Positions 1 to 64,000 of a stretch of 64,000 nucleotides of DNA are shown one piece after another (position 1 is the first letter of the stretch; every line of letters starts with the position of its first letter). A program made the position numbers and the translations under genes. The notes below the pieces were generated by a model. That model was not told the DNA's origin and did not search any database. It worked only from the letters and a program-made list of their open reading frames with translations. Source of the DNA: Actinomycetota bacterium. GTDB lineage: Bacteria > Actinomycetota > Actinomycetes > JBDIAW01. The DNA is taken from contig JBDIAW010000004.1 in NCBI GenBank assembly GCA_039812585.1, positions 10,824 to 74,823 of the forward strand. Reading direction: 5' to 3'.

Positions 1-1
1 G

Positions 2-244
2 ATTCACTGCTTTGATCCTGTCGTGGTCTCTTCTGCTGTTGGATTAGTTAAGCCTGACCCTAGGATCTTTGCGCTCACCATGCAGCAATGCGACTTAGCT
101 GCCGACACCATCCTATTTATTGACGACAGCACTACCAATGTCATGGCTGCCAAGAGGGCAGGAATGCAGGCTTTGCTGTATCAAGATTTTCCTACCTTAA
201 AAACTGACTTGATACCATTAGGGGTAGCGGAAGATAAACCTTGA
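2..244 (+). CDS. HAD-superfamily hydrolase, C-terminal part (5' end lies outside the window)
   Basis: VKPDPRIF and LFIDDSTTNV match HAD-IA motifs III/IV; frame is open from base 2. Confidence 0.8.
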   Translation: MHCFDPVVVSSAVGLVKPDPRIFALTMQQCDLAADTILFIDDSTTNVMAAKRAGMQALLYQDFPTLKTDLIPLGVAEDKP

Positions 245-396
245 AGGTGGGGCAGATACAAGCAAAACTGCCGCAAAACGCATACACCTGGAGGGTGATC
301 ATTACGGTGGGCACTGACTGCCTGCTTGATCTGTAGGAAGCACAGCAGACGTTGGGCAGTGCTGTTGTGTCAGACCCTTGCCCTAGCCTGCCCGGT

Positions 397-1797
397 ATGA
401 CAACTGCTACCGGTAAAGCGCCGGGCAAAAAAGGGCGCGCTCGGGTGGAGTTGGTGTGCTCCGAGTGTGGGTGGCGCACCCCAAAGTGGGTGGGGCGATG
501 TGGGGAATGTGGGGCGTGGAGCTGTCTGGTCGAGCAGCGCAACGACCCCTACCGAGGCAGCAGTACCGGCCTCAACCTGACCTGCTCGAGCACCCCCCTG
601 CCCATCGGGCAGGTGGACCCCTCCACCTGCGCCCATCGCACGACCGGCATCGGGGAGCTCGACCGGGTGTTGGGCGGCGGCTGGGTCCCTGGGGCGATGG
701 TGCTGCTGGCTGGGGAGCCGGGAGTCGGCAAGTCGACGCTGCTGCTGGCCGCTGCCTACCAAGCAGCCCAGACCGGCACCCGCGTGCTCTACGTCACCGG
801 GGAGGAGTCTGCGGCCCAGGTGCGCGCCCGGGCCGGACGACTGCAGGCGCTACACCCGCAGCTCTACCTGGCCGCCGAGACCGATGTGGGGGCGCTGCTA
901 GCCGCAGTGGAGCAGGTGCAGCCAGGGCTGCTGCTGGTGGACTCCGTGCAAACCATGGCTAGCTACGAGGCCGTCGGTGCCGCTGGTGGGGTGAGCCAGG
1001 TGCGCGAAGTAACCGCCGCCCTGACGTCCTATGCCAAAAACCGCGATCTGACAACGGTTTTGGTCGGTCATGTCACTAAAGACGGCAGCGTGGCCGGCCC
1101 TCGCACCCTGGAGCACATCGTCGACGTAGTGTTGCAGTTCGAGGGAGAGCGTCACAGTTGGCTGCGGACACTTCGGGCCAGCAAAAACCGTTTCGGGCCC
1201 AGCGACGAGCTGGGTTGCTTCCAGCTCACCGATCTCGGCATCGAGCAGGTGGCCGACCCCAGTGGGTTGTTTGTCTCCGGCCATCCTGAACCGGTCGCGG
1301 GCACCTGCCTGACCGTGGCCTTGGAGGGCCGGCGCCCCTTGCTGGTCGAGGTGCAGGCTCTTCTGGCCCGAACCAGCGCCCCCGCGCCACGGCGCACCAC
1401 CTCCGGGGTGGATGGCGCCCGGGTGGAGATGGTGTTGGCGGTCTTGCATCGACGTGCCCATATCAATGTCGGGGCTGCAGATGCCTACCTGGCCACGGTC
1501 GGTGGAGCCCGGGTCACTGAACCAGCAGCGGACCTGGCGTTGGCGTTGGCCGCAGCTAGCTCGGTCACCGATGCGGTGCTGCCTGCACGCCTGGTGGCGG
1601 TGGGGGAGCTCGGCCTGGCCGGGGAGGTTCGCCAGGTTCCTGGCCTGCAACGGCGGCTGATGGAGGCCTCCCGACTAGGCATGACCCGAGCCGTGGTTCC
1701 CACCGGAGCTCACTTGGCTCCCATTCGCGGTCTGCACGTAGCTGAGGTCTCTACCCTGCGCGAAGCCCTGGCGGCACTACAGAAAACCGAAGGCTGA
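397..1797 (+). CDS. radA: DNA repair protein RadA/Sms
   Basis: C4 zinc finger (CSECG..CGECG), Walker A GEPGVGKS, KNRFG motif, Lon-like C-terminus; ATG at 397 preferred. Confidence 0.97.
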   Translation: MTTATGKAPGKKGRARVELVCSECGWRTPKWVGRCGECGAWSCLVEQRNDPYRGSSTGLNLTCSSTPLPIGQVDPSTCAHRTTGIGELDRVLGGGWVPGAMVLLAGEPGVGKSTLLLAAAYQAAQTGTRVLYVTGEESAAQVRARAGRLQALHPQLYLAAETDVGALLAAVEQVQPGLLLVDSVQTMASYEAVGAAGGVSQVREVTAALTSYAKNRDLTTVLVGHVTKDGSVAGPRTLEHIVDVVLQFEGERHSWLRTLRASKNRFGPSDELGCFQLTDLGIEQVADPSGLFVSGHPEPVAGTCLTVALEGRRPLLVEVQALLARTSAPAPRRTTSGVDGARVEMVLAVLHRRAHINVGAADAYLATVGGARVTEPAADLALALAAASSVTDAVLPARLVAVGELGLAGEVRQVPGLQRRLMEASRLGMTRAVVPTGAHLAPIRGLHVAEVSTLREALAALQKTEG

Positions 1798-1932
1798 CCA
1801 CGCTAAACCCAGGCCAGGTGCGCGCCATGGGCTAGCGATCAGACCGAAGCCTTGGCCTGGCCTGGAGCTTCTGACTCCACGTGCGACCCCTCCTGCCACA
1901 TCCTGAATCAAAACTTGGCCGAGCAATAACTA

Positions 1933-3195
1933 GTGTCCATTCAGGAACACTCGCAGGGTAAAAGCGCAACCAACAGCCCTCTGGGGCCATCATGGCTCGA
2001 TAAACTGTGCCCACGGGAGCGCATAGAGATAACGCACATACAAGGGGCAGTGGCCGTGGCCGAAAAAACCGGAATCGACAAGGCGGAGAAATCCTCCACC
2101 GCGAAATCAGCGGTGTCTCACAGCCTGTCCACCGAGGAATTGTTGCGCTCCACGTTGGCAGTTCTGGCCCCTGGCACAGCACTTCGCGATGGATTGGAGC
2201 GCATTCTGCGAGGGCGCACCGGGGCGCTGATCGTTCTGGGTATTGACGATTTGGTGGAGTCCCTAGCCACGGGTGGTTTCACGGTGAACGTGGCGTTCAG
2301 CGCCACCCGACTGCGCGAGCTGGCCAAAATGGACGGCGCGATCATCGTGGACGAGACGATTAGCCGTATCCACCAGGCGGCGGTGCAGTTGGTGCCAGAC
2401 CCCTCCATCGCCACCGACGAGTCCGGCACCAGGCATCGCACTGCGGAGCGGGTCGCCAAGCAAACCGGCCGACCGGTGATCTCGGTGAGTAAGTCGATGC
2501 ACATCATCGCGGTCTATGTCAACGGCCGACGCCACGTGCTCGAGGGCACCGGCTCGCTGCTCTCGCGCGGTGGCCAAGCCTTGGCCACCCTGGAGCGGTA
2601 CAAGAAACGCCTGGATGAGGTGTCCTCCACCGTTGCGCTGCTGGAGGTGGAGGACCTGGTCACCGTGCGGGAGGTGTGCACCCTGGCCCAACGTCTGGAG
2701 ATGGTGCGCCGCATCGCCACAGAGATCGAGGGGTACCTGTTGGAGCTGGGCGAAGATGGCCGCCTGTTGGCCTTGCAGCTGGAGGAGTTGATGGCCGGGG
2801 TCGACTTTGATCGGGAGTTGATCACTCAGGATTATCTTCCGCTAGCCTGGGAGCGCGCCGGAGCCGCCGGCGACCACCTGCAGGTGATGGCGGCTTTGAG
2901 CTCCACTGACTTGTTCGATCTGCCGGCAATCGCCTCCGTCTTGGGGTTCCCCGCCGGCGAAGGCTTGGACTCCCCGGTCATCCCTCGTGGCTACCGGGTA
3001 CTGGCCCGCATCCCCCGCCTGCCGCGCCACATTGCCGACCGACTCATCGAGCACTTCGGCAATGTGCAGAAGCTACTGGCTGCTACCAGCGACGACCTGC
3101 AGACCGTGGAGGGTATCGGCGAGAGTCGAGCCCGCACCATCCGCGACGGCCTCACCCGCATCGCCGACCCCGGCTATCCCGAGCGCTACGCCTAA
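1933..3195 (+). CDS. disA: DNA integrity scanning diadenylate cyclase DisA
   Basis: DGA and RHR cyclase motifs, C-terminal HhH, follows radA; true start may be GTG at 2050 or 2056. Confidence 0.96.
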   Translation: MSIQEHSQGKSATNSPLGPSWLDKLCPRERIEITHIQGAVAVAEKTGIDKAEKSSTAKSAVSHSLSTEELLRSTLAVLAPGTALRDGLERILRGRTGALIVLGIDDLVESLATGGFTVNVAFSATRLRELAKMDGAIIVDETISRIHQAAVQLVPDPSIATDESGTRHRTAERVAKQTGRPVISVSKSMHIIAVYVNGRRHVLEGTGSLLSRGGQALATLERYKKRLDEVSSTVALLEVEDLVTVREVCTLAQRLEMVRRIATEIEGYLLELGEDGRLLALQLEELMAGVDFDRELITQDYLPLAWERAGAAGDHLQVMAALSSTDLFDLPAIASVLGFPAGEGLDSPVIPRGYRVLARIPRLPRHIADRLIEHFGNVQKLLAATSDDLQTVEGIGESRARTIRDGLTRIADPGYPERYA

Positions 3196-3206
3196 AGGGC
3201 GGTGCA

Positions 3207-3285
3207 AGCCTTAAAGGTTGACGTTTGTGCGGTTTTAGGCCGCGAAGAGGCCGCTAAAACCGCACAAACGTCAACCTTTAAGGCT
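3207..3285. repeat. Perfect 32-bp inverted repeat with 15-nt spacer
   Basis: AGCCTTAAAGGTTGACGTTTGTGCGGTTTTAG (3207-3238) is the exact reverse complement of 3254-3285. Confidence 0.95.
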
Positions 3286-3312
3286 CTTGCCACGCTCCGG
3301 CAGGCTGGGAGG

Positions 3313-4206
3313 GTGGCCTCCTCACCTGCGCGACCCTCCCCCGCCTGGTTGCACCGCACCGTGCAGGAGTGGTACACCCTCCATGCCCGAGTTCTGCCTT
3401 GGCGTGAGCCGGGGGTGGGAGCGTGGGCGGTTCTGGTCAGTGAAGTGATGCTGCAACAAACTCCGGTGGCTAGGGTGTTGCCTGTCTGGCAGCAGTGGAT
3501 GGTTCGCTGGCCGACTCCGGCCAGCCTGGCGGCGCAACCGGCCGGGGAGGCCGTGCGCGCATGGGGGCGTTTGGGCTATCCGCGCCGAGCGTTGCGCCTG
3601 CACGAGTCGGCCCGGGTGATCACCCAGCAACACGGCGGGCAGGTCCCCCGCGACGAGCAGGCGCTGCGGGCGCTACCGGGCGTGGGGGACTACACGGCGG
3701 CTGCGGTGCTCAGCTTCGCCTTTGGCCAGGCGCAGGTGGTGCTCGACACCAACGTACGCCGAGTGTGGGCCCGGGTGCTGGGCGGCGCGGCTTTCCCCTC
3801 CACAACCAGTCGCACCGCTGTGGAGGTGGAGCAGGCCCGTGCGTTGCAACCCCGTGACCCTGCGACCGCCAGCCGGTGGGCGGTGGCGGTCATGGAGTTC
3901 GGCGCCCTGGTGTGCACCGCGCGCAGCCCCGCCTGCACGGATTGCCCACTGGCTACCGTGTGCGCCTGGAGAGCCGCCGGCTACCCACCGCCGGCTACCC
4001 CTCGACGGGGGCAGGTCTACGAGGGCACCGACCGGCAGATGCGCGGTCGCATCCTGGCCGTGCTGCGCGAGGCAGCGACCCCGGTGGACGTGCAGGCACT
4101 TCTGGCGCCCTGCCCGACCGAGCAGGCTCAGTTCCACCGCTGCCTGGCCAGCCTGCTAACCGACGGCCTGGTCGTAGGCGCGCCCGGCGCCCACCAGCTG
4201 CCATAG
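3313..4206 (+). CDS. mutY: A/G-specific adenine glycosylase MutY
   Basis: VSEVMLQQT, LGYPRRA, HhH-GPD (LPGVGDYTA), 4Fe-4S motif CTARSPACTDCPLATVC; GTG at 3313 follows GGGAGG. Confidence 0.93.
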   Translation: MASSPARPSPAWLHRTVQEWYTLHARVLPWREPGVGAWAVLVSEVMLQQTPVARVLPVWQQWMVRWPTPASLAAQPAGEAVRAWGRLGYPRRALRLHESARVITQQHGGQVPRDEQALRALPGVGDYTAAAVLSFAFGQAQVVLDTNVRRVWARVLGGAAFPSTTSRTAVEVEQARALQPRDPATASRWAVAVMEFGALVCTARSPACTDCPLATVCAWRAAGYPPPATPRRGQVYEGTDRQMRGRILAVLREAATPVDVQALLAPCPTEQAQFHRCLASLLTDGLVVGAPGAHQLP

Positions 4207-4373
4207 GCAGGAGCCTCCCAGGGGGTCAAACCGCCCGTCGAGGCGACCTGAGCCCGCCTCTGGCTACCTCTGAGCGCTAGGCCTAGGGGTGGAATTAGTC
4301 GGAGCGATGGCGCCTTGCAGAGTTGACTACCTTGCATTGTGGCTGACATAGCCGGCCCCCAAGCCATAGCATC

Positions 4374-5639
4374 ATGGGGGTGATGAACAGAAACCGGCAG
4401 AGGATCCAGCCACGGTGGCTGGTCTGCGTCGTTGTTTGCACAGCATGGGCAGCTTTCGGGCTGGTCGGGTGCGCTAAGCCTTCCAGCGTCACCACCACCC
4501 AGGTCACCTGCCCCAACGGCCAAACAGTGCAGACCAACGGGTCCTGCAGTCCCACCGAGGCACCGGTCACGTTTCCGCCAACCCCCACCATCCCGCCGCT
4601 GGCCACCACCTCAACCATGAGCAGCACCACTACCTCGAGGACCACCCCTGCGCCCGTGCCGGGCACCCGTACCGGACCGCTGCCTAGACCAGGGCCGGGC
4701 ACCAGTGACCGCCCACGTCCCCTCTTTTCTCGGGACTCGTTCTGGTATGCCGATGTCAGAAAAGCCCCCCTAGCAGCTAACTCAGCCGCCATCGTGAAGA
4801 ACATCAAATACCAAACTGAGCATTTTTACGCCACGGCAAACCGACCGAACCTGGCCATTAATATCACTGAATACACTCCGCCATTTTATTACGTTGACGC
4901 TGATACTCCTCGGTACAATGTGAAGCATTACGACTGCTTCAAGCAGGGTTGGGTGCCCGATGGCTGGGAAACGCAAATGAACAATGTTCCTATACCGACC
5001 TGGGCACTTCCTTCCAAAGGCAGCGATAAAGAGATCGGGATTTATGATAAGTCCACCGATACTCTGTGGGAGCTTTGGCTCTTTGATAAACGCAATGGTT
5101 CCTATAGTGCCTGCTGGGGAGGCAAGATTTCGCCAGTTTCTCACAATGTGGGTGCTTTTACGTATCCGTGGGGATGTACCGCGACCGGGCTGAGCCTGTT
5201 TGGCGGAACCATCATGGCTGATGAACTAAAAGCGGGAGTTATCAACCATGCCATAGGACTGGCCCTTCCCAATGCTCAGCATGGTTCGTTGAGTTGGCCT
5301 GCGATGCGCGGCGATGGTTACAACCCCAGTGATGACCCCACAGCCCCACGACAAGGGCAGCGCTTCCGTCTCGACCCAACGGTTGATTTATCGACGATGA
5401 AACTCAATCCGATCACGAGAATACTTGCTGAAACTGCCCAGAAATACGGGTTTGTCCTGTGGGATACTTCCGGAGCGGTCAGTTTACGGGCCGAAAACGC
5501 TATCGGTCTCACCTCGCTGGGTCAGCCTAATCCCTATCCCAGTATTTTCGGCCCAATTCCCCAGTACGAACAGCTGGCCGATTTCCCGTGGAGTTTGCTG
5601 CAAGCTATCCAGGTGGATTGGGGTAAACCCGCACGTTAA
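4374..5639 (+). CDS. Lipoprotein with Pro/Thr linker and uncharacterised C-terminal domain
   Basis: Signal peptide with lipobox LVGC, P/T-rich linker, ~290-aa Trp/Gly/Pro-rich globular domain. Confidence 0.75.
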   Translation: MGVMNRNRQRIQPRWLVCVVVCTAWAAFGLVGCAKPSSVTTTQVTCPNGQTVQTNGSCSPTEAPVTFPPTPTIPPLATTSTMSSTTTSRTTPAPVPGTRTGPLPRPGPGTSDRPRPLFSRDSFWYADVRKAPLAANSAAIVKNIKYQTEHFYATANRPNLAINITEYTPPFYYVDADTPRYNVKHYDCFKQGWVPDGWETQMNNVPIPTWALPSKGSDKEIGIYDKSTDTLWELWLFDKRNGSYSACWGGKISPVSHNVGAFTYPWGCTATGLSLFGGTIMADELKAGVINHAIGLALPNAQHGSLSWPAMRGDGYNPSDDPTAPRQGQRFRLDPTVDLSTMKLNPITRILAETAQKYGFVLWDTSGAVSLRAENAIGLTSLGQPNPYPSIFGPIPQYEQLADFPWSLLQAIQVDWGKPAR

Positions 5640-5742
5640 GAAACAGGGAAAGCGGTGAGGGTGACAACGCGACACGAAGTTGATCGTCACGCAGGCCTGA
5701 CGCTACCTCCATGGCTTGCCTTAGACAGGTCACAATGGTTGT

Positions 5743-6111
5743 ATGCAACCCTGCCTGGTCTTTGACGGTGATTGCACAAGGTGTACCCGCCTGGCCGGGT
5801 TCGTGGTGGAGCATCTGCGCACCCACCCCGAGGATTACACGGTGGTGGCTTGGCAGCAGGCCGACCTGGGCGCCCTGGGCGTGAGCCCCCAGCAGTGCCA
5901 TGACGCCCTACAGTGGGTGGAGTTCCCCGGTCGCGCCCACAGCGCAGCGCAGGCTGTGGCCCGGCTGTTGAGCGCCAGCCGGTGGTGGGCGCGGCCTGCG
6001 GGTTGGGCGCTGCGAGCCCCCGGCATCCGCGCCGTAGCCGCAGTGACCTACCGGCGGGTGGCCCGCCAACGAAGGTGCGGGGCCGGCGGGTGCGCCGTGA
6101 AACCCGGCTAG
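5743..6111 (+). CDS. DCC1/DUF393-family thiol-disulfide oxidoreductase
   Basis: N-terminal FDGDCTRC (DxxCxxC); YRRVA near the C-terminus. Confidence 0.85.
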   Translation: MQPCLVFDGDCTRCTRLAGFVVEHLRTHPEDYTVVAWQQADLGALGVSPQQCHDALQWVEFPGRAHSAAQAVARLLSASRWWARPAGWALRAPGIRAVAAVTYRRVARQRRCGAGGCAVKPG

Positions 6112-6677
6112 TTGCCTCCGTTTTTTGCCATCCCCAGCGGTTGGGAACCCGCGACCAGCAACCAGTCTTGGTGCTCGGTGATGAAGCGGTGGACCGGGGA
6201 GTCCGGCGGGTAGCGGCGCAGGATTTCGGCCAAGCGCTGCTGCACGCTGACCTGCTGCCCGGTGGGAGAGGTGGTCAGGTCTGCCCAAGTCAGCAGGGAC
6301 AGCAACCGCTGCGCCAGTGCGGGGTCGTGGAGCGCGGCGAAGGGGGCGAAGACACCAGGGTCTAGGCCACGGGCCTGTGCCTCCATCGGTGCGGCGGTGT
6401 GGAAGGCGACCAGGTGACACACCAGCGGGTCGACTCCCAACGCTGCCAGTGCGGCCGCCCCGTCGAGGGGGTGGAAGCCCAACACCCTGTCCTCGCCGAT
6501 CACCTCGCCCACCCAGTCGGTGGCATACCCACAGTCGTGCAGCCGACCCGCCAGCCGGGCCACCTCCACGTGGTCAGGCGCATGGTGGAGCGCCACCTGC
6601 TCCACGCGGGCACCCACCGCCACGCAATGCGCCCGCCGGGAGGGCTCCAACCGCCCCAACACCGCCTCCACGTCCAT
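6108..6677 (-). CDS. HD-domain metal-dependent phosphohydrolase
   Basis: RRAH...LHDCGY...GFHPLDGA...VAFH...WADLTTSPTG pattern. Confidence 0.85.
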   Translation of the reverse strand: MDVEAVLGRLEPSRRAHCVAVGARVEQVALHHAPDHVEVARLAGRLHDCGYATDWVGEVIGEDRVLGFHPLDGAAALAALGVDPLVCHLVAFHTAAPMEAQARGLDPGVFAPFAALHDPALAQRLLSLLTWADLTTSPTGQQVSVQQRLAEILRRYPPDSPVHRFITEHQDWLLVAGSQPLGMAKNGGN

Positions 6678-6962
6678 ACCGCGCCACGCTAGCGGCCAGA
6701 CCGACCCAACCTCTACGGCCCCAAAGCCCCAATCTGCCCATCGTCACCCCATCAGGGCGGCGGTGGGCCATCGCTGCCTCCCCTCTTGAGGCAAAACCCC
6801 AGGTCAGAGGCGCTCCCCGAGGGATTGCAACGGTGTGAGCGCGCAGATTGCCATCGATCTATGCCTTGAACTGCGCGTTGGCTCTCAATGGGTCATGCAA
6901 AGGCGGAGAATGGAGGTCGCCTCAGCCCCAGGGGCAGTCACAACCCATCCAGGAGACTTGGG

Positions 6963-9476
6963 TTACGCCCCGGCTCCAGCGTCACCAACGAGCTCGGGAG
7001 AGTCGGGGACGCCGGCCTTGGCCGAGCCGGTAAAGGTGAACTTCTCGCCTTCACCCTCGCTGTCGCTTTCGGTGTCGATGAGCACGATCTGGCCGGGGCG
7101 GAGCTCCCCGAACAGGATCTTCTCCGACAAGGTGTCCTCGATGTCGCGCTGGATGGTGCGGCGAAGCGGCCGGGCCCCCAGCACCGGGTCGTAGCCGCGT
7201 TTGGCCAGCAGAGACTTGGCAGCTGGGGTCAGCTCGATGCCCATGTCCTTGTCATGCAGGCGCTTATCCAGGTTGTTGATCATCAGGTCGACGATCTGGA
7301 TAATCTCCTTCTCGAACAGCTGGTGGAACACCACAATGTCATCGACACGGTTGAGGAACTCCGGGCGGAAGTGCTTCTTCAGCTCGTCCTGCACCTTGGC
7401 CTTCATCCGCTCGTAACTGGTGGTGGTGTCGCCGCTGTCGGCGAAGCCCAGGTTGAGCCCCTTGGAGATGTCGCGGGTGCCCAGGTTGGTGGTCATGATG
7501 ATCACCGTGTTCTTGAAGTCGACCACCCGGCCCTGAGAGTCGGTCAGGCGCCCGTCCTCCAAAATCTGCAGCAGGGAGTTGAAGATGTCCTGATGGGCCT
7601 TCTCCACCTCGTCGAACAACACCACGGAGAAGGGCTTGCGGCGCACCTTTTCGGTCAGCTGCCCGCCCTCCTCGTAGCCGACATAGCCGGGCGGGGAGCC
7701 GAACAGCCGCGAGGCGGTGTGCTTCTCGCCGAACTCGGACATGTCCAGGGTGATCAGGCTGTCCTCGTCACCGAATAGAAACTCGGCTAGCGCCTTGGAA
7801 AGCTCCGTCTTGCCCACCCCGGAAGGGCCGGCGAAGATGAACGACCCACCAGGGCGGCGTGGATCCTTCAACCCCGCGCGGGTGCGCCGGATTGCCTGAG
7901 ACAGGGCCTTAACGGCCTGCTCCTGGCCGATGATGCGCTTGTGGAGTTCATCCTCCATGCGCAGCAGGCGGGCAGACTCCTCCTCGGTCAGCTTGAACAC
8001 GGGGATGCCCGTGGCCGTGGCCAACACCTCGGCGATCAGCTCTTCATCCACCTCGGCGACCACATCCATATCGCCGGTCTTCCACTCCTGCTCGCGGGTG
8101 GACTTCTCCCCCAGCAGGGTCTTCTCCTTGTCGCGCAGGGAGGCGGCCTTCTCGAAATCCTGCGCGTCGATGGCGGACTCCTTCTCCCGCCGCACGTCTG
8201 CGATGCGCTCGTCGAACTCCCGCAGGTCCGGAGGGGCGGTCATACGCCGAATCCGCATCCGGGAGCCCGCCTCGTCGATGAGGTCGATGGCTTTGTCGGG
8301 CAGGAAGCGGTCGGAAACGTAGCGATCGGCCAACGTAGCCGCCGCTACCAGAGCCGCATCGGAGATCGAAACCCGGTGGTGGGCTTCGTAACGGTCGCGC
8401 AGACCCTTGAGGATCTCAATGGTGTGGGCCAACGTGGGCTCCTGCACCTGAATCGGCTGGAAACGCCGTTCCAGCGCTGCGTCCTTCTCCAGGTATTTGC
8501 GGTACTCATCCAGCGTGGTCGCACCGATGGTTTGCAACTCCCCTCGGGCCAACATTGGCTTGAGGATCGAGGCGGCGTCGATAGCCCCCTCCGCAGCCCC
8601 CGCGCCCACCAGGGTGTGCAGCTCATCGATAAACAAGATGATGTCCCCACGGGTGCGAATCTCTTTGAGGACCTTCTTCAGTCGCTCCTCAAAGTCACCG
8701 CGGTAGCGCGACCCGGCCACCAACGCGCCCAGGTCAAGGGTGTAGAGCTGCTTGTCTTTCAGGGTTTCAGGCACCTCGCCGCGCACGATGGCCTGCGACA
8801 GCCCCTCGACCACAGCGGTCTTGCCCACGCCAGGCTCGCCGATCAGCACCGGGTTGTTCTTGGTGCGCCGAGAAAGCACCTGCATGACCCGTTCGATTTC
8901 CTTCTCCCGCCCGATCACCGGGTCTAGCTTGCCTTCGCGGGCGGCCTGGGTGAGGTTGCGCCCGAACTGGTCGAGCACCAGGGAGGTGGAGGGCGCGGTC
9001 TCTGCCGGCCCGCCTGCCGTCACTGCCTCCTTGCCTTGGGAGTACCCCGAGAGCAATTGGATCACCTGCTGGCGCACCCGGTTGAGGTCAGCGCCCAGCT
9101 TGACCAGCACTTGCGCGGCCACCCCTTCGCCCTCGCGGATCAGCCCAAGCAGGATGTGCTCCGTACCGATGTAGTTGTGGCCCAGTTGTAGTGCCTCGCG
9201 CAGGGAAAGCTCCAGGACCTTCTTCGCGCGCGGAGTGAATGGGATGTGCCCGCTAGGAGCCTGCTGACCCTGGCCGATGATCTCCTCCACTTGGGCCCGC
9301 ACCGCCTCCAAGGAGATCCCCAAGCTCTCCAGCGCCTTAGCGGCCACTCCCTCGCCCTCGTGGATCAGCCCAAGCAGGATGTGCTCCGTACCGATGTAGT
9401 TGTGGTTGAGCATCCGGGCCTCTTCCTGGGCCAGGACCACCACCCGCCGAGCGCGGTCGGTAAACCGTTCGAACAT
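6963..9476 (-). CDS. clpC: ATP-dependent Clp protease ATPase ClpC1
   Basis: [20 protein letters not shown] start, two Clp-N repeats, two AAA+ modules ([16 protein letters not shown]), UVR coiled coil. Confidence 0.99.
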
Positions 9477-9619
9477 CGTTTCAGCTCCTCATTGTCGTCA
9501 CCGCTGGCGGGCTAGGCACCTGCTGCAACCTCTGCGCGAACCCCTGTGGGGCATGCTAGCCGCCTCCGCTGACAGATCTGCAGGCCTGCTGGCAGTCCTG
9601 TCGGGATTGCGACCTTCTT

Positions 9620-9646
9620 CAACCCCCTTCCACGGGGTGGCATTCC
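9620..9646 (-). promoter_or_regulatory. SigR/SigH-type promoter of clpC
   Basis: Minus strand reads GGAAT-N18-GTTG, about 145 nt upstream of the clpC start. Confidence 0.75.
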
Positions 9647-9737
9647 CCATTCTCCCTACGCCTTCCTCCCCTGCAGGTCGCCCCTGGACGGTTGAATCTG
9701 AGGAATAACCCCCATCGACCTGCAGCAATCAACGATC

Positions 9738-9785
9738 AAAAAAGGCGCCTTCCACCCGACAAACCACGGGTGAAGGCGCCTTTTT
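9738..9785 (-). terminator. Intrinsic terminator after lsr2 (possibly bidirectional)
   Basis: AAAAAAGGCGCCTTC-CACCCG...CGGGTG-AAGGCGCCTTTTT stem with a U-tract on both strands. Confidence 0.85.
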
Positions 9786-9819
9786 GAACTATCCACCAAG
9801 GATAGCTGGAAGGCACGAA

Positions 9820-10158
9820 TTAGTTGTTAGCTGCTTCGAAAGCCTCAAGGACTGGGGAAGGAATACGCCCACGCTCGCTGACAGCATGACCGTTATTCTT
9901 GGCCCATTCCCGGATTTCAGCAGTGCGACCGGAAGTAGCCGATGAAGAAGACCGCGACCCACGACCACGACCACGACCACGCCCGCCCGCCTTACGTGCT
10001 TTATCGAGGTAACGTCCCAAGCTTTCACGTAAACCCCGTGCATTATCTGCATTGAGATCAATCTCGTAGGAAACGCCGTCAAGTGCAAAGCTGACTGTTT
10101 CTTCAGCCGGCCCACCCTGCAGGTCGTCTTCCAAAAGGACCTGAACTTTTTGTGCCAC
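9820..10158 (-). CDS. lsr2: Nucleoid-associated protein Lsr2
   Basis: [33 protein letters not shown]. Confidence 0.98.
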
Positions 10159-10269
10159 AGATATCTCCTTAATTGTGCGTCATGCCGTGTGACTGAGCTT
10201 AGGGGGTAGGAACCTGGATTTCAAACATCTACCCAGAGATAATTTTCAAGAAATGACAAAAAATCTTCA

Positions 10270-10443
10270 TTACGGCGATTGGTCGCCCTGTTCTGTCTCT
10301 TCTTGACATCCCTGATCTGTGGCCGCGTTGCCTAAGGGAGAACACGCATCGCTAGCAGGGGGATACACGGAACGTAGCGCAACCACGATCAACACAACAA
10401 AGAGAAAAACCACTGTCAGCACTGGAAAAATCGTAGTAAACAT
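10270..10443 (-). CDS. Putative 57-aa single-TM small protein (absent from the ORF track)
   Basis: Hand translation MFTTIFPVLTVVFLFVVLIVVALRSVYPPASDACSPLGNAATDQGCQEETEQGDQSP; purine-rich upstream sequence; same strand as coaX and lsr2. Confidence 0.5.
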   Translation of the reverse strand: MFTTIFPVLTVVFLFVVLIVVALRSVYPPASDACSPLGNAATDQGCQEETEQGDQSP

Positions 10444-10481
10444 GCCCTACCTGCCTCATCATCTGTCCTGACTGGGATCAT

Positions 10482-11324
10482 TCAACTAGCGTGAACTCGG
10501 CGAAATATCAATGCCAAGCCCACTAAAGTCAACCAGGGTTCGTAAGCAGTTATGGTGCGTGAATGAGGGACAATCACCGAGGCTAACCCTCCCGTGGCCA
10601 CCACCGTCGGAGTGACCATCGGATCGCATCCAGGGTCGCGGTGCGGTAATTCGCTCCATAACCGTTGAACTAAGCCATCTACCTGAGCAGCGAAACCGTA
10701 AACTACACCAGCCCGTAAGGCGTCCACCGTATTTGTGGCCAGCGCATGTGGGGGGGCAGAAATATCGATCCGAGGCAGCTGGGCCCCACACGCTGATAAT
10801 CCTTGTAATGACACGTTGATACCAGGGGCAATGGCGCCACCCATATAGCGTCCGGCACTGGAGATAACATCAACGGTCGTGGCAGTTCCGCAATCGACAC
10901 ATAAAGCAGGCCCCCCGTAGAGGTGGGCCAAAGCTACCGCGTTGACGACCCGATCAGTACCCACCTCGGCGGGATTATCAGTAAGAATATCTACACCCGC
11001 CTCGGGAGCAGTCTCAACCACCACCAAAGGTAACTCGGGGAAGAAACGTTGGCACATCCACCGCATTTCCCGAATAACTGGGGCGACCGTGGAGCATAAA
11101 GCAATCCCCTGGAGTCCGTAGGTGGCACCTATTCCCACCTCTTGCGAGACTGAGGCGGGGTAATCATTCTGCGCCCACCGCTGCACCAGGGCGGTGACTT
11201 TGATCCCTATTTCATCTCCGGTCAGACGTGCATCAGTGATCAGACGCCAGTGGGCGAGCACTTTTTGTTGTGCGACCACCCCAACCACGGTTTGGGTGTT
11301 CCCTACATCAATGGTTAACAGCAC
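10482..11324 (-). CDS. coaX: Type III pantothenate kinase
   Basis: DVGNTQT, GTDR, DCGTAT, GGAIAPG motifs. Confidence 0.95.
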   Translation of the reverse strand: MLLTIDVGNTQTVVGVVAQQKVLAHWRLITDARLTGDEIGIKVTALVQRWAQNDYPASVSQEVGIGATYGLQGIALCSTVAPVIREMRWMCQRFFPELPLVVVETAPEAGVDILTDNPAEVGTDRVVNAVALAHLYGGPALCVDCGTATTVDVISSAGRYMGGAIAPGINVSLQGLSACGAQLPRIDISAPPHALATNTVDALRAGVVYGFAAQVDGLVQRLWSELPHRDPGCDPMVTPTVVATGGLASVIVPHSRTITAYEPWLTLVGLALIFRRVHAS

Positions 11325-11362
11325 CCCCCCAGTATGCCTGGTGGGTGACTACGCTGCCCTCG

Positions 11363-12388
11363 ATGAGCTTTGTGACTTGGCGCACGGCAATGCAGCAGGC
11401 CCTGTACGGCCCGAGTGGTTTCTACCGCCAGGCACCAGGGCCTGCTGGGCATTTTCGCACCAGTGTGAGCGCCAGCTCCACGTTTGCTCAGGCTATCTGG
11501 GAGCTCGTGCTGCAGACCGATCGTCTGTTGGGGCACCCCCACCCCTTCCAAGTGATCGACATGGCTGCTGGCCAGGGGCAGCTGGCTGCTGGGCTGCTCA
11601 CCCTGGCCCGTCAGAGTCCGTTGGCTGGTCGCATCCAGGTGCAGGCGGTGGAGATAGCCCCCCGCCCGGTGGGGCTAGACCCCGAGATCACCTGGTTACC
11701 CCAGCCTCCTACCGCCATGACCGGGCTGATCATTGCCAACGAGTGGCTGGATAACGTGGCCTGCGATGTGGTGCAGACCACCGGCTTGCCCGAGCCTGAG
11801 CACCTGGCAGTGGTGGAGGTCAACCCGCAGGGGCAGGAGAGGCTGGGTGGACCCGCAAGCCCCGAGGATGCAGCCTGGGTGGCCCGTTGGTGGCCCTTGG
11901 AGAGCGCAGCGAGGGCTCAAGCGGGTCTAAGGGCAGAGGTGGGCCGCTCCCGCGACCAACAGTGGAGTTGGCTGGTCGGGCACCTCCAGCGAGGGATTGC
12001 GGTGGCGATCGACTACGCCACCACGACAGAGGCGCGTGCCAGTGGGCTATACCCCACCGGCACGTTAACCGCCTACCGCGCCGGTCGCCAGGTGCGCCCC
12101 GTGCCGGATGGCAGTTGCGATCTCACCGCTGCCGTGGCCCTGGATGCCTGCGCTGCAGCCATCCCCCAGGCATGCACAGCGTTAGTGGCCCAGCACGAGG
12201 CTCTGGGCCACCTGGGAGTGAGCACGCAGGCCGCTGCGGGCGCAGATCTGCTGCAGCGCTTGCTGACCCGCAGCCAGTCCAGCGAGTTGCTCGATCCTGA
12301 CGGACTGGGGGGTTTCACCTGGCTCATGCAGGCGGTCAGGTGTGACCTTCCCCGATGGGCAGCCGTAACAGCTACTCCTCAACCGTGA
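11363..12388 (+). CDS. SAM-dependent methyltransferase, MidA/NDUFAF7 family
   Basis: MQQALYGPSGFY, GHFRTS, ANEWLDN, IDY motifs. Confidence 0.88.
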   Translation: MSFVTWRTAMQQALYGPSGFYRQAPGPAGHFRTSVSASSTFAQAIWELVLQTDRLLGHPHPFQVIDMAAGQGQLAAGLLTLARQSPLAGRIQVQAVEIAPRPVGLDPEITWLPQPPTAMTGLIIANEWLDNVACDVVQTTGLPEPEHLAVVEVNPQGQERLGGPASPEDAAWVARWWPLESAARAQAGLRAEVGRSRDQQWSWLVGHLQRGIAVAIDYATTTEARASGLYPTGTLTAYRAGRQVRPVPDGSCDLTAAVALDACAAAIPQACTALVAQHEALGHLGVSTQAAAGADLLQRLLTRSQSSELLDPDGLGGFTWLMQAVRCDLPRWAAVTATPQP

Positions 12389-13382
12389 CAACCATGCCCT
12401 TCAGGGCTTTGAGTGCTTGAGCGGCATCAAAATCGGCTTGGGTGTCGAGGTACATGACCATCATCAACTGGTCACCCATAGCACGTGCCGCCACCATCAC
12501 GGTACCTGCAGTACCATCCATATTCGCATTAAACTGCTCCACCAGCCCCTCGACTGTGCCACCCGTGCTAGTAGAGAACGTTATGGATGTCGGGGTAGTC
12601 AGACCAGTTCCAGTACTCATTTTGCTGGTGGCCTCTCGCATGGCTCTTTTAGTGAGTAGGAGGTCATCAGTGGCTTCTCCGATACCCAGAGCTTGTCCCT
12701 CCACCATGACCACAGCATTTGAATCAGGTGAAGTAGCTACCCAGGTCTTGGCCCCCTGCTTTTCCATACCCGCCGGAGGGGTGGGATAGGTCCCCGAGAG
12801 GGACTTGACCGTGAAGGTTCGCGAGAGCGGGTAAGACTTGCCTGACGTGTCCTCACCGATCGGGCTCGAGGTCGTCACCGGCGAAGTGGTCATGGTGGGG
12901 CTCGACGAGCTCGTTGCGGGGGAAGAAGAAGCAGTGAATGGAACCGTAGAGGTCAGAGGACTAGCCGATGTCGTGGAATCGGCGCGCGGCGTGGGGCCGT
13001 CGCTGCCACTGCGGAGCAGGAAGAACACTCCAGCCAGAATGACCAGCACCACCACGCCCAGCACGCATCCAAGAACCACCCAGAGTGCAGTTTTGGACTG
13101 AGGTTGCTGCCCAGGACCAAAACCCTGGCCGGGATAGCCCGGACCCAGCTGGTTGTACTGGTTAGGGCCTTGCGCACCTGCAGCGAAACCCGGCGGCGGG
13201 CCGGAAACCGGCGGCATGACCATCGTCGGCTGCTGCCATGCCGGTGCTGGCGGGGGGATAGGAGGTTGCGGTGGGGTGAACTGATCCGGCGTAGGGCCAG
13301 GATTGCGCCCCCAGCCCGGTTGCTCGCCACCAGGATTTCCGGGGGCACCTGAGGGGGTAGACCCATAGTAAGGGTTAGACAC
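12372..13382 (-). CDS. Single-pass membrane protein (Pro/Gly/Gln-rich N-terminus, S/T linker, C-terminal domain)
   Basis: Hydrophobic segment LWVVLGCVLGVVVLVILAGVFFLL; paralogous to 13615-14493. Confidence 0.7.
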   Translation of the reverse strand: MSNPYYGSTPSGAPGNPGGEQPGWGRNPGPTPDQFTPPQPPIPPPAPAWQQPTMVMPPVSGPPPGFAAGAQGPNQYNQLGPGYPGQGFGPGQQPQSKTALWVVLGCVLGVVVLVILAGVFFLLRSGSDGPTPRADSTTSASPLTSTVPFTASSSPATSSSSPTMTTSPVTTSSPIGEDTSGKSYPLSRTFTVKSLSGTYPTPPAGMEKQGAKTWVATSPDSNAVVMVEGQALGIGEATDDLLLTKRAMREATSKMSTGTGLTTPTSITFSTSTGGTVEGLVEQFNANMDGTAGTVMVAARAMGDQLMMVMYLDTQADFDAAQALKALKGMVVTVEE

Positions 13383-13614
13383 AGTGTTACCTCCACCTAC
13401 ACCATCGCCACTCAGGGCGCTTCAAAGATGATCCGTCCTCCAGAAGCGTACGGCTCGCAGGGAAGCCCGGGCAGCTCGATATGGCCGCCTCACCCACTTG
13501 TCGCAGGCTGCCACAACCACGCCATGCCGATGCCTCACCAACCTTCCCGCCTCTGGTACCTCCGCGATGACACAACGTGCTGTTGATCGTGCCTGGCGGT
13601 CTGCCTGCACCTGC

Positions 13615-14493
13615 CTAGCGGAGGGTGACCGACACTGTTTGCACCATCTGCAGGGCCCGGCCCAGCTCGAAGGAGTCCCGGGCAGCGGCATAGACGACCA
13701 TCAGCAGGTGATCATCCATGACCCGCATTGCCATCAGTTGGCGGTCCCGACCGTCGGCGCTGGTGTAGGTGCGATAGGCGAACTCCACCTCACCTCCCGA
13801 ACGAGTGGGGATCATGACCGTTCCTGAATCTCCGTTTGAGGACCCCACGCGCGTGAGCGCCTGAGCTAGAGCACTCGTGGTGGCGGTTCGATCATCCGCA
13901 GCCTGGGTCTCGGAGGGCTGAGTGCGAATCACCAGCGCTTGGGAGGTTTTGCGGCTCACCAAAGCCCGCTGCCCCAACAGCTGGGTGCTGCTGAAACCCT
14001 TAGGTTTAGCCCCAAAATCCAACTGTGCTGAGGAGATGTGCGCCTGCGAGCCGTCGAGGCGATAGATCCTTTGACCGGCTGGCGTGGTGCTGGACGGCGA
14101 TGTGCTCGTGGTAGGGCTGGGCGAGATGGAGCGAGGACTCGATGCGGAGGTGGTGGCCTTCGGCGTGGAACTGCCCTCACGCGTTCGCCCCAGCAGCATC
14201 CCGATCACCGATGCCAGGATCACCACTGCCACCAGCGCCACCACACCGATGATGATCCACTGAGTGGGTGGGCGCGAGGTGAAAGCAGAGGGTGTGGATG
14301 GGGAGGCTAACTGCGGCAGCTGGGAGGTATCGCTGGTGCCAGCCGCTTGGACGGGCAACTCCTGCGTAGTGGACGGACCGGTCGGCGGCGGAGTCCAGGA
14401 CGGCGGCTGGTGCACATAGCCCACCACCGGCAGTTGCTCGGTGTGACCCCAGGGCGGCTGCCCCGACGGGGGTGAGGGGGGAGTACTCACCAA
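13615..14493 (-). CDS. Single-pass membrane protein, paralogue of 12372-13382
   Basis: Same architecture; C-terminal AMRVMDDHLLMVVY resembles AARAMGDQLMMVMY of the paralogue. Confidence 0.7.
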   Translation of the reverse strand: MVSTPPSPPSGQPPWGHTEQLPVVGYVHQPPSWTPPPTGPSTTQELPVQAAGTSDTSQLPQLASPSTPSAFTSRPPTQWIIIGVVALVAVVILASVIGMLLGRTREGSSTPKATTSASSPRSISPSPTTSTSPSSTTPAGQRIYRLDGSQAHISSAQLDFGAKPKGFSSTQLLGQRALVSRKTSQALVIRTQPSETQAADDRTATTSALAQALTRVGSSNGDSGTVMIPTRSGGEVEFAYRTYTSADGRDRQLMAMRVMDDHLLMVVYAAARDSFELGRALQMVQTVSVTLR

Positions 14494-14566
14494 GCCACCC
14501 CCTCACCTGCGCTGCCGACCCATCCCTGGTCAAGCTCCCATCGGTAGGCCAACGGGCTAGTCGAGC

Positions 14567-15325
14567 CTATTTGCCCTGGTTGGCTACGGCGGCAGCGGCT
14601 GCTGCAGCGGCCTCAGGGTCGAGGTACTCCCCGCCAGCGACCACTGGATGAAGATCGACATCCAGACGGTAGAGCAAGGGAATGCCCGTGGGAATGTTCA
14701 GCTCGGCGATAGCCGAATCGCTGATCCCGTCCAGATGCTTGACCAGCGCCCGCAGGGAGTTGCCATGCGCAGCCACCATGACGGTTTGCCCAGCGCGCAG
14801 TTGCGGCACGATCGCGTCATACCAGTAGGGCAGCATCCTGGCGACCACGTCTTGCAGGCATTCGGTGCGCGGGATGGCCTCGCTGGGCAGCTGGGCGTAG
14901 CGCGGGTCACCAACCTGGCTGTACTGGTCATCATCAGGCAGCGGAGGGGGTGGGGTGGCATAACTGCGGCGCCAGAGGGCAAACTGCTCCGGGCCATAGG
15001 CCTGCAGGGTTTGCTTCTTGTCCTTGCCCTGAAGAGCTCCGTAGTGACGTTCATTGAGCCGCCAACTGCGCTGTACGGGAATCCAGAGCCGGTCGGCGGC
15101 CTCCAACGCCAGCACGGAGGTACGGATGGCCCGGCGCAGCATGGAGGTGAACAACACGTCGGGCAGGAGGTTGCGCTCGGCCAGCAGTTGCCCGCCCCGT
15201 CGGGCCTCCTCCTCACCCTGAGGGCTGAGGTCAACATCAACCCATCCAGTAAACAGGTTTTTGGCGTTCCACTGGCTCTCGCCATGGCGCAGCAACAGCA
15301 GGTGAGCATTGGTGTCAGCAGTCAT
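14567..15325 (-). CDS. gpmA: 2,3-BPG-dependent phosphoglycerate mutase
   Basis: [33 protein letters not shown]. Confidence 0.97.
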
Positions 15326-15346
15326 GCCGGTAACCCTACCTATCTC

Positions 15347-15721
15347 TCACCAGGAGAACTGCAGGACCCAGAGGAGCACCACCACCGCCAGGGCGCCCAC
15401 CACGATCAGCGGCATGGCGATCTTCTCTAGCTTTCCGAAGCTGCCTCCGTTGCTGCGTAGAGCCGGGCGCACATCGACTAGGTAGATGATGGCAGCCGCA
15501 ACTCCCAACACGGTGATGAAATGCATGGCCCCAAATGCCCACGGTGCGAGGGCAGCCAAACCCAGGATGATCCCCCAAAACACCTTTTTTTGCTTATCCG
15601 CTGCCTCATAGGCCCGGGCGGGGCGCAGCAAGGCCTCGATGAAGGCGACCAGGCAGATCAGCATGACGAACAGCGTGACCAACGCGCCAATACCCCAGGT
15701 GGCAGTGCCCACATATCCCAT
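15347..15721 (-). CDS. DUF2516-family membrane protein
   Basis: AYEAADKQKKVFWGIILG and YLVDVRPALR; usual position between the HTH gene and gpmA. Confidence 0.85.
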   Translation of the reverse strand: MGYVGTATWGIGALVTLFVMLICLVAFIEALLRPARAYEAADKQKKVFWGIILGLAALAPWAFGAMHFITVLGVAAAIIYLVDVRPALRSNGGSFGKLEKIAMPLIVVGALAVVVLLWVLQFSW

Positions 15722-15728
15722 GGGGGCA

Positions 15729-16172
15729 CTATAGGGGAGGCGCCGGCTCAGCGGGGGTGACCTGCTCCGGTGAAGGCTCCTGGTCAGGGGTAGGGCCTAG
15801 GCGTGCATTGTCGCGACGGAAGGACTCATAGATCTCCACCAGGACGTTTTTCTGCGCCCCGGTCAGACCTACATCGGCGCGAAGGGCGGCAAGGACGTGC
15901 TCGCTGCCATCGGCGCGGTCCAACAGACCTGCCTGCACGTAGAGGGTTTCGGCTGAGATCTGCAGCCCTCGGGCGATGCCCTGCAAGATTTCAGCCGAGG
16001 GTTTGCGCAGCCCGCGTTCGATCTGGGAGAGATAGGGGTTGGAGACCCCCGCTGACTGGGCGAGTTGCCGCAGTGAAACCTGGGCATTAGTGCGCTGCTC
16101 CCGGATGAATGCCCCTACGGAATCCTTGGGCGGCAGAGGTGGCAGGGGGACTTTGATGTTAAGGGTCGGCAT
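15729..16172 (-). CDS. XRE-family HTH regulator (Rv0474-like)
   Basis: VGAFIREQR..SLRQLA..AGVSNPYLSQIERGLRKPSAEILQGIA. Confidence 0.9.
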   Translation of the reverse strand: MPTLNIKVPLPPLPPKDSVGAFIREQRTNAQVSLRQLAQSAGVSNPYLSQIERGLRKPSAEILQGIARGLQISAETLYVQAGLLDRADGSEHVLAALRADVGLTGAQKNVLVEIYESFRRDNARLGPTPDQEPSPEQVTPAEPAPPL

Positions 16173-16194
16173 AAGCACCAGAATGCCCGGTGCT

Positions 16195-16210
16195 GCTTGC
16201 AAAAGCAAGC
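16195..16210. promoter_or_regulatory. Palindromic operator upstream of the XRE regulator
   Basis: GCTTGC-AAAA-GCAAGC, about 23 nt before the start codon. Confidence 0.55.
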
Positions 16211-16533
16211 GGTACCGGGCATTGGTGCTCACCAGGGCTTGCGCTGACGTAGAGGTAGCGCTTCCGGTGCACCGGCCGTACTCAACCAGCCACCGGGGTT
16301 TCCCCACGCACACTCGCGCCCCCTTGAGCTTGGTGGCTCACCCAGCAGTGCCGGGGCTACCCACCAACAGCAGCGAGATTACTGCTGCCGTAAACCGACC
16401 CTGACGGGTGAGTCTCATTTTTGGTGCGGACAGGCCCCGTGCACCAAGGCTCCAACAGGCAGAAAACTCCCGATCAGTTGCCAGCGACATAGCATGGCGG
16501 TACTCCCCTTGCCGCCCGCCGAGAGGCCCCGCC

Positions 16534-18117
16534 GTGACCAAGTCGCCTGCCCACGCCCAAACTCCAACCCCCGACTACCCCCTGCAAGGGGTGCTGGACC
16601 GCTACCTCGCGGCCGCCCACAGCAGCGGCCAGCCGCTCGACCCTGCCGCTACCGCGTTCTTCGCCCAGCTGGCCACCCTGCCCCAGGAGGTCGCCCGCCC
16701 CATCGTGCAGGAGCTTCACGATCAGCGCACCACCCTCAAGTTGATCGCCAGCGAGAACTACTCCAGCCTGGCCACGCAAGCCGCCATGGGCAACCTGTTC
16801 ACCGACAAGTATGCGGAGGGCTTCCCCGGCCACCGTTTCTACGCCGGCTGCGACAACGTGGACACCGTGGAGGCCCTGGCCGCTCAAGCTGCCACCAGTC
16901 TGTTCGGAGCCGACTATGCCTTTGTTCAGCCCCACTCCGGAATTGACGCCAACCTGGTGGCGATGACCGCGATCCTCAAGCAGCGGGTGGAGACTCCCGC
17001 CCTGGACCATCTGGGGCTGAAAAACGCTAGCGCTGCCGATGGGCGCACGTGGGAGCAGATCCGTCAGGAACTCATGAACCAACGGCTCCTGGCGATGGAC
17101 TACTACTCCGGTGGGCATCTCACCCACGGGTACCGGATGAACGTTTCCTCCTGGATGCTGCAGGCGCACAATTACACGGTCGACCCGCAGACCAAACGTC
17201 TGGATATCGACGCGATCCGGGCCCAACTACATGACGTGCGGCCCCTGATTTTCCTGGTGGGCTACAGCGCCTATCCACGCGCCATCAACTTTGCCCACAT
17301 GCGAGAGCTGGCTGACGAAGTGGGGGCCACTTTCATGGTGGACATGGCTCACTTCGCCGGTCTGGTCGCTGGGAAGGTGTTCACCGGCGACTACAACCCA
17401 GTGGCACATGCCCATGTGGTGACCTCCACCACCCACAAAACGCTGCGCGGGCCCCGCGGAGGCATCGTGCTGGCCACCAGCGAGTATGCGGATGTGATCG
17501 ACAAGGCCTGCCCAACGATCCTGGGAGGTCCCCTGCCCCACGTGATGGCCGCCAAGCTGGTGGCTTTGCGGGAAGCTTCCACGCCGGAGTTCGCCGACTA
17601 CGCCCGACGCATCGTCACCAATGCCCAAGCCCTGGCCGAGGGTCTGCAGCAACACGGCATCTCGGTGCTGACAGGGGGTACCGACAATCACCTGGTCTTG
17701 GCTGATGTTTTCGACACTTATGGCCTGTCCGGGCGCCAAGCGGAAACCGCGCTGCGCAGTGTGGGTATCACCTTGAACCGCAACTCGTTGCCCTTCGACG
17801 CTAACGGCCCATGGTTTACCTCTGGCCTGCGCTTGGGTTCTGCAGCCCTGACTACCCGTGGTATGGGGCCAGAGGACATGCGCGAGATTGGGCGCATCAT
17901 CGCCTCGGTATTGGCCACGGTGAAGCCCTTGGGTCGCAAAGTGGCCGCGCACACCCCCGACGGGCGGGAGCTACCTGGCGCCAAGTACGAGGTTGGCGAC
18001 CAGTCGGTGCTCGATTCCGCCGGCGCCGCAGTGCGCGACCTGCTGGCTGACTACCCGCTCTACCCCAGCATCGACCTGGACTGCCTGGCCGACACTGCCT
18101 TGGCCGTGCAGGCTTGA
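16534..18117 (+). CDS. glyA: Serine hydroxymethyltransferase (long actinobacterial form)
   Basis: LIASENY, KYAEG, GGHLTHG, PLP-lysine motif TTHKTLRGPRGG. Confidence 0.97.
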   Translation: MTKSPAHAQTPTPDYPLQGVLDRYLAAAHSSGQPLDPAATAFFAQLATLPQEVARPIVQELHDQRTTLKLIASENYSSLATQAAMGNLFTDKYAEGFPGHRFYAGCDNVDTVEALAAQAATSLFGADYAFVQPHSGIDANLVAMTAILKQRVETPALDHLGLKNASAADGRTWEQIRQELMNQRLLAMDYYSGGHLTHGYRMNVSSWMLQAHNYTVDPQTKRLDIDAIRAQLHDVRPLIFLVGYSAYPRAINFAHMRELADEVGATFMVDMAHFAGLVAGKVFTGDYNPVAHAHVVTSTTHKTLRGPRGGIVLATSEYADVIDKACPTILGGPLPHVMAAKLVALREASTPEFADYARRIVTNAQALAEGLQQHGISVLTGGTDNHLVLADVFDTYGLSGRQAETALRSVGITLNRNSLPFDANGPWFTSGLRLGSAALTTRGMGPEDMREIGRIIASVLATVKPLGRKVAAHTPDGRELPGAKYEVGDQSVLDSAGAAVRDLLADYPLYPSIDLDCLADTALAVQA

Positions 18118-18156
18118 CCCTTCGTGAGTTGAACCCCTGACCCTTCGCGAGTTGAA
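18115..18156. repeat. Two 19-bp direct repeats with 23-bp period
   Basis: TGACCCTTCG(T/C)GAGTTGAA at 18115-18133 and 18138-18156. Confidence 0.8.
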
Positions 18157-18484
18157 GCACAGATGATCGCGAGGTAAGCGGGGGGAGTCTCCACAGATGA
18201 GGTGGATTGAGGGTCGCTTAGCACTGCAGTACCGTCCTGTATCGACGTGAGCGAACTTATCGCTACGATCCTGAGCGCCCATTGGTCATCCTGCCCCGTT
18301 GACCAACTGTGGAGCCGCTACGCCTGAGGGGCACGAGTAACACGGCCCGAGCAGAACCCCCTGACTCGGCGCAGGCAGCATTTCGCGCATGAGTGGCACA
18401 CAGCCGCCAAGCGTGGGCGGACGGACAGGTGCGCAGAGTGGAGCGAAGACCGCTACGGTCCGACCGGGGCGGCGTCAGTCGGCG

Positions 18485-19105
18485 CTAATTTCGCGCTTGC
18501 AGTAAATCGTCAACCGTGGCAGCACCTTCGCGGTAACGACGGCCAATTTCTGCGGTGCACACATCCATGACTTGCTGCACCAAACGCCGATCGTGGGAGA
18601 TTCCCGCCTCCAGTTCGTGCAGTTTGGCTACCGCAGCGGCCAGTTGCTCGTCGCTCAACCCTGAGGAGTTGGAGATGTCCACGTCGGCCACCACTTTCTC
18701 CACGTGACGACGGCGTTCATCCAACCGCGAGGGCTGCATGGAGATGAAGCGAGCGTTGGAGGGGTTCGTGCTGCGCGTGGTGCCCTCAGACAGCACAGAG
18801 GTCAAGGTAGAGACCAGGTCGTGTTCAGGGGCGCCACCACGCCGAGCTGCCTCAGCGTTGACGAGGTCCAATCGACCCTGAATGAGCCGGCGCAGATAGG
18901 ACAGGTCGGTCTCCTCCTGTTCGGCGTCCTTGCGGCGAGCGCGCAACTCCTCCATGGGCAGATCCTCAAGGTGCTCAGCAAAGCCCTCCCCGAGCACGCG
19001 GTCTATGCGCCGCCGCCCTCCTGGGATGGCATTGGTGGCTTCCTCAGCCAAGCTATGGCGCTCGTTCATCACTTCAGCTCCCCCTGCTTCAGGACTCTGG
19101 GGCAT
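18485..19105 (-). CDS. rsiG: RsiG/AmfC-family c-di-GMP-binding anti-sigma factor
   Basis: Two E-x3-S-x2-R-x3-Q-x3-D motifs (ETDLSYLRRLIQGRLD and EAGISHDRRLVQQVMD); close to dtd/ygfZ as in Streptomyces; GGAGG RBS before ATG 19105. Confidence 0.88.
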   Translation of the reverse strand: MPQSPEAGGAEVMNERHSLAEEATNAIPGGRRRIDRVLGEGFAEHLEDLPMEELRARRKDAEQEETDLSYLRRLIQGRLDLVNAEAARRGGAPEHDLVSTLTSVLSEGTTRSTNPSNARFISMQPSRLDERRRHVEKVVADVDISNSSGLSDEQLAAAVAKLHELEAGISHDRRLVQQVMDVCTAEIGRRYREGAATVDDLLQARN

Positions 19106-19198
19106 GGTTTCCTCCAACTCCCACATTGCCTGGGCGCCAAGGCGCCACCTGCCGATAACATCTTGTCACGATTTGTCACAGCACGTTATCTGCCTGCC

Positions 19199-19225
19199 CT
19201 ATCGGCACACGTTCCTCTAAGTTGA
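19199..19225 (-). promoter_or_regulatory. sigma28/WhiG-type promoter upstream of rsiG
   Basis: Minus strand reads TCAA-N15-GCCGATAG; canonical sigma28 is TAAA-N15-GCCGATAA. Confidence 0.6.
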
Positions 19226-19619
19226 GTCCACCGAGAGCGACAAAGATCACCGTACAGTCATCTAGTCAATGCAAAGCGTAACCGGTGGAACGGTTAAGGG
19301 CAAAGTAGGGCAAAATATTTTCCCGTTTCTTACCTCCAGGACTTGGTTGCTGCCACTTCAAGATTTTTTTCATCATTGATGATATTTCGGTCGCAGGGCC
19401 AGGAAGTGCTGCGACGAACCTATCGGAGCGTGCCTGATTCGTGGCTGATTGCTCACAGTAAGCGAAGTTAGAGATCCACATAAACTGCCGGGCGCATGAA
19501 TACGTCGCCAACGCTCACCCCGAACGCAACGACCCTGCCTGGGCCAACCCCACCAAGCTCAGACTTTGACCCTCTTAAGCCCCCTACCATTCTGGCCTAG
19601 GGTCACAAGATCGACTGAC

Positions 19620-19715
19620 ATGCATCTGAAACGACCTGGCGCACCGGACCCCACGGCCACGGGTCGCCGAACTATCGATGACACATTTGCGAAGTTGCGA
19701 AGGGGGAATGAATGA
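19620..19715 (+). CDS. 31-aa ORF coupled to the HicB-like gene (possible hicA remnant)
   Basis: MHLKRPGAPDPTATGRRTIDDTFAKLRRGNE; TGA overlaps the downstream ATG (ATGA). Confidence 0.35.
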   Translation: MHLKRPGAPDPTATGRRTIDDTFAKLRRGNE

Positions 19716-20134
19716 ACGAGAAGGTTTACCGCGTGGAATGCCGTCGCTACGGCTCCTGGTGGCAAGTCACAGTGCCGCAGGTTGAGCAGGCCTCTACCCA
19801 TGCCCGTCGTTTGGACCAGGTCGATGCTCGTGCCCGAGAGATGCTGGCTGGGCTACTCAAGATGCCCGAGGACAGTCTGCGACTGGACGTCCAACCTCAG
19901 TGGGAAGGTGATATCGCCACCCAACTGGACGAGTTGTACGCAGTGATGCGGGCCGCAGAACGGGCAGCAGACCTCAAACGCTCCACGGCGGTCATGCTGG
20001 CTGGCAAAGGCTTCACCCTGCGCGACATCGCCACCGCACTGGGCTGCACCCACCAACGAGTGCAGCAATTGATACAGGAATACCATCAGCGCCAACACGC
20101 CAAAACCACCAGCAAAAAAGGTGAAGCTGCCTAA
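19712..20134 (+). CDS. HicB-like antitoxin with C-terminal HTH
   Basis: YRVECRRYGSWWQVTVP...ARRLDQV.AR.REM N-domain; GFTLRDIATALGCTHQRVQQL HTH. Confidence 0.7.
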   Translation: MNEKVYRVECRRYGSWWQVTVPQVEQASTHARRLDQVDARAREMLAGLLKMPEDSLRLDVQPQWEGDIATQLDELYAVMRAAERAADLKRSTAVMLAGKGFTLRDIATALGCTHQRVQQLIQEYHQRQHAKTTSKKGEAA

Positions 20135-20190
20135 AACAACGCCTTCATCTGTGTGCCCCCACCAGCCTCGGTGGGGGCACACTGGTGTTT

Positions 20191-20619
20191 ATGCGAGCCA
20201 TCGTGCAACGAGTGACCCACGGCAGCGTCACGGTCGAGGGGCAGGTGGTGGGAGCTATCGACGAACCCGGGCTATGCGTGCTGTTGGGGGTGACCCACAG
20301 CGATGGGCCACCCCAGGCCGTGGAGATGGCCCGCAAGCTGGCCAATCTGCGCCTGTTGCATGAGGAGAAGTCAGTCCTCGACGTAGGTGCCCCCGTATTA
20401 GTCATCAGCCAGTTCACGGTCTATGGCAACGCTGCCAAAGGCCGTCGACCGTCCTGGGCGGCGGCGGCACCCGGCCCCCATGCCGAACCTTTGGTGCAGG
20501 CCGTGGTCGGCGGCTTACGAGAGCTGGGTCTGACTGTGGCTACGGGAGTCTTCGGCGCTCGTATGCAGGTTGGGTTAGTCAACGACGGCCCTTTCACCCT
20601 CATCCTGGACGTGGGGTGA
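20191..20619 (+). CDS. dtd: D-aminoacyl-tRNA deacylase
   Basis: MRAIVQRV, SQFT, GRRPS, GVFGARMQV.LVNDGPFT. Confidence 0.96.
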   Translation: MRAIVQRVTHGSVTVEGQVVGAIDEPGLCVLLGVTHSDGPPQAVEMARKLANLRLLHEEKSVLDVGAPVLVISQFTVYGNAAKGRRPSWAAAAPGPHAEPLVQAVVGGLRELGLTVATGVFGARMQVGLVNDGPFTLILDVG

Positions 20620-20639
20620 GGCAGACTGCGTCACTTCAC

Positions 20640-21587
20640 CTAGCGGGTGGTGAGGGTGTGGGCTTCGATGACGGCGAAGCGTTCAGTGGTGCTGGTAGTC
20701 ATCATGGGCAACTCCCCCGCAGTATCACCTGAACCCACCCAAGTGATCCGCCAACGAATCGTCCACGTCGCGCTCACCATCTGATCCGGCTGATTAACCG
20801 AGCTACTGCGGTAGCGATACCAACAATCATGCTGAGGAACCCGCAACAAATCCTGCACACTAGCCGGGTAAAACCGCACCCCCGGACCCGGGCAACTCAC
20901 CACCGGAACCCCCGGGCCAGGGGTGAACTCCAACGCCACCGGAGTCGCCATCACCTGCACCCACACACCCCCCAACCGGGTGCTATCAAACCGAGGAGTA
21001 AACACCACCGGATCAGTCCAAAACCCCGTCACCGCATTCACATACACCACCGGGCTACCCGCAGCAAGCCCACCCACATGATCGCGGGGTAACACCCCCA
21101 ACGCGATCCCCGCCGAAGGCCGAGGCAACACCATCGTCGAGGAAACCCGCCGCGCCATCACCTCAACCTGCCCACCACCCTGACGCACCGGCTTGGCATC
21201 CCGATCCAACACAGACTTCACATACCGCACCGGCACACCCGGACACTGCACTTTGGTATACCGATACACCACAGAAGTCGACGCCAACGGCGGAGCGACC
21301 GCTCCAAGAGGATTTGAGTACACCTCGGTCTGGGTCATTGGATCAAGAAACATCTCACCCTGATCGTAAAAAGTCTCCGCAATCAGCGTATAGACACAAC
21401 GATCAGGCTCAAACTTTGGTGATGAAGGAGTTTAGGTAGTCTCTTTGGTGATGATCTCAGTAGTGACACGATCGCCAATCTTGTTGATTTTAGTATGGCT
21501 TTCCTCCGCTAATACCGTTGAGGTGTCTGAAAGAAGTATCAGAGCAACAGCAATTAATAGAGCGACATAACGTCTGTAAGTTTTCAT
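20640..21587 (-). pseudogene. Secreted protein of the actinobacterial so-called ATP/GTP-binding (Ig/PKD-like) family, interrupted by one in-frame TAA at 21432-21434
   Basis: Signal-peptide ORF (ATG 21587) and the 237-aa ORF are in the same frame; reading across gives KETT*TPSSPKFEPDRCVYTLIAETFYDQGEMFLDP with no other stop; C-terminal SATWTIRWRITW.GSG..GEL pattern. Confidence 0.75.
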
Positions 21588-22564
21588 CGGCAAGTAACCT
21601 CGTTCCCAACACGCGCTAAATCTACGACCAACCATGTACCAGTTTTATCTTTTTCAACTAACGCTCTAAAGGGTGTGTCTTTGTCAAACTCACCCTTAAC
21701 TACTCCGTTTCTATCCACATAATTCACCTTGCTATCATCCCTGCAGTCATAAACTTCAATTTTATCTCTCGCAGTCCCAATGACAATTGGATTTGATCTC
21801 CACTGTCCGGACATCTTGTAATCGTTTTTTGTTATGTCATTTGCGACACCTAATGCGACTTCTGATGGCTTTTTTGCTGCTACTTTCCCGATAAGCAGCT
21901 TCCACTGATCTCTAGGATAATTTGATAAAGAGTACATCAAATCCCAATATCTCTTATAAGCAGCAAAGGCGGCTTCCTCGTCTGCATTAGATGGATGAGA
22001 TTGTGCACCAAGCCAGTAATAAGGATCGGTGTGCGGCTTGCAGTTTAATGGGCTTTGACTAGCCTTGCTGACCTTCCATTTGCCATCGGGGTCACGGATA
22101 AGTGTCGCCTCTGAGAAGCGATTGCTCACCTTGCCTATCGCGCGCCCATACTCACCCTGCTGAGTCGAGGACTGACTGAGATCTTGACAGTCAAAAATTG
22201 AAACAGCTTTCGGACTCCACGCAACCAGCTGAGGTCGAACGCCAATGAAACCCAGGTTACGAATATCGTGTTCATCCATAACGGCAGCGGCCTTCACTGC
22301 GTTATCCAAAGCTTCGCCCGTGGCCCAGGCACCCAGAGCGCTGCTCCTGCCTGAGGCAACGGTAGAGCGCAGGTTATAAGCCTTGCTGACATAGTTGCCA
22401 TACACATACAGTGCCTCGTCGTGTGACTGCCGAGTCGCAGGGGGAGAAGCGGACGGAGACGGAGCGGAAGTGGACTGGGGACCGGGGGTGTCCTGACTAC
22501 ATCCGGTGAATAAAACCACTCCCACCAGGGCAAACCCCACAACAACAAGTATTTTTCGGCGCAT
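21584..22564 (-). CDS. Low-GC lipoprotein with two tandem related domains
   Basis: Lipobox FTGC; two repeats each with Y..Y helix, DC.D.S, G.W.V and a terminal Cys; TGA overlaps the next ATG. Confidence 0.8.
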   Translation of the reverse strand: MRRKILVVVGFALVGVVLFTGCSQDTPGPQSTSAPSPSASPPATRQSHDEALYVYGNYVSKAYNLRSTVASGRSSALGAWATGEALDNAVKAAAVMDEHDIRNLGFIGVRPQLVAWSPKAVSIFDCQDLSQSSTQQGEYGRAIGKVSNRFSEATLIRDPDGKWKVSKASQSPLNCKPHTDPYYWLGAQSHPSNADEEAAFAAYKRYWDLMYSLSNYPRDQWKLLIGKVAAKKPSEVALGVANDITKNDYKMSGQWRSNPIVIGTARDKIEVYDCRDDSKVNYVDRNGVVKGEFDKDTPFRALVEKDKTGTWLVVDLARVGNEVTCR

Positions 22565-22719
22565 GATTCCTCTATGGGCAACAGGGAACAACTTCTGGAC
22601 TGATCCTGCCCCACAAAACAGCAGAAAACAATCAGAAAGCCGAATCTGTGGATAAGTGCGGCACAAGGAGACATACGGCGCCTAGGAACACAGATAACCG
22701 CATGATCACCACCACCGCC

Positions 22720-23796
22720 TTACTTGAGGGTTTTCACTCCGGTTAGGCCTCGGGAGGCCAGCGACCCTAGGCGGGGTAACTCCACGGCGGGAGTGGTGTC
22801 GGCGGGCAGGATGAGCTCTTGCGTGGCGGGAATGCCCTCCACCTGAAGGGGAGCCTGCACGTCAAGGGTGCGTTTCACCAACGCCAACGCAATCGGGCCC
22901 AGCTCGAAATGACGAACCACCGTACCCAGACGACCCACTGGTTGGCCCTGCCCATCGTGAACTGCAGCACCGGGAGTGGGCAGGCGCTCCACGCTGCCAT
23001 CTAAGTGCAGGCGCACGAGGCGGCGCGGCGGGCGACCCAGGTTGTGAACCCGAGCCACTGTCTCCTGCCCCCGATAACACCCCTTATCCAAAGCCACAGG
23101 CGCAGCTGGTGTGCCTACCCAACCCACCTCATGGGGCAGGGTGCGATGGTCGGTATCCAGACCCGCCTGTGCCAGCCCATGCTCCACACGCCAAGCCTCG
23201 AATGCCCACAGACCCGCACGCTGGTCAGGTTGGGCCGGCAGCTGAGCCACCGTGCGAGGCAACAAGGCGTCCCTCCACCGGGCTGGCTCGAGGTCTGCTG
23301 CAGGCTGGGCTTGCAGGTCAAACGTGAGGTGTGCCTGCGGCAAGCAGGCTCGGCCAGGCTGGGTCACCACTGCCCACTGCGTGCTGAGATCCTCCACGCT
23401 GATCTGGGAACGAAACACCATGGAGCGCAGGTAACGCTCCACTGTTTGCGCCTGGCCAGGCAAGGTGAGCAGCCACGTGGCCTCGCCGTCATCGACGAGG
23501 CGCACCTGGTGTTCCACATGGCCAGTAGGCGTCAGAATCAGCGCCTGCATCGCCTGCCCGGGGGCCAGATCGGCCACTGTCTGAGTGAGCAAACTATGAA
23601 GCCAGGTCAAGCGTTGAGCACCCTGGACCCGCAGCACGCCGTGATGGCTGCGGTCCACCCAGGCCTCGCCCTGGCCCCAGCGACGCTGCTCCCGGTAGGG
23701 GTCGCCGTAGTGCACCGCCACGCCGGCGTCCAGGCCTTCGCCGGCCACCGCGCCAGGACAACCCAGACTCCACCCCAGGGGCCTGCTCACTGCCAC
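22720..23796 (-). CDS. ygfZ: Folate-binding Fe-S assembly/tRNA-modification protein YgfZ
   Basis: HYGDPYREQR, signature KGCYRGQETVAR. Confidence 0.93.
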   Translation of the reverse strand: MAVSRPLGWSLGCPGAVAGEGLDAGVAVHYGDPYREQRRWGQGEAWVDRSHHGVLRVQGAQRLTWLHSLLTQTVADLAPGQAMQALILTPTGHVEHQVRLVDDGEATWLLTLPGQAQTVERYLRSMVFRSQISVEDLSTQWAVVTQPGRACLPQAHLTFDLQAQPAADLEPARWRDALLPRTVAQLPAQPDQRAGLWAFEAWRVEHGLAQAGLDTDHRTLPHEVGWVGTPAAPVALDKGCYRGQETVARVHNLGRPPRRLVRLHLDGSVERLPTPGAAVHDGQGQPVGRLGTVVRHFELGPIALALVKRTLDVQAPLQVEGIPATQELILPADTTPAVELPRLGSLASRGLTGVKTLK

Positions 23797-24320
23797 TGCT
23801 CCCCGGTGGAGCTGACCCGCTGAAGCCGAGCCGAACGCAGAGGAGCCAGCTGGGCATCTGCCTCAAACATGGCATCGTGGGCGTAGAGAAGCTCCCCCTC
23901 CACCAGGCCATAGAGGCGCTTACCGGCGGTGTAGGCCACACCGGTGCTGGTCCGCCCCACCATGTCGGTAGCCACCTCCACTTGAGCGCTGCCCGGCTGG
24001 GCGGTGCCGAGATACACCTCCACATACCCCTCAGCGTTGGCCAACAGGACCTCCACAGTGGAGGAGTCAGCACCCGACCTCCAGTAGCCACTCTCCTGCG
24101 CCTGCAAGGCGCCGGGATGCCCCTGCTCATCCAGCTGCCACACCTGGCAGGCATAGGCCAAACAAGGTTGGCCGTCGAAGCGGAAGCTCAATCGCTGCCC
24201 GAACTGAAACTCCTGACCCTGCTGCACCCCCACCCCCACACCCTCCCAGGTGCCGATCATCCACGCCACGCCAGCCAAAGCCGGGGGGAGGTTGGGGGGC
24301 AGCACCAGGGGAGCACTCAT
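23787..24320 (-). CDS. FABP/nitrobindin-like protein (DUF1794)
   Basis: WMIGTWEG.G, FGQ, ESGYWR, RLYGLVEGELLY. Confidence 0.88.
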   Translation of the reverse strand: MSAPLVLPPNLPPALAGVAWMIGTWEGVGVGVQQGQEFQFGQRLSFRFDGQPCLAYACQVWQLDEQGHPGALQAQESGYWRSGADSSTVEVLLANAEGYVEVYLGTAQPGSAQVEVATDMVGRTSTGVAYTAGKRLYGLVEGELLYAHDAMFEADAQLAPLRSARLQRVSSTGEQWQ

Positions 24321-24433
24321 CGCCGCGCCCCCTGACCACGGCCCGAGCGGGCGAACAGGAGGCCAACCAGGACTAGGCAGCCCAGCATCATCAGCGAACT
24401 GGCTGCCACAAACACCACTGCGAAGGTTCCCAT
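24317..24433 (-). CDS. Putative 38-aa single-TM small protein (absent from the ORF track)
   Basis: MGTFAVVFVAASSLMMLGCLVLVGLLFARSGRGQGARR; GGAGA RBS; TGA overlaps the nitrobindin ATG. Confidence 0.65.
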   Translation of the reverse strand: MGTFAVVFVAASSLMMLGCLVLVGLLFARSGRGQGARR

Positions 24434-24463
24434 ACTCTCCAGCCTAAAGGGGCCTGGGTAGGG

Positions 24464-25165
24464 CTACCAGCCCGAGACAGCCGTGTCGTTGCCCTCCACC
24501 TGCACCCGCAATCCCTGGGGCTGGGCGCGAACTGCAACCACGCGCATCCCTGCAGGCAACTCGCGCAGGGAGATCTGATAGCTCATCGTGTGCGCCAGCG
24601 TGGCACCCAAACCCGAGGTGACGCTGAGCTGCTGCCCCTCGACCTGCACACTGACCGGCACCAGCTGAGCCACGGCATGGGAGCCCTCCAGGAGCACCTG
24701 AGGACGGGCCACCAGCTCCTCCTCCTCCTGGGCGTTGGAGGTGGCCTCGCTACGCAGACGACGAATCCGCAGCAACCCATCCTCTCCCCCGGACAGGGAG
24801 CCCCGGGGACGGTTGGCGCGACGCTCCACCTCCGGGTAGTCCACGACGAAGCTGCCCGACAACGAACCCGCGCGGGCACTGGAGTTGCCCTGCACGCTCA
24901 CGTCGGTGAAACGAAAGTCCACCTCTTGGATCGTGAGGTCCGCCTGGTGCATCCGCACCTGCCCAGCCCGCACGTGCACCGAAGGCAAGGTGCGGCTCAA
25001 GGCGCTGGGCAGAAAGGGGAAGCCTCCCAGCGTGGTGTCTACGGGGCTACCCACCTCTTGCTCAATACGCTGGTCGACCTTGCCGGTGGCCACCACGATC
25101 GCCACCCGATCCACCACCACCAGCGCTGCCACCAGCACGGCCAGCCCGATCAGCACCTTACGCAC
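24464..25165 (-). CDS. LmeA/DUF2993-family protein
   Basis: N-terminal TM then VVDRVA, LGGFPFL, LPAGMRV. Confidence 0.82.
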   Translation of the reverse strand: MRKVLIGLAVLVAALVVVDRVAIVVATGKVDQRIEQEVGSPVDTTLGGFPFLPSALSRTLPSVHVRAGQVRMHQADLTIQEVDFRFTDVSVQGNSSARAGSLSGSFVVDYPEVERRANRPRGSLSGGEDGLLRIRRLRSEATSNAQEEEELVARPQVLLEGSHAVAQLVPVSVQVEGQQLSVTSGLGATLAHTMSYQISLRELPAGMRVVAVRAQPQGLRVQVEGNDTAVSGW

Positions 25166-25192
25166 GGCTGCCCCCTTTTCCGCTGACCCACC

Positions 25193-26053
25193 TTAACGAC
25201 TGGTCCAGGTGGTGGCGGACAGGACCACCACTCCCGCCAACAACACCCCCATGCTGGAGCCCACAGCCAAGCGGGTCAGCGGGTTGACCAAACGTTGCAG
25301 TGGGCGCAACGCAGGTCGAGGAGCTGAGATGTTCCTGAAGCTGATCATCGAGGAGACCCGCACACTGGCGCATCCCGCCGCCGCACTGCCGGCCCCCACA
25401 GCCGCCGCGAGCCATGAACGCGCCCCCACCCCCGCCACCAGGGCGCCCAGCCCAGTCGCCATCAGGGCCATCACCCACGCCAGGGCCAGTTGCGGCCAGG
25501 GGGCGAGCCGGCGAAGACGCCGCTGCTCAACCAACCACCACAGCCCCCCCTCCACACCGAGGCCCACCACGACTCCTGCCAGAGCGGCTAGGCGGATCTG
25601 TAGATGTTGGGCGTCGCTGACCTGCCTGCCACTGACCAGCCAGCCTGCACCGAGCAAGCACACCAGCGCCGCTGCCACTCCCGCAGCCAGGGAAACCGTG
25701 GCCGCCCGGCGAGGAGGGCGGCGGGTGAACTGCACCACAAACCCGAGCACCACGCTGGCCGCCACCGCACACAGCAGCACTTGGCTAGCCCGGGTTAACG
25801 CCAGCCCCGACTCGCGGCGCTGAGCCAACACCAGCCAGGTCTGCATCCCGGTAGCCAGCACAGCTGCCACCACTGCTGCACGGGTCACCGCTGGAATCAG
25901 CTGCCGACGCCAGCCGAGCAGAAACACCACCTGGCACACAGCCAGCGCCACCAGCAGCCACATCCCGCCCCGCCACAAACCCCACCCCACCCCAGTCAGA
26001 AAGACCAGGGTGCAGAGGGCAAGCCAGCTCAGGCCGGTTTTGGGCAGGGGCAC
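25193..26053 (-). CDS. Multi-pass membrane protein, unknown function
   Basis: About 8 hydrophobic segments; same strand as its neighbours. Confidence 0.6.
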   Translation of the reverse strand: MPLPKTGLSWLALCTLVFLTGVGWGLWRGGMWLLVALAVCQVVFLLGWRRQLIPAVTRAAVVAAVLATGMQTWLVLAQRRESGLALTRASQVLLCAVAASVVLGFVVQFTRRPPRRAATVSLAAGVAAALVCLLGAGWLVSGRQVSDAQHLQIRLAALAGVVVGLGVEGGLWWLVEQRRLRRLAPWPQLALAWVMALMATGLGALVAGVGARSWLAAAVGAGSAAAGCASVRVSSMISFRNISAPRPALRPLQRLVNPLTRLAVGSSMGVLLAGVVVLSATTWTSR

Positions 26054-26074
26054 CCTTCTATCCTGCCCTATGGG

Positions 26075-27070
26075 TTAGCGCCGAAGGTTGAACTCCAGGG
26101 TGCTGGTATCACCCTGGGCCCCGCTGGGCTCCTCCGCCGGCAGCCCGGGGTGGGTTTGCGTGGCGACCTGCTCACGCAGATGGTGTTGCTGATCGTGCAG
26201 CAGGCGTTGCTCGCGGCGTTGGCGTATCACCAGCCGCACGCTGGCGACCACCGCAACGACCCATACCAGAACGATCAGCGCGTACACCCCGTGCACAGTG
26301 TCGCTGGAGGCGTGCAGGCTTTTCATCAGCTGCCGTGCATTGGTGAAGATGATCAACCCCCCGACCAGACTGCCCAGCATGGCCGTGGGAATGACACGCA
26401 CCAAGAAAGCGGCTAAGGGAGCAGCCACCATGCCGCCAATCAGCAGCGCCAGCACGACGTTCCACACAATGCCTTGGCCTCTCAGGCCCAGCAGAAACCC
26501 CAGGCTGGCCCCCACGGCAACGAGGAACTCACTGGTGTCCACGGTGCCGATGACCGTACGCGGTTGCATTCGCCCGGCGGAGATCAGGGTGGGGGTGGCG
26601 ATCGGGCCCCAGCCACCACCTCCCGTGGAGTCGACAAAACCCGCCACCAGCCCCAGTGGAGCTAGAAAACGCGAGCCATGCTCCGGCAGCCCGACCTGCA
26701 TCGGCACCCCACGCGCGAACCGCAGCAGGATGTAAACCCCCAGCAACAGCAACAACGCGGCCATCCACGGCTTGGCCTTTTCCGTGGACAGGTTGCTCAG
26801 CACCGTCGCCCCCGCAAAGCCCCCGAGGGCACCGGGTAGGCCAATGCGGCGCACCACTTTCCAGTCGACGTTGCCGAAACGCCAGTGGGAGGTCCCCGAG
26901 GCCAACGTGGTCCCGATCTCGGCCAGATGCACCGACGCTGATACCGCCGCAGGAGCGAACCCCGCCGCCAGCAGCAGACTTGAGGAGGTCACTCCGTAAG
27001 CCATCCCCAGGCTGCCATCCACCATTTGCGCCGCAAAGCCCACCAGGGCTAATGCAATGATCTTGTTCAC
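26075..27070 (-). CDS. Sulfite exporter TauE/SafE family
   Basis: AQMVDGSLGMAYGVTSSS, SGTSHWRFGNVDW, GGGGWGP, GTVDTSEF. Confidence 0.9.
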   Translation of the reverse strand: MNKIIALALVGFAAQMVDGSLGMAYGVTSSSLLLAAGFAPAAVSASVHLAEIGTTLASGTSHWRFGNVDWKVVRRIGLPGALGGFAGATVLSNLSTEKAKPWMAALLLLLGVYILLRFARGVPMQVGLPEHGSRFLAPLGLVAGFVDSTGGGGWGPIATPTLISAGRMQPRTVIGTVDTSEFLVAVGASLGFLLGLRGQGIVWNVVLALLIGGMVAAPLAAFLVRVIPTAMLGSLVGGLIIFTNARQLMKSLHASSDTVHGVYALIVLVWVVAVVASVRLVIRQRREQRLLHDQQHHLREQVATQTHPGLPAEEPSGAQGDTSTLEFNLRR

Positions 27071-27158
27071 TTCACCCCCCGTATTGTCTACTATTCCGGT
27101 AGGAAATGTAGCACTCTGAAGTGGCTGCAGACTAGCCCCCAAACGAGCGAACTACTGC

Positions 27159-27719
27159 TTAGCCCTCCATCCGCCAAGGGCCGGGCCACGGCGTAGGTGG
27201 TTGACCCTCGAGTTGGCGAAAAAACTCCTCGCGCACCCAGTCAAAGAGGGCCTGCGGCAAGGGTGGCATCTCCACCGAGAGCAACTGGCCAGTTTTGGCG
27301 TAATGATTGAGACGATCAATACAGCGCCACACGTAGGTGATGATCGCATACGCCTGCGGATTGGTGGGGTATTCCATATCGAGGCGGTCTTTGCCCTGCT
27401 CCTGGGCTAGTTGACGCTGCTGACGCCCCCACGCGGAGATCTCTGCCAAGTGCTGGTTCATCAACTCCTGGTAGATCACCACAGGCTGCGGGGGAGCGGT
27501 GCCCCGAGACCGACAGTCCAGGGCCATGAGGGAGATCTCCCACAGCAAAGCCTGAGTACAGGTGTCCAGCTGCACCCCGATCTGCACCGGGTAGTCCAAC
27601 AGCCGTACCACCGGCACCTGCTGCGGATCAAACGGTCTGTCCTGCAGCTGAGTCTGCCAAGGTCCCCGCGTTACATCTGGGGCCACCACGGCCCCACCCA
27701 GTACGTCAGCCTCATCCAC
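27159..27719 (-). CDS. Conserved-looking hypothetical protein
   Basis: Globular composition; C-terminal LLS...P....FDWVREEFFRQLEGQPPTPW resembles a domain recalled from actinobacterial HATPase fusions. Confidence 0.6.
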   Translation of the reverse strand: MDEADVLGGAVVAPDVTRGPWQTQLQDRPFDPQQVPVVRLLDYPVQIGVQLDTCTQALLWEISLMALDCRSRGTAPPQPVVIYQELMNQHLAEISAWGRQQRQLAQEQGKDRLDMEYPTNPQAYAIITYVWRCIDRLNHYAKTGQLLSVEMPPLPQALFDWVREEFFRQLEGQPPTPWPGPWRMEG

Positions 27720-27721
27720 AG

Positions 27722-27764
27722 TGCTGCCTCCTCTCCCCACCACGGTAGGGCAGAGGAGGCAGCA
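27722..27764. promoter_or_regulatory. 13-bp hairpin that sequesters the RBS of 27159-27719 (or terminates the upstream gene)
   Basis: TGCTGCCTCCTCT (27722-34) pairs with AGAGGAGGCAGCA (27752-64); on the minus strand GAGGAGG lies in the stem just before the GTG. Confidence 0.6.
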
Positions 27765-27779
27765 GAAGCTCAGCAGGGG

Positions 27780-28793
27780 TTAGGCAGCCAGAGCGTGAGT
27801 ATGGTGCGGGTCGTTGCGAGCGTCCCGGGACACGCCACGATCGGCGAGTGGTTGCGAACCACCCAATGTCGTATAGGCAGCTGATTCATGAACCCCAGAT
27901 CTTTCCGGCGCGTTGGGACGTCCTGGGTAGCTAGGAGTATTTCCCTGAGCCACACGGCCAGAGTTGACTTCATCTTTCTGTACTTGTTTCTGCGCTTGGT
28001 CGCCTCTCCCATGATCAGGCGTTTGCTGCCTGAGCTCTTGCCTCATTCGATCAGGGTGTGTCAATTCGTTGGTCGCCGGGAGATTCCTCGACGATGCAGT
28101 ACCGGCAGATTGAGTTAACTCTGGATGAAGCCTCCGAGAGTTTTCGTCAACGAGTGTGGATGTTTGATCAACGTTAGCTCCCCGATCCCGCCGTGCATCG
28201 ACTGCTGGAGTGTGGACCTGTGGGACCGCAAGGCTCTGCACACTGGTGGGATGGCTGGTCCCTGGTACTCCAAGGGCCTGTAGCGACCGCCTATCTGCGG
28301 CAGTGGCCGTAGCCGCCAGATCCTCAGCAGAAACCTCTCGCACGTGCAAGTCCCCCACCCGTGTAGGGGTTTGGGTCATAGTCGAGGAGGCAACCTCAGC
28401 CCCTTGATGGTCATCAACCCCAAGACTTTGAGGAAGAGCCACAGCTGCCGGTGTGGTTGCTTGAGGTGCGCCTGAGTTGACCCGGCTCGGATCCTGAACC
28501 GTGCTGATAGGGCGCAGGTTTTGATGAGGTGTGTCAATACCTGTAGCAACTGCAGGTGATGGAGCGTCTGTGACAGCCGGGGCAAGTTCCCCATTTTTAC
28601 CCAGAACTGGGACCGTTAGCTGCGTGCCCGCTTCCTGGGGTGCCAAAGGCGGATTCGCCTCACCTTCCCCACCATCACCTGCTCCATCAGCCACTTGGGA
28701 CGGATCTTCCATGACGCGACGGAAGGCCTTCAAGTGCTCGGGGATTTGCTCACCAGGGGAGGTTGGTGAAAGCTTGGTACTCATGGTGGGCAT
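27780..28793 (-). CDS. Orphan, probably disordered protein
   Basis: 337-aa ORF rich in A/P/T/S/Q/D with no recognised motif. Confidence 0.5.
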   Translation of the reverse strand: MPTMSTKLSPTSPGEQIPEHLKAFRRVMEDPSQVADGAGDGGEGEANPPLAPQEAGTQLTVPVLGKNGELAPAVTDAPSPAVATGIDTPHQNLRPISTVQDPSRVNSGAPQATTPAAVALPQSLGVDDHQGAEVASSTMTQTPTRVGDLHVREVSAEDLAATATAADRRSLQALGVPGTSHPTSVQSLAVPQVHTPAVDARRDRGANVDQTSTLVDENSRRLHPELTQSAGTASSRNLPATNELTHPDRMRQELRQQTPDHGRGDQAQKQVQKDEVNSGRVAQGNTPSYPGRPNAPERSGVHESAAYTTLGGSQPLADRGVSRDARNDPHHTHALAA

Positions 28794-28863
28794 CCTTCAG
28801 GTTGAGGGGAATGTATTGATCCACAGTTTGCCAGGTGAGAAGCAGTTCGGCTCAGTCAATGCT

Positions 28864-29343
28864 TTAACGAGTGGAAAAAACTGGACTTTGGTGTACATCC
28901 GATGACGGCCCAACTTGAGGACTAGATGTGTCACGGGGAGGTTGAGTTGTCAGCGGTGACCCCCCCACATGCGGTTGCTCTCTGCGAGGTAGCACGTGGG
29001 GATTTGTTCCAGAGCCTCGGGTGAGTAAAACAGCGGCATTGTCTTCAGGCCTTACCTTCGGGGCCTGCTGTTGCTTCAGGGACTTCAGGACCACCGAAGC
29101 AGCTACCGCAACAGCTCCTAAAACTTCTTGAAGTTTGGCGGGAGCATGAGCAACTTTGCCCAAAAATGTGACGATGGGGTCACGTGTGAGAGGGACTTGA
29201 TTAGCTAAATGCCATGCAAGAGGAAGCATGGCATTAACCTCTGCGGCACCTTTACTAAAAACGGTATTTGGCGCTGTGATCTCTGTCGGTGCCGATGGCC
29301 CTATCGGTAGGGCTGGAGCTACGACGTTAAGCGACCCTGCCAT
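28864..29343 (-). CDS. Orphan hypothetical protein
   Basis: 159-aa ORF overlapping the stop of the upstream gene; lower GC. Confidence 0.4.
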   Translation of the reverse strand: MAGSLNVVAPALPIGPSAPTEITAPNTVFSKGAAEVNAMLPLAWHLANQVPLTRDPIVTFLGKVAHAPAKLQEVLGAVAVAASVVLKSLKQQQAPKVRPEDNAAVLLTRGSGTNPHVLPRREQPHVGGSPLTTQPPRDTSSPQVGPSSDVHQSPVFSTR

Positions 29344-30520
29344 AGAGCACCTTCTCTCCTGCCAGGACCAGACTGTGCAGGACTCGGGCGGGGCTGTCTT
29401 CCTCGCCTGCAGCTGCGGTCATGTCGGCTAATTCTCTCAAAGTTTCTTGGTCTCCGTCGCGGATTGCCACCATTGCGGCGCGCATAGCGGTGGCGAAAGG
29501 GTACTGCCCACCAAAGCGGCGGGCAATCACCTGCATGCACTCGTCAGCGTTGCGGGCGCCGTCGGGTACTCCGTTGACGATAGCGGAGGCTGCCTGAGCC
29601 AAGTGCACCAAATAGCTGCCCGGGGTGTGCTGGGGCATGAGCGGCGGGCCGACAAGCCCCGGGTAGGGGCCATAACCAGGCCCACCCGTTACTGCGGGTG
29701 GTGGCATGGATGCAGACAGCGGCCTGGTGTCGCGGTGGCCGGGTCCGGGCGCCGGGGTGTCCGCCGGGGAGGGCAGAGGTGCGGCGTGTCGCCCTGGGGA
29801 ACCGGAGGTACCACCAGCTGCCGAGGTCCTGGCCCGCTCGGTCGTGGCTAACCCCATGGCCCCTGAACCGGCGTGCACCGTGACGCGCACCCCGGCGGAA
29901 GCAACTCCCCGTGACCCGCTGCCGGTCAGGGGTGCGCTGCTGCCTGCGGGCAACGCCTTCTGGGTCATCAGCGGCACTGCAGTCGTGGGGGCATCCCAGG
30001 GGGCGGGAGAGTCAGCGGTGCGGCACAAATGGGGGTACTTTTCCAGTTCGCGCAGCAGCAGCGGCATGGTGAAGCCGTCGCGGAACCGCACGCACCGCAC
30101 CACCAAGTCAGCAGCCGAGGCCATCCACCACTCGGCCATCGCCTCGCCCTTACCCCCGGCGCGCAAAGCGGCTTGCCGCATCGTGGTCTCGGCAAGCTCG
30201 CGCACAGCAATGGAAACCTCCCCACAGCGGACCAGATCACTGCTGGGGTCGTTGCGGTGGCTGACGTGAGTCCAGCGCTGGGCCGACATCAGCAGGGCGT
30301 GCAGGAAGTTCACCTGCAGCTCTACGGCCCCCACCGGAGGGGCGGACTGCTCCAACACCTTGGCCAAGCGGCGGCCATCGCTGACGATCAGACGGCCATC
30401 ACCATCCCAGACCGCCTCGAGAATGCGTTGGGGGAGCAGGAAGAACCAGGCCGGACCATACTCCACCGTGAGAGCCTGCTCGGTGGAGGGCAGGCCGGAG
30501 CGTCGCCGGAACAAACCCAT
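29327..30520 (-). CDS. Hypothetical protein (helical N- and C-domains, P/G/S linker)
   Basis: MGLFRRR start after GGGGAGG RBS. Confidence 0.6.
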   Translation of the reverse strand: MGLFRRRSGLPSTEQALTVEYGPAWFFLLPQRILEAVWDGDGRLIVSDGRRLAKVLEQSAPPVGAVELQVNFLHALLMSAQRWTHVSHRNDPSSDLVRCGEVSIAVRELAETTMRQAALRAGGKGEAMAEWWMASAADLVVRCVRFRDGFTMPLLLRELEKYPHLCRTADSPAPWDAPTTAVPLMTQKALPAGSSAPLTGSGSRGVASAGVRVTVHAGSGAMGLATTERARTSAAGGTSGSPGRHAAPLPSPADTPAPGPGHRDTRPLSASMPPPAVTGGPGYGPYPGLVGPPLMPQHTPGSYLVHLAQAASAIVNGVPDGARNADECMQVIARRFGGQYPFATAMRAAMVAIRDGDQETLRELADMTAAAGEEDSPARVLHSLVLAGEKVLYGRVA

Positions 30521-30745
30521 ACGCGCCACCTCCCCCAGTGCCTCGCAGTGCTCCACATGACGTCTATCTATAAAAATGGTAAAGCTTTTTCACTGTGCAG
30601 GACAAGGATCTTCGTAATTGGCTGGCTAACCTCATTGCACCCGCAACAGACTCATCGTAGACAAAGGGAGCGAAACTACCTGCTCACAATGGGACAAACC
30701 AGATGCAACCGTTTGCCCCGTGGTGGTGCCCCACAGCCAGTGCGT

Positions 30746-31855
30746 TCACTCCCCCGCAGCAACGGCGAAGGTCGAGGCCACCTGCAGGAGGCGGTCGTTT
30801 TCCTGCCCAGAGCCCACGCTGACCCGCACTCCAGCGTGGGGCCACCACGAGTCGGCGGCGAACGGTCGCACAGCCACCTGGGCCTGCAGGCAGTGCTGAG
30901 AGAAAAGCTGGCTGCTCTGCTCTAACGCCAACCAACAGTAGTTGGCCTGGGAGCCCACCACCACCTGCCGGCCCAGCAGAGCTATCAGCTCCCGATGGAG
31001 GCGTTCACGTTCCAGCACTACTTGCTGGACGCGCTGGTTCAACTCCTGCTGCACAGCGCCGGGTTGCAGACTAGCTAAAGCAGCGACCTGGGCTAGACCG
31101 CTGACCCCGAAGGGCACGCTGGCTTGGCGCACGGCGTGGGCCACCTGAGGATGGGCGATGGCATAGCCAACTCGCAAACCCGCCAGCCCATACGCCTTGG
31201 AGAACGTGCGCAGCAGCAGAAGGTTGGGATGAACGGCCAGTAACGCCTCAACAGGCAGCTGGGCTTGCGGATCGGTGATGAACTCCACATAGGCCTGGTC
31301 CAGCACCACCAGCACCTTCTCAGGCACCTGCGTCAGGAAAGTCTGTAGCTGCTGGGCGCCGATCGCGGTACCGGTGGGGTTGTTCGGGCTACACAACAGC
31401 ATCACTCGGGTGGCCGGGGTGCAGGCGGCCAGCAGAGCCGGCAGATCATGATGCCAGTCAGGGCGAAGCGGAACAGGAACCGCCCGGGCCGCAGCCACCG
31501 CCACCGCGATGGGGTACGCCTCGAAGGAACGCCACGGGAAGACCACCTCATCTCCTGGGCCGGAAAAGGCCTGCAGCGCCGCATAGAGCACCCCGGAAGA
31601 GCCCGTGCCCACCACCACCTGGTCGGGCTGCACCTGGTGGTGGGCGGCCAACGCCTGGGTCAGCTCAATGGCTGCCAGGTCGGGGTAACGGTTGACCTGC
31701 TTCGCTGCCTGCGCCACAGCCAGCTCGACGCTAGGCAAGGCAGGGTAAGGGTTCTCGTTGGAGGACAGCTTCACGGCCTGCTCCCCCACCAACCGCTTAC
31801 CCGGCACATAGGCCGGCACCCGGGCCAACCCCTCAACCGGGCGCGGAATGCTCAT
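30746..31855 (-). CDS. HisC/Pat-family PLP aminotransferase
   Basis: KLSSNENPY, NRYPD, PNNPTG, LDQAY.EF, RTFSKAYGLAGLRVGY. Confidence 0.93.
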   Translation of the reverse strand: MSIPRPVEGLARVPAYVPGKRLVGEQAVKLSSNENPYPALPSVELAVAQAAKQVNRYPDLAAIELTQALAAHHQVQPDQVVVGTGSSGVLYAALQAFSGPGDEVVFPWRSFEAYPIAVAVAAARAVPVPLRPDWHHDLPALLAACTPATRVMLLCSPNNPTGTAIGAQQLQTFLTQVPEKVLVVLDQAYVEFITDPQAQLPVEALLAVHPNLLLLRTFSKAYGLAGLRVGYAIAHPQVAHAVRQASVPFGVSGLAQVAALASLQPGAVQQELNQRVQQVVLERERLHRELIALLGRQVVVGSQANYCWLALEQSSQLFSQHCLQAQVAVRPFAADSWWPHAGVRVSVGSGQENDRLLQVASTFAVAAGE

Positions 31856-31890
31856 GCCCCCAGCGTAACCATCTCCCGGGGTGGCCAGCA

Positions 31891-32940
31891 TTACCCCACT
31901 GGGAGCAGGAAGGAGACCTGAAACATCTGTTGCCCGGAGGCGGTGAGAACCACTCCTGAGCTAGCGGGGCGTTGATCGTCGGGTAGGGAGGCCACATACT
32001 GCTGCAACTGTCCTGCCTGCTGGTCGAAGACAGGCGAGCCGGCGCTGTGCCCGTCGAAAGCGTCCACCACCATCACCCGCCGAGGCGCAGCAGGGTCGTC
32101 TTGGGCGGTGGCTAAGGGAAAGCCAGCCACCGACACCCCCACCGGCTGACCGGGACGCTGCGGCACCACCGAGGCGGTGGAGGCGCAGAATCCGCGCAAC
32201 AACGTCACCAAGCGCGGGTCAATCCCCTCCTGGTCGAGCACCTGGCTAGCAACGGGCTGCACCTGCACCCCCGCGATGCCGCGCAGCGCAGCGGCGGCAG
32301 CCCGCAGGTCAGGCAGCGCCCGGCGTTGGCGCACCTGAATGAGCGGGTCGGCAGCTTCGCCGCCGGAGGAACTGTCACCGAAACTGGCCAGCAACGGCAG
32401 CTTCTCCAGCGCCGCAGGGTCTACCTGGGCACGCAGTTGCTCAGTGCTGACCACCACGTCCACCGGCCAGGTGGCAGGATCAGCACCCAAACTGGGCTGG
32501 TAGGGCACCGCCAAGTTGGCCGGTTTGGACTGTGCACACAGAGCGGCGTGGAATTGGCTGGCTGCCACCACCGCCGAGCGGGGCGCTAGGTTCACCCGCA
32601 GCCACGCCAACGCCTGCAGCTGGCCAGGCGTCGCCGGGCCCACCACCACTCCGCACTGCACGGAGGTGGTCTGCTCCAATCCTGCACCGCTGACCGGAGG
32701 GGCCACGGGAGAGCCGGAGTTCTCCGGAGGGGTCGTGGCGGTACTGGCGGAGCTAGCTGGGTCGGGCAGGAGGAGTTGCACGTGCTCGGCGGCCTGGTGG
32801 GCTGCTTCGCGCAGGCGTTGCTCCCCGTGGGGCAGCGCTACGGCTAGCAACACCAGAGGAGGCAGTACCACCGCCAGCAGGAGCCCCACCAGCGCAATCC
32901 GGCCACGGCGGCGCGCAGCTGGGGCATCAGTGGCGGGCAT
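31891..32940 (-). CDS. Membrane-anchored extracytoplasmic protein
   Basis: N-terminal TM, S/T/P linker, GIDPRLVTLL motif; start chosen at MPATDAP. Confidence 0.55.
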   Translation of the reverse strand: MPATDAPAARRRGRIALVGLLLAVVLPPLVLLAVALPHGEQRLREAAHQAAEHVQLLLPDPASSASTATTPPENSGSPVAPPVSGAGLEQTTSVQCGVVVGPATPGQLQALAWLRVNLAPRSAVVAASQFHAALCAQSKPANLAVPYQPSLGADPATWPVDVVVSTEQLRAQVDPAALEKLPLLASFGDSSSGGEAADPLIQVRQRRALPDLRAAAAALRGIAGVQVQPVASQVLDQEGIDPRLVTLLRGFCASTASVVPQRPGQPVGVSVAGFPLATAQDDPAAPRRVMVVDAFDGHSAGSPVFDQQAGQLQQYVASLPDDQRPASSGVVLTASGQQMFQVSFLLPVG

Positions 32941-33093
32941 GGTGGCTCTTTTCTGGGCAGGCGCACGCGAGGAGGTAGCCGCTCCTATGATCTCCCCCGC
33001 AGGATCGGGGCGCACGCAGCACCTTCGGCCACACCCGGCTGCCCCTGACAATTCCCCCGTTTGGGCGAATCGCACCGGATAGGCTCGGGTGGC

Positions 33094-34440
33094 ATGACAG
33101 CGCAACCCGCCACTCAAGCCTGGCAGGGACCCGTCCGCCTGAGCGTGGGGCTGCTGGTGGTGTTGACCGTGGTAGCGGGAGCGACGCGCAGCGGGCTGAG
33201 TTGGGATGGCAGCTACATCCTGTTCACCACCCTGCACGACCAGCAGCCCTTCATCACCCACGCGCGCCTGGGCTCCGTTCTGCTGTTGGAGCCTTTAGTG
33301 GCTTTGTCGTGGATCACCGACAATCTTGTGGTGCTCTCGGTGGTGTTTAGCCTGCTCATGGCCGCTGTGTTGCCGCTGAGTCTGTGGTGGTGCTGGCGGA
33401 TGGTGCGCCACCGCCAACCTGACTTCATCCTGTGGCCCGCCGTGGGGATCTGCCTGCTGCAACTGCCTGGGCAGTTCTTTTTCGCCTCCGAAGCACTCAT
33501 TGCCACCACCTTGATGTGGGTAGCGATCAGCTGGATCGCGGTGGGCTGCCCCCGGCGGGGGGCACGCTCGGGAGTGAGCGTGGCGGTCGTGGTGGCCCTG
33601 CTGCATCCCCTGGGCGGGGTGCTGCTGCTCGCGGCTGGGCTTGGTCTGGCGGTACAAGGGTGGCGGGCGACCGGCACCCTGCGGCGCAACCGGTGGTTGG
33701 GGGCGGCGGCATTCACACTCGTGGCCGCCCTACGCCTGGTCGCCATTGAGTCCAACGGCTACGAAAGCCACTCCAGCCAGCCGCAGATCCTCCGACTGAT
33801 GGCCCGCAGCAGTGTGCTGGGCCTGCCACTGGTGCTGGTCATCAGCGCCGGGCTGCTGGCAGTGACCCTGGCTTTGCTGCCCCGGCTCAACGCGCAGCGA
33901 GCCCCAACCCGTGGGGTGCGCCTCAGCCTGATCGCAGGGCTAGCAATGACCCTTCTAGCGTGTGCAGCAGCAGGCCTGGCCTGGGCGGCCCAACCGGGGC
34001 AGTGGACGCAGGCGTTGGACTACCGCAGCATCGGGCCGCTGCTGGCGGGGGTGCTCATGACCGGTGCGCTGCTGACTTCGCGCCGCCCCCTCCCCCCCGA
34101 CACCCGGGGCGTGCTGCGGGTGCTCCCCGCCGCGTTAGCCCTGATCAGCCTGCTGGTGATCTCCACGCAGGGGCTGTGGTGGTCCCGGCAGCTGCAGCGC
34201 ATCGACACGCAGGTCAGCCTCCAAACCCAGGTGTGCGACACCTGGCCAGCAGCCCCGCGTAACGCCCTGACGCATTGGTCGATCGCCCCTTTGAGTCTGC
34301 TGCTGCAGTCGCGCCAACCGCAGCACGTGTTGGTGTATCAACCGGAGATCACCTGCCAGCAATTACGTGGTGAGCACCTGCAGGTCGCCCCCTACCGCCT
34401 GACGCAGCGGCCCGGCTGGTTCAGCCTGCCGCAACCGTAG
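33094..34440 (+). CDS. Polytopic membrane protein, possible GT-C glycosyltransferase
   Basis: About 11 TM segments; WDGSY in the first loop; short extracellular C-terminus. Confidence 0.55.
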   Translation: MTAQPATQAWQGPVRLSVGLLVVLTVVAGATRSGLSWDGSYILFTTLHDQQPFITHARLGSVLLLEPLVALSWITDNLVVLSVVFSLLMAAVLPLSLWWCWRMVRHRQPDFILWPAVGICLLQLPGQFFFASEALIATTLMWVAISWIAVGCPRRGARSGVSVAVVVALLHPLGGVLLLAAGLGLAVQGWRATGTLRRNRWLGAAAFTLVAALRLVAIESNGYESHSSQPQILRLMARSSVLGLPLVLVISAGLLAVTLALLPRLNAQRAPTRGVRLSLIAGLAMTLLACAAAGLAWAAQPGQWTQALDYRSIGPLLAGVLMTGALLTSRRPLPPDTRGVLRVLPAALALISLLVISTQGLWWSRQLQRIDTQVSLQTQVCDTWPAAPRNALTHWSIAPLSLLLQSRQPQHVLVYQPEITCQQLRGEHLQVAPYRLTQRPGWFSLPQP

Positions 34441-34550
34441 AAGCCCTCGGCCTGCCCACCTGGTCCTGCAGGCAGGAACGTTGACCCTGCCTGCATGACC
34501 GTTTGGGCGGATAGCCTGATCCTCTCGCGCACCGCCTGGAAGGATGGCCC

Positions 34551-35633
34551 ATGCCTGCACACTCCCCCTTGATCCGCACCGCGTTGGCCAGCGCTGCCGC
34601 AGTAGCCGGCACGGCCTGGGCCCTGCGGCAACGGCGCACTCGAATCAGCCTGCAGGGGTGCAGGGTGTGGGTGGTCGGAGCCTCCAGCGGCATTGGAGCG
34701 GCCCTGGCCAAGGAGCTGGTGAACCGGGGGGCCTGCGTGGCCATCAGCGCCCGACGCGAGCGCCTGCTGCGGGAGGTCGCTGGCGAAGCGATGCTGGTGG
34801 TGCCGTTGGATATCACCGACGATGCCGCCACCGACGCGGCGGCCGCGCGGGTGCGCCAGCACTTGGGAGGGCTGGACCTGGTCATCCACAGCGCCGGCCT
34901 CTCCCAGCCGATGGACGTGGAGCACTGGGATCGCTCCCTGTTCGATGCCTGTCTAGCCCTCAACCTTGGGGGACTGAACAGCCTGCTGGGGGCAGTGCTG
35001 CCGATCCTGCTGGAGCAAAAGCATGGGCGCCTGGTGGGCATTGCCTCACTGGCCGGGTGGCGGGGCTTCCCCGGCGCCCAGGCCTACACCGCCAGCAAGG
35101 CTGCCCAAATCAACCTGTTGGAGGGATTGCGTGCGGCTCTGCTGCCCCACGGGGTGGCAGTCACCACCATCTGCCCCGGGTTTGTGCGCTCGGAGATGAC
35201 CCAGCGCAACGACTTCCCCATGCCGCTGTTGCTGGAGGCCGACCGGGCAGCAGCGTTGATCTGCGACGGTCTGCAACGCCAACAGGCGCAGATCGTGTTC
35301 CCCGCCACCGCAGGGCTGGCGATGCGGGCTGCTCAGATGGTGCCCACCGGGGTGTGGTCGTGGGCGCTAGCAGCGCTGGGTTTGCAAGCCCAGGCGCATC
35401 GCAAAGCCGACGTGGATGGCCCCCCGAACGTGGATTCTGCTGCCACCGCCACCGTGTCGCGCCTGCCGACCCAGTCGGGGGGTTCAGGTCCCGGCCTGTC
35501 TGCCTTCAACCTGCGCTCCAACTCTGCCTGCACCTACGCCACGGTGACCGCCCTGCCCTTGGGCGAGCGGGCTGCTGCTCTGGCCGATTACGTTCCCTTG
35601 CCGCTGGATTACGCTGCTCGCCCTCCCTCCTAA
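34551..35633 (+). CDS. Short-chain dehydrogenase/reductase
   Basis: VVGASSGIG, SAG, YTASK, ICPGFV.SEMT. Confidence 0.9.
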   Translation: MPAHSPLIRTALASAAAVAGTAWALRQRRTRISLQGCRVWVVGASSGIGAALAKELVNRGACVAISARRERLLREVAGEAMLVVPLDITDDAATDAAAARVRQHLGGLDLVIHSAGLSQPMDVEHWDRSLFDACLALNLGGLNSLLGAVLPILLEQKHGRLVGIASLAGWRGFPGAQAYTASKAAQINLLEGLRAALLPHGVAVTTICPGFVRSEMTQRNDFPMPLLLEADRAAALICDGLQRQQAQIVFPATAGLAMRAAQMVPTGVWSWALAALGLQAQAHRKADVDGPPNVDSAATATVSRLPTQSGGSGPGLSAFNLRSNSACTYATVTALPLGERAAALADYVPLPLDYAARPPS

Positions 35634-35656
35634 CCGTGGGGATTAGCGTGGCTGGG

Positions 35657-37036
35657 GTGACGACCAGCCTGCTCTGGGTACGCCGAGACCTCCGCCTGCA
35701 TGACCACCCTGCCCTGTGCGCAGCCGCCCAGGAGGGTGCGGTGCTGCCCGTGTTCGTGCTGGAACCCACCCTGCTGCAGGAGTCTCCGGTGCGCACTCAC
35801 GCCCTGCTGAGCGCCCTGCATCACCTGCAGGAGCTCTACGACGGGGCGTTGGTGTTCCTGCAAGGCCCTGCACAGCAGGCCATCCCGCAGCTGGCCGCCC
35901 AGGTCAAAGCCTGCAGCGTGCACATCAGCGCGGAGCCCCAGCCCTGGGGCTACCAGCGCGATCGGGAGGTGGAGCAGGGGTTGTCCCTGCTGCCCACACC
36001 GGTACCGCTGGTGCGCACCGGCTCCCCCTACGCGGTCACGCCGGGCAGGGTGCGCACCGGCGGGGGGAGGGGCTACCGGGTGTTCACCCCGTTCAGCAAA
36101 GCCTGGCGCGATCACGGTTGGCCTCGCCCGGCACAGGCACCGACGGGTCTGCGGTGGCATCGCGGTGTGGAAAGCCTCCCCCTGCCCCCACTTCCCGACC
36201 TACCCGTCTCGTACGTGCAGCCAGTCGACTCCGGGCAGCAGAGGGCGCTGCTGCAGTGGCACCACTTCCTCCACGAGGGCCTGCCCGACTACGAGCAACC
36301 CCGTGGCCGCCTCGATCAACCTGGTACCACCGGGCTGTCAGTGCACCTGAAGTTTGGCAGCATCCACCCCCGCACTCTGCTGGCCGACCTGGGTCCTCTG
36401 CTGGAGCGCACCCCCGGCGCCGGGCGGCTGCTCACTCAGCTGTGCTGGCGGGAGTTCTACGCCGATGTGCTCTGGCATCACCCTGACTCCGCCTGGAGCG
36501 ACCTGAGCCCTGCGCTGGCGGGGATGCGCTACGCCGATCCTGACACCGATCCTGATGTGGCTGCCGGGGTGCAGGCGTGGGAGCAGGGGCGCACCGGGTT
36601 CCCCGTCGTGGATGCAGGCATGCGCCAGATGGTGGCCACCGGCTGGATGCACAACCGCGCCCGCATGATCACAGCGAGTTTTCTCACGAAGGATCTGCGG
36701 GTGTGGTGGCCGCACGGGGCACGGGTTTTCCTGCGCCATCTGCACGATGGTGACCTGGCCAACAACAACCACGGGTGGCAGTGGGTGGCCGGCACTGGCA
36801 CCGATGCCGCACCGTATTTTCGGGTGTTCAACCCGGTCACGCAGGGGCAGCGCTACGACCCTGATGGGGCATACGTCCGTCGCTGGGTGCCTGAACTGGC
36901 CCATCTGGGCGGCGCGGCGGCCCATGAGCCCTGGAAGCATCCACAGGGATACCAGCATGGTTACCCTCCACGCATCCTTGACCATGCCCAAGCCCGACAG
37001 GAGGCTCTGGCTGCCTACCAGGCAGCGCGCACTTAA
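35657..37036 (+). CDS. phr: Class I CPD photolyase
   Basis: LWVRRDLRLHD, LSVHLKFG, WREFY, GRTGFPVVDAGMRQ, WMHNRARM, NNHGWQW. Confidence 0.95.
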   Translation: MTTSLLWVRRDLRLHDHPALCAAAQEGAVLPVFVLEPTLLQESPVRTHALLSALHHLQELYDGALVFLQGPAQQAIPQLAAQVKACSVHISAEPQPWGYQRDREVEQGLSLLPTPVPLVRTGSPYAVTPGRVRTGGGRGYRVFTPFSKAWRDHGWPRPAQAPTGLRWHRGVESLPLPPLPDLPVSYVQPVDSGQQRALLQWHHFLHEGLPDYEQPRGRLDQPGTTGLSVHLKFGSIHPRTLLADLGPLLERTPGAGRLLTQLCWREFYADVLWHHPDSAWSDLSPALAGMRYADPDTDPDVAAGVQAWEQGRTGFPVVDAGMRQMVATGWMHNRARMITASFLTKDLRVWWPHGARVFLRHLHDGDLANNNHGWQWVAGTGTDAAPYFRVFNPVTQGQRYDPDGAYVRRWVPELAHLGGAAAHEPWKHPQGYQHGYPPRILDHAQARQEALAAYQAART

Positions 37037-37079
37037 CCCACCTGCAGCGGAGATCAGATCGAGGTGGCAGGATGAGGCA

Positions 37080-37937
37080 ATGGTGAAGTTGGCCGCCCCG
37101 CCCTTGCCCACCCTGTCCCTGCACCCTCCCCATGCGGGAGTCATCCCCATGCTGGGGTTGAGCACCTGGCCGCTGACTGGGCAGGCCGCCTACGACGTGG
37201 TGTGCACCGCGCTGGAGCTGGGCTACCGCCACCTTGACACCGCAGGCCGCTACGGCAATGAGGTTGAGGTGGGAGCAGCCCTGGCTGACAGCGGACTGCG
37301 TCGCGAGGAGGTCTTCCTCACCACCAAACTGGCAGCTCCGATGGCCCCACCGCCTGGCCAGGCGATCGTGCTGCCTCCCGACGGTCCCGAGGACCCTCCG
37401 CTGGAGGTGTTGCACCGCAGTCTGACCAGTCTGGGCGTGCAGTGGCTGGACCTGTGGTTGCTGCAGGCCTGCACCGACTCCCCCGCGCAACTGGCTACCT
37501 GGGAGCAGATGATCCAGGCGCAGCAGGAGGGACTGGTGCGCGCGATCGGGGTCAGCAACGCCACTGCTGAGCAGATTGACTACCTAGCTGAAACCACCGG
37601 CATCCCCCCAGCGGTGCATCAACTGCCGTGGAGCCCCTACCGCTACCAGGCAGCGGCGTTGGAGCACGCCCGGCAGCACAAGATCGTGCTGCAGGGCTAC
37701 AGCCCCTTCAGTCACGGTGACCTGCAGGATGAGCAGATCGGCCTCATGGCGACCCGCCACGGCGTCAGCCCCGCCCAGGTGGTGCTGCGGTGGCATCTGG
37801 ATCAAGGGGTGGTGGCCCTGCCCCGAAGCATCCACCACGATCACCTGGTGGCCAACCTCGACGTCACCGCCTTCACTCTGAGCCCTACGGAGGTCGCCAC
37901 CCTCAACGCGCTGAGCCAGATGTCACTGCCCAGCTAA
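37080..37937 (+). CDS. Aldo/keto reductase
   Basis: GYRHLDTAGRYGNE, FLTTKL, IGVSN, LRWHL..G..ALPRS. Confidence 0.92.
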   Translation: MVKLAAPPLPTLSLHPPHAGVIPMLGLSTWPLTGQAAYDVVCTALELGYRHLDTAGRYGNEVEVGAALADSGLRREEVFLTTKLAAPMAPPPGQAIVLPPDGPEDPPLEVLHRSLTSLGVQWLDLWLLQACTDSPAQLATWEQMIQAQQEGLVRAIGVSNATAEQIDYLAETTGIPPAVHQLPWSPYRYQAAALEHARQHKIVLQGYSPFSHGDLQDEQIGLMATRHGVSPAQVVLRWHLDQGVVALPRSIHHDHLVANLDVTAFTLSPTEVATLNALSQMSLPS

Positions 37938-38795
37938 CGCCTGGGAGCCCTCAGAGGTCAAAGCCGCGCACTGGTCGCTGGCCGGAGCCTGGGTCAGGCC
38001 AGCTCCGAGCAGTTCGCGGCGCATCAAGCCCACGACCAGCGGGTGGGTGGGGAGCTGGTGGTGAGCAATCTGCACCCCCGGGCACACCTCCTGCAGGCGC
38101 AGGTTCAGCGGGGCAGTGCTTGCCCCTTGCTGCGGCCACAGCGAGCTCTGCCAGGGATACACCACTTGGTCATCCACGGTGATCAGGCTGAGTTTGCGCT
38201 GCTGGCTCAACTGAGCGGTGGCGTTGAGGGTGCTCAGAAATTGGCTGGCAGGGTCCATTTGGCGACACGCCAGCTGGCACTGCTCCGGGCCGAAAATCAG
38301 GGCGGTGCTAGACAGTTTGGTTCCGTGGTGAGGGGTGCCCAGCGTGACCACCCGCCGCACCAGGCCAACGTGGTCGGGGTGGGAGCGGGCCCACTCGCGC
38401 AGCACCAACCCTCCAGCGCTAAACCCCACCAGGTCCACGGAGGCTGCCCCCTGGCCCACCACGCGCATGATCGTCTCATCCAGCAGCTTCGCCGAATCTG
38501 CCAGGTCACCGAGGTTGCGCCCCGCCGGCTCCACGACCTGCGCCCGGCGCTGCGGGGAGCTCAGGGCCGCAGCGGTGGGACGCAACCCTGCCACATCTCC
38601 ACCCCATCCCGGCAGCAGCAGGATCACCCCGCCCGGCAACTCCTGCCGACCAGCAACCGAAGCTGCCGATGAGTCTGTAGGAGCCACAACTGGAGGGTGC
38701 TCGCAGCTACGGCTGAACCACGCCACGACCCCCGCGACCACCAGCAACGCCGCTAAGGGCACCACAGCCGCCCACAACCGTCGACTCATCGCCAT
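37923..38795 (-). CDS. Secreted alpha/beta-hydrolase (lipase/esterase)
   Basis: N-terminal TM/signal; nucleophile elbow VGFSAGG; LGTPHHGT. Confidence 0.88.
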   Translation of the reverse strand: MAMSRRLWAAVVPLAALLVVAGVVAWFSRSCEHPPVVAPTDSSAASVAGRQELPGGVILLLPGWGGDVAGLRPTAAALSSPQRRAQVVEPAGRNLGDLADSAKLLDETIMRVVGQGAASVDLVGFSAGGLVLREWARSHPDHVGLVRRVVTLGTPHHGTKLSSTALIFGPEQCQLACRQMDPASQFLSTLNATAQLSQQRKLSLITVDDQVVYPWQSSLWPQQGASTAPLNLRLQEVCPGVQIAHHQLPTHPLVVGLMRRELLGAGLTQAPASDQCAALTSEGSQALAGQ

Positions 38796-38805
38796 GCTCG
38801 CCAGG

Positions 38806-40098
38806 CTAGCCCAGCAGGGGATGCACAGGGATGGTTTGCTCCCGCCCCGGGCCGACTCCGATGGCGCTGACCCGCACCCCGGTCAACTCCTCGACCGTGT
38901 GCACATAGCGTTGCGCGGCGACGGGCAGGTCAGCCCACTGGCGCACTGCGGACACATCGGTCTGCCAGCCGGGCAGCTGCTCATACACCGGCACCGCGTG
39001 ATGCAGATCGCTTTGGGATACCGGCAGGGTGTCGACGCGCCGCCCCTCGACCTCATAGCCCACGCACACCGGGATGCGCTCCCACCCGGAGAGCACATCG
39101 AGTTTGGTGAGAAACAGGTCGGTCAGCCCGTTGACTTGCGCGCTGTAGCGAGCAGCCACAGCATCGAACCATCCACAGCGACGCGGTCGCCCCGTGGTGG
39201 TTCCCACCTCCCCGCCCAGCTCGCGCAGACGGGCCCCATCTCCATCAGTGTCGTGCAGCTCCGTGGGGAAAGGGCCGGCTCCCACACGGGTGGTGTAGGC
39301 CTTGCAGATACCGATCACACGGCTGATCCTCGTAGGCCCGATGCCGGTACCGGTGCATGCCCCTCCGGCGGTGGGGTTGCTGGAGGTGACATAGGGGTAG
39401 CTGCCATGATCCACATCCAGCAGAGTCCCCTGGGCGCCCTCAATGAGTACAGTGGCCCCAGCATCAAGGGCTTGGTTGAGCACCGCCTGCGTGTCCGCCA
39501 CCAGCGGCGCCAAACGCTGCGCGTAGCCCAGATACTCACTGACCACCTCGTCAACGGTCAGCGCGCGACGGTTGAACACCTTGACCAGCAGCTCGTTTTT
39601 GCCCCGAAGCGCCCCCTCGACTTTCTGGCGCAGGATGGAGGCATCAAAGAGGTCCTGCACCCGCACCCCCAATCGGGCCACCTTGTCCTGGTAGGCCGGG
39701 CCGATCCCCCGCCCGGTGGTGCCAATCTTGGCGTTGCCGAGGTGGCGCTCGGTGAGTCGGTCCAGCAGCCGGTGATAGGGCATGATCAGGTGTGCGTTGG
39801 CGCCGATCAGCAGCCGGCTGGTATCCACCCCACGCGAGGCCAGGGCGTCTAACTCACCGAAGAGCACCTGTGGGTCTATGACCACCCCGGAGGCAATCAC
39901 TGGGATCACCCCGGCAGTCAAAATCCCCGAAGGCAACAGGTGCAGGGCATAGCGCTGCCCGTCAATGACCACCGTGTGCCCGGCGTTGTTGCCGCCCTGG
40001 TAGCGCACCACATAGTCCACCTGCTCCCCCAGCAGGTCAGTGGCCTTGCCTTTGCCCTCGTCGCCCCATTGGGCTCCGACCAACACCACTGCAGGCAT
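38806..40098 (-). CDS. purA: Adenylosuccinate synthetase
   Basis: [34 protein letters not shown]. Confidence 0.98.
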
Positions 40099-40241
40099 CA
40101 CGGTCTCCTTGGGGTTGAAGGGGCTGTCCCTGAAGCACCCTAGCCGCCCACCGCATACCACCTCGTGATCATTACTGACGGCCCTGCCAGACCTGCGAGG
40201 CATCGGGCAGAATAAAAGCCCCAGCAAAACAAGGAGCATCT

Positions 40242-41300
40242 GTGAGTCACGACGCACCAGCCGCAACCGAACCCCTGTTGATTCTTGCTCCAGAGACGGT
40301 GACCGTGCCCTACCGCAGTTGGGGAGGTCAAGCGTTGGAAGAAGCTTTCGACTTTCTTCAACGCCAGACCGACACCCAAATCGCCACCTACCGCAACGCG
40401 CGGGAGCTACCCCACTTGTTGGCTCGGCGCGGCAAGCGCCGCCTGGTGTTGGTGTGCAACGACCTCAACCTCAACGCGTTGGTGCAGGAGCTCCATCGCC
40501 ACCGAGCACTGTCGATCAACGACCCCATCGGGCTGCTTCCTGCTGGTCCAGGCAACGAATTCGCCCACAATCTGGGGCTACCTTTGGATTTGTTGACCGC
40601 AGCACACACCGTTGTGCATGGGCAGCCACGCACCTTGGACCTGCTCGTGGACGAGCTGGGAGGGGTGGTCGTTCACACCGCAACCATCGGCATCGCTGCC
40701 CTAGGAATGCTGCCGACCAGTGAACAGGATGAGGCTGCCGCCCCCACTGCTCACGCCCAGCGCGCCGCTGACCAGGTCACTCGCCTATCGACTTTAATGG
40801 CGCGCAAACCCTCCCATCACACCGAAGCACTCACCGTGCACCCCCATCGCGGATGGAGCCTGCGCATCCTCGTTGACGATGCACAGATGTGGGACACCGC
40901 AGTGGGCTATGACGGCATACGTGGAACCTTCGATGACGATGCGCGGGTGTTTTTCGTCGAGGTAGGTAACGGCACCTCACTGGCCGATGGAATACCGCTG
41001 CTGGCCAACACGCGTCCCGATGATGGCTACCTCAATGTGGTGGTGTCGGTGGCCGCCCAACACGCCCACGTCGCTCCTCCGAGTAACCCCAACGCCGGAG
41101 CAGTCAATGTGGAGTCGGTGGAACAGCAGGTGCGTACCGCTCGAGGTCGCCGCGTCAGCGTCCTCAGTCGAGAGGCAGCTTTCACCGTGATGGTGGACGG
41201 TCAAGCTCAGACCGGAGTCCACGCCCGCACCTGGCGGGTGGAACCCGCCGCCTGGTCGGTGTTGGCACCTGCTCTCCCTGCAGCCACGACCGTGCAGTGA
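40242..41300 (+). CDS. Diacylglycerol-kinase-family protein with a degenerate GGDG motif
   Basis: [29 protein letters not shown]; position beside purA. Confidence 0.75.
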
Positions 41301-41533
41301 GTGATCGAGGAAAGCGACAAATCGCGCTCTGCCCACCCCGGTTACAAAGTGTGCCTGAACCCGTGCGTTAAGTTATCTCTCAGTGGGGGAGACCCTGCGA
41401 TCGCCCGTGGTGAGTTGCGGCAGGGGACAACTCACCCGGGCGATTCTTATAGGGCCGGGTCGAGGCCCTGGGGGTGCCTCATCCCTCATACGCCTTCGGG
41501 GCCGTTCCCAGACACCTACGCGATCACACCAAA

Positions 41534-41567
41534 CAGGGGTTTGCCGGATGAACCCGACAAACCCCTG
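41534..41567. terminator. Hairpin between the convergent DAGK-like gene and fbaA
   Basis: CAGGGGTTTG...CAAACCCCTG, 15 nt past the fbaA stop. Confidence 0.7.
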
Positions 41568-41581
41568 CTCGACAGCCTTAT

Positions 41582-42607
41582 TTACTGCTTGGGCGCGGTA
41601 CCGGCGCTGCGCAGGTTTTCACAGGCCTCGACGATACGAGCGGCCATGCCTGCCTCGGCAGCTTTGCCATAGGAGCGAGGATCGTAGGCCTTTTTGTCAC
41701 CAACCTCGCCGTCGACCTTGAGCACCCCGGCGTACTTGGAGAACATGTGATCAACAATGGGCCGGGTGAAGGCGTACTGGGTGTCGGTGTCGACGTTCAT
41801 CTTCACCACACCGTAATCCACCGCTTCGCGGATCTCCTCCAGGGTAGAGCCTGAGCCTCCGTGGAAGACCAGGTCAAAGGGGCGCTCCCGACCCAGTTTG
41901 GCCGCAGCCGCGTCCTGGATCTCCTTGAGCACCGCCGGGCGCAGCTGCACATTGCCCGGCTTGTACACGCCATGGACATTGCCGAAGGTGGCGGCCAGCA
42001 GGTAACGACCGTTCTCGCCGGCGCCAAGGGCGTCGATAGTCGCCAGCGCATCCTCGGGGGTGGTGTAGAGCTTGTCGTTGATCTCGTGGCTCACGCCATC
42101 TTCTTCACCGCCAACTACGCCAATCTCCAACTCCATGATCATGCGAGCGCGCTTGCACTTGTCCAGCAACTCCTGGGCGATGGAGAGGTTGTTTTTCATC
42201 GACTCCGCCGAACCATCCCACATGTGCGACTGGAAGAGCGGCTCTTGACCTTGAGCAACGCGCTCCAAGGAGAGGTCAATGAGGGGACGCATGTAGCCAT
42301 CCAGCTTGTTAGCCGGGCAGTGGTCGGTGTGCAACGCCACGGTGATCGGGTAATTCTTGGCAACGACGCGGGTGTATTCGACCATGGCCACCGCACCGGC
42401 CACCATGTCCTTGATCGTGGTGCCGGAGGCGAACTCCGCACCGCCGGTGGAGAACTGGATGATCCCGTCCGAACCTGCCTCAGCAAACCCACGCAGTGCA
42501 GCACTGACCGTCTGGGAGGAGGTGCAGTTGATGGCAGGGTAGGCAAAGCGGCCCGCTTTGGCGCGGTCGAGCATCGCGGCATAAGACTCGGGGGTAGCAA
42601 CTGGCAT
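41582..42607 (-). CDS. fbaA: Class II fructose-bisphosphate aldolase
   Basis: AYPAINCTS, LHTDHC, SHMWDGS, FGNVHGVYKPG, VFHGGSG, KMNVDTD. Confidence 0.98.
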   Translation of the reverse strand: MPVATPESYAAMLDRAKAGRFAYPAINCTSSQTVSAALRGFAEAGSDGIIQFSTGGAEFASGTTIKDMVAGAVAMVEYTRVVAKNYPITVALHTDHCPANKLDGYMRPLIDLSLERVAQGQEPLFQSHMWDGSAESMKNNLSIAQELLDKCKRARMIMELEIGVVGGEEDGVSHEINDKLYTTPEDALATIDALGAGENGRYLLAATFGNVHGVYKPGNVQLRPAVLKEIQDAAAAKLGRERPFDLVFHGGSGSTLEEIREAVDYGVVKMNVDTDTQYAFTRPIVDHMFSKYAGVLKVDGEVGDKKAYDPRSYGKAAEAGMAARIVEACENLRSAGTAPKQ

Positions 42608-42695
42608 AGCTGATCTTTCTCCTTGCGTGAGAGGGACGAACCGTCGGCTCCCAGCCTACGACGTTGGCTGCTCCGTTGCGCACCGAGCCGTCCGT

Positions 42696-42762
42696 GTGGG
42701 TCGTGGTGGGGGGCGTTTAAGAGGGCCTGTCGGCCCCTTAAACGCCCCCCACCACGACCCAC
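42696..42762. repeat. Perfect 26-bp inverted repeat with 15-nt spacer
   Basis: GTGGGTCGTGGTGGGGGGCGTTTAAG (42696-721) and its complement (42737-762); inner GGGCC/GGCCC adds 5 bp. Confidence 0.92.
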
Positions 42763-42763
42763 C

Positions 42764-43450
42764 TCAGCAGCTGGGCTGAGCAGGCAGCGTGGCGTGTTGA
42801 CGGATCCAGGTGTGCATGGCGATTCCGGCGGCCACCCCAGCGTTGATGGAGCGGGTGGAACCGAACTGAGCAATGGAACAGATGAGTTCCAAGGCCTCCC
42901 GTGCCGGCTCAGACAGGCCCGGGCCCTCCTGGCCAAACAGCATGAGGCAGCGCTGGGGCAACTGCACCGTCTCCAACGGCACCGCGCCGGGGAGGTTGTC
43001 GATGCCGATGACCTGCCACTGATGCTGCCTCGCGTGCTCGAGCAGGCTGGAGACATCACTGTGATGGTGGATGTGTTGGTAACGGTCGGTAACCATCGCT
43101 CCTCGACGGTTCCACTGACGCTTGCCGACGATGTGCACGCTGTCGGCCAGAAAAGCGTTGGCCGTCCTGACCACCGTGCCTATGTTCAGGTCGTGCTGCC
43201 AGTTCTCGATACCCACCGCAAACGGGTGCCGCCGCGTGTCCAAATCGGCAACGATCGCCTCCCGCGACCAGTACCGGTAGCGGTCTATCACATTGCGACG
43301 ATCACCCTGGGTCAGCAAATCCGGATCGTAGCGGGGGTCCTCAGGCCAGGGCTGGGGATGGGGGCCCACCCCGATCGTGCGGGCATAGGCTTCGCTGGCG
43401 GTGAGGGGTTCCTGGGAAGCCAGGACCTCCTGACAGGGCTGATCCGTCAT
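42764..43450 (-). CDS. TrmH/SpoU-family RNA methyltransferase
   Basis: DRRNV.DRYRYW, NIGTVVRTANAF, FGQEGPGL, FGSTRSINAG. Confidence 0.92.
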   Translation of the reverse strand: MTDQPCQEVLASQEPLTASEAYARTIGVGPHPQPWPEDPRYDPDLLTQGDRRNVIDRYRYWSREAIVADLDTRRHPFAVGIENWQHDLNIGTVVRTANAFLADSVHIVGKRQWNRRGAMVTDRYQHIHHHSDVSSLLEHARQHQWQVIGIDNLPGAVPLETVQLPQRCLMLFGQEGPGLSEPAREALELICSIAQFGSTRSINAGVAAGIAMHTWIRQHATLPAQPSC

Positions 43451-43493
43451 CCAATCTCCCCTCAAGTTCAGTGGCGCCCGGTAAAGTGAGGGG

Positions 43494-44231
43494 GTGCCCA
43501 CCACCATGATCCTCGCCGCACCTGCCGTGACCACTACCGCGTTGGGGCCTTCTTGGCTGGACCCCATGCAGATGTTGGAGTCCCTCAACGGCTGGGCACT
43601 TGTGGTGGCCTTACTCATCGTATTCGCCGAATGTGGCCTGCTCTTGGGGTTTTTCCTGCCCGGAGACTCCCTGCTGTTCACCGCTGGCCTGCTGATCAAA
43701 ACCGGTGTCATTCAAACCAACATTGTGCTGGCGTGTTTGCTGCTCACTGCTGCCGCCTTCATCGGCAACCTCACCGGGTACTACATCGGGTACAAAGCGG
43801 GGGAGCCCCTGTTCGAGCGGCCCAACTCCCGACTGTTTCGTCGGGAGTATGTGCAACGCACCCACGAGTTCTTCGAGCGCTACGGTGGGCAAGCTGTGGT
43901 GATGGCGCGGTTCGTGCCTATCGTGCGGACCTTCATCACCGCGATGGCCGGGGTGGCACGCATGAACCTGCGCACCTACGTGGTGTATAGCGGGGTAGGA
44001 GCTGTGCTGTGGGCCACTGGAGTCACCGTGTTGGGGTACTTCCTGGGTCGGGTGGAGTTCGTCCATCGCCACTTGGAGTTGATCCTCGTTCTGATCGTTC
44101 TCGCCTCGGTACTGCCCCCTCTGGTGGAGTATTTGCGCAAACGAGGTGCACACAAAGGTAAAACTGGGCAGAATGGATGGGGAAAACCCGAGGGCACTGC
44201 CGAGGACCCCACAACATCAACCACAGCGTGA
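43494..44231 (+). CDS. DedA-family membrane protein
   Basis: FAECG, LPGDSLLF, ARFVPIVRT. Confidence 0.93.
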   Translation: MPTTMILAAPAVTTTALGPSWLDPMQMLESLNGWALVVALLIVFAECGLLLGFFLPGDSLLFTAGLLIKTGVIQTNIVLACLLLTAAAFIGNLTGYYIGYKAGEPLFERPNSRLFRREYVQRTHEFFERYGGQAVVMARFVPIVRTFITAMAGVARMNLRTYVVYSGVGAVLWATGVTVLGYFLGRVEFVHRHLELILVLIVLASVLPPLVEYLRKRGAHKGKTGQNGWGKPEGTAEDPTTSTTA

Positions 44232-44297
44232 TGGTGGGAGCACTCCTAGCATCCCTCACCCCATGAGCACCTCAGGACACCTGCAGCCCTTGGAGGC

Positions 44298-45200
44298 ATG
44301 ATGAGTAAGCGCGATGATCACCCCACCCGGTGGGGGCATGCGCTGCGCTCCTGGGGAGACCAAGCTTTAGCCGACACTCGTCTGCGTGACCAGCTCGCTC
44401 GTGACTTATTAGACCCCTACCCTGCACCCGATTCCGCGGCCCCCCACGGCCTGGCCAGCCAACCAGTGGTGAGCCGCTCCCGCCGGCTACGCCGTCGGCC
44501 CACCACTCGACGGGGCACGGTAGCCATCGCTGTAGCGGGATGTCTGAGCACTGTAGCCATGTGCGTTCTGGCCTTATCGCTGTTGGGCGGTATGCGTCCC
44601 TCCCCGCCACTCAACGTCGGTCGGGGAGCCGGAATCGGGGACGCCACCAGTTCAGCCGCTCCCGAGGATGAAACCCCAGACCGTTCATCTGGCGCGACTA
44701 CCGCCACCTCCACCGGCTCCCCCACTACTGCCCCTCCCAGAACCCCTGCTCCTGCCGGGGCTACTGTGACTCCAGTTGGTCTCACTTTGCCTGCTGGCAC
44801 ATGGAGCTCTCCCACCGGTTCTGCGCCTAGCCGCCCTTCAGCTCCCACCAGCACCAGAGCTCCTGCCCAAGCCCAGGGTGAGGAGAGAAGTGCACCCTCC
44901 CAGCCACCCTTACAAGCGGTCATTGCAGTGGACTCATCGGGGGCAGCCAGCCGGTACTTTTTTTACAACACCGACATTCAGCTCGTGAAGTCAGGGACAG
45001 TGCAGCCTGGATCGTCAGTGGGATTCAGCAGTTCTACCGCCACCAAACTTGTCCTGGAGAACCGTGCCGGTACCAGCTTTAGCCTCAACGGCTCTCCCAT
45101 CGACCTGGGAAAGCCCGACCAGCAGGTTTCGCTCTACCTCATGATGGTGAACGGCCAAGCCACCGTCATCGATAAAACTATCCAGCCTCTCGCGGGGTAG
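44298..45200 (+). CDS. Single-pass protein with a RodZ-like (DUF4115) C-terminal domain
   Basis: TM, T/P/S linker, then GTVQPG...[20 protein letters not shown]. Confidence 0.55.
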
Positions 45201-47820
45201 TCCTATCGATGACGCCCGATTGCCCCTTCCTCACATCCAGGGCGTCTTTGGTTGCATTGAGATCGACATGGACGGTGTCTCCGTCGGTGATCTCACCGGA
45301 TAGCAGGGCGGTGGCCAGGGTGTCACCGATGGCGGTTTGCACCAGCCGTCGCAGTGGTCGTGCTCCATAGAGGGGGTCGAAGCCGGCCAGGGCTAGCCAC
45401 TCCATGGCCGCAGGCGTGACCTCGAGGCGCAGTCGGCGAGCCGACAGGCGATTGGCTAAATGTTGAATGTGCAACTGCACGATGCAACCTAGCTCCTGCA
45501 TGGTCAAAGGAGCGAAGATCACCATGTCGTCGAGCCGGTTCAGGAACTCCGGTTTAAAGGTGGCGCGCACCGTTTGCAGCACCACCTCACGGGCCTGCGG
45601 CGGGTCCAGTGTGGGGTCCACCAGCGCAGTGCTGCCGAGGTTGGAGGTCAACACCAGGATCGTGTTGCGGAAATCCACTGTCCGGCCTTGCCCATCGGTC
45701 AAGCGCCCGTCGTCGAGCACTTGCAGCAGCAGGTCGAAAACCTCCGGGTGGGCCTTCTCCACCTCGTCGAAGAGCACCACGGAGTACGGGCGACGGCGCA
45801 CCGCTTCGGTGAGCTGCCCCCCCTCCTCGTAGCCCACATACCCGGGGGGAGCCCCCACCAGACGCGCCACGGAGTGTTTCTCGGCGTACTCGCTCATGTC
45901 GATGCGCGTCATCGCCCGTTCGTCGTCAAAGAGGAACTGTGCCAGCGCCTTGGCCAGCTCCGTTTTCCCCACCCCGGTGGGACCCAGGAACAGGAAACTG
46001 CCCATGGGGCGATCCGGATCGGCTATCCCGGCACGGGCGCGGCGGATCGCATTACTCACGGCGGCCACCGCCTCGGCCTGGCCCACTACCCGGTTGCCCA
46101 GCTCCTCCTCCATGCGCAGCAGTTTGCGCTGCTCACCCTCCAGCAGGCGCCCAGCCGGGATGCCCGTCCAGGCCTGCACCACCTCAGCAATGTCATCGGG
46201 CCCCACCTGCTCTTTGACCATCGCTTCGGAGTGGTCGGGGCCACCGTTTTGCGCCGCGTCACTGGCTGCGTTCATCTCTTTCTCTAGTGTGGGGATTTCC
46301 CCATACATGAGGCGAGATGCCGTGTCAAAGTCTCCCGTGCGCTGGGCTTTCTCGGCCTCACCACGCAGGGCATCCAGGCGTTTCTTCAGCTCACCCACCT
46401 TGTTCAGGCCGGACTTCTCCCGCTCCCAGCGGGCGGTCAGCGCAGCCAAAGACTCCTGCTTATCAGCGAGGTCGACACGCAGCTTCTTCAACCGGTGGGC
46501 GCTTCCCTCGCTGGTGTCCTTGGCCAGGGCCAACTCCTCCATGAGTAGGCGATCCACGCTGCGTTGCAGCTCGTCGATCTCCACCGGACGACTGTCGATC
46601 TCCATGCGAAGGCGGCTGGCAGCCTCATCGATGAGGTCGATGGCCTTGTCTGGGAGTTGGCGCGCCGGGATGTAGCGGTCACTGAGCGCCGCCGCCGCCA
46701 CTAGGGCGGAGTCGCTGATTTGCACCTGGTGATGCGCCTCGTAGCGGCCTTTCAACCCGCGCAGGATCGCGATGGTATCCTCGACGCTGGGCTCGCCAAC
46801 GTAGACCTGCTGGAAGCGGCGCTCCAGCGCGGGGTCCTTCTCAATGTGCTCACGGTACTCATCCAGCGTGGTCGCCCCGACCATGCGCAACTCCCCGCGC
46901 GCCAGCATCGGTTTGAGCATGTTGCCCGCGTCCATCGCCCCCTCGCTGCCCCCGCCTGCGCCCACCACGGTGTGCAACTCATCCAGGAAGGTGATCACCT
47001 GGCCATTGCTGTCTTTGATCTCGGCCAGCACTGCTTTGAGGCGCTCCTCAAACTCCCCCCGGTATTTCGCCCCCGCGACCATGGCGCCCAGGTCCAGCGC
47101 GATCAGGCTCTTGTTACGCAGCGATTCAGGCACATCACCTGCGACAATGCGCTGCGCCAAGCCCTCCACGACCGCGGTTTTCCCCACGCCGGGCTCCCCG
47201 ATGAGCACCGGGTTGTTTTTCGTGCGGCGAGACAGCACCTGGATGACCCGCCGGATCTCCGCGTCACGCCCAATGACCGGGTCCAGCTCGTTCTCCCGGG
47301 CGCGTTCGGTCAAGTCGATCCCGTACTTCTGCAACGCCTGGAAGGTGGCCTCCGGGTTTTCGGAGGTCACCCGACCCGCCGCTCCCCGCACCGAGGAGAA
47401 CACCGCGAGCAGACCCTCGGAGGTCACGCCCGCCTTGCGCAGCAACTCCCCCACCGTGCCTTCACTGCCAGCCAGAGCGACTAACAGATGCTCGGTGGAG
47501 ACGAACTCGTCGTCGAGTTCTTTGGCCACCTCAGCGGCTTTGTTCAGCACAGCCAGCGCCGGACGGCTCAACCCGGGGGCGCTGACGGTTTGCCCGGTGG
47601 CGCTGGGCAGGCGGCGCATCAGGGAGTCCATGTCTGCTTTGATGCTGGCACGGTCCGCGTTGGAGGCCTCCAACACCGCATGAGCCATGCCATCGGGTTG
47701 GGCCAACAACGCCGCCAGCAGATGCACCGGCTCCACATGCGGATGCCCCGCTGCGACCGCTCGGCGCACCGCATCGGCCAGGGCCTCCTGGCTCTTAGTG
47801 GTCAGCTTGTAGGCATCCAT
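45178..47820 (-). CDS. clpB: Chaperone ClpB
   Basis: LTTKSQEAL start, two AAA+ modules, coiled-coil middle domain. Confidence 0.99.
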
Positions 47821-47854
47821 AACAGGCTCCTTCGTCGCAGGGCTTTGGTGGAGG

Positions 47855-47881
47855 CAACGACCCTGACGGTGAGCCTATTCC
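47855..47881 (-). promoter_or_regulatory. SigR/SigH-type promoter of clpB
   Basis: Minus strand reads GGAAT-N18-GTTG, 35 nt upstream of the ATG. Confidence 0.78.
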
Positions 47882-47984
47882 GTCAAGGAGCAGCTGGTTT
47901 CCACCCGGCGTCAGCAGTCCGCAACCGTTGGCACACCACCGGCTGCACCACGTTGCCCGTAGGAGTCAGAGCCAGCACCCGTTC

Positions 47985-48698
47985 TTACCGAACTGTCCAG
48001 TCGACGAGGTCTGCGCCCTGCCTGGCCAGCAGAGCGTTGGCGCGGGTGAACGGGCGCGAGCCGAAGAAACCTCGGTCAGCCGACATGGGGGAGGGGTGGG
48101 GGCTGGTCACACACGGGGTGACGCCCAGCAGGGGCCTCACCCCTGCCGCGTCGCGGCCCCACAAGATCGCCACCAAGGGCAGGTCGCGAGCCACCAGGGC
48201 CGACACGGCCGCATCGGTAACCTGCTCCCACCCTTTGCCGCGATGGGAGGCTGGCTTACCCGCCTGCACGCTCAGAGCCCGGTTGAGCAACATCACTCCC
48301 GCCTGCTGCCAACTGGAGAGGTCGCCATGCTCAGGCAGGGCCACCCCGGTGTCCTCCACCAACTCGCGATAGATGTTGGCCAAGCTGCGCGGCAGCGGGC
48401 GCACGTGGCGATCCACCGCAAACGACAAGCCGATGGGATGGCCGGGGGTGGGGTAGGGATCCTGGCCAACAATGAGCACCTTCACCGACGCCAAGGGCAC
48501 GCTGAACGCACGCAACACCTTTTCTCCTGCCGGCAGGTAGCCCCTGCCAGCAGCGACCTCAGCGCGCAGAAATTGACCCATACCCGCAATGACCGACTCC
48601 ACCGGGCGCAGGGCAGGCACCCAACTGGGATGCACCAGCTCCTCCAGGGGCTTGGCAGGCTTGGCGGCGGCAGGGACAGTGATCGGTGAAACGCTCAT
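47985..48698 (-). CDS. ung: Uracil-DNA glycosylase, family 1
   Basis: GQDPYP, GLSF, LLN..LSV, HPSPMS. Confidence 0.95.
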
Positions 48699-48744
48699 GG
48701 GAATGAGTCTGCCCGCACCGAATAAATCTTTGGTTCCTGCGTGA

Positions 48745-48770
48745 GAACCTGGTGGCAGGTCAGAGGCGTA
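48745..48770 (+). promoter_or_regulatory. ECF-type promoter of sigma gene 1
   Basis: GAACCT-N16-CGTA ending 66 nt before the ATG; same motif before sigma gene 2. Confidence 0.75.
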
Positions 48771-48835
48771 CCCCCCATGAGCCTTACTGTTCACCAGCCC
48801 CAAGACGGCTGAGCCAAACCTTCAAGGAGTCGTGC

Positions 48836-49357
48836 ATGAACGAAGAGCAATTCCGTGCGTTCTACGAGGAATCTGGACCAGCCCTGGTGGGTCAGCTTTA
48901 CGCCATGATTGGTGACGCGGCAGAGGCGCAAGATTGCGTCCAAGAAGCCTTCATCAAGGCATGGACGCACCGGGAGAACTTAGAAACGCAGGGTAATCCG
49001 ACAGCATGGGTGCGCACTACCGCCTATCGCCTCTCAGTGAGCCGGTGGCGCCGGGCCAGCAGCTTGTTGCGCGCCTACCAGCGCCACGGAGCGACTCCCC
49101 ACGTCGAGCCGCCCAATGAGCTCAGCAGCGATGTGGCCGCCGCAATGCGCCAACTTCCCCTGCCGCTGCGACAGGTGTTAGTCCTGCATTACCTATGCGA
49201 CCTGCCCCTGGAGGAGATCGCCTCTGAAACGGGCCTAGCCCTAGGCACCGTGAAGTCACGCCTGCACCGGGCCCGGGAACAGATGGCGCTGGTCATGGGC
49301 CCTGAACACCGACCCAATCTGGCCGTTCGCACCTTGCCCACCGCCTGCGCCTTTTAA
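48836..49357 (+). CDS. ECF sigma factor (SigE-like), copy 1
   Basis: AQDCVQEAF region 2, LALGTVKSRLHRAR region 4; AAGGAG RBS. Confidence 0.93.
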   Translation: MNEEQFRAFYEESGPALVGQLYAMIGDAAEAQDCVQEAFIKAWTHRENLETQGNPTAWVRTTAYRLSVSRWRRASSLLRAYQRHGATPHVEPPNELSSDVAAAMRQLPLPLRQVLVLHYLCDLPLEEIASETGLALGTVKSRLHRAREQMALVMGPEHRPNLAVRTLPTACAF

Positions 49358-49385
49358 CTGCGACCGTTACTGCGAAAGGAACCTC

Positions 49386-50426
49386 ATGTCCGTCCATCTC
49401 GATGAATCATTCGACCCGGAGCAAACCTCTCGGATGCAACAGGGCCTTTCCCACATGAGCCGCAGCGTGCAGCCACAGCTCATGCCCGCGCCTTTGCTGG
49501 CCCACAAGGCTCGGCAGCGCCAGGTGCACCGTTGGCAGGCCAGCGCAGTCTTAGCTGTCGCCGCTATTGCCTTGGTGACCGTAGGAACTGTGCAGCTGAC
49601 CGATCGCAACCAGCAACAGGGCACGATCTATGCCAACACTCCCCCCGCTTCGCAGACTGCGCAGCCAGAGCGGACCACTGCTTCCACCACCAGCCCATCC
49701 ACGACCACCTCCTCAAGCCAGGCCCGGGCGGGAACTTCTTCACCCACCAGTGCTGTCCCCACTGTGCCGCGCAGTTCGTCGGTCAGCAGCCCCTCCACCA
49801 CCGTGAAATCCACCACACCGGCGCGTTCCCCCTCTATTCCTGCCGGTTTCCGCCTGCCCCACGAGGGTGACCCTGCCTGGAAAGTCAACACCAAACCGGC
49901 CTACCTGAGCATGGGCAGCCCCCAGGGGCAACCCACCGTTGCTGTAGAGGCGGCACCGGTGCAGCGCAGCATCATCACCACCACTGCCAAAGGGTGGGAG
50001 GAGGAAACCATTGCGGTGTTCGACAGCCCCGAGAAGGCAATGGAGAAGGTCGCCATGTTTGAACGCTTAGCTACCAGCCCCACAGTGGTCAATGTCAACG
50101 GCATCATGTATAAGCAGCACGAACTGCCTCAACCGCTGCCCAAGAACAGCTACGCCATTACCTACAGCGGCGACTTTCCTCAAACCTCGTGGGACTTCGG
50201 CATGGTCATCATGCGCTCGGAGTGGAACGGCCCAAGTCCCCAGGCAGCAGGGGCAAAGATCGTCGCCTCCGACTACTACTTCGCTGCACAGGTGGGCTCC
50301 ACGCTGGTCATGGTCAGCGGCTACGGTCCCTGGGCCTCTACCGACCACATCCTGCCCACCCCAGAAGCCCGGGATTACTACCAACCTCGCTTACAGGCCA
50401 TGGTGAGTCAACTCTTCCAGCCCTAA
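49386..50426 (+). CDS. Putative single-pass anti-sigma factor, copy 1
   Basis: Short cytoplasmic N-terminus, TM, S/T linker, extracellular domain; directly follows the sigma gene. Confidence 0.7.
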   Translation: MSVHLDESFDPEQTSRMQQGLSHMSRSVQPQLMPAPLLAHKARQRQVHRWQASAVLAVAAIALVTVGTVQLTDRNQQQGTIYANTPPASQTAQPERTTASTTSPSTTTSSSQARAGTSSPTSAVPTVPRSSSVSSPSTTVKSTTPARSPSIPAGFRLPHEGDPAWKVNTKPAYLSMGSPQGQPTVAVEAAPVQRSIITTTAKGWEEETIAVFDSPEKAMEKVAMFERLATSPTVVNVNGIMYKQHELPQPLPKNSYAITYSGDFPQTSWDFGMVIMRSEWNGPSPQAAGAKIVASDYYFAAQVGSTLVMVSGYGPWASTDHILPTPEARDYYQPRLQAMVSQLFQP

Positions 50427-50472
50427 GACCCACCCCCGTCGGAGGGGACTGCAAAAAACCTTCCTCCTGTGG

Positions 50473-50498
50473 GAACCTAGATTGTTGGTGGTGACGTA
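50473..50498 (+). promoter_or_regulatory. ECF-type promoter of sigma gene 2
   Basis: GAACCT-N16-CGTA ending 68 nt before the ATG. Confidence 0.75.
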
Positions 50499-50499
50499 T

Positions 50500-50535
50500 G
50501 CGTAGGCAAGTGTTCTGCAGAGCACTTGCCTACGC
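50500..50535. other. Hairpin between the two sigma/anti-sigma pairs
   Basis: GCGTAGGCAAGTG pairs perfectly with CACTTGCCTACGC (13 bp) and can extend inward. Confidence 0.75.
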
Positions 50536-50565
50536 TTACGGCCGCCAGCCGGCTAGGAGATCCCC

Positions 50566-51132
50566 ATGGATGATGAGCAGTTCCACGACTTTTACGCCGC
50601 TTGCGGGCCGGCGTTAGTCGGGCAGCTTTATGCGATGACGGGGGATGCTGGCCTAGCACAGGATTGTGTGCAGGAAGCATTCATCACGGCCTGGAAACGT
50701 CGAGCCAGTTTAGATCTTGACCTAGGCAACCCCCAAGCATGGGTACGCACCACCGCATGGCGCTACTCTCTGAACCACTGGCGCCGGGCCTCCCGACAGT
50801 TACGCGCCTACCAGCGCCACGGGCTGCCTCCTGATGTCGAGCCTCCCAGCCCGGAGGCGGCCGACCTCTATGCCAAACTGCGCCAATTGCCCACTCCTCA
50901 ACGCCACGTGGTGGTGCTGCACTACTTGTGCGACCTCAGCGTGGAGGACATTGCCGCCGAGACTGGGCTAGCGCTGGGCACGGTGAAGTCACGCCTATAC
51001 CGCGCCAGGGCCGCCCTTGCTGCCCAGCTACGCCCGGCAGCCCCCATCACCTTGCCGGCTCCGGCCGATTCTGAGGAATACCTTCCCGCTTCCAGCCTTT
51101 TGGAAAGGAGACGTCATGCCGCTGCACACTGA
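50566..51132 (+). CDS. ECF sigma factor (SigE-like), copy 2
   Basis: Clear paralogue of copy 1 (GPALVGQLYAM, QDCVQEAFI, LALGTVKSRL shared). Confidence 0.93.
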   Translation: MDDEQFHDFYAACGPALVGQLYAMTGDAGLAQDCVQEAFITAWKRRASLDLDLGNPQAWVRTTAWRYSLNHWRRASRQLRAYQRHGLPPDVEPPSPEAADLYAKLRQLPTPQRHVVVLHYLCDLSVEDIAAETGLALGTVKSRLYRARAALAAQLRPAAPITLPAPADSEEYLPASSLLERRRHAAAH

Positions 51133-52171
51133 TCGCCCCTCCAGCACCCTCACACCCGCTCAAGAGTCCCAGGTGCGTCACAGCCTGAGCCAGGTCAGCG
51201 CGGGAGTGCGCCCCCACCTACGACCCGGCTCCCACCTGGCTGCCACCGTGAACCGGCGTCAGCAACTGCGCGCCTTCACCATCGGGATGCTGGGGATGGT
51301 TGTCCTGGTCAGCGTAGGCCTGACCGCAGCTCAAATGCTGCGTCCTGATGAGGGCAAACCCACCACAGTCGTCGCCAACTCCCCCGGGGTGGGCGCGCCG
51401 ATGAGTAGCGTGGCGGCCTCTCCTGGGGCTGGCACCTCCTCCTCCCCGGCGATGAGCCAGAGCAGCCCGGCGGCGTCCTCCCCCGCATCGAGCAGCAATC
51501 CGCCCTCAGCGAGCTCGCCCAGCTCCACCTCAGTGCAGGCAGCGCTGAGCCATCCCGTGCAGTGGAGCACCGCACCCAGCTCCATGACCTCGGCTCAGCC
51601 TCGCTCCGCACAGCTGCCCTCCACGGCTGCCGAACCCAAGCCGGAAACCCCTCTGCTGCCCGATGAAGGAAAGCCTGGCTGGACTCAGGCCCCTTGGTCG
51701 CGGGCGGATTGCAGCGACAATCACACAGCGACGTTGAGTCAGGCGGTTCGCGGGCAGCGCAGCATCAACTCTGAAGCGCAGGAGTCTTTCACCCGCGAAA
51801 GCGTGGGAATCTTCGCCGACGCAACCTCGGCTCAAGCCTTTCTGGATGACCTGCGTACGCGCAACACCTGTGGAATACGCACTTACGACGCCCAGTCAGG
51901 TACCCACTTCACGGCCCATGCCCTACCGGGTTACGGCGAGGCCAGCCTGCTGTTGCTGCAGTCGTGGTTCAACCAACAACCCGATGGCAACCGCGTCTAC
52001 CCTCCGGGAGGCAGCTACCTGCTGGCTGCCCGGGTCGGGGGCACGGTGGTCCTCGTAGAGGGCTACGGCGAGTGGATCAACTCCATCGACCCCGACCGCC
52101 GCGCGCTGCAAGAGTATGGCGCGATCCTGCAAGTGATGCTCGATCGATTTGGCTCCCTGGACAGCCTGTGA
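51116..52171 (+). CDS. Putative single-pass anti-sigma factor, copy 2
   Basis: Same architecture as copy 1; AARVGGTVVLVEGYGEW resembles AAQVGSTLVMVSGYGPW; AAAGGAG RBS. Confidence 0.7.
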   Translation: MPLHTDRPSSTLTPAQESQVRHSLSQVSAGVRPHLRPGSHLAATVNRRQQLRAFTIGMLGMVVLVSVGLTAAQMLRPDEGKPTTVVANSPGVGAPMSSVAASPGAGTSSSPAMSQSSPAASSPASSSNPPSASSPSSTSVQAALSHPVQWSTAPSSMTSAQPRSAQLPSTAAEPKPETPLLPDEGKPGWTQAPWSRADCSDNHTATLSQAVRGQRSINSEAQESFTRESVGIFADATSAQAFLDDLRTRNTCGIRTYDAQSGTHFTAHALPGYGEASLLLLQSWFNQQPDGNRVYPPGGSYLLAARVGGTVVLVEGYGEWINSIDPDRRALQEYGAILQVMLDRFGSLDSL

Positions 52172-52269
52172 ACTCAGCACCGACGCCGGTGGGGTACTGC
52201 CGGTGGAGGTGAGGTACCCGCCACGTTGTGCAGCAAGGCAGGTGCAGCTTCGGCCCCTGTGGGTTGCTG

Positions 52270-52638
52270 TCAACTGCCGGAGCGCCGCCACACCACGAGG
52301 GCAGTGCCGGTGGTGGTGTAGGGAACAGGCAGATGCGGGTGGCCCTGCTGTCGAGCGGCGGCAAGCTCGCGCAACAACTGCTCAACCTGCTGCTCCAGGG
52401 CCAGGATGCGGCGCACGCCTTCAAGGTTGACTCCCTCGGTGGTGAGCTCGCGGACCCGGTGCAACTGCTGCACATGCTCAAGGGAGTAGCGGCGACCCCC
52501 GCCGGAGGCTCGGCCGGGACTGACAATCTCTAGACGATCGTATTGTCGCAAGGTTTGCGGATGCAGGCCAGTTAAGCTGGCCACCACGGAGATCACGTAC
52601 GTGGTGGGATGCTGTTCCTGCGAGTCACCAGACCACAT
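52270..52638 (-). CDS. hspR: Heat-shock repressor HspR (MerR family)
   Basis: YVISVVASLTGLHPQTLRQYDRL, GGGRRYS, EGVNLEG; last gene of the dnaK operon. Confidence 0.95.
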   Translation of the reverse strand: MWSGDSQEQHPTTYVISVVASLTGLHPQTLRQYDRLEIVSPGRASGGGRRYSLEHVQQLHRVRELTTEGVNLEGVRRILALEQQVEQLLRELAAARQQGHPHLPVPYTTTGTALVVWRRSGS

Positions 52639-52640
52639 CG

Positions 52641-53822
52641 CTACCCCTGACTCCCCTGCGAAGCCCATTCGGCGCGCGGGTTCTCCTCCTTGGTGACCCG
52701 CTGGAACTGCTCCAACGCCTCCTTAGCCGCGCTGGAAAGCCGTTGGGGCACCACGATGGAGACGGTGGCCAGCAAATCGCCAGCGACGCCATCTTTTTGG
52801 GTCACCCCCTTGCCACGGATGCGGAAGGTGCGCCCGTTGGCGGTGCCGGGGGGTACCTTGACCGTGACCGCCGGGCCGTGCAGAGTCGGCACGCTGATGT
52901 GGGCGCCCAAAGCTGCCTCAGCAAACGTGATCGGCACGGTGATCGTCAGCGCCGTGCCTTTGCGACCAAACAGCTTGTGCGCAGTGACGTGCACCACGAC
53001 GAACAAATCGCCTGCTGGGCCGCCATTTTCACCCGGCCCACCTTTGCCTTTGAGGCGAATCCGCTGCCCGTCGTGCACCCCAGCGGGGATACGCACATTC
53101 ATGGTGTGGGTACTAGGAGCCCTTCCGCTGCCCCCGCACACCAGGCAGGGGCTATCCACGATGAGCCCCCGCCCCTTGCAGGTGGCGCACGGCTGCGCAA
53201 AAGCGAATCCGCCGGCATTGCGGCTGGTCGTGCCCGTGCCCGCACACGCCGGGCAGGTGTTGGGAAGGTTGGCTTGGCGATCCCCGGTACCCCGGCAGGC
53301 AGTGCAAGGCGCTTCGCTACTCATTCGCAGCGGCAGAGTGAGGCCTTGAGCGGCGTCGGTGAAGGAAAGGGTGACCTCGGACTCCACATCGGTGCCGCGT
53401 CGGGGGCTGCCGCGAGTTGCGCCGGTGCGACTGTGCCCGAATAGGCCGCCCAGCACATCGCCTATGCCTCCACTAGGCCCACCGGAGCTGGTTCCAAACA
53501 GGTCACCAAAGTCGAACCCTGGCGTGGTTTGGGCGTTGAAGCCCCCGCCTGCGTGACGCGGGCCAGCACGGAAACCTCCTCGCCCACCGAAGAGGATGCG
53601 GGCATCGTCGTACTCTTTGCGCTGCTTGGCATCGGAGAGCACGTCATAGGCCTGGGAAATCTCCTTGAACTTCTCCTCCGCCTGCTTATCCCCTTTGTTG
53701 GCGTCTGGGTGATATTGGCGGGCCAGCTTGCGGTACGCCTTTTTGATCTCCTCGGGGGTGGAGTCTTTGGGCACGCCAAGGGTCTTGTAGAAGTCCTTGT
53801 TCACATAGTCCTGCGCGCTCAT
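52641..53822 (-). CDS. dnaJ: Chaperone DnaJ
   Basis: J domain with HPD; four CxxCxGxG repeats. Confidence 0.98.
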
Positions 53823-53849
53823 CGCCGCCCCCTTTCTGCAAGCTCGTTC

Positions 53850-54686
53850 CTAGGCTGCTGGTTGTGGATCGGCAACGGCTACACGCGCGGGGCGCAACAG
53901 CCGCTCGCCCATCATGTAGCCCGCCTGCAACACCTGCACTGCCGTGGTTTGGGTGACCTCATCACTGTGGGTGTGCATCATGGCGTCGTGGATGTTGGGG
54001 TCAAAAGCATCGCCAGGCTGACCAAACTTCACCACACCCAAACGTTGCATGCTCTGCTCCAATGCCTCACCCACGGATTTGAATCCGCCCGTCAGGTCAC
54101 CGTGCTCGCGCGCCCGATCAATGTCGTCCAACAGAGGGAGCAGACCGGTCAGCACGCCTGCGATGGCTTGCTGTTTGATGGTTTCTCGTTCCTTTTCCAC
54201 ACGGCGGCGATAGTTGGCGTACTCCGCAGTGACCCGTTGCAGATCTGCGGTGCGTTCGGCCAGTTGGGTGGCCGGATCGGCTTGCGCCCCGGCAGCCGGA
54301 GTCGCTGGAGGTGGCGTTGGCTGCGTTGGCTGCTGCGGTTGTTGCGGTTGTTGCGGTTGGGTAGGAGCTGCCGGTGTCGGCGCAGTAGCCGCCGAGGTGT
54401 CGGCGTAGGCCTTGGTCGCAGCCGCCACTTTAGCCGCATGGGCAGCATGGGCGTTTTCTGTGGCCACCTTGGCAGTGGTCGTCTCCTCCGCAGTGGGAGA
54501 GGCAGTGGGAGAGGCAGCGGGGGAGTTGGACATGCCGGCCCCTCCGAACAGTGACTCGTAGGGGGGAGGGCTGGCAGGGGTGCTCACCTGCTCGCGTACC
54601 CTCCCCGTTTCGGGGTCGATACGCCGCTTGTCGCGCACCACAGGGCCGGACGAAGGGGTCTCATCAGCGTTAGGCGAGGAGGTCAC
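53850..54686 (-). CDS. grpE: Nucleotide exchange factor GrpE with a long low-complexity N-terminus
   Basis: AEYANYRRR, LLPLLDD, FDPNIHDA, GYMMGERLLRPARVAV; AAGGAG RBS. Confidence 0.95.
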   Translation of the reverse strand: MTSSPNADETPSSGPVVRDKRRIDPETGRVREQVSTPASPPPYESLFGGAGMSNSPAASPTASPTAEETTTAKVATENAHAAHAAKVAAATKAYADTSAATAPTPAAPTQPQQPQQPQQPTQPTPPPATPAAGAQADPATQLAERTADLQRVTAEYANYRRRVEKERETIKQQAIAGVLTGLLPLLDDIDRAREHGDLTGGFKSVGEALEQSMQRLGVVKFGQPGDAFDPNIHDAMMHTHSDEVTQTTAVQVLQAGYMMGERLLRPARVAVADPQPAA

Positions 54687-54741
54687 CGTCACACTCCTTG
54701 TCAAAAAACCGTTGAAATATAAGGAAAAACAGAGATTGATG

Positions 54742-54776
54742 CCCGGGTCTGACCGTGACTGCTGGTCAGACCCGGG
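54742..54776 (-). terminator. 13-bp hairpin between dnaK and grpE
   Basis: CCCGGGTCTGACC-N9-GGTCAGACCCGGG just after the dnaK stop. Confidence 0.7.
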
Positions 54777-54785
54777 GAAAGTGCG

Positions 54786-56660
<1,875 letters not shown>

Positions 56661-56704
56661 GGGATTCTCCTTGCGATTGGGATGGTTGATCGACGAGAAG
56701 CGAA

Positions 56705-56725
56705 GTTGAGCGTTCGGGACTCAAC
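56705..56725. promoter_or_regulatory. HAIR operator (HspR site), proximal
   Basis: GTTGAGC-N7-ACTCAAC. Confidence 0.85.
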
Positions 56726-56740
56726 TTAGCCTGCCATCTC

Positions 56741-56767
56741 CAACCATGCAACCGGGTTGAGTGTTCC
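56741..56767 (-). promoter_or_regulatory. SigR/SigH-type promoter of dnaK
   Basis: Minus strand reads GGAAC-N18-GTTG; its -35 lies inside the distal HAIR. Confidence 0.78.
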
Positions 56768-56776
56768 CGACTCAAC
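56756..56776. promoter_or_regulatory. HAIR operator (HspR site), distal
   Basis: Perfect GTTGAGT-N7-ACTCAAC. Confidence 0.9.
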
Positions 56777-56804
56777 TTTTATTTTTGTCTAGGGCTGAGG
56801 GTAA

Positions 56805-57212
56805 TCAACTCCAGGCCCGGGCGACCATCACACCCAACCCGGCAGCCCCCAGACCGACCACCAGGCAGGCACTGGCGTAGGTGACTGCGCGGCGATAACA
56901 GCCCTGCTCCACGTGACGAAGCAGCTCAAAAGAGAAGGTGGAGTAAGTCGTCAAGGCCCCGCAGAAACCAACGCCCACCAGGTCTCGACGCCATCCCTGC
57001 CAGCCCGCACCCACCATCAGGCCCAGGAGCAGACTGCCGATCACGTTGACCCCCAGGGTGGCCCACGGGAAGGGGGAAGGGTCGGCAGGAGAGTCACCCG
57101 CCCGCGAGCCCGGACGGCGCTGCCACCACCAATCGGCCAGGTAGCGGCTGGCCCCTCCGAGCATCGCCCCCGTAGTGACTGCTGCAGCTGCGGCCCAGCT
57201 GAGGTCCCTCAT
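56805..57212 (-). CDS. crcB: Fluoride channel CrcB/FluC, subunit 2
   Basis: FPWATLGVNVIGS, GFCGALTTYSTF; ATGA overlap with its partner. Confidence 0.92.
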   Translation of the reverse strand: MRDLSWAAAAAVTTGAMLGGASRYLADWWWQRRPGSRAGDSPADPSPFPWATLGVNVIGSLLLGLMVGAGWQGWRRDLVGVGFCGALTTYSTFSFELLRHVEQGCYRRAVTYASACLVVGLGAAGLGVMVARAWS

Positions 57213-57730
57213 GGGTGCAACCCCTTGCGGTGCCGACTCCCCCACACCCCTGCACCCCTCCCCATCGTCTGCCCCACCCACACGGCCAGCACCCCACCCA
57301 GCGAGGTCCCCGCGAGATACCCACCCGCAGCCAGCCAGCGGCCCTGATCAACCAACCCCACGACATCCACCGCGAAGGTGGAGAAGGTGGTGAAGCCGCC
57401 CAACACTCCAGTCGCCAGAGCTGGGCGCAGCAGCAGGTGCCACCGCGCCTGGGTGGCCTGGCTCCCCAAACGAGCCAACACAGCCATGAGCAGGCCCATC
57501 GCCGCACATCCGGCAAGGTTGATCGCTGCGGTGACCAGCAGCGGACGGGCCGGTAAGGCCAGGCCCAGCAACCAGCGGGCCCAAGCTCCCCCGGCGGCGC
57601 CCAACGCCACCGCAATCAAGGCCGCCGATAGGGGCAACGCCGGTTGGGGGACCTCAGGAGCATCATCGATCAGGTGCAGGGGTAACTCGTGGCCAGTGAC
57701 CGGGTCGCGCGGGAGCGGCGAATGCTGCAT
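57209..57730 (-). CDS. crcB: Fluoride channel CrcB/FluC, subunit 1
   Basis: ALGAAGGAWARW, INLAGC, GVLGGFTTFSTF. Confidence 0.92.
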   Translation of the reverse strand: MQHSPLPRDPVTGHELPLHLIDDAPEVPQPALPLSAALIAVALGAAGGAWARWLLGLALPARPLLVTAAINLAGCAAMGLLMAVLARLGSQATQARWHLLLRPALATGVLGGFTTFSTFAVDVVGLVDQGRWLAAGGYLAGTSLGGVLAVWVGQTMGRGAGVWGSRHRKGLHP

Positions 57731-57825
57731 CGACCCTCCCCGCTCCCCCACCTGCCCCTAGGCTGAACACCAGCACGTTACCGCTGCGGCCGTCCCGGCT
57801 GCGCGACCACCACGAGGAGGCAGGC

Positions 57826-58113
57826 ATGGCAGGCGCAGGATTGGCGTGGAAGCTGGTCGGCACAGGGGCGGCGATAGGAGCGGGGATTGCGGCACGCAAG
57901 GTGCTGACCACCACGTGGACGGTCTCCACGGGCAAGCAGCCCCCCGCCAACCCGGTCGACCCTGACGTGGAGTTGTGGGAGGCCGTGGCCTGGGCAGCGG
58001 TCAGCGGAGCCCTCATCGGCCTGGTGCGGATGCTGGCCACCCGTAACAGCGCCAAGTGGTGGATTCACACCACCGGCAACTACCCCCCCAAGATGCAGCA
58101 AGCCAGCGCCTAG
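57826..58113 (+). CDS. DUF4235-family membrane protein
   Basis: WKLVG, TW...TGKQPPANP.DPDVELWEAVAWA. Confidence 0.85.
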   Translation: MAGAGLAWKLVGTGAAIGAGIAARKVLTTTWTVSTGKQPPANPVDPDVELWEAVAWAAVSGALIGLVRMLATRNSAKWWIHTTGNYPPKMQQASA

Positions 58114-59645
58114 ACCACTGGTGGCTCTGGATTTTCAAGGGTCTGTCCCGGATCGGGCGCCGGCTCGGGCTGAGGCGCGATAGGGGCAGGGACCACAACG
58201 ATCACCGGGTTGGGCAGGGGTTGATCTCCATTGCCACTGGTGGGGAACTGCTCCAGCTCCTCTGGGCGCGGGTTGGGCTCCACGACCGGGATGGGGAACG
58301 GGTCGTTGACCGGCTCCGGGTCAGGCTCAGGGGTCGGGTCAGCGTTGGGCAGGCCAACCGTGCCATCTGGAGACACCGGCGTAGGCGTGGGGTCCGGTTG
58401 CTGCGGTGCTGAGCTGGGCTCGGAGGGATCAGCCGGCGGCTGCGTTGGCTCCGGCCCGGTTGGCTGCGTTGGCTCCGGCTGCGGCTCCGGCTCGGTCTGG
58501 GGCGGCTGCTCCGGCTGCGGCTCCACCGCAGGGGTGGCCAACGGCACGCTAGAGCTGACCACACTGCCTTGCTCTGTGGCCGAGACCAGCACATACTCGC
58601 GTTGCTGCCCGAGGGTGCCCTGCCCGTCAGGGACCTGGCGCACCGCCGGCACATGCCACACTGCCACGGCGGGAGCTGCTGGCTCAACGGGAACTACAGG
58701 ATCGCCGGAGGTGGTGTGGGCGCCCACCACGACGACACCGAGGCTGACCGGCTCGGGCAGCGCGTGGGGGCCTACCGCATCCACGCTGGCCTGCTCCTGC
58801 AAGGCCGGGTCAGACCACCACAACTGCACACTGCCCGCCTGCCACGTTGAGGCGCCATCAACGGGAGACGCGTTGGCCTGCAAGTACTCCAAGGCGCTCG
58901 CGCTGGCCTGCTGGGCAGTGGTGGAGACTTCGCAAGCGCAGACAGGGGCAGTGCTCAGCGTCCCACTGACCACCAGCTGATTGCCTTCCTGGCCAGAGCG
59001 CACTTGCACCAAAGCTCCCAGCACCGGCACTGCTCCCACCACCTGGCGATAAAGGGCCACCAACTGTGGGTCATCGCCGGGTAGAGCCACCGGCACCAGG
59101 GTGGCCTCAACCGGTAACTGTTGGGTGGCCACCCAACGGGCGACCTCCTGGGCTGGGTCTGGTTGGGCAGGCTCAGGCTCCGGCTCAGGGGTGGTCGTGG
59201 AGGTGGAGGTGGGCTCCGGCGCAGCAGTGGGGCTAGGTTCGGCGCTGGGCTGCGGAGAGGGCTGCGGCACAGGCGTGAGGGTGGCCACCGCCGTGGGGAC
59301 AGACACCGGGGTGGGCTGGGGAGCCAAGGCGGCGGCGCGTTGGCTGGGAGTGAGGAAGGCCAAGGCAGGGTCGGGAATGGACTGAGCCTGCCAGGGAGCT
59401 AGCGACGGGAGCTCCGGTGCGGCAGGGGCCGACCCCTGCCGGGAGAGGTGGCCGCCCCCAGGGGCATCTGCTCCAGCAGCGGGCGACTGGCCGGGCAGGG
59501 CGGGAAGGTCGGTACCGGGCACCCCGACCCGGGGCAGCTGGGGATCATGGAACGCGTCGTTGACCACTGGCGCGCCAGCCAGCAAGGCCACCGAGGTTAA
59601 CGCTGCGGCAGCCACGCCGACTGGGAGAAGCTTCAGCAGGGACAC
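58110..59645 (-). CDS. Secreted Pro-rich protein with FTP/PepSY-like propeptide segments and no protease domain
   Basis: Signal-like N-terminus; LYRQVVGAVPVLGALVQV; AVWHV...EYVLVSATEQGSVV; no HExxH; PEP/PQP tail. Confidence 0.55.
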   Translation of the reverse strand: MSLLKLLPVGVAAAALTSVALLAGAPVVNDAFHDPQLPRVGVPGTDLPALPGQSPAAGADAPGGGHLSRQGSAPAAPELPSLAPWQAQSIPDPALAFLTPSQRAAALAPQPTPVSVPTAVATLTPVPQPSPQPSAEPSPTAAPEPTSTSTTTPEPEPEPAQPDPAQEVARWVATQQLPVEATLVPVALPGDDPQLVALYRQVVGAVPVLGALVQVRSGQEGNQLVVSGTLSTAPVCACEVSTTAQQASASALEYLQANASPVDGASTWQAGSVQLWWSDPALQEQASVDAVGPHALPEPVSLGVVVVGAHTTSGDPVVPVEPAAPAVAVWHVPAVRQVPDGQGTLGQQREYVLVSATEQGSVVSSSVPLATPAVEPQPEQPPQTEPEPQPEPTQPTGPEPTQPPADPSEPSSAPQQPDPTPTPVSPDGTVGLPNADPTPEPDPEPVNDPFPIPVVEPNPRPEELEQFPTSGNGDQPLPNPVIVVVPAPIAPQPEPAPDPGQTLENPEPPVV

Positions 59646-59844
59646 GCTGACCTCTTCGCGCTGACGGAAGGCCGCGCCCGTCGGTGCCATAGGGGATGGT
59701 GGCGACCTAATGATGGCATCGTCGCCTGCACGGGCGGGGTGTAGGGCGGATCTGGATAGTCCATTCGGGTTGTGCCCCGTTATGCCCCAACTGATGGGGG
59801 TTTTCCGGCGAAAGTTCACCCCAACAAAACGGACACAGTCACAG

Positions 59845-60828
59845 TTAGGCCCACCCGGCCAGCATCGCGGCAGTGATCGGACCGTAAAGATGCGGGGCCA
59901 GGTTGTCATCCACACACAGCACCCCATCGGTGCGACCCTGGTGCTGGGCATAAGGCAGAGCCACATCGTTGACGTCGGCGATGCTGATGGTGGGGAGTCC
60001 ACGGGCGATGGCGGCCCCGGCCAACCCGTGATCGGCAATGACCAGGTCGACGTGCTCGTGCAGGTCAGGCAGGGTGACAGCATCGGTGGGGTGCGGGGGC
60101 GGTTGTACCCCGGCCAAGGCAGCCAGCATCGCCACCATCAGGTCGGGCCGGTGCGTGTGGTACAGGTTCGCGCCCGTGGACAACATCGCTACACCCGCGT
60201 AGTAGCGCACCCGGGGCATCCGAATGTCGCGAACTTTCGGCTCATAAGTAGAGGGCAACTGCTGCTCAGCAGCCGGCGTGAGGACGCGGCAGCCACGGTT
60301 GGCTAACGCAGCCAACAGCGGTGCGTAATGCACTTGCAAGCAGGTGGGATGCCCGGTGGCGCACAGCACCCGACCTTTGGTGCGGGCCACCGTGGCCAGG
60401 GCTTGGCGGTGGTGCTCGATGCCGGCCAGGGTCAGGTCCGGGTCGATCCATCCAGGCCGCTGGCAGTAGGCAGCCAAGAGCGGGTCGGCGGGCAGGCGGT
60501 GCGTGTCGCTATCCCTCCGCTTGTCCTCCTCCACCCGACTGCCGGGCTGGGCCCCCTGGTCGTGGAGCTCCTGCTGCCAACCCTTGGCGGCCAGCATCAA
60601 CTCCCCAGTCGGGTCGCCGCACAGAGCCGCGACGGCAGCGGCAGTCTCGGTTATCGGCGGCAGCTGCCCGCTAGCCCGCTGCGGGTCCAGCAGCCCAAAG
60701 CAGCTGTAGTACACCCCCTCCCAGATCTCGCGGCACTTGCGCAACGTGTTACCCGGATCGGTCGCCACCTCCCCGGCCAAGGCATTGTCGATCAGGTGTT
60801 TGCGCAGGGTTTGGGTGGCCTGAGGCAT
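59845..60828 (-). CDS. Actinobacterial phosphatase-family protein (PF15698-like)
   Basis: IDPDLT, ATGHP, HTHRP, DLVIADHG.AGAA, ADVND, DDN; beside tRNA-Gly. Confidence 0.8.
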   Translation of the reverse strand: MPQATQTLRKHLIDNALAGEVATDPGNTLRKCREIWEGVYYSCFGLLDPQRASGQLPPITETAAAVAALCGDPTGELMLAAKGWQQELHDQGAQPGSRVEEDKRRDSDTHRLPADPLLAAYCQRPGWIDPDLTLAGIEHHRQALATVARTKGRVLCATGHPTCLQVHYAPLLAALANRGCRVLTPAAEQQLPSTYEPKVRDIRMPRVRYYAGVAMLSTGANLYHTHRPDLMVAMLAALAGVQPPPHPTDAVTLPDLHEHVDLVIADHGLAGAAIARGLPTISIADVNDVALPYAQHQGRTDGVLCVDDNLAPHLYGPITAAMLAGWA

Positions 60829-60992
60829 ACAGTCCTTTCTGTGGAGGTGGGGCGACGCGCCCCACCTCCATTGTCTCTCGCCTAGTCCACCGAAAAACTC
60901 GGTGTGCACATCTAGCGGAGACCGACTACGATGAACGACGCCATCACCGCAGCGGCAGGAGCAACCGAACCTGAAGCTGCCGTGTGGTCCAT

Positions 60993-61066
60993 GCGGGCGT
61001 AGTTCAATGGCAGAACATCAGCTTCCCAAGCTGATAGTGCGAGTTCGATTCTCGTCGCCCGCTCCA
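60993..61066 (+). tRNA. tRNA-Gly (CCC)
   Basis: GCGGGCG/CGCCCGC acceptor stem, anticodon arm TCAGC-TTCCCAA-GCTGA, GTTCGA T-loop, encoded CCA. Confidence 0.97.
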
Positions 61067-61185
61067 CCGGGAAAGTGTTGCAGGGCAAGTTTTTTCCTCC
61101 TCATTGCATTGATCGGCTTTGACAGATAACCGATCCCCGTACGATTGAGTCACGAATCGATACGCCTCAAGGCTTCGGAGGATCA

Positions 61186-62376
61186 GTGATGATACGGACG
61201 ACCATGCGCGTGTGGAACTGCTTTTTAGCGCTGATCGTGGTCTCGATCTTCGCGGTAGGTTGCTCCTCCCGGTCTGATCGTCTCGCCGATCAAGTCACTG
61301 TGACCACATCACCTACCTCCACCCCCGCTGTGGTGGCCCCCACGCTCACGGACACCACCAGCACGGCCCCGACTCCAACAACGTCGTCATCGACGCGATC
61401 ATCGACTGCCTCCACGAGCAGAACAACTCCTGCCGCCACTGCCAGTCCCAGCGGAGGTGGCACTTACTATCCCGCCGCTAACCCGCAATTGATCGCCCCA
61501 GCCCGTCGTGTTTATGAGTATCTGCAATCCATCCAGGGCAAGGCGATGTTGGCAGGGCAAGAAGAGCGAGACACCTGCACCAATTGCGAAAGCGAGCGGA
61601 TGCGCAGCATCACCGGCAAACTGCCGGCTGTGCATGGCCACGATCTGGCCGACTACATTGCCGATCCGGTCCCCGAAGCCATCAACGACTGGCGAGTGCG
61701 CCATCAGATTCCCACCTTTAGTTGGCACATGGGTATACCCGGAAAACCTCAGACCTGGGAGAACGTCATCGGAGACGTCGATGTGGCTCAGGTCCTGCAA
61801 CCCGGCACCAGCCTGAATGCCAGCTACATGGGCATGCTGGATAAGATGGCGACCAGGTTAAAACCACTGCAAGACAATCAAATCCCCGTCCTCTTTCGCC
61901 CCCTGCATGAAATGAACGGCGGTTGGTTTTGGTGGAGCACTAACGGCCCCGACGTCTACAAAAAGATGTGGATCCATCTCTACGACTACTTCACTAAAGA
62001 AAAAAAGCTCAATAACCTCATATGGGTGTGGTCATCGGCAGAAAGTGAAGCCCCCAACGCAGCTTGGTATCCGGGCACTCAGTACGTTGATATCGTGGGA
62101 ACTGACACCTATAAGAGCAATAGCAATGAGGACAATTGGAGCTCCATTTACCGTGCCCACAAGAGTTTGGCCCCTACCAAACCCGTGGCACTCACTGAAA
62201 CCGACATCGTGCCTGACCCCGATAAGCTCAAAGCCTCGCAGAATAAGATGCTGTGGTTTTTGCCTTGGTTCGGAGAATACGTTGATGTCAACAGCCCGGA
62301 AAAATTACGCAGCGTTTATCAACATTCGTACATCATTACGGCAGATGAAATGCCAGCGTCCCTCTTTGCTCGTTAG
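61186..62376 (+). CDS. GH26 beta-mannanase-like lipoprotein
   Basis: Lipobox AVGC, S/T linker, RPLHEMNGGWFWW (acid/base Glu), YPG..YVDIVG.D, ALTE (nucleophile). Confidence 0.88.
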   Translation: MMIRTTMRVWNCFLALIVVSIFAVGCSSRSDRLADQVTVTTSPTSTPAVVAPTLTDTTSTAPTPTTSSSTRSSTASTSRTTPAATASPSGGGTYYPAANPQLIAPARRVYEYLQSIQGKAMLAGQEERDTCTNCESERMRSITGKLPAVHGHDLADYIADPVPEAINDWRVRHQIPTFSWHMGIPGKPQTWENVIGDVDVAQVLQPGTSLNASYMGMLDKMATRLKPLQDNQIPVLFRPLHEMNGGWFWWSTNGPDVYKKMWIHLYDYFTKEKKLNNLIWVWSSAESEAPNAAWYPGTQYVDIVGTDTYKSNSNEDNWSSIYRAHKSLAPTKPVALTETDIVPDPDKLKASQNKMLWFLPWFGEYVDVNSPEKLRSVYQHSYIITADEMPASLFAR

Positions 62377-62510
62377 GCCGCATCGTTGCGTAACTCCCGC
62401 TGTTGCGCAACTCCCGCATGAGTCTCTCCCTCTGCTCAAGAGCACGTCACGCCATATCGGGGTGCAGGCGTGACGTGCTCTTGAGATATCGGGGTTTGCA
62501 GGCGTGACGC

Positions 62511-63899
62511 CTATTGAGCAGCCCACAGGTCACGGTAAGCCTTGGAGGCAGCGGGGAAATCTCCCCGCGAAAGGCTGAAACCAGCGATGCGATTGATGTC
62601 ATCTACGACAGCCTCGTAGACCAAAACATCGGCGTTGGCTTGGAAGAAAGCGAACATTTTCTGCACAAAATGGGGGTCGTCGCCTCGGCCAGCGGGGGGC
62701 ATCCCCATCATGTCGACCAACTGCCACTCGGCGAATGATGCTCCCTTACCATGCTGGCGAGCGAAATCCACCACGTCCTGAGCTCCAGGGGCAAGAGCGG
62801 GGCGCAAAGCCTGCTGCCACTCCGCTTCAGAGCCACCGGTAGTGGTCAAGGCATCGGGAAACCAGCATCCCACGATGTCCACCACATCATCACCGGGGTA
62901 CAGCTTGGTCAGCGAATCCAGCCGATCTGTCTGGTCAGGCATAGGCGAGCCACACCCAATGGAGAAGTCAAAGAGCAGACCCGGAGCCACCCCTTTGAGG
63001 ACGTCATGCACGTGACGGTAGGCCTTTTGGTAAGACTGCACTTGTGCTGCGGTGGACGGCGTCCAAGGCCACCCCTCGACATTGGGTTCCCACCCCAGCC
63101 GAATGACCGCCCTGGGCTGACCATTGGCTACAAGGTTGTGGGCGATACCCCTCCACACCGTGTCATGGTCACCAGCTGCGATTGCCTCCCACGATTGCGG
63201 ATCATCTTGAGTAGACAGTGGCAGCAAATAGACCAAACGGCCTTGAAACCCTTCCAGGTAAGCGGGTTGGAATGTCGAGGAAAAATCTCCCAACCCACTC
63301 CACGATTGCCAGTTGCTATATGTGGCAACCACATCGACGGGTCTACCGCGCCACCGACCAAACTCATTAAGCGTTAACGTGTTCGCACTGGGGAAGCCGA
63401 CCGCTACCCCGGAATGCCAAGGCAACCCCGAGGGAGGGGTGCCCAACATCTGAGCCTTAGAGGCAGGCCGCGGGGATTTAACCGAGGTCGCAGAGGTGGT
63501 TACTCCAGGCAATCTCGAGGCAGAGGTCCCCTCACGCCGCGCCGTGGAGTTGGAGCCGGGCGCTAATGCCTGGGCACGAAGAGAAGCGTTCGCCGAGGGC
63601 ATCTGCACCAAGGCCGTAGACAAAGATGGCGTAGCCAAGGCAACCCCGTCGGCAGGCACAGAGGAGGGCTGTGCGCCCGTGCCGGTCAAAAGAGGGGGGG
63701 TCGTGGTCGAGGAACTGACTTGCCCTGCGGCTGAGACTTGAACCGCCGGTGCATGATCGACCGGTTTTGTGGTGCCAGCAGTGACCCACCACACTGCAGC
63801 AACCGTTGCCAGAGCAGCTAAAGCAACTGCAGCAGCGATCCACGTGACATTGCGTCTCTTTAGCACCCTGGGCCTACCTTGCTGAGTAGTGGGGGACAT
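62511..63899 (-). CDS. Membrane-anchored GH26-like (clan GH-A) glycoside hydrolase
   Basis: TM, S/T/P linker, IRLGWEPN, YPGDDVVDIVG, FAEW. Confidence 0.75.
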   Translation of the reverse strand: MSPTTQQGRPRVLKRRNVTWIAAAVALAALATVAAVWWVTAGTTKPVDHAPAVQVSAAGQVSSSTTTPPLLTGTGAQPSSVPADGVALATPSLSTALVQMPSANASLRAQALAPGSNSTARREGTSASRLPGVTTSATSVKSPRPASKAQMLGTPPSGLPWHSGVAVGFPSANTLTLNEFGRWRGRPVDVVATYSNWQSWSGLGDFSSTFQPAYLEGFQGRLVYLLPLSTQDDPQSWEAIAAGDHDTVWRGIAHNLVANGQPRAVIRLGWEPNVEGWPWTPSTAAQVQSYQKAYRHVHDVLKGVAPGLLFDFSIGCGSPMPDQTDRLDSLTKLYPGDDVVDIVGCWFPDALTTTGGSEAEWQQALRPALAPGAQDVVDFARQHGKGASFAEWQLVDMMGMPPAGRGDDPHFVQKMFAFFQANADVLVYEAVVDDINRIAGFSLSRGDFPAASKAYRDLWAAQ

Positions 63900-64000
63900 C
63901 CCCAACGCAGATCTTTGCGACCTACACTAGCCGCGACTTCGGGGCAATAAGGGCAAAACTGGATTGTCCCTTTGTCTGATTCTCCGACCTAGAAATTGAT

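What the first reader, a model, noticed from the sequence alone, without database searches (positions are those of the whole stretch)
18485..19225. RsiG with two intact c-di-GMP motifs appears to be driven by a sigma28/WhiG-type promoter
Seen: both E-x3-S-x2-R-x3-Q-x3-D motifs are perfect, and TCAA-N15-GCCGATAG points at rsiG ~95 nt upstream of its start. Established: RsiG sequesters WhiG-family sigma factors only when c-di-GMP is bound, and the characterised Streptomyces WhiG targets are whiH and whiI. Inference: a FliA/FlgM-like negative feedback loop gated by c-di-GMP, probably controlling motility, pili or sporulation in a non-streptomycete.
Basis: partly seen in the sequence, partly recalled or inferred. 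Interest (0 to 1): 0.7.

Follow-up and report, generated by a model that had tools for sequence, protein, structure and literature searches.

The report
RsiG gene with conserved sigma-28-type promoter
[quoted passage not shown] Its few close relatives keep that motif, so the anti-sigma gene is probably switched on by the sigma factor it inhibits, which has not been reported for this pair.

Summary
Window 18485-19105 (minus strand) encodes a 206-aa RsiG: Pfam PF22802 at E=1e-32, PDB 6PFJ chain T at E=6e-28, and a model that matches only the S. venezuelae RsiG chains. Both E-x3-S-x2-R-x3-Q-x3-D motifs are perfect.

TCAA-N15-GCCGATAG, which also reads CTCA-N16-GCCGATAG, lies at 19226-19199, 93 nt before the ATG.

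One such match in 64 kb is not significant by itself: 0.79 are expected by chance. What counts is conservation. Five of the six clade loci (62-76% RsiG identity, window included) that retain upstream sequence keep CTCA-N16/17-GCCGAT in front of rsiG, while the spacer and flanks have diverged. A sixth locus has GCCTAT. The background rate is 2e-5 per nt. Eighty-seven more distant rsiG loci show no such motif, so the feature is specific to this clade.

A second conserved element lies about 60 nt before the ATG. It looks like a sigma-70-type promoter overlapping a GTCAC-N5/6-GTGAC palindrome, which suggests two promoters.

No RNA data cover the locus. The feedback loop therefore remains an inference. 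No paper I could search names rsiG as a WhiG target. Verdict: a plausible new variant of a known circuit, of moderate interest.

The parts
18485..19105 (-). rsiG coding sequence (206 aa plus stop), a c-di-GMP-dependent anti-sigma factor of the RsiG family
   Evidence: Pfam PF22802 E=1.3e-32. PDB 6PFJ_T/6PFV (S. venezuelae RsiG, deposited as AmfC) E=5.7e-28 over residues 28-202. AF2 model: pLDDT 76.6 overall and above 90 in the two long helices. Its only significant PDB fold hits are the RsiG chains of 6PFV and 6PFJ.
18866..18913 (-). First E-x3-S-x2-R-x3-Q-x3-D c-di-GMP motif (residues 65-80, ETDLSYLRRLIQGRLD), on helix 51-89
   Evidence: Regex match. The columns are invariant in a 22-sequence alignment. 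The helix is assigned in the model.
18563..18610 (-). Second E-x3-S-x2-R-x3-Q-x3-D c-di-GMP motif (residues 166-181, EAGISHDRRLVQQVMD), on helix 152-192
   Evidence: Regex match, alignment and model.
19111..19115 (-). Ribosome-binding site GGAGG, 5 nt before the ATG at 19105
   Evidence: Read directly from the sequence. GAGGAAACCATG is conserved in L001 and L095.
19222..19226 (-). P1 -35 element CTCAA. It reads as TCAA with N15 spacing, or as CTCA with N16 spacing.
   Evidence: CTCA is invariant in all six clade loci that have upstream sequence.
19199..19206 (-). P1 -10 element GCCGATAG, sigma-28/WhiG type. A TSS is predicted near 19193-19190.
   Evidence: GCCGAT is kept in five of six clade loci with a 16-17 nt spacer whose sequence has diverged. 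The TSS position is an inference.
19184..19189 (-). P2 -35-like hexamer ATAACG. Orthologues have ATGACA, CTAACG, TTGACG and ATTACT.
   Evidence: Anchored comparison of seven loci. Calling it a -35 element is an inference.
19165..19179 (-). Conserved repeat GTGAC-AAATC-GTGAC. It is a perfect GTCAC-N5/6-GTGAC palindrome in L001, L007 and L093. Candidate operator.
   Evidence: Within each clade locus the pattern occurs essentially only upstream of rsiG.
19160..19168 (-). P2 extended -10-like TGA-CAAGAT (TGn plus CAnnAT), 18 nt after the -35-like hexamer and 54 nt before the ATG
   Evidence: CAAGAT, CAGGAT, CAATAT, CACTAT and CACGAT sit in the same register across loci. The function is inferred. 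The consensus sigma-70 scan did not report it.

Best explanation
rsiG of this uncultured activated-sludge actinomycete encodes a standard two-motif RsiG. When loaded with a c-di-GMP dimer, RsiG sequesters a WhiG-family sigma factor.

In this small clade the gene is preceded by two promoter-like modules:
- A distal sigma-28/WhiG-type promoter, P1 (CTCA-N16-GCCGAT[A/G]).
- A proximal sigma-70-type module, P2 (nTnACn-N18/19-TGnCAnnAT), which overlaps a GTCAC-N5/6-GTGAC palindrome.

Proposed mechanism (inferred). P2 supplies basal RsiG. When c-di-GMP falls and WhiG is released, WhiG-RNA polymerase also transcribes rsiG from P1, so anti-sigma accumulates in proportion to WhiG activity. Because RsiG binds WhiG only with c-di-GMP, this extra RsiG stays inert until c-di-GMP rises again. 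The regulon is then shut off quickly. This is a FliA/FlgM-style negative feedback gated by the second messenger.

Shown here: the identity of the protein, the presence of both cis-elements, and their clade-wide conservation. Inferred: which sigma factor reads P1, where the TSSs lie, and the loop itself.
For: RsiG identity.

P1 matches the published sigma-28/WhiG search criteria, which are TAAA/GCCGATAA with up to 2 mismatches, intergenic, within 200 bp of a start codon (PMC8325347). It is the only such match in the window.

CTCA-N16/17-GCCGAT lies upstream of rsiG, on the rsiG strand, in the window, L001, L007, L093 and L008. L094 carries the variant GCCTAT. Spacer and flanking sequence are unrelated between lineages. 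The background frequency of the strict motif is 2e-5 per nt over 2.8 Mb, about 0.006 expected per 300-nt upstream region.

The motif stays with rsiG although the upstream neighbour differs: an HTH_23 gene in the window and L001, dtd in L007 and L093, a GCV_T gene in L008.

The simple scan reports no consensus sigma-70 promoter upstream.

RsiG is reported always to co-occur with a WhiG homologue (PMC13595943).

Earlier notes of this scan record GGDEF/EAL genes elsewhere in this genome (unchecked). GGDEF/EAL genes also lie near rsiG in L093.
Against: - No WhiG/FliA gene was found. tblastn with a WhiG probe, itself validated against 6PFJ_A at E=3e-123, found nothing in the 64-kb window or in the 95 loci then fetched. 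The rest of the genome could not be searched.
- There is no transcript evidence.
- The motif alone is not significant in the window.
- The clade is small: about four independent lineages, all from metagenomes.
- L094 has a change in the critical CGA core.
- Eighty-seven more distant rsiG loci lack the motif, and in S. venezuelae WhiG ChIP-seq gave only whiH, whiI and vnz15005. The arrangement is therefore not a family trait.
- The conserved -35, CTCA, matches the consensus reported for WhiG1, which RsiG does not bind.
Confidence: 0.55

Rival explanations
1. P1 is a real sigma-28-type promoter, but it is read by a flagellar-type WhiG1/FliA paralogue that RsiG cannot bind. rsiG would then be an output of the motility sigma factor. 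That would be cross-regulation, with WhiG1 raising the level of the inhibitor of WhiG2, rather than an autoregulatory loop.
For: The clade-invariant -35 is CTCA with N16-17 spacing. That is exactly the consensus reported for WhiG1 from Actinoplanes missouriensis (CTCA; N16-17; GCCGAACT). Read as TCAA, the spacing is N15, typical of true flagellar sigma factors, whereas S. venezuelae WhiG targets use N16. The fifth base is A only in the window and G in the other clade members, so T(A/C)AA does not hold across the clade.
Against: The authors of that study state that the WhiG1 and WhiG2 motifs overlap extensively and could not be separated. It is unknown whether this organism has any WhiG1 or flagellar genes. 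None is in the window.
Confidence: 0.15
2. rsiG is transcribed only from the proximal sigma-70-type element P2. The conserved CTCA...GCCGAT sequence would be something else: the site of an unrelated sigma factor or DNA-binding protein, or an element of a long 5' leader.
For: P2 and the palindrome keep a nearly fixed distance to the ATG (52-77 nt) in all seven loci. The distance of P1 from the ATG varies more: its -10 begins about 100-160 nt upstream. There is no TSS data. The sigma factor has not been located.
Against: The two conserved blocks with a fixed 16-17 nt gap of unconstrained sequence form the signature of a bipartite promoter. They match the sigma-28 consensus at 10 of 12 positions, including the CGA core. 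The motif has no dyad or direct-repeat symmetry of the kind a typical regulator site would show. Rfam finds no leader RNA family.
Confidence: 0.2
3. The motif is a non-functional coincidence, preserved only by shared ancestry of closely related sequences.
For: The window and L001 upstream regions are 75% identical overall, so conservation between those two says little. One match per window is expected by chance.
Against: The upstream regions of L007/L093, L008 and L094 cannot otherwise be aligned with the window. Yet they keep the motif in the same orientation with the same spacing. The expected count per upstream region is about 0.006.
Confidence: 0.07

Closest known systems
Streptomyces venezuelae RsiG-(c-di-GMP)2-WhiG switch (PDB 6PFJ/6PFV; Gallagher et al. 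2020, PMC7005675)
   Same: Same protein family and fold, with about 40% identity. Both E-x3-S-x2-R-x3-Q-x3-D motifs are intact, one on each long helix. rsiG is not adjacent to whiG.
   Different: In S. venezuelae, ChIP-seq gave only whiH, whiI and vnz15005 as WhiG targets, so rsiG is not in its own partner's regulon. Here rsiG carries a conserved sigma-28-type promoter. The host is an uncultured activated-sludge actinomycete whose DnaK is only about 80% identical to those of Pseudonocardiaceae and Motilibacteraceae.
FliA (sigma-28)/FlgM negative feedback of enteric bacteria and Bacillus SigD/FlgM (from established knowledge, not tested here)
   Same: The anti-sigma gene is transcribed from a promoter read by the sigma factor it inhibits. 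A second promoter, independent of that sigma factor, supplies basal anti-sigma. The promoter class is the same (TAAA-N15-GCCGATAA).
   Different: FlgM is unrelated to RsiG. It is inactivated by secretion through the hook-basal body (PMC12871210 text). RsiG is controlled by c-di-GMP occupancy, so extra RsiG made through feedback inhibits only when c-di-GMP is present.
Predicted WhiG regulons across Actinomycetota (Denis et al. 2026, mSystems, PMC13595943; Schumacher et al. 2021, PMC8325347)
   Same: The same promoter consensus and the same logic of feedback. Those studies predict WhiG-dependent promoters in front of DGC/PDE genes and, in some species, in front of whiG itself.
   Different: The searchable text of these papers does not name rsiG as a predicted target. 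Their supplementary tables were not available. Their query used a fixed 16-nt spacer after a 5-nt -35 element and covered only genera with at least two reference genomes. It would have missed this locus, which has a 15-nt spacer by that count and comes from an uncultured lineage.

Membership tests
RsiG anti-sigma family | Significant match to the RsiG-like profile (PF22802) and to solved RsiG | tested here: met
   PF22802 E=1.3e-32, 111.7 bits against a cut-off of 27. 6PFJ_T E=5.7e-28. Rubrobacter RsiG 7LQ2/7LQ3/7LQ4 E of about 6e-8.
RsiG anti-sigma family | Two E-x3-S-x2-R-x3-Q-x3-D c-di-GMP-binding motifs (twin-motif type) | tested here: met
   Residues 65-80 and 166-181 match perfectly. The columns are conserved in the alignment of 22 homologues.
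RsiG anti-sigma family | Antiparallel helical hairpin carrying one motif on each helix | tested here: met
   The AF2 model has helices 51-89 and 152-192 with pLDDT above 90. The only Foldseek PDB hits with E<=0.001 are the RsiG chains of 6PFV and 6PFJ (prob 1.00, TM 0.70-0.73 by target). This is a prediction, not a solved structure.
RsiG anti-sigma family | A WhiG-family sigma factor is present in the same genome, and the two bind in a c-di-GMP-dependent way | not testable with these tools
No WhiG lies in the window or in the 10-kb flanks of the fetched loci. Binding needs biochemistry.
Sigma-28/WhiG-dependent promoter | -35 T(A/C)AA or CTCA, a spacer of 15-17 nt, and -10 GCCGA with an intact CGA core | tested here: met
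   CTCAA-N15-GCCGATAG at 19226-19199, checked against the consensus definitions quoted.
Sigma-28/WhiG-dependent promoter | Intergenic, on the gene's strand, within 200 bp of the start codon | tested here: met
   There are 93 nt between the -10 element and the ATG. The motif lies in a 606-nt non-coding gap with no conserved ORF.
Sigma-28/WhiG-dependent promoter | Conserved in orthologous upstream regions | tested here: met
   Five of the six clade loci that have upstream sequence match strictly, and one is a variant. The motif is not found in 87 distant rsiG loci, so conservation is confined to the clade.
Sigma-28/WhiG-dependent promoter | A transcription start 6-9 nt downstream of the -10 element, and dependence on the sigma factor | not testable with these tools
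   The three metatranscriptome runs of the same study laid no contig on the locus.
FliA/FlgM-type autoregulatory sigma/anti-sigma loop | The anti-sigma gene is transcribed by its own cognate sigma factor | tested here: inconclusive
   The promoter class fits. The sigma factor has not been identified, and WhiG1 cannot be told from WhiG2 by the motif.
BldD-(c-di-GMP) operator (considered for the conserved palindrome) | TNAC-N5-GTNA box (recalled from Tschowri 2014 and den Hengst 2010) conserved across orthologues | tested here: not met
   The box fits in the window and L001 (TGAC/TCAC-AAATC-GTGA). In L007, L093 and L008 the arms are 6 nt apart, and the central C(A/T)G is absent. Whether the genome has a BldD gene is unknown.

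The most novel reading that the evidence does not exclude
The conserved CTCA-type promoter is read by a flagellar-clade WhiG1 sigma factor that RsiG cannot bind. The motility sigma factor would then set the level of the c-di-GMP-armed inhibitor of a second sigma factor, WhiG2. That would be a hierarchical two-sigma cascade in which c-di-GMP decides whether activity of one sigma-28 paralogue silences the other. No such wiring has been described for the WhiG1/WhiG2 split.
Probability: 0.12. Interest if true: 0.6.

Novelty: new variant of a known kind. Interest (0 to 1): 0.4.

Why it matters
In the only experimentally studied twin-motif system, Streptomyces, RsiG is treated as a purely post-translational brake. 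Its level is not known to respond to WhiG.

A WhiG-type promoter on rsiG would add transcriptional negative feedback to the sole known c-di-GMP-controlled sigma/anti-sigma switch. Extra anti-sigma would accumulate while c-di-GMP is low and act only when it rises again, giving fast reset and buffering. This predicts different switching dynamics in this lineage.

It would also show that the wiring of this switch, and not only its output regulon, has diversified among Actinomycetota.

The claim is modest. Autoregulated sigma/anti-sigma pairs are the rule elsewhere. The evidence here is comparative sequence only, from a handful of metagenomic contigs.

Tried and rejected
- A regex for sigma-70 region 2, and tblastn with a validated WhiG probe, against the window and the 95 loci then fetched: no hit. 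whiG is therefore not linked to rsiG anywhere sampled.
- Walking about 3.7 kb beyond the window start found only AP endonuclease, Ppx/GppA, VTT and HAD genes. The lookup at the other end failed.
- Notes of this scan for the same genome record only ECF sigma factors and GGDEF/EAL genes. A sequence lookup with the WhiG probe returned only other genomes, where whiG sits next to xerC.
- RNA evidence: three small metatranscriptomes of the same study lay nothing on the locus.
- Rfam on 18000-20300 found nothing. The consensus sigma-70 and terminator scan also found nothing.
- I looked for further CTCA/T[AC]AA...GCCGA sites in the window. The only other hit, at 50935, falls in the ECF sigma/anti-sigma region (48745-52171) rather than in front of a gene. 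Counts equal the chance expectation.
- A second GCCGATA at 19151-19157 on the plus strand has no -35 element and is not conserved in L001. Rejected.
- The BldD-box reading of the palindrome was rejected at clade level, because the arm spacing varies between 5 and 6 nt.
- Recurrent GCCGATGAC upstream of distant rsiG genes turned out to be the coding 3' end (..RPPMT..) of a neighbouring gene that looks like a DUF849/BKACE-type enzyme. It is not a promoter.
- No conserved small ORF lies in the 606-nt gap.

Full report
**The gene.** The minus-strand ORF 18485-19126 has two in-frame ATGs. The one at 19105 is preceded by GGAGG (19115-19111), and the sequence GAGGAAACCATG is conserved in the closest orthologues, so the protein is 206 aa.
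- It matches Pfam RsiG (PF22802) at E=1.3e-32.
- It matches the solved S. venezuelae RsiG (6PFJ/6PFV chain T, deposited as AmfC) at E=5.7e-28 over residues 28-202.
- It matches the single-motif Rubrobacter RsiG at about 6e-8.

A regex finds exactly two E-x3-S-x2-R-x3-Q-x3-D motifs, at residues 65-80 and 166-181. Only 99 of 200,000 shuffles of the protein contain even one. An AlphaFold2 model built on 22 homologues puts each motif on a long, confident helix (51-89 and 152-192, pLDDT above 90). The only PDB fold matches with E<=0.001 are the RsiG chains of the RsiG-WhiG-c-di-GMP complexes.

**The organism.** The window is held at full length by activated-sludge metagenome runs. Its DnaK is only about 80% identical to the best database proteins, which are labelled Pseudonocardiaceae, Pseudonocardiales, Motilibacteraceae or Jatrophihabitantaceae. 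The window itself is ordinary actinobacterial chromosome: radA, disA, clpC, gpmA, glyA, dtd, ygfZ-like, photolyase, clpB and dnaK. The host is therefore an uncultured, deep-branching actinomycete, not a streptomycete. This RsiG belongs to a small clade. Among 5.8 billion proteins only six others exceed 60% identity, and the next best are about 50-54%.

**The promoter motif.** On the minus strand, CTCAA lies at 19226-19222, followed by 15 nt, then GCCGATAG at 19206-19199. There are 93 nt between this and the ATG. The site satisfies the published search rule for WhiG/sigma-28 promoters: TAAA/GCCGATAA with up to 2 mismatches, intergenic, within 200 bp of a start codon (PMC8325347).

Taken alone it is not significant. 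It is the only such match in the window, but 0.79 are expected by chance. The prior chance of a match in the 200 nt upstream of this one gene is about 0.001.

**Conservation.** Conservation carries the case. I fetched the orthologous loci: L001 (76% RsiG identity), L095 (78%, upstream sequence truncated), L007, L008 and L094 (68%), and L093 (62%).
- CTCA-N16-GCCGAT is present upstream of rsiG, on its strand, in the window, L001, L007 and L008.
- L093 has N17.
- L094 has CTCA-N16-GCCTAT.
- The spacer and both flanks are unrelated between lineages.
- The strict motif occurs at 2e-5 per nt in 2.8 Mb of fetched DNA, about 0.006 expected per 300-nt upstream region.
- It stays with rsiG although the upstream neighbour changes: an inserted HTH_23 gene in the window and L001, dtd in L007 and L093, a GCV_T gene in L008.

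By contrast, 87 more distant rsiG loci (Motilibacter, Frankiales-like, Nanopelagicales, Kineococcus and others) show no enrichment: 0.16 against 0.07 loose matches per kb, mostly inside the neighbouring coding sequence. The element is a derived feature of this clade.

**A second conserved element.** About 60 nt before the ATG, every clade locus has a block of the form g-nTnACn-(18/19 nt)-TGA-CAnnAT. Within it lies GTCAC-N5/6-GTGAC. This is a perfect palindrome in L001, L007 and L093. It reads GTGAC...GTGAC in the window (19179-19165) and GTTAC...GTGAC in L008.

Its distance to the ATG is nearly constant (52-77 nt), whereas P1 lies at more variable distances (its -10 begins about 100-160 nt upstream). 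I read it as a sigma-70-type promoter (P2) with an extended -10 element, possibly overlapped by an operator. The simple consensus scan does not report it because the -35 element is weak.

A BldD box (TNAC-N5-GTNA, recalled from the literature) fits the window and L001 but not the N6 forms, so I do not file it there. Rfam finds nothing in the region. No small ORF is conserved in the 606-nt gap, which is 54% GC against 63% for the window.

It found nothing by tblastn in the window or in the 95 loci then fetched with up to 10-kb flanks.
- A further 3.7 kb beyond the window start, fetched afterwards, holds only genes with other Pfam assignments.
- The literature states that RsiG always co-occurs with a WhiG homologue (PMC13595943). 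Presence is therefore likely, but it is inferred.
- No transcript data exist.

**Which sigma factor.** Denis et al. distinguish two clades. WhiG1 is linked to flagella, is not bound by RsiG, and has the reported consensus CTCA-N16-17-GCCGAACT. WhiG2 is controlled by RsiG and has T(A/C)AA-N16-GCCGATAA. The authors could not separate the two motifs in genomes. S. venezuelae WhiG promoters use N16, and true flagellar sigma factors use N15.

Here the clade-invariant -35 element is CTCA with N16/17. Read as TCAA-N15, the pattern holds only in the window. The promoter is thus at least as WhiG1-like as WhiG2-like. That leaves a cross-regulatory reading open (rival 1).

**Comparison with what is known.** The protein is a member of a known family. 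The circuit logic, an anti-sigma gene in the regulon of its own sigma factor plus a second promoter, is that of FliA/FlgM. For WhiG-RsiG, however, the searchable literature reports only whiH, whiI and vnz15005 as Streptomyces targets. For other taxa it reports pil and DGC/PDE genes and whiG itself. It never names rsiG, though the supplementary tables were not available. I therefore rate this a new variant of a known kind.

**Verdict.**
- Observation: confirmed.
- Interpretation: partly supported.
- P1 is a functional sigma-28-type promoter that gives WhiG-dependent rsiG expression: about 0.55.
- Interest: 0.4.

Noticed in passing
window 19160-19189 (minus strand): A second conserved block lies about 60 nt upstream of the rsiG ATG in all seven clade loci. 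It has a -35-like nTnACn, an 18-19 nt spacer containing GTCAC-N5/6-GTGAC, then TGA-CAnnAT. It is probably a sigma-70-type promoter and/or an operator.
   Followed up: partly
window 19106-19711: The non-coding gap between rsiG and a divergent HTH_23 gene is 606 nt long and 54% GC, against 63% for the window. Several sharply conserved blocks are shared with L001 (for example CTAGGCCAGAATG-TAGGGG and TTTTGCCC-ACTTTGCC). There is no Rfam hit and no conserved ORF. It could hold a small RNA or further regulatory sites.
   Followed up: partly
window 19712-20134 (+): A 140-aa protein with a C-terminal HTH_23 domain is inserted between dtd and rsiG in the window and L001 only. In L007 and L093, dtd abuts the rsiG upstream region directly.
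   Followed up: partly
L001 12075-20621; L002; L004: In the closest relative, a CRISPR-Cas locus (Cas3-like helicase, Cas_GSU0053, a Cas4-Cas1 fusion and Cas2) lies just downstream of rsiG. The window has glyA at that position.
   Followed up: no
L093 926-2451 and 5390-6544: GGDEF-EAL, EAL and GGDEF genes lie within 9 kb upstream of rsiG in one clade member. None carries the CTCA...GCCGA motif in the stretch fetched.
   Followed up: partly
window 16408-18117 (+) and 34544-37036 (+): The longest ORFs for glyA (569 aa) and for the photolyase (830 aa) extend far upstream of their Pfam domains. The real starts are probably internal, or the photolyase ORF overlaps another gene.
   Followed up: no
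L039 6115-9945 and many distant loci: In Motilibacter-, Frankiales- and Nanopelagicales-type genomes, rsiG sits immediately after a gene that looks like a DUF849/BKACE-type enzyme. In L039 a roughly 1,200-aa coiled-coil repeat protein lies on the opposite strand just upstream. This synteny is lost in the window's clade.
   Followed up: no
window 1933-3195 (+): disA, the c-di-AMP synthase checkpoint protein, follows radA at the start of the window. So a gene for a different cyclic dinucleotide (c-di-AMP) lies about 15 kb from the c-di-GMP-binding rsiG.
   Followed up: no
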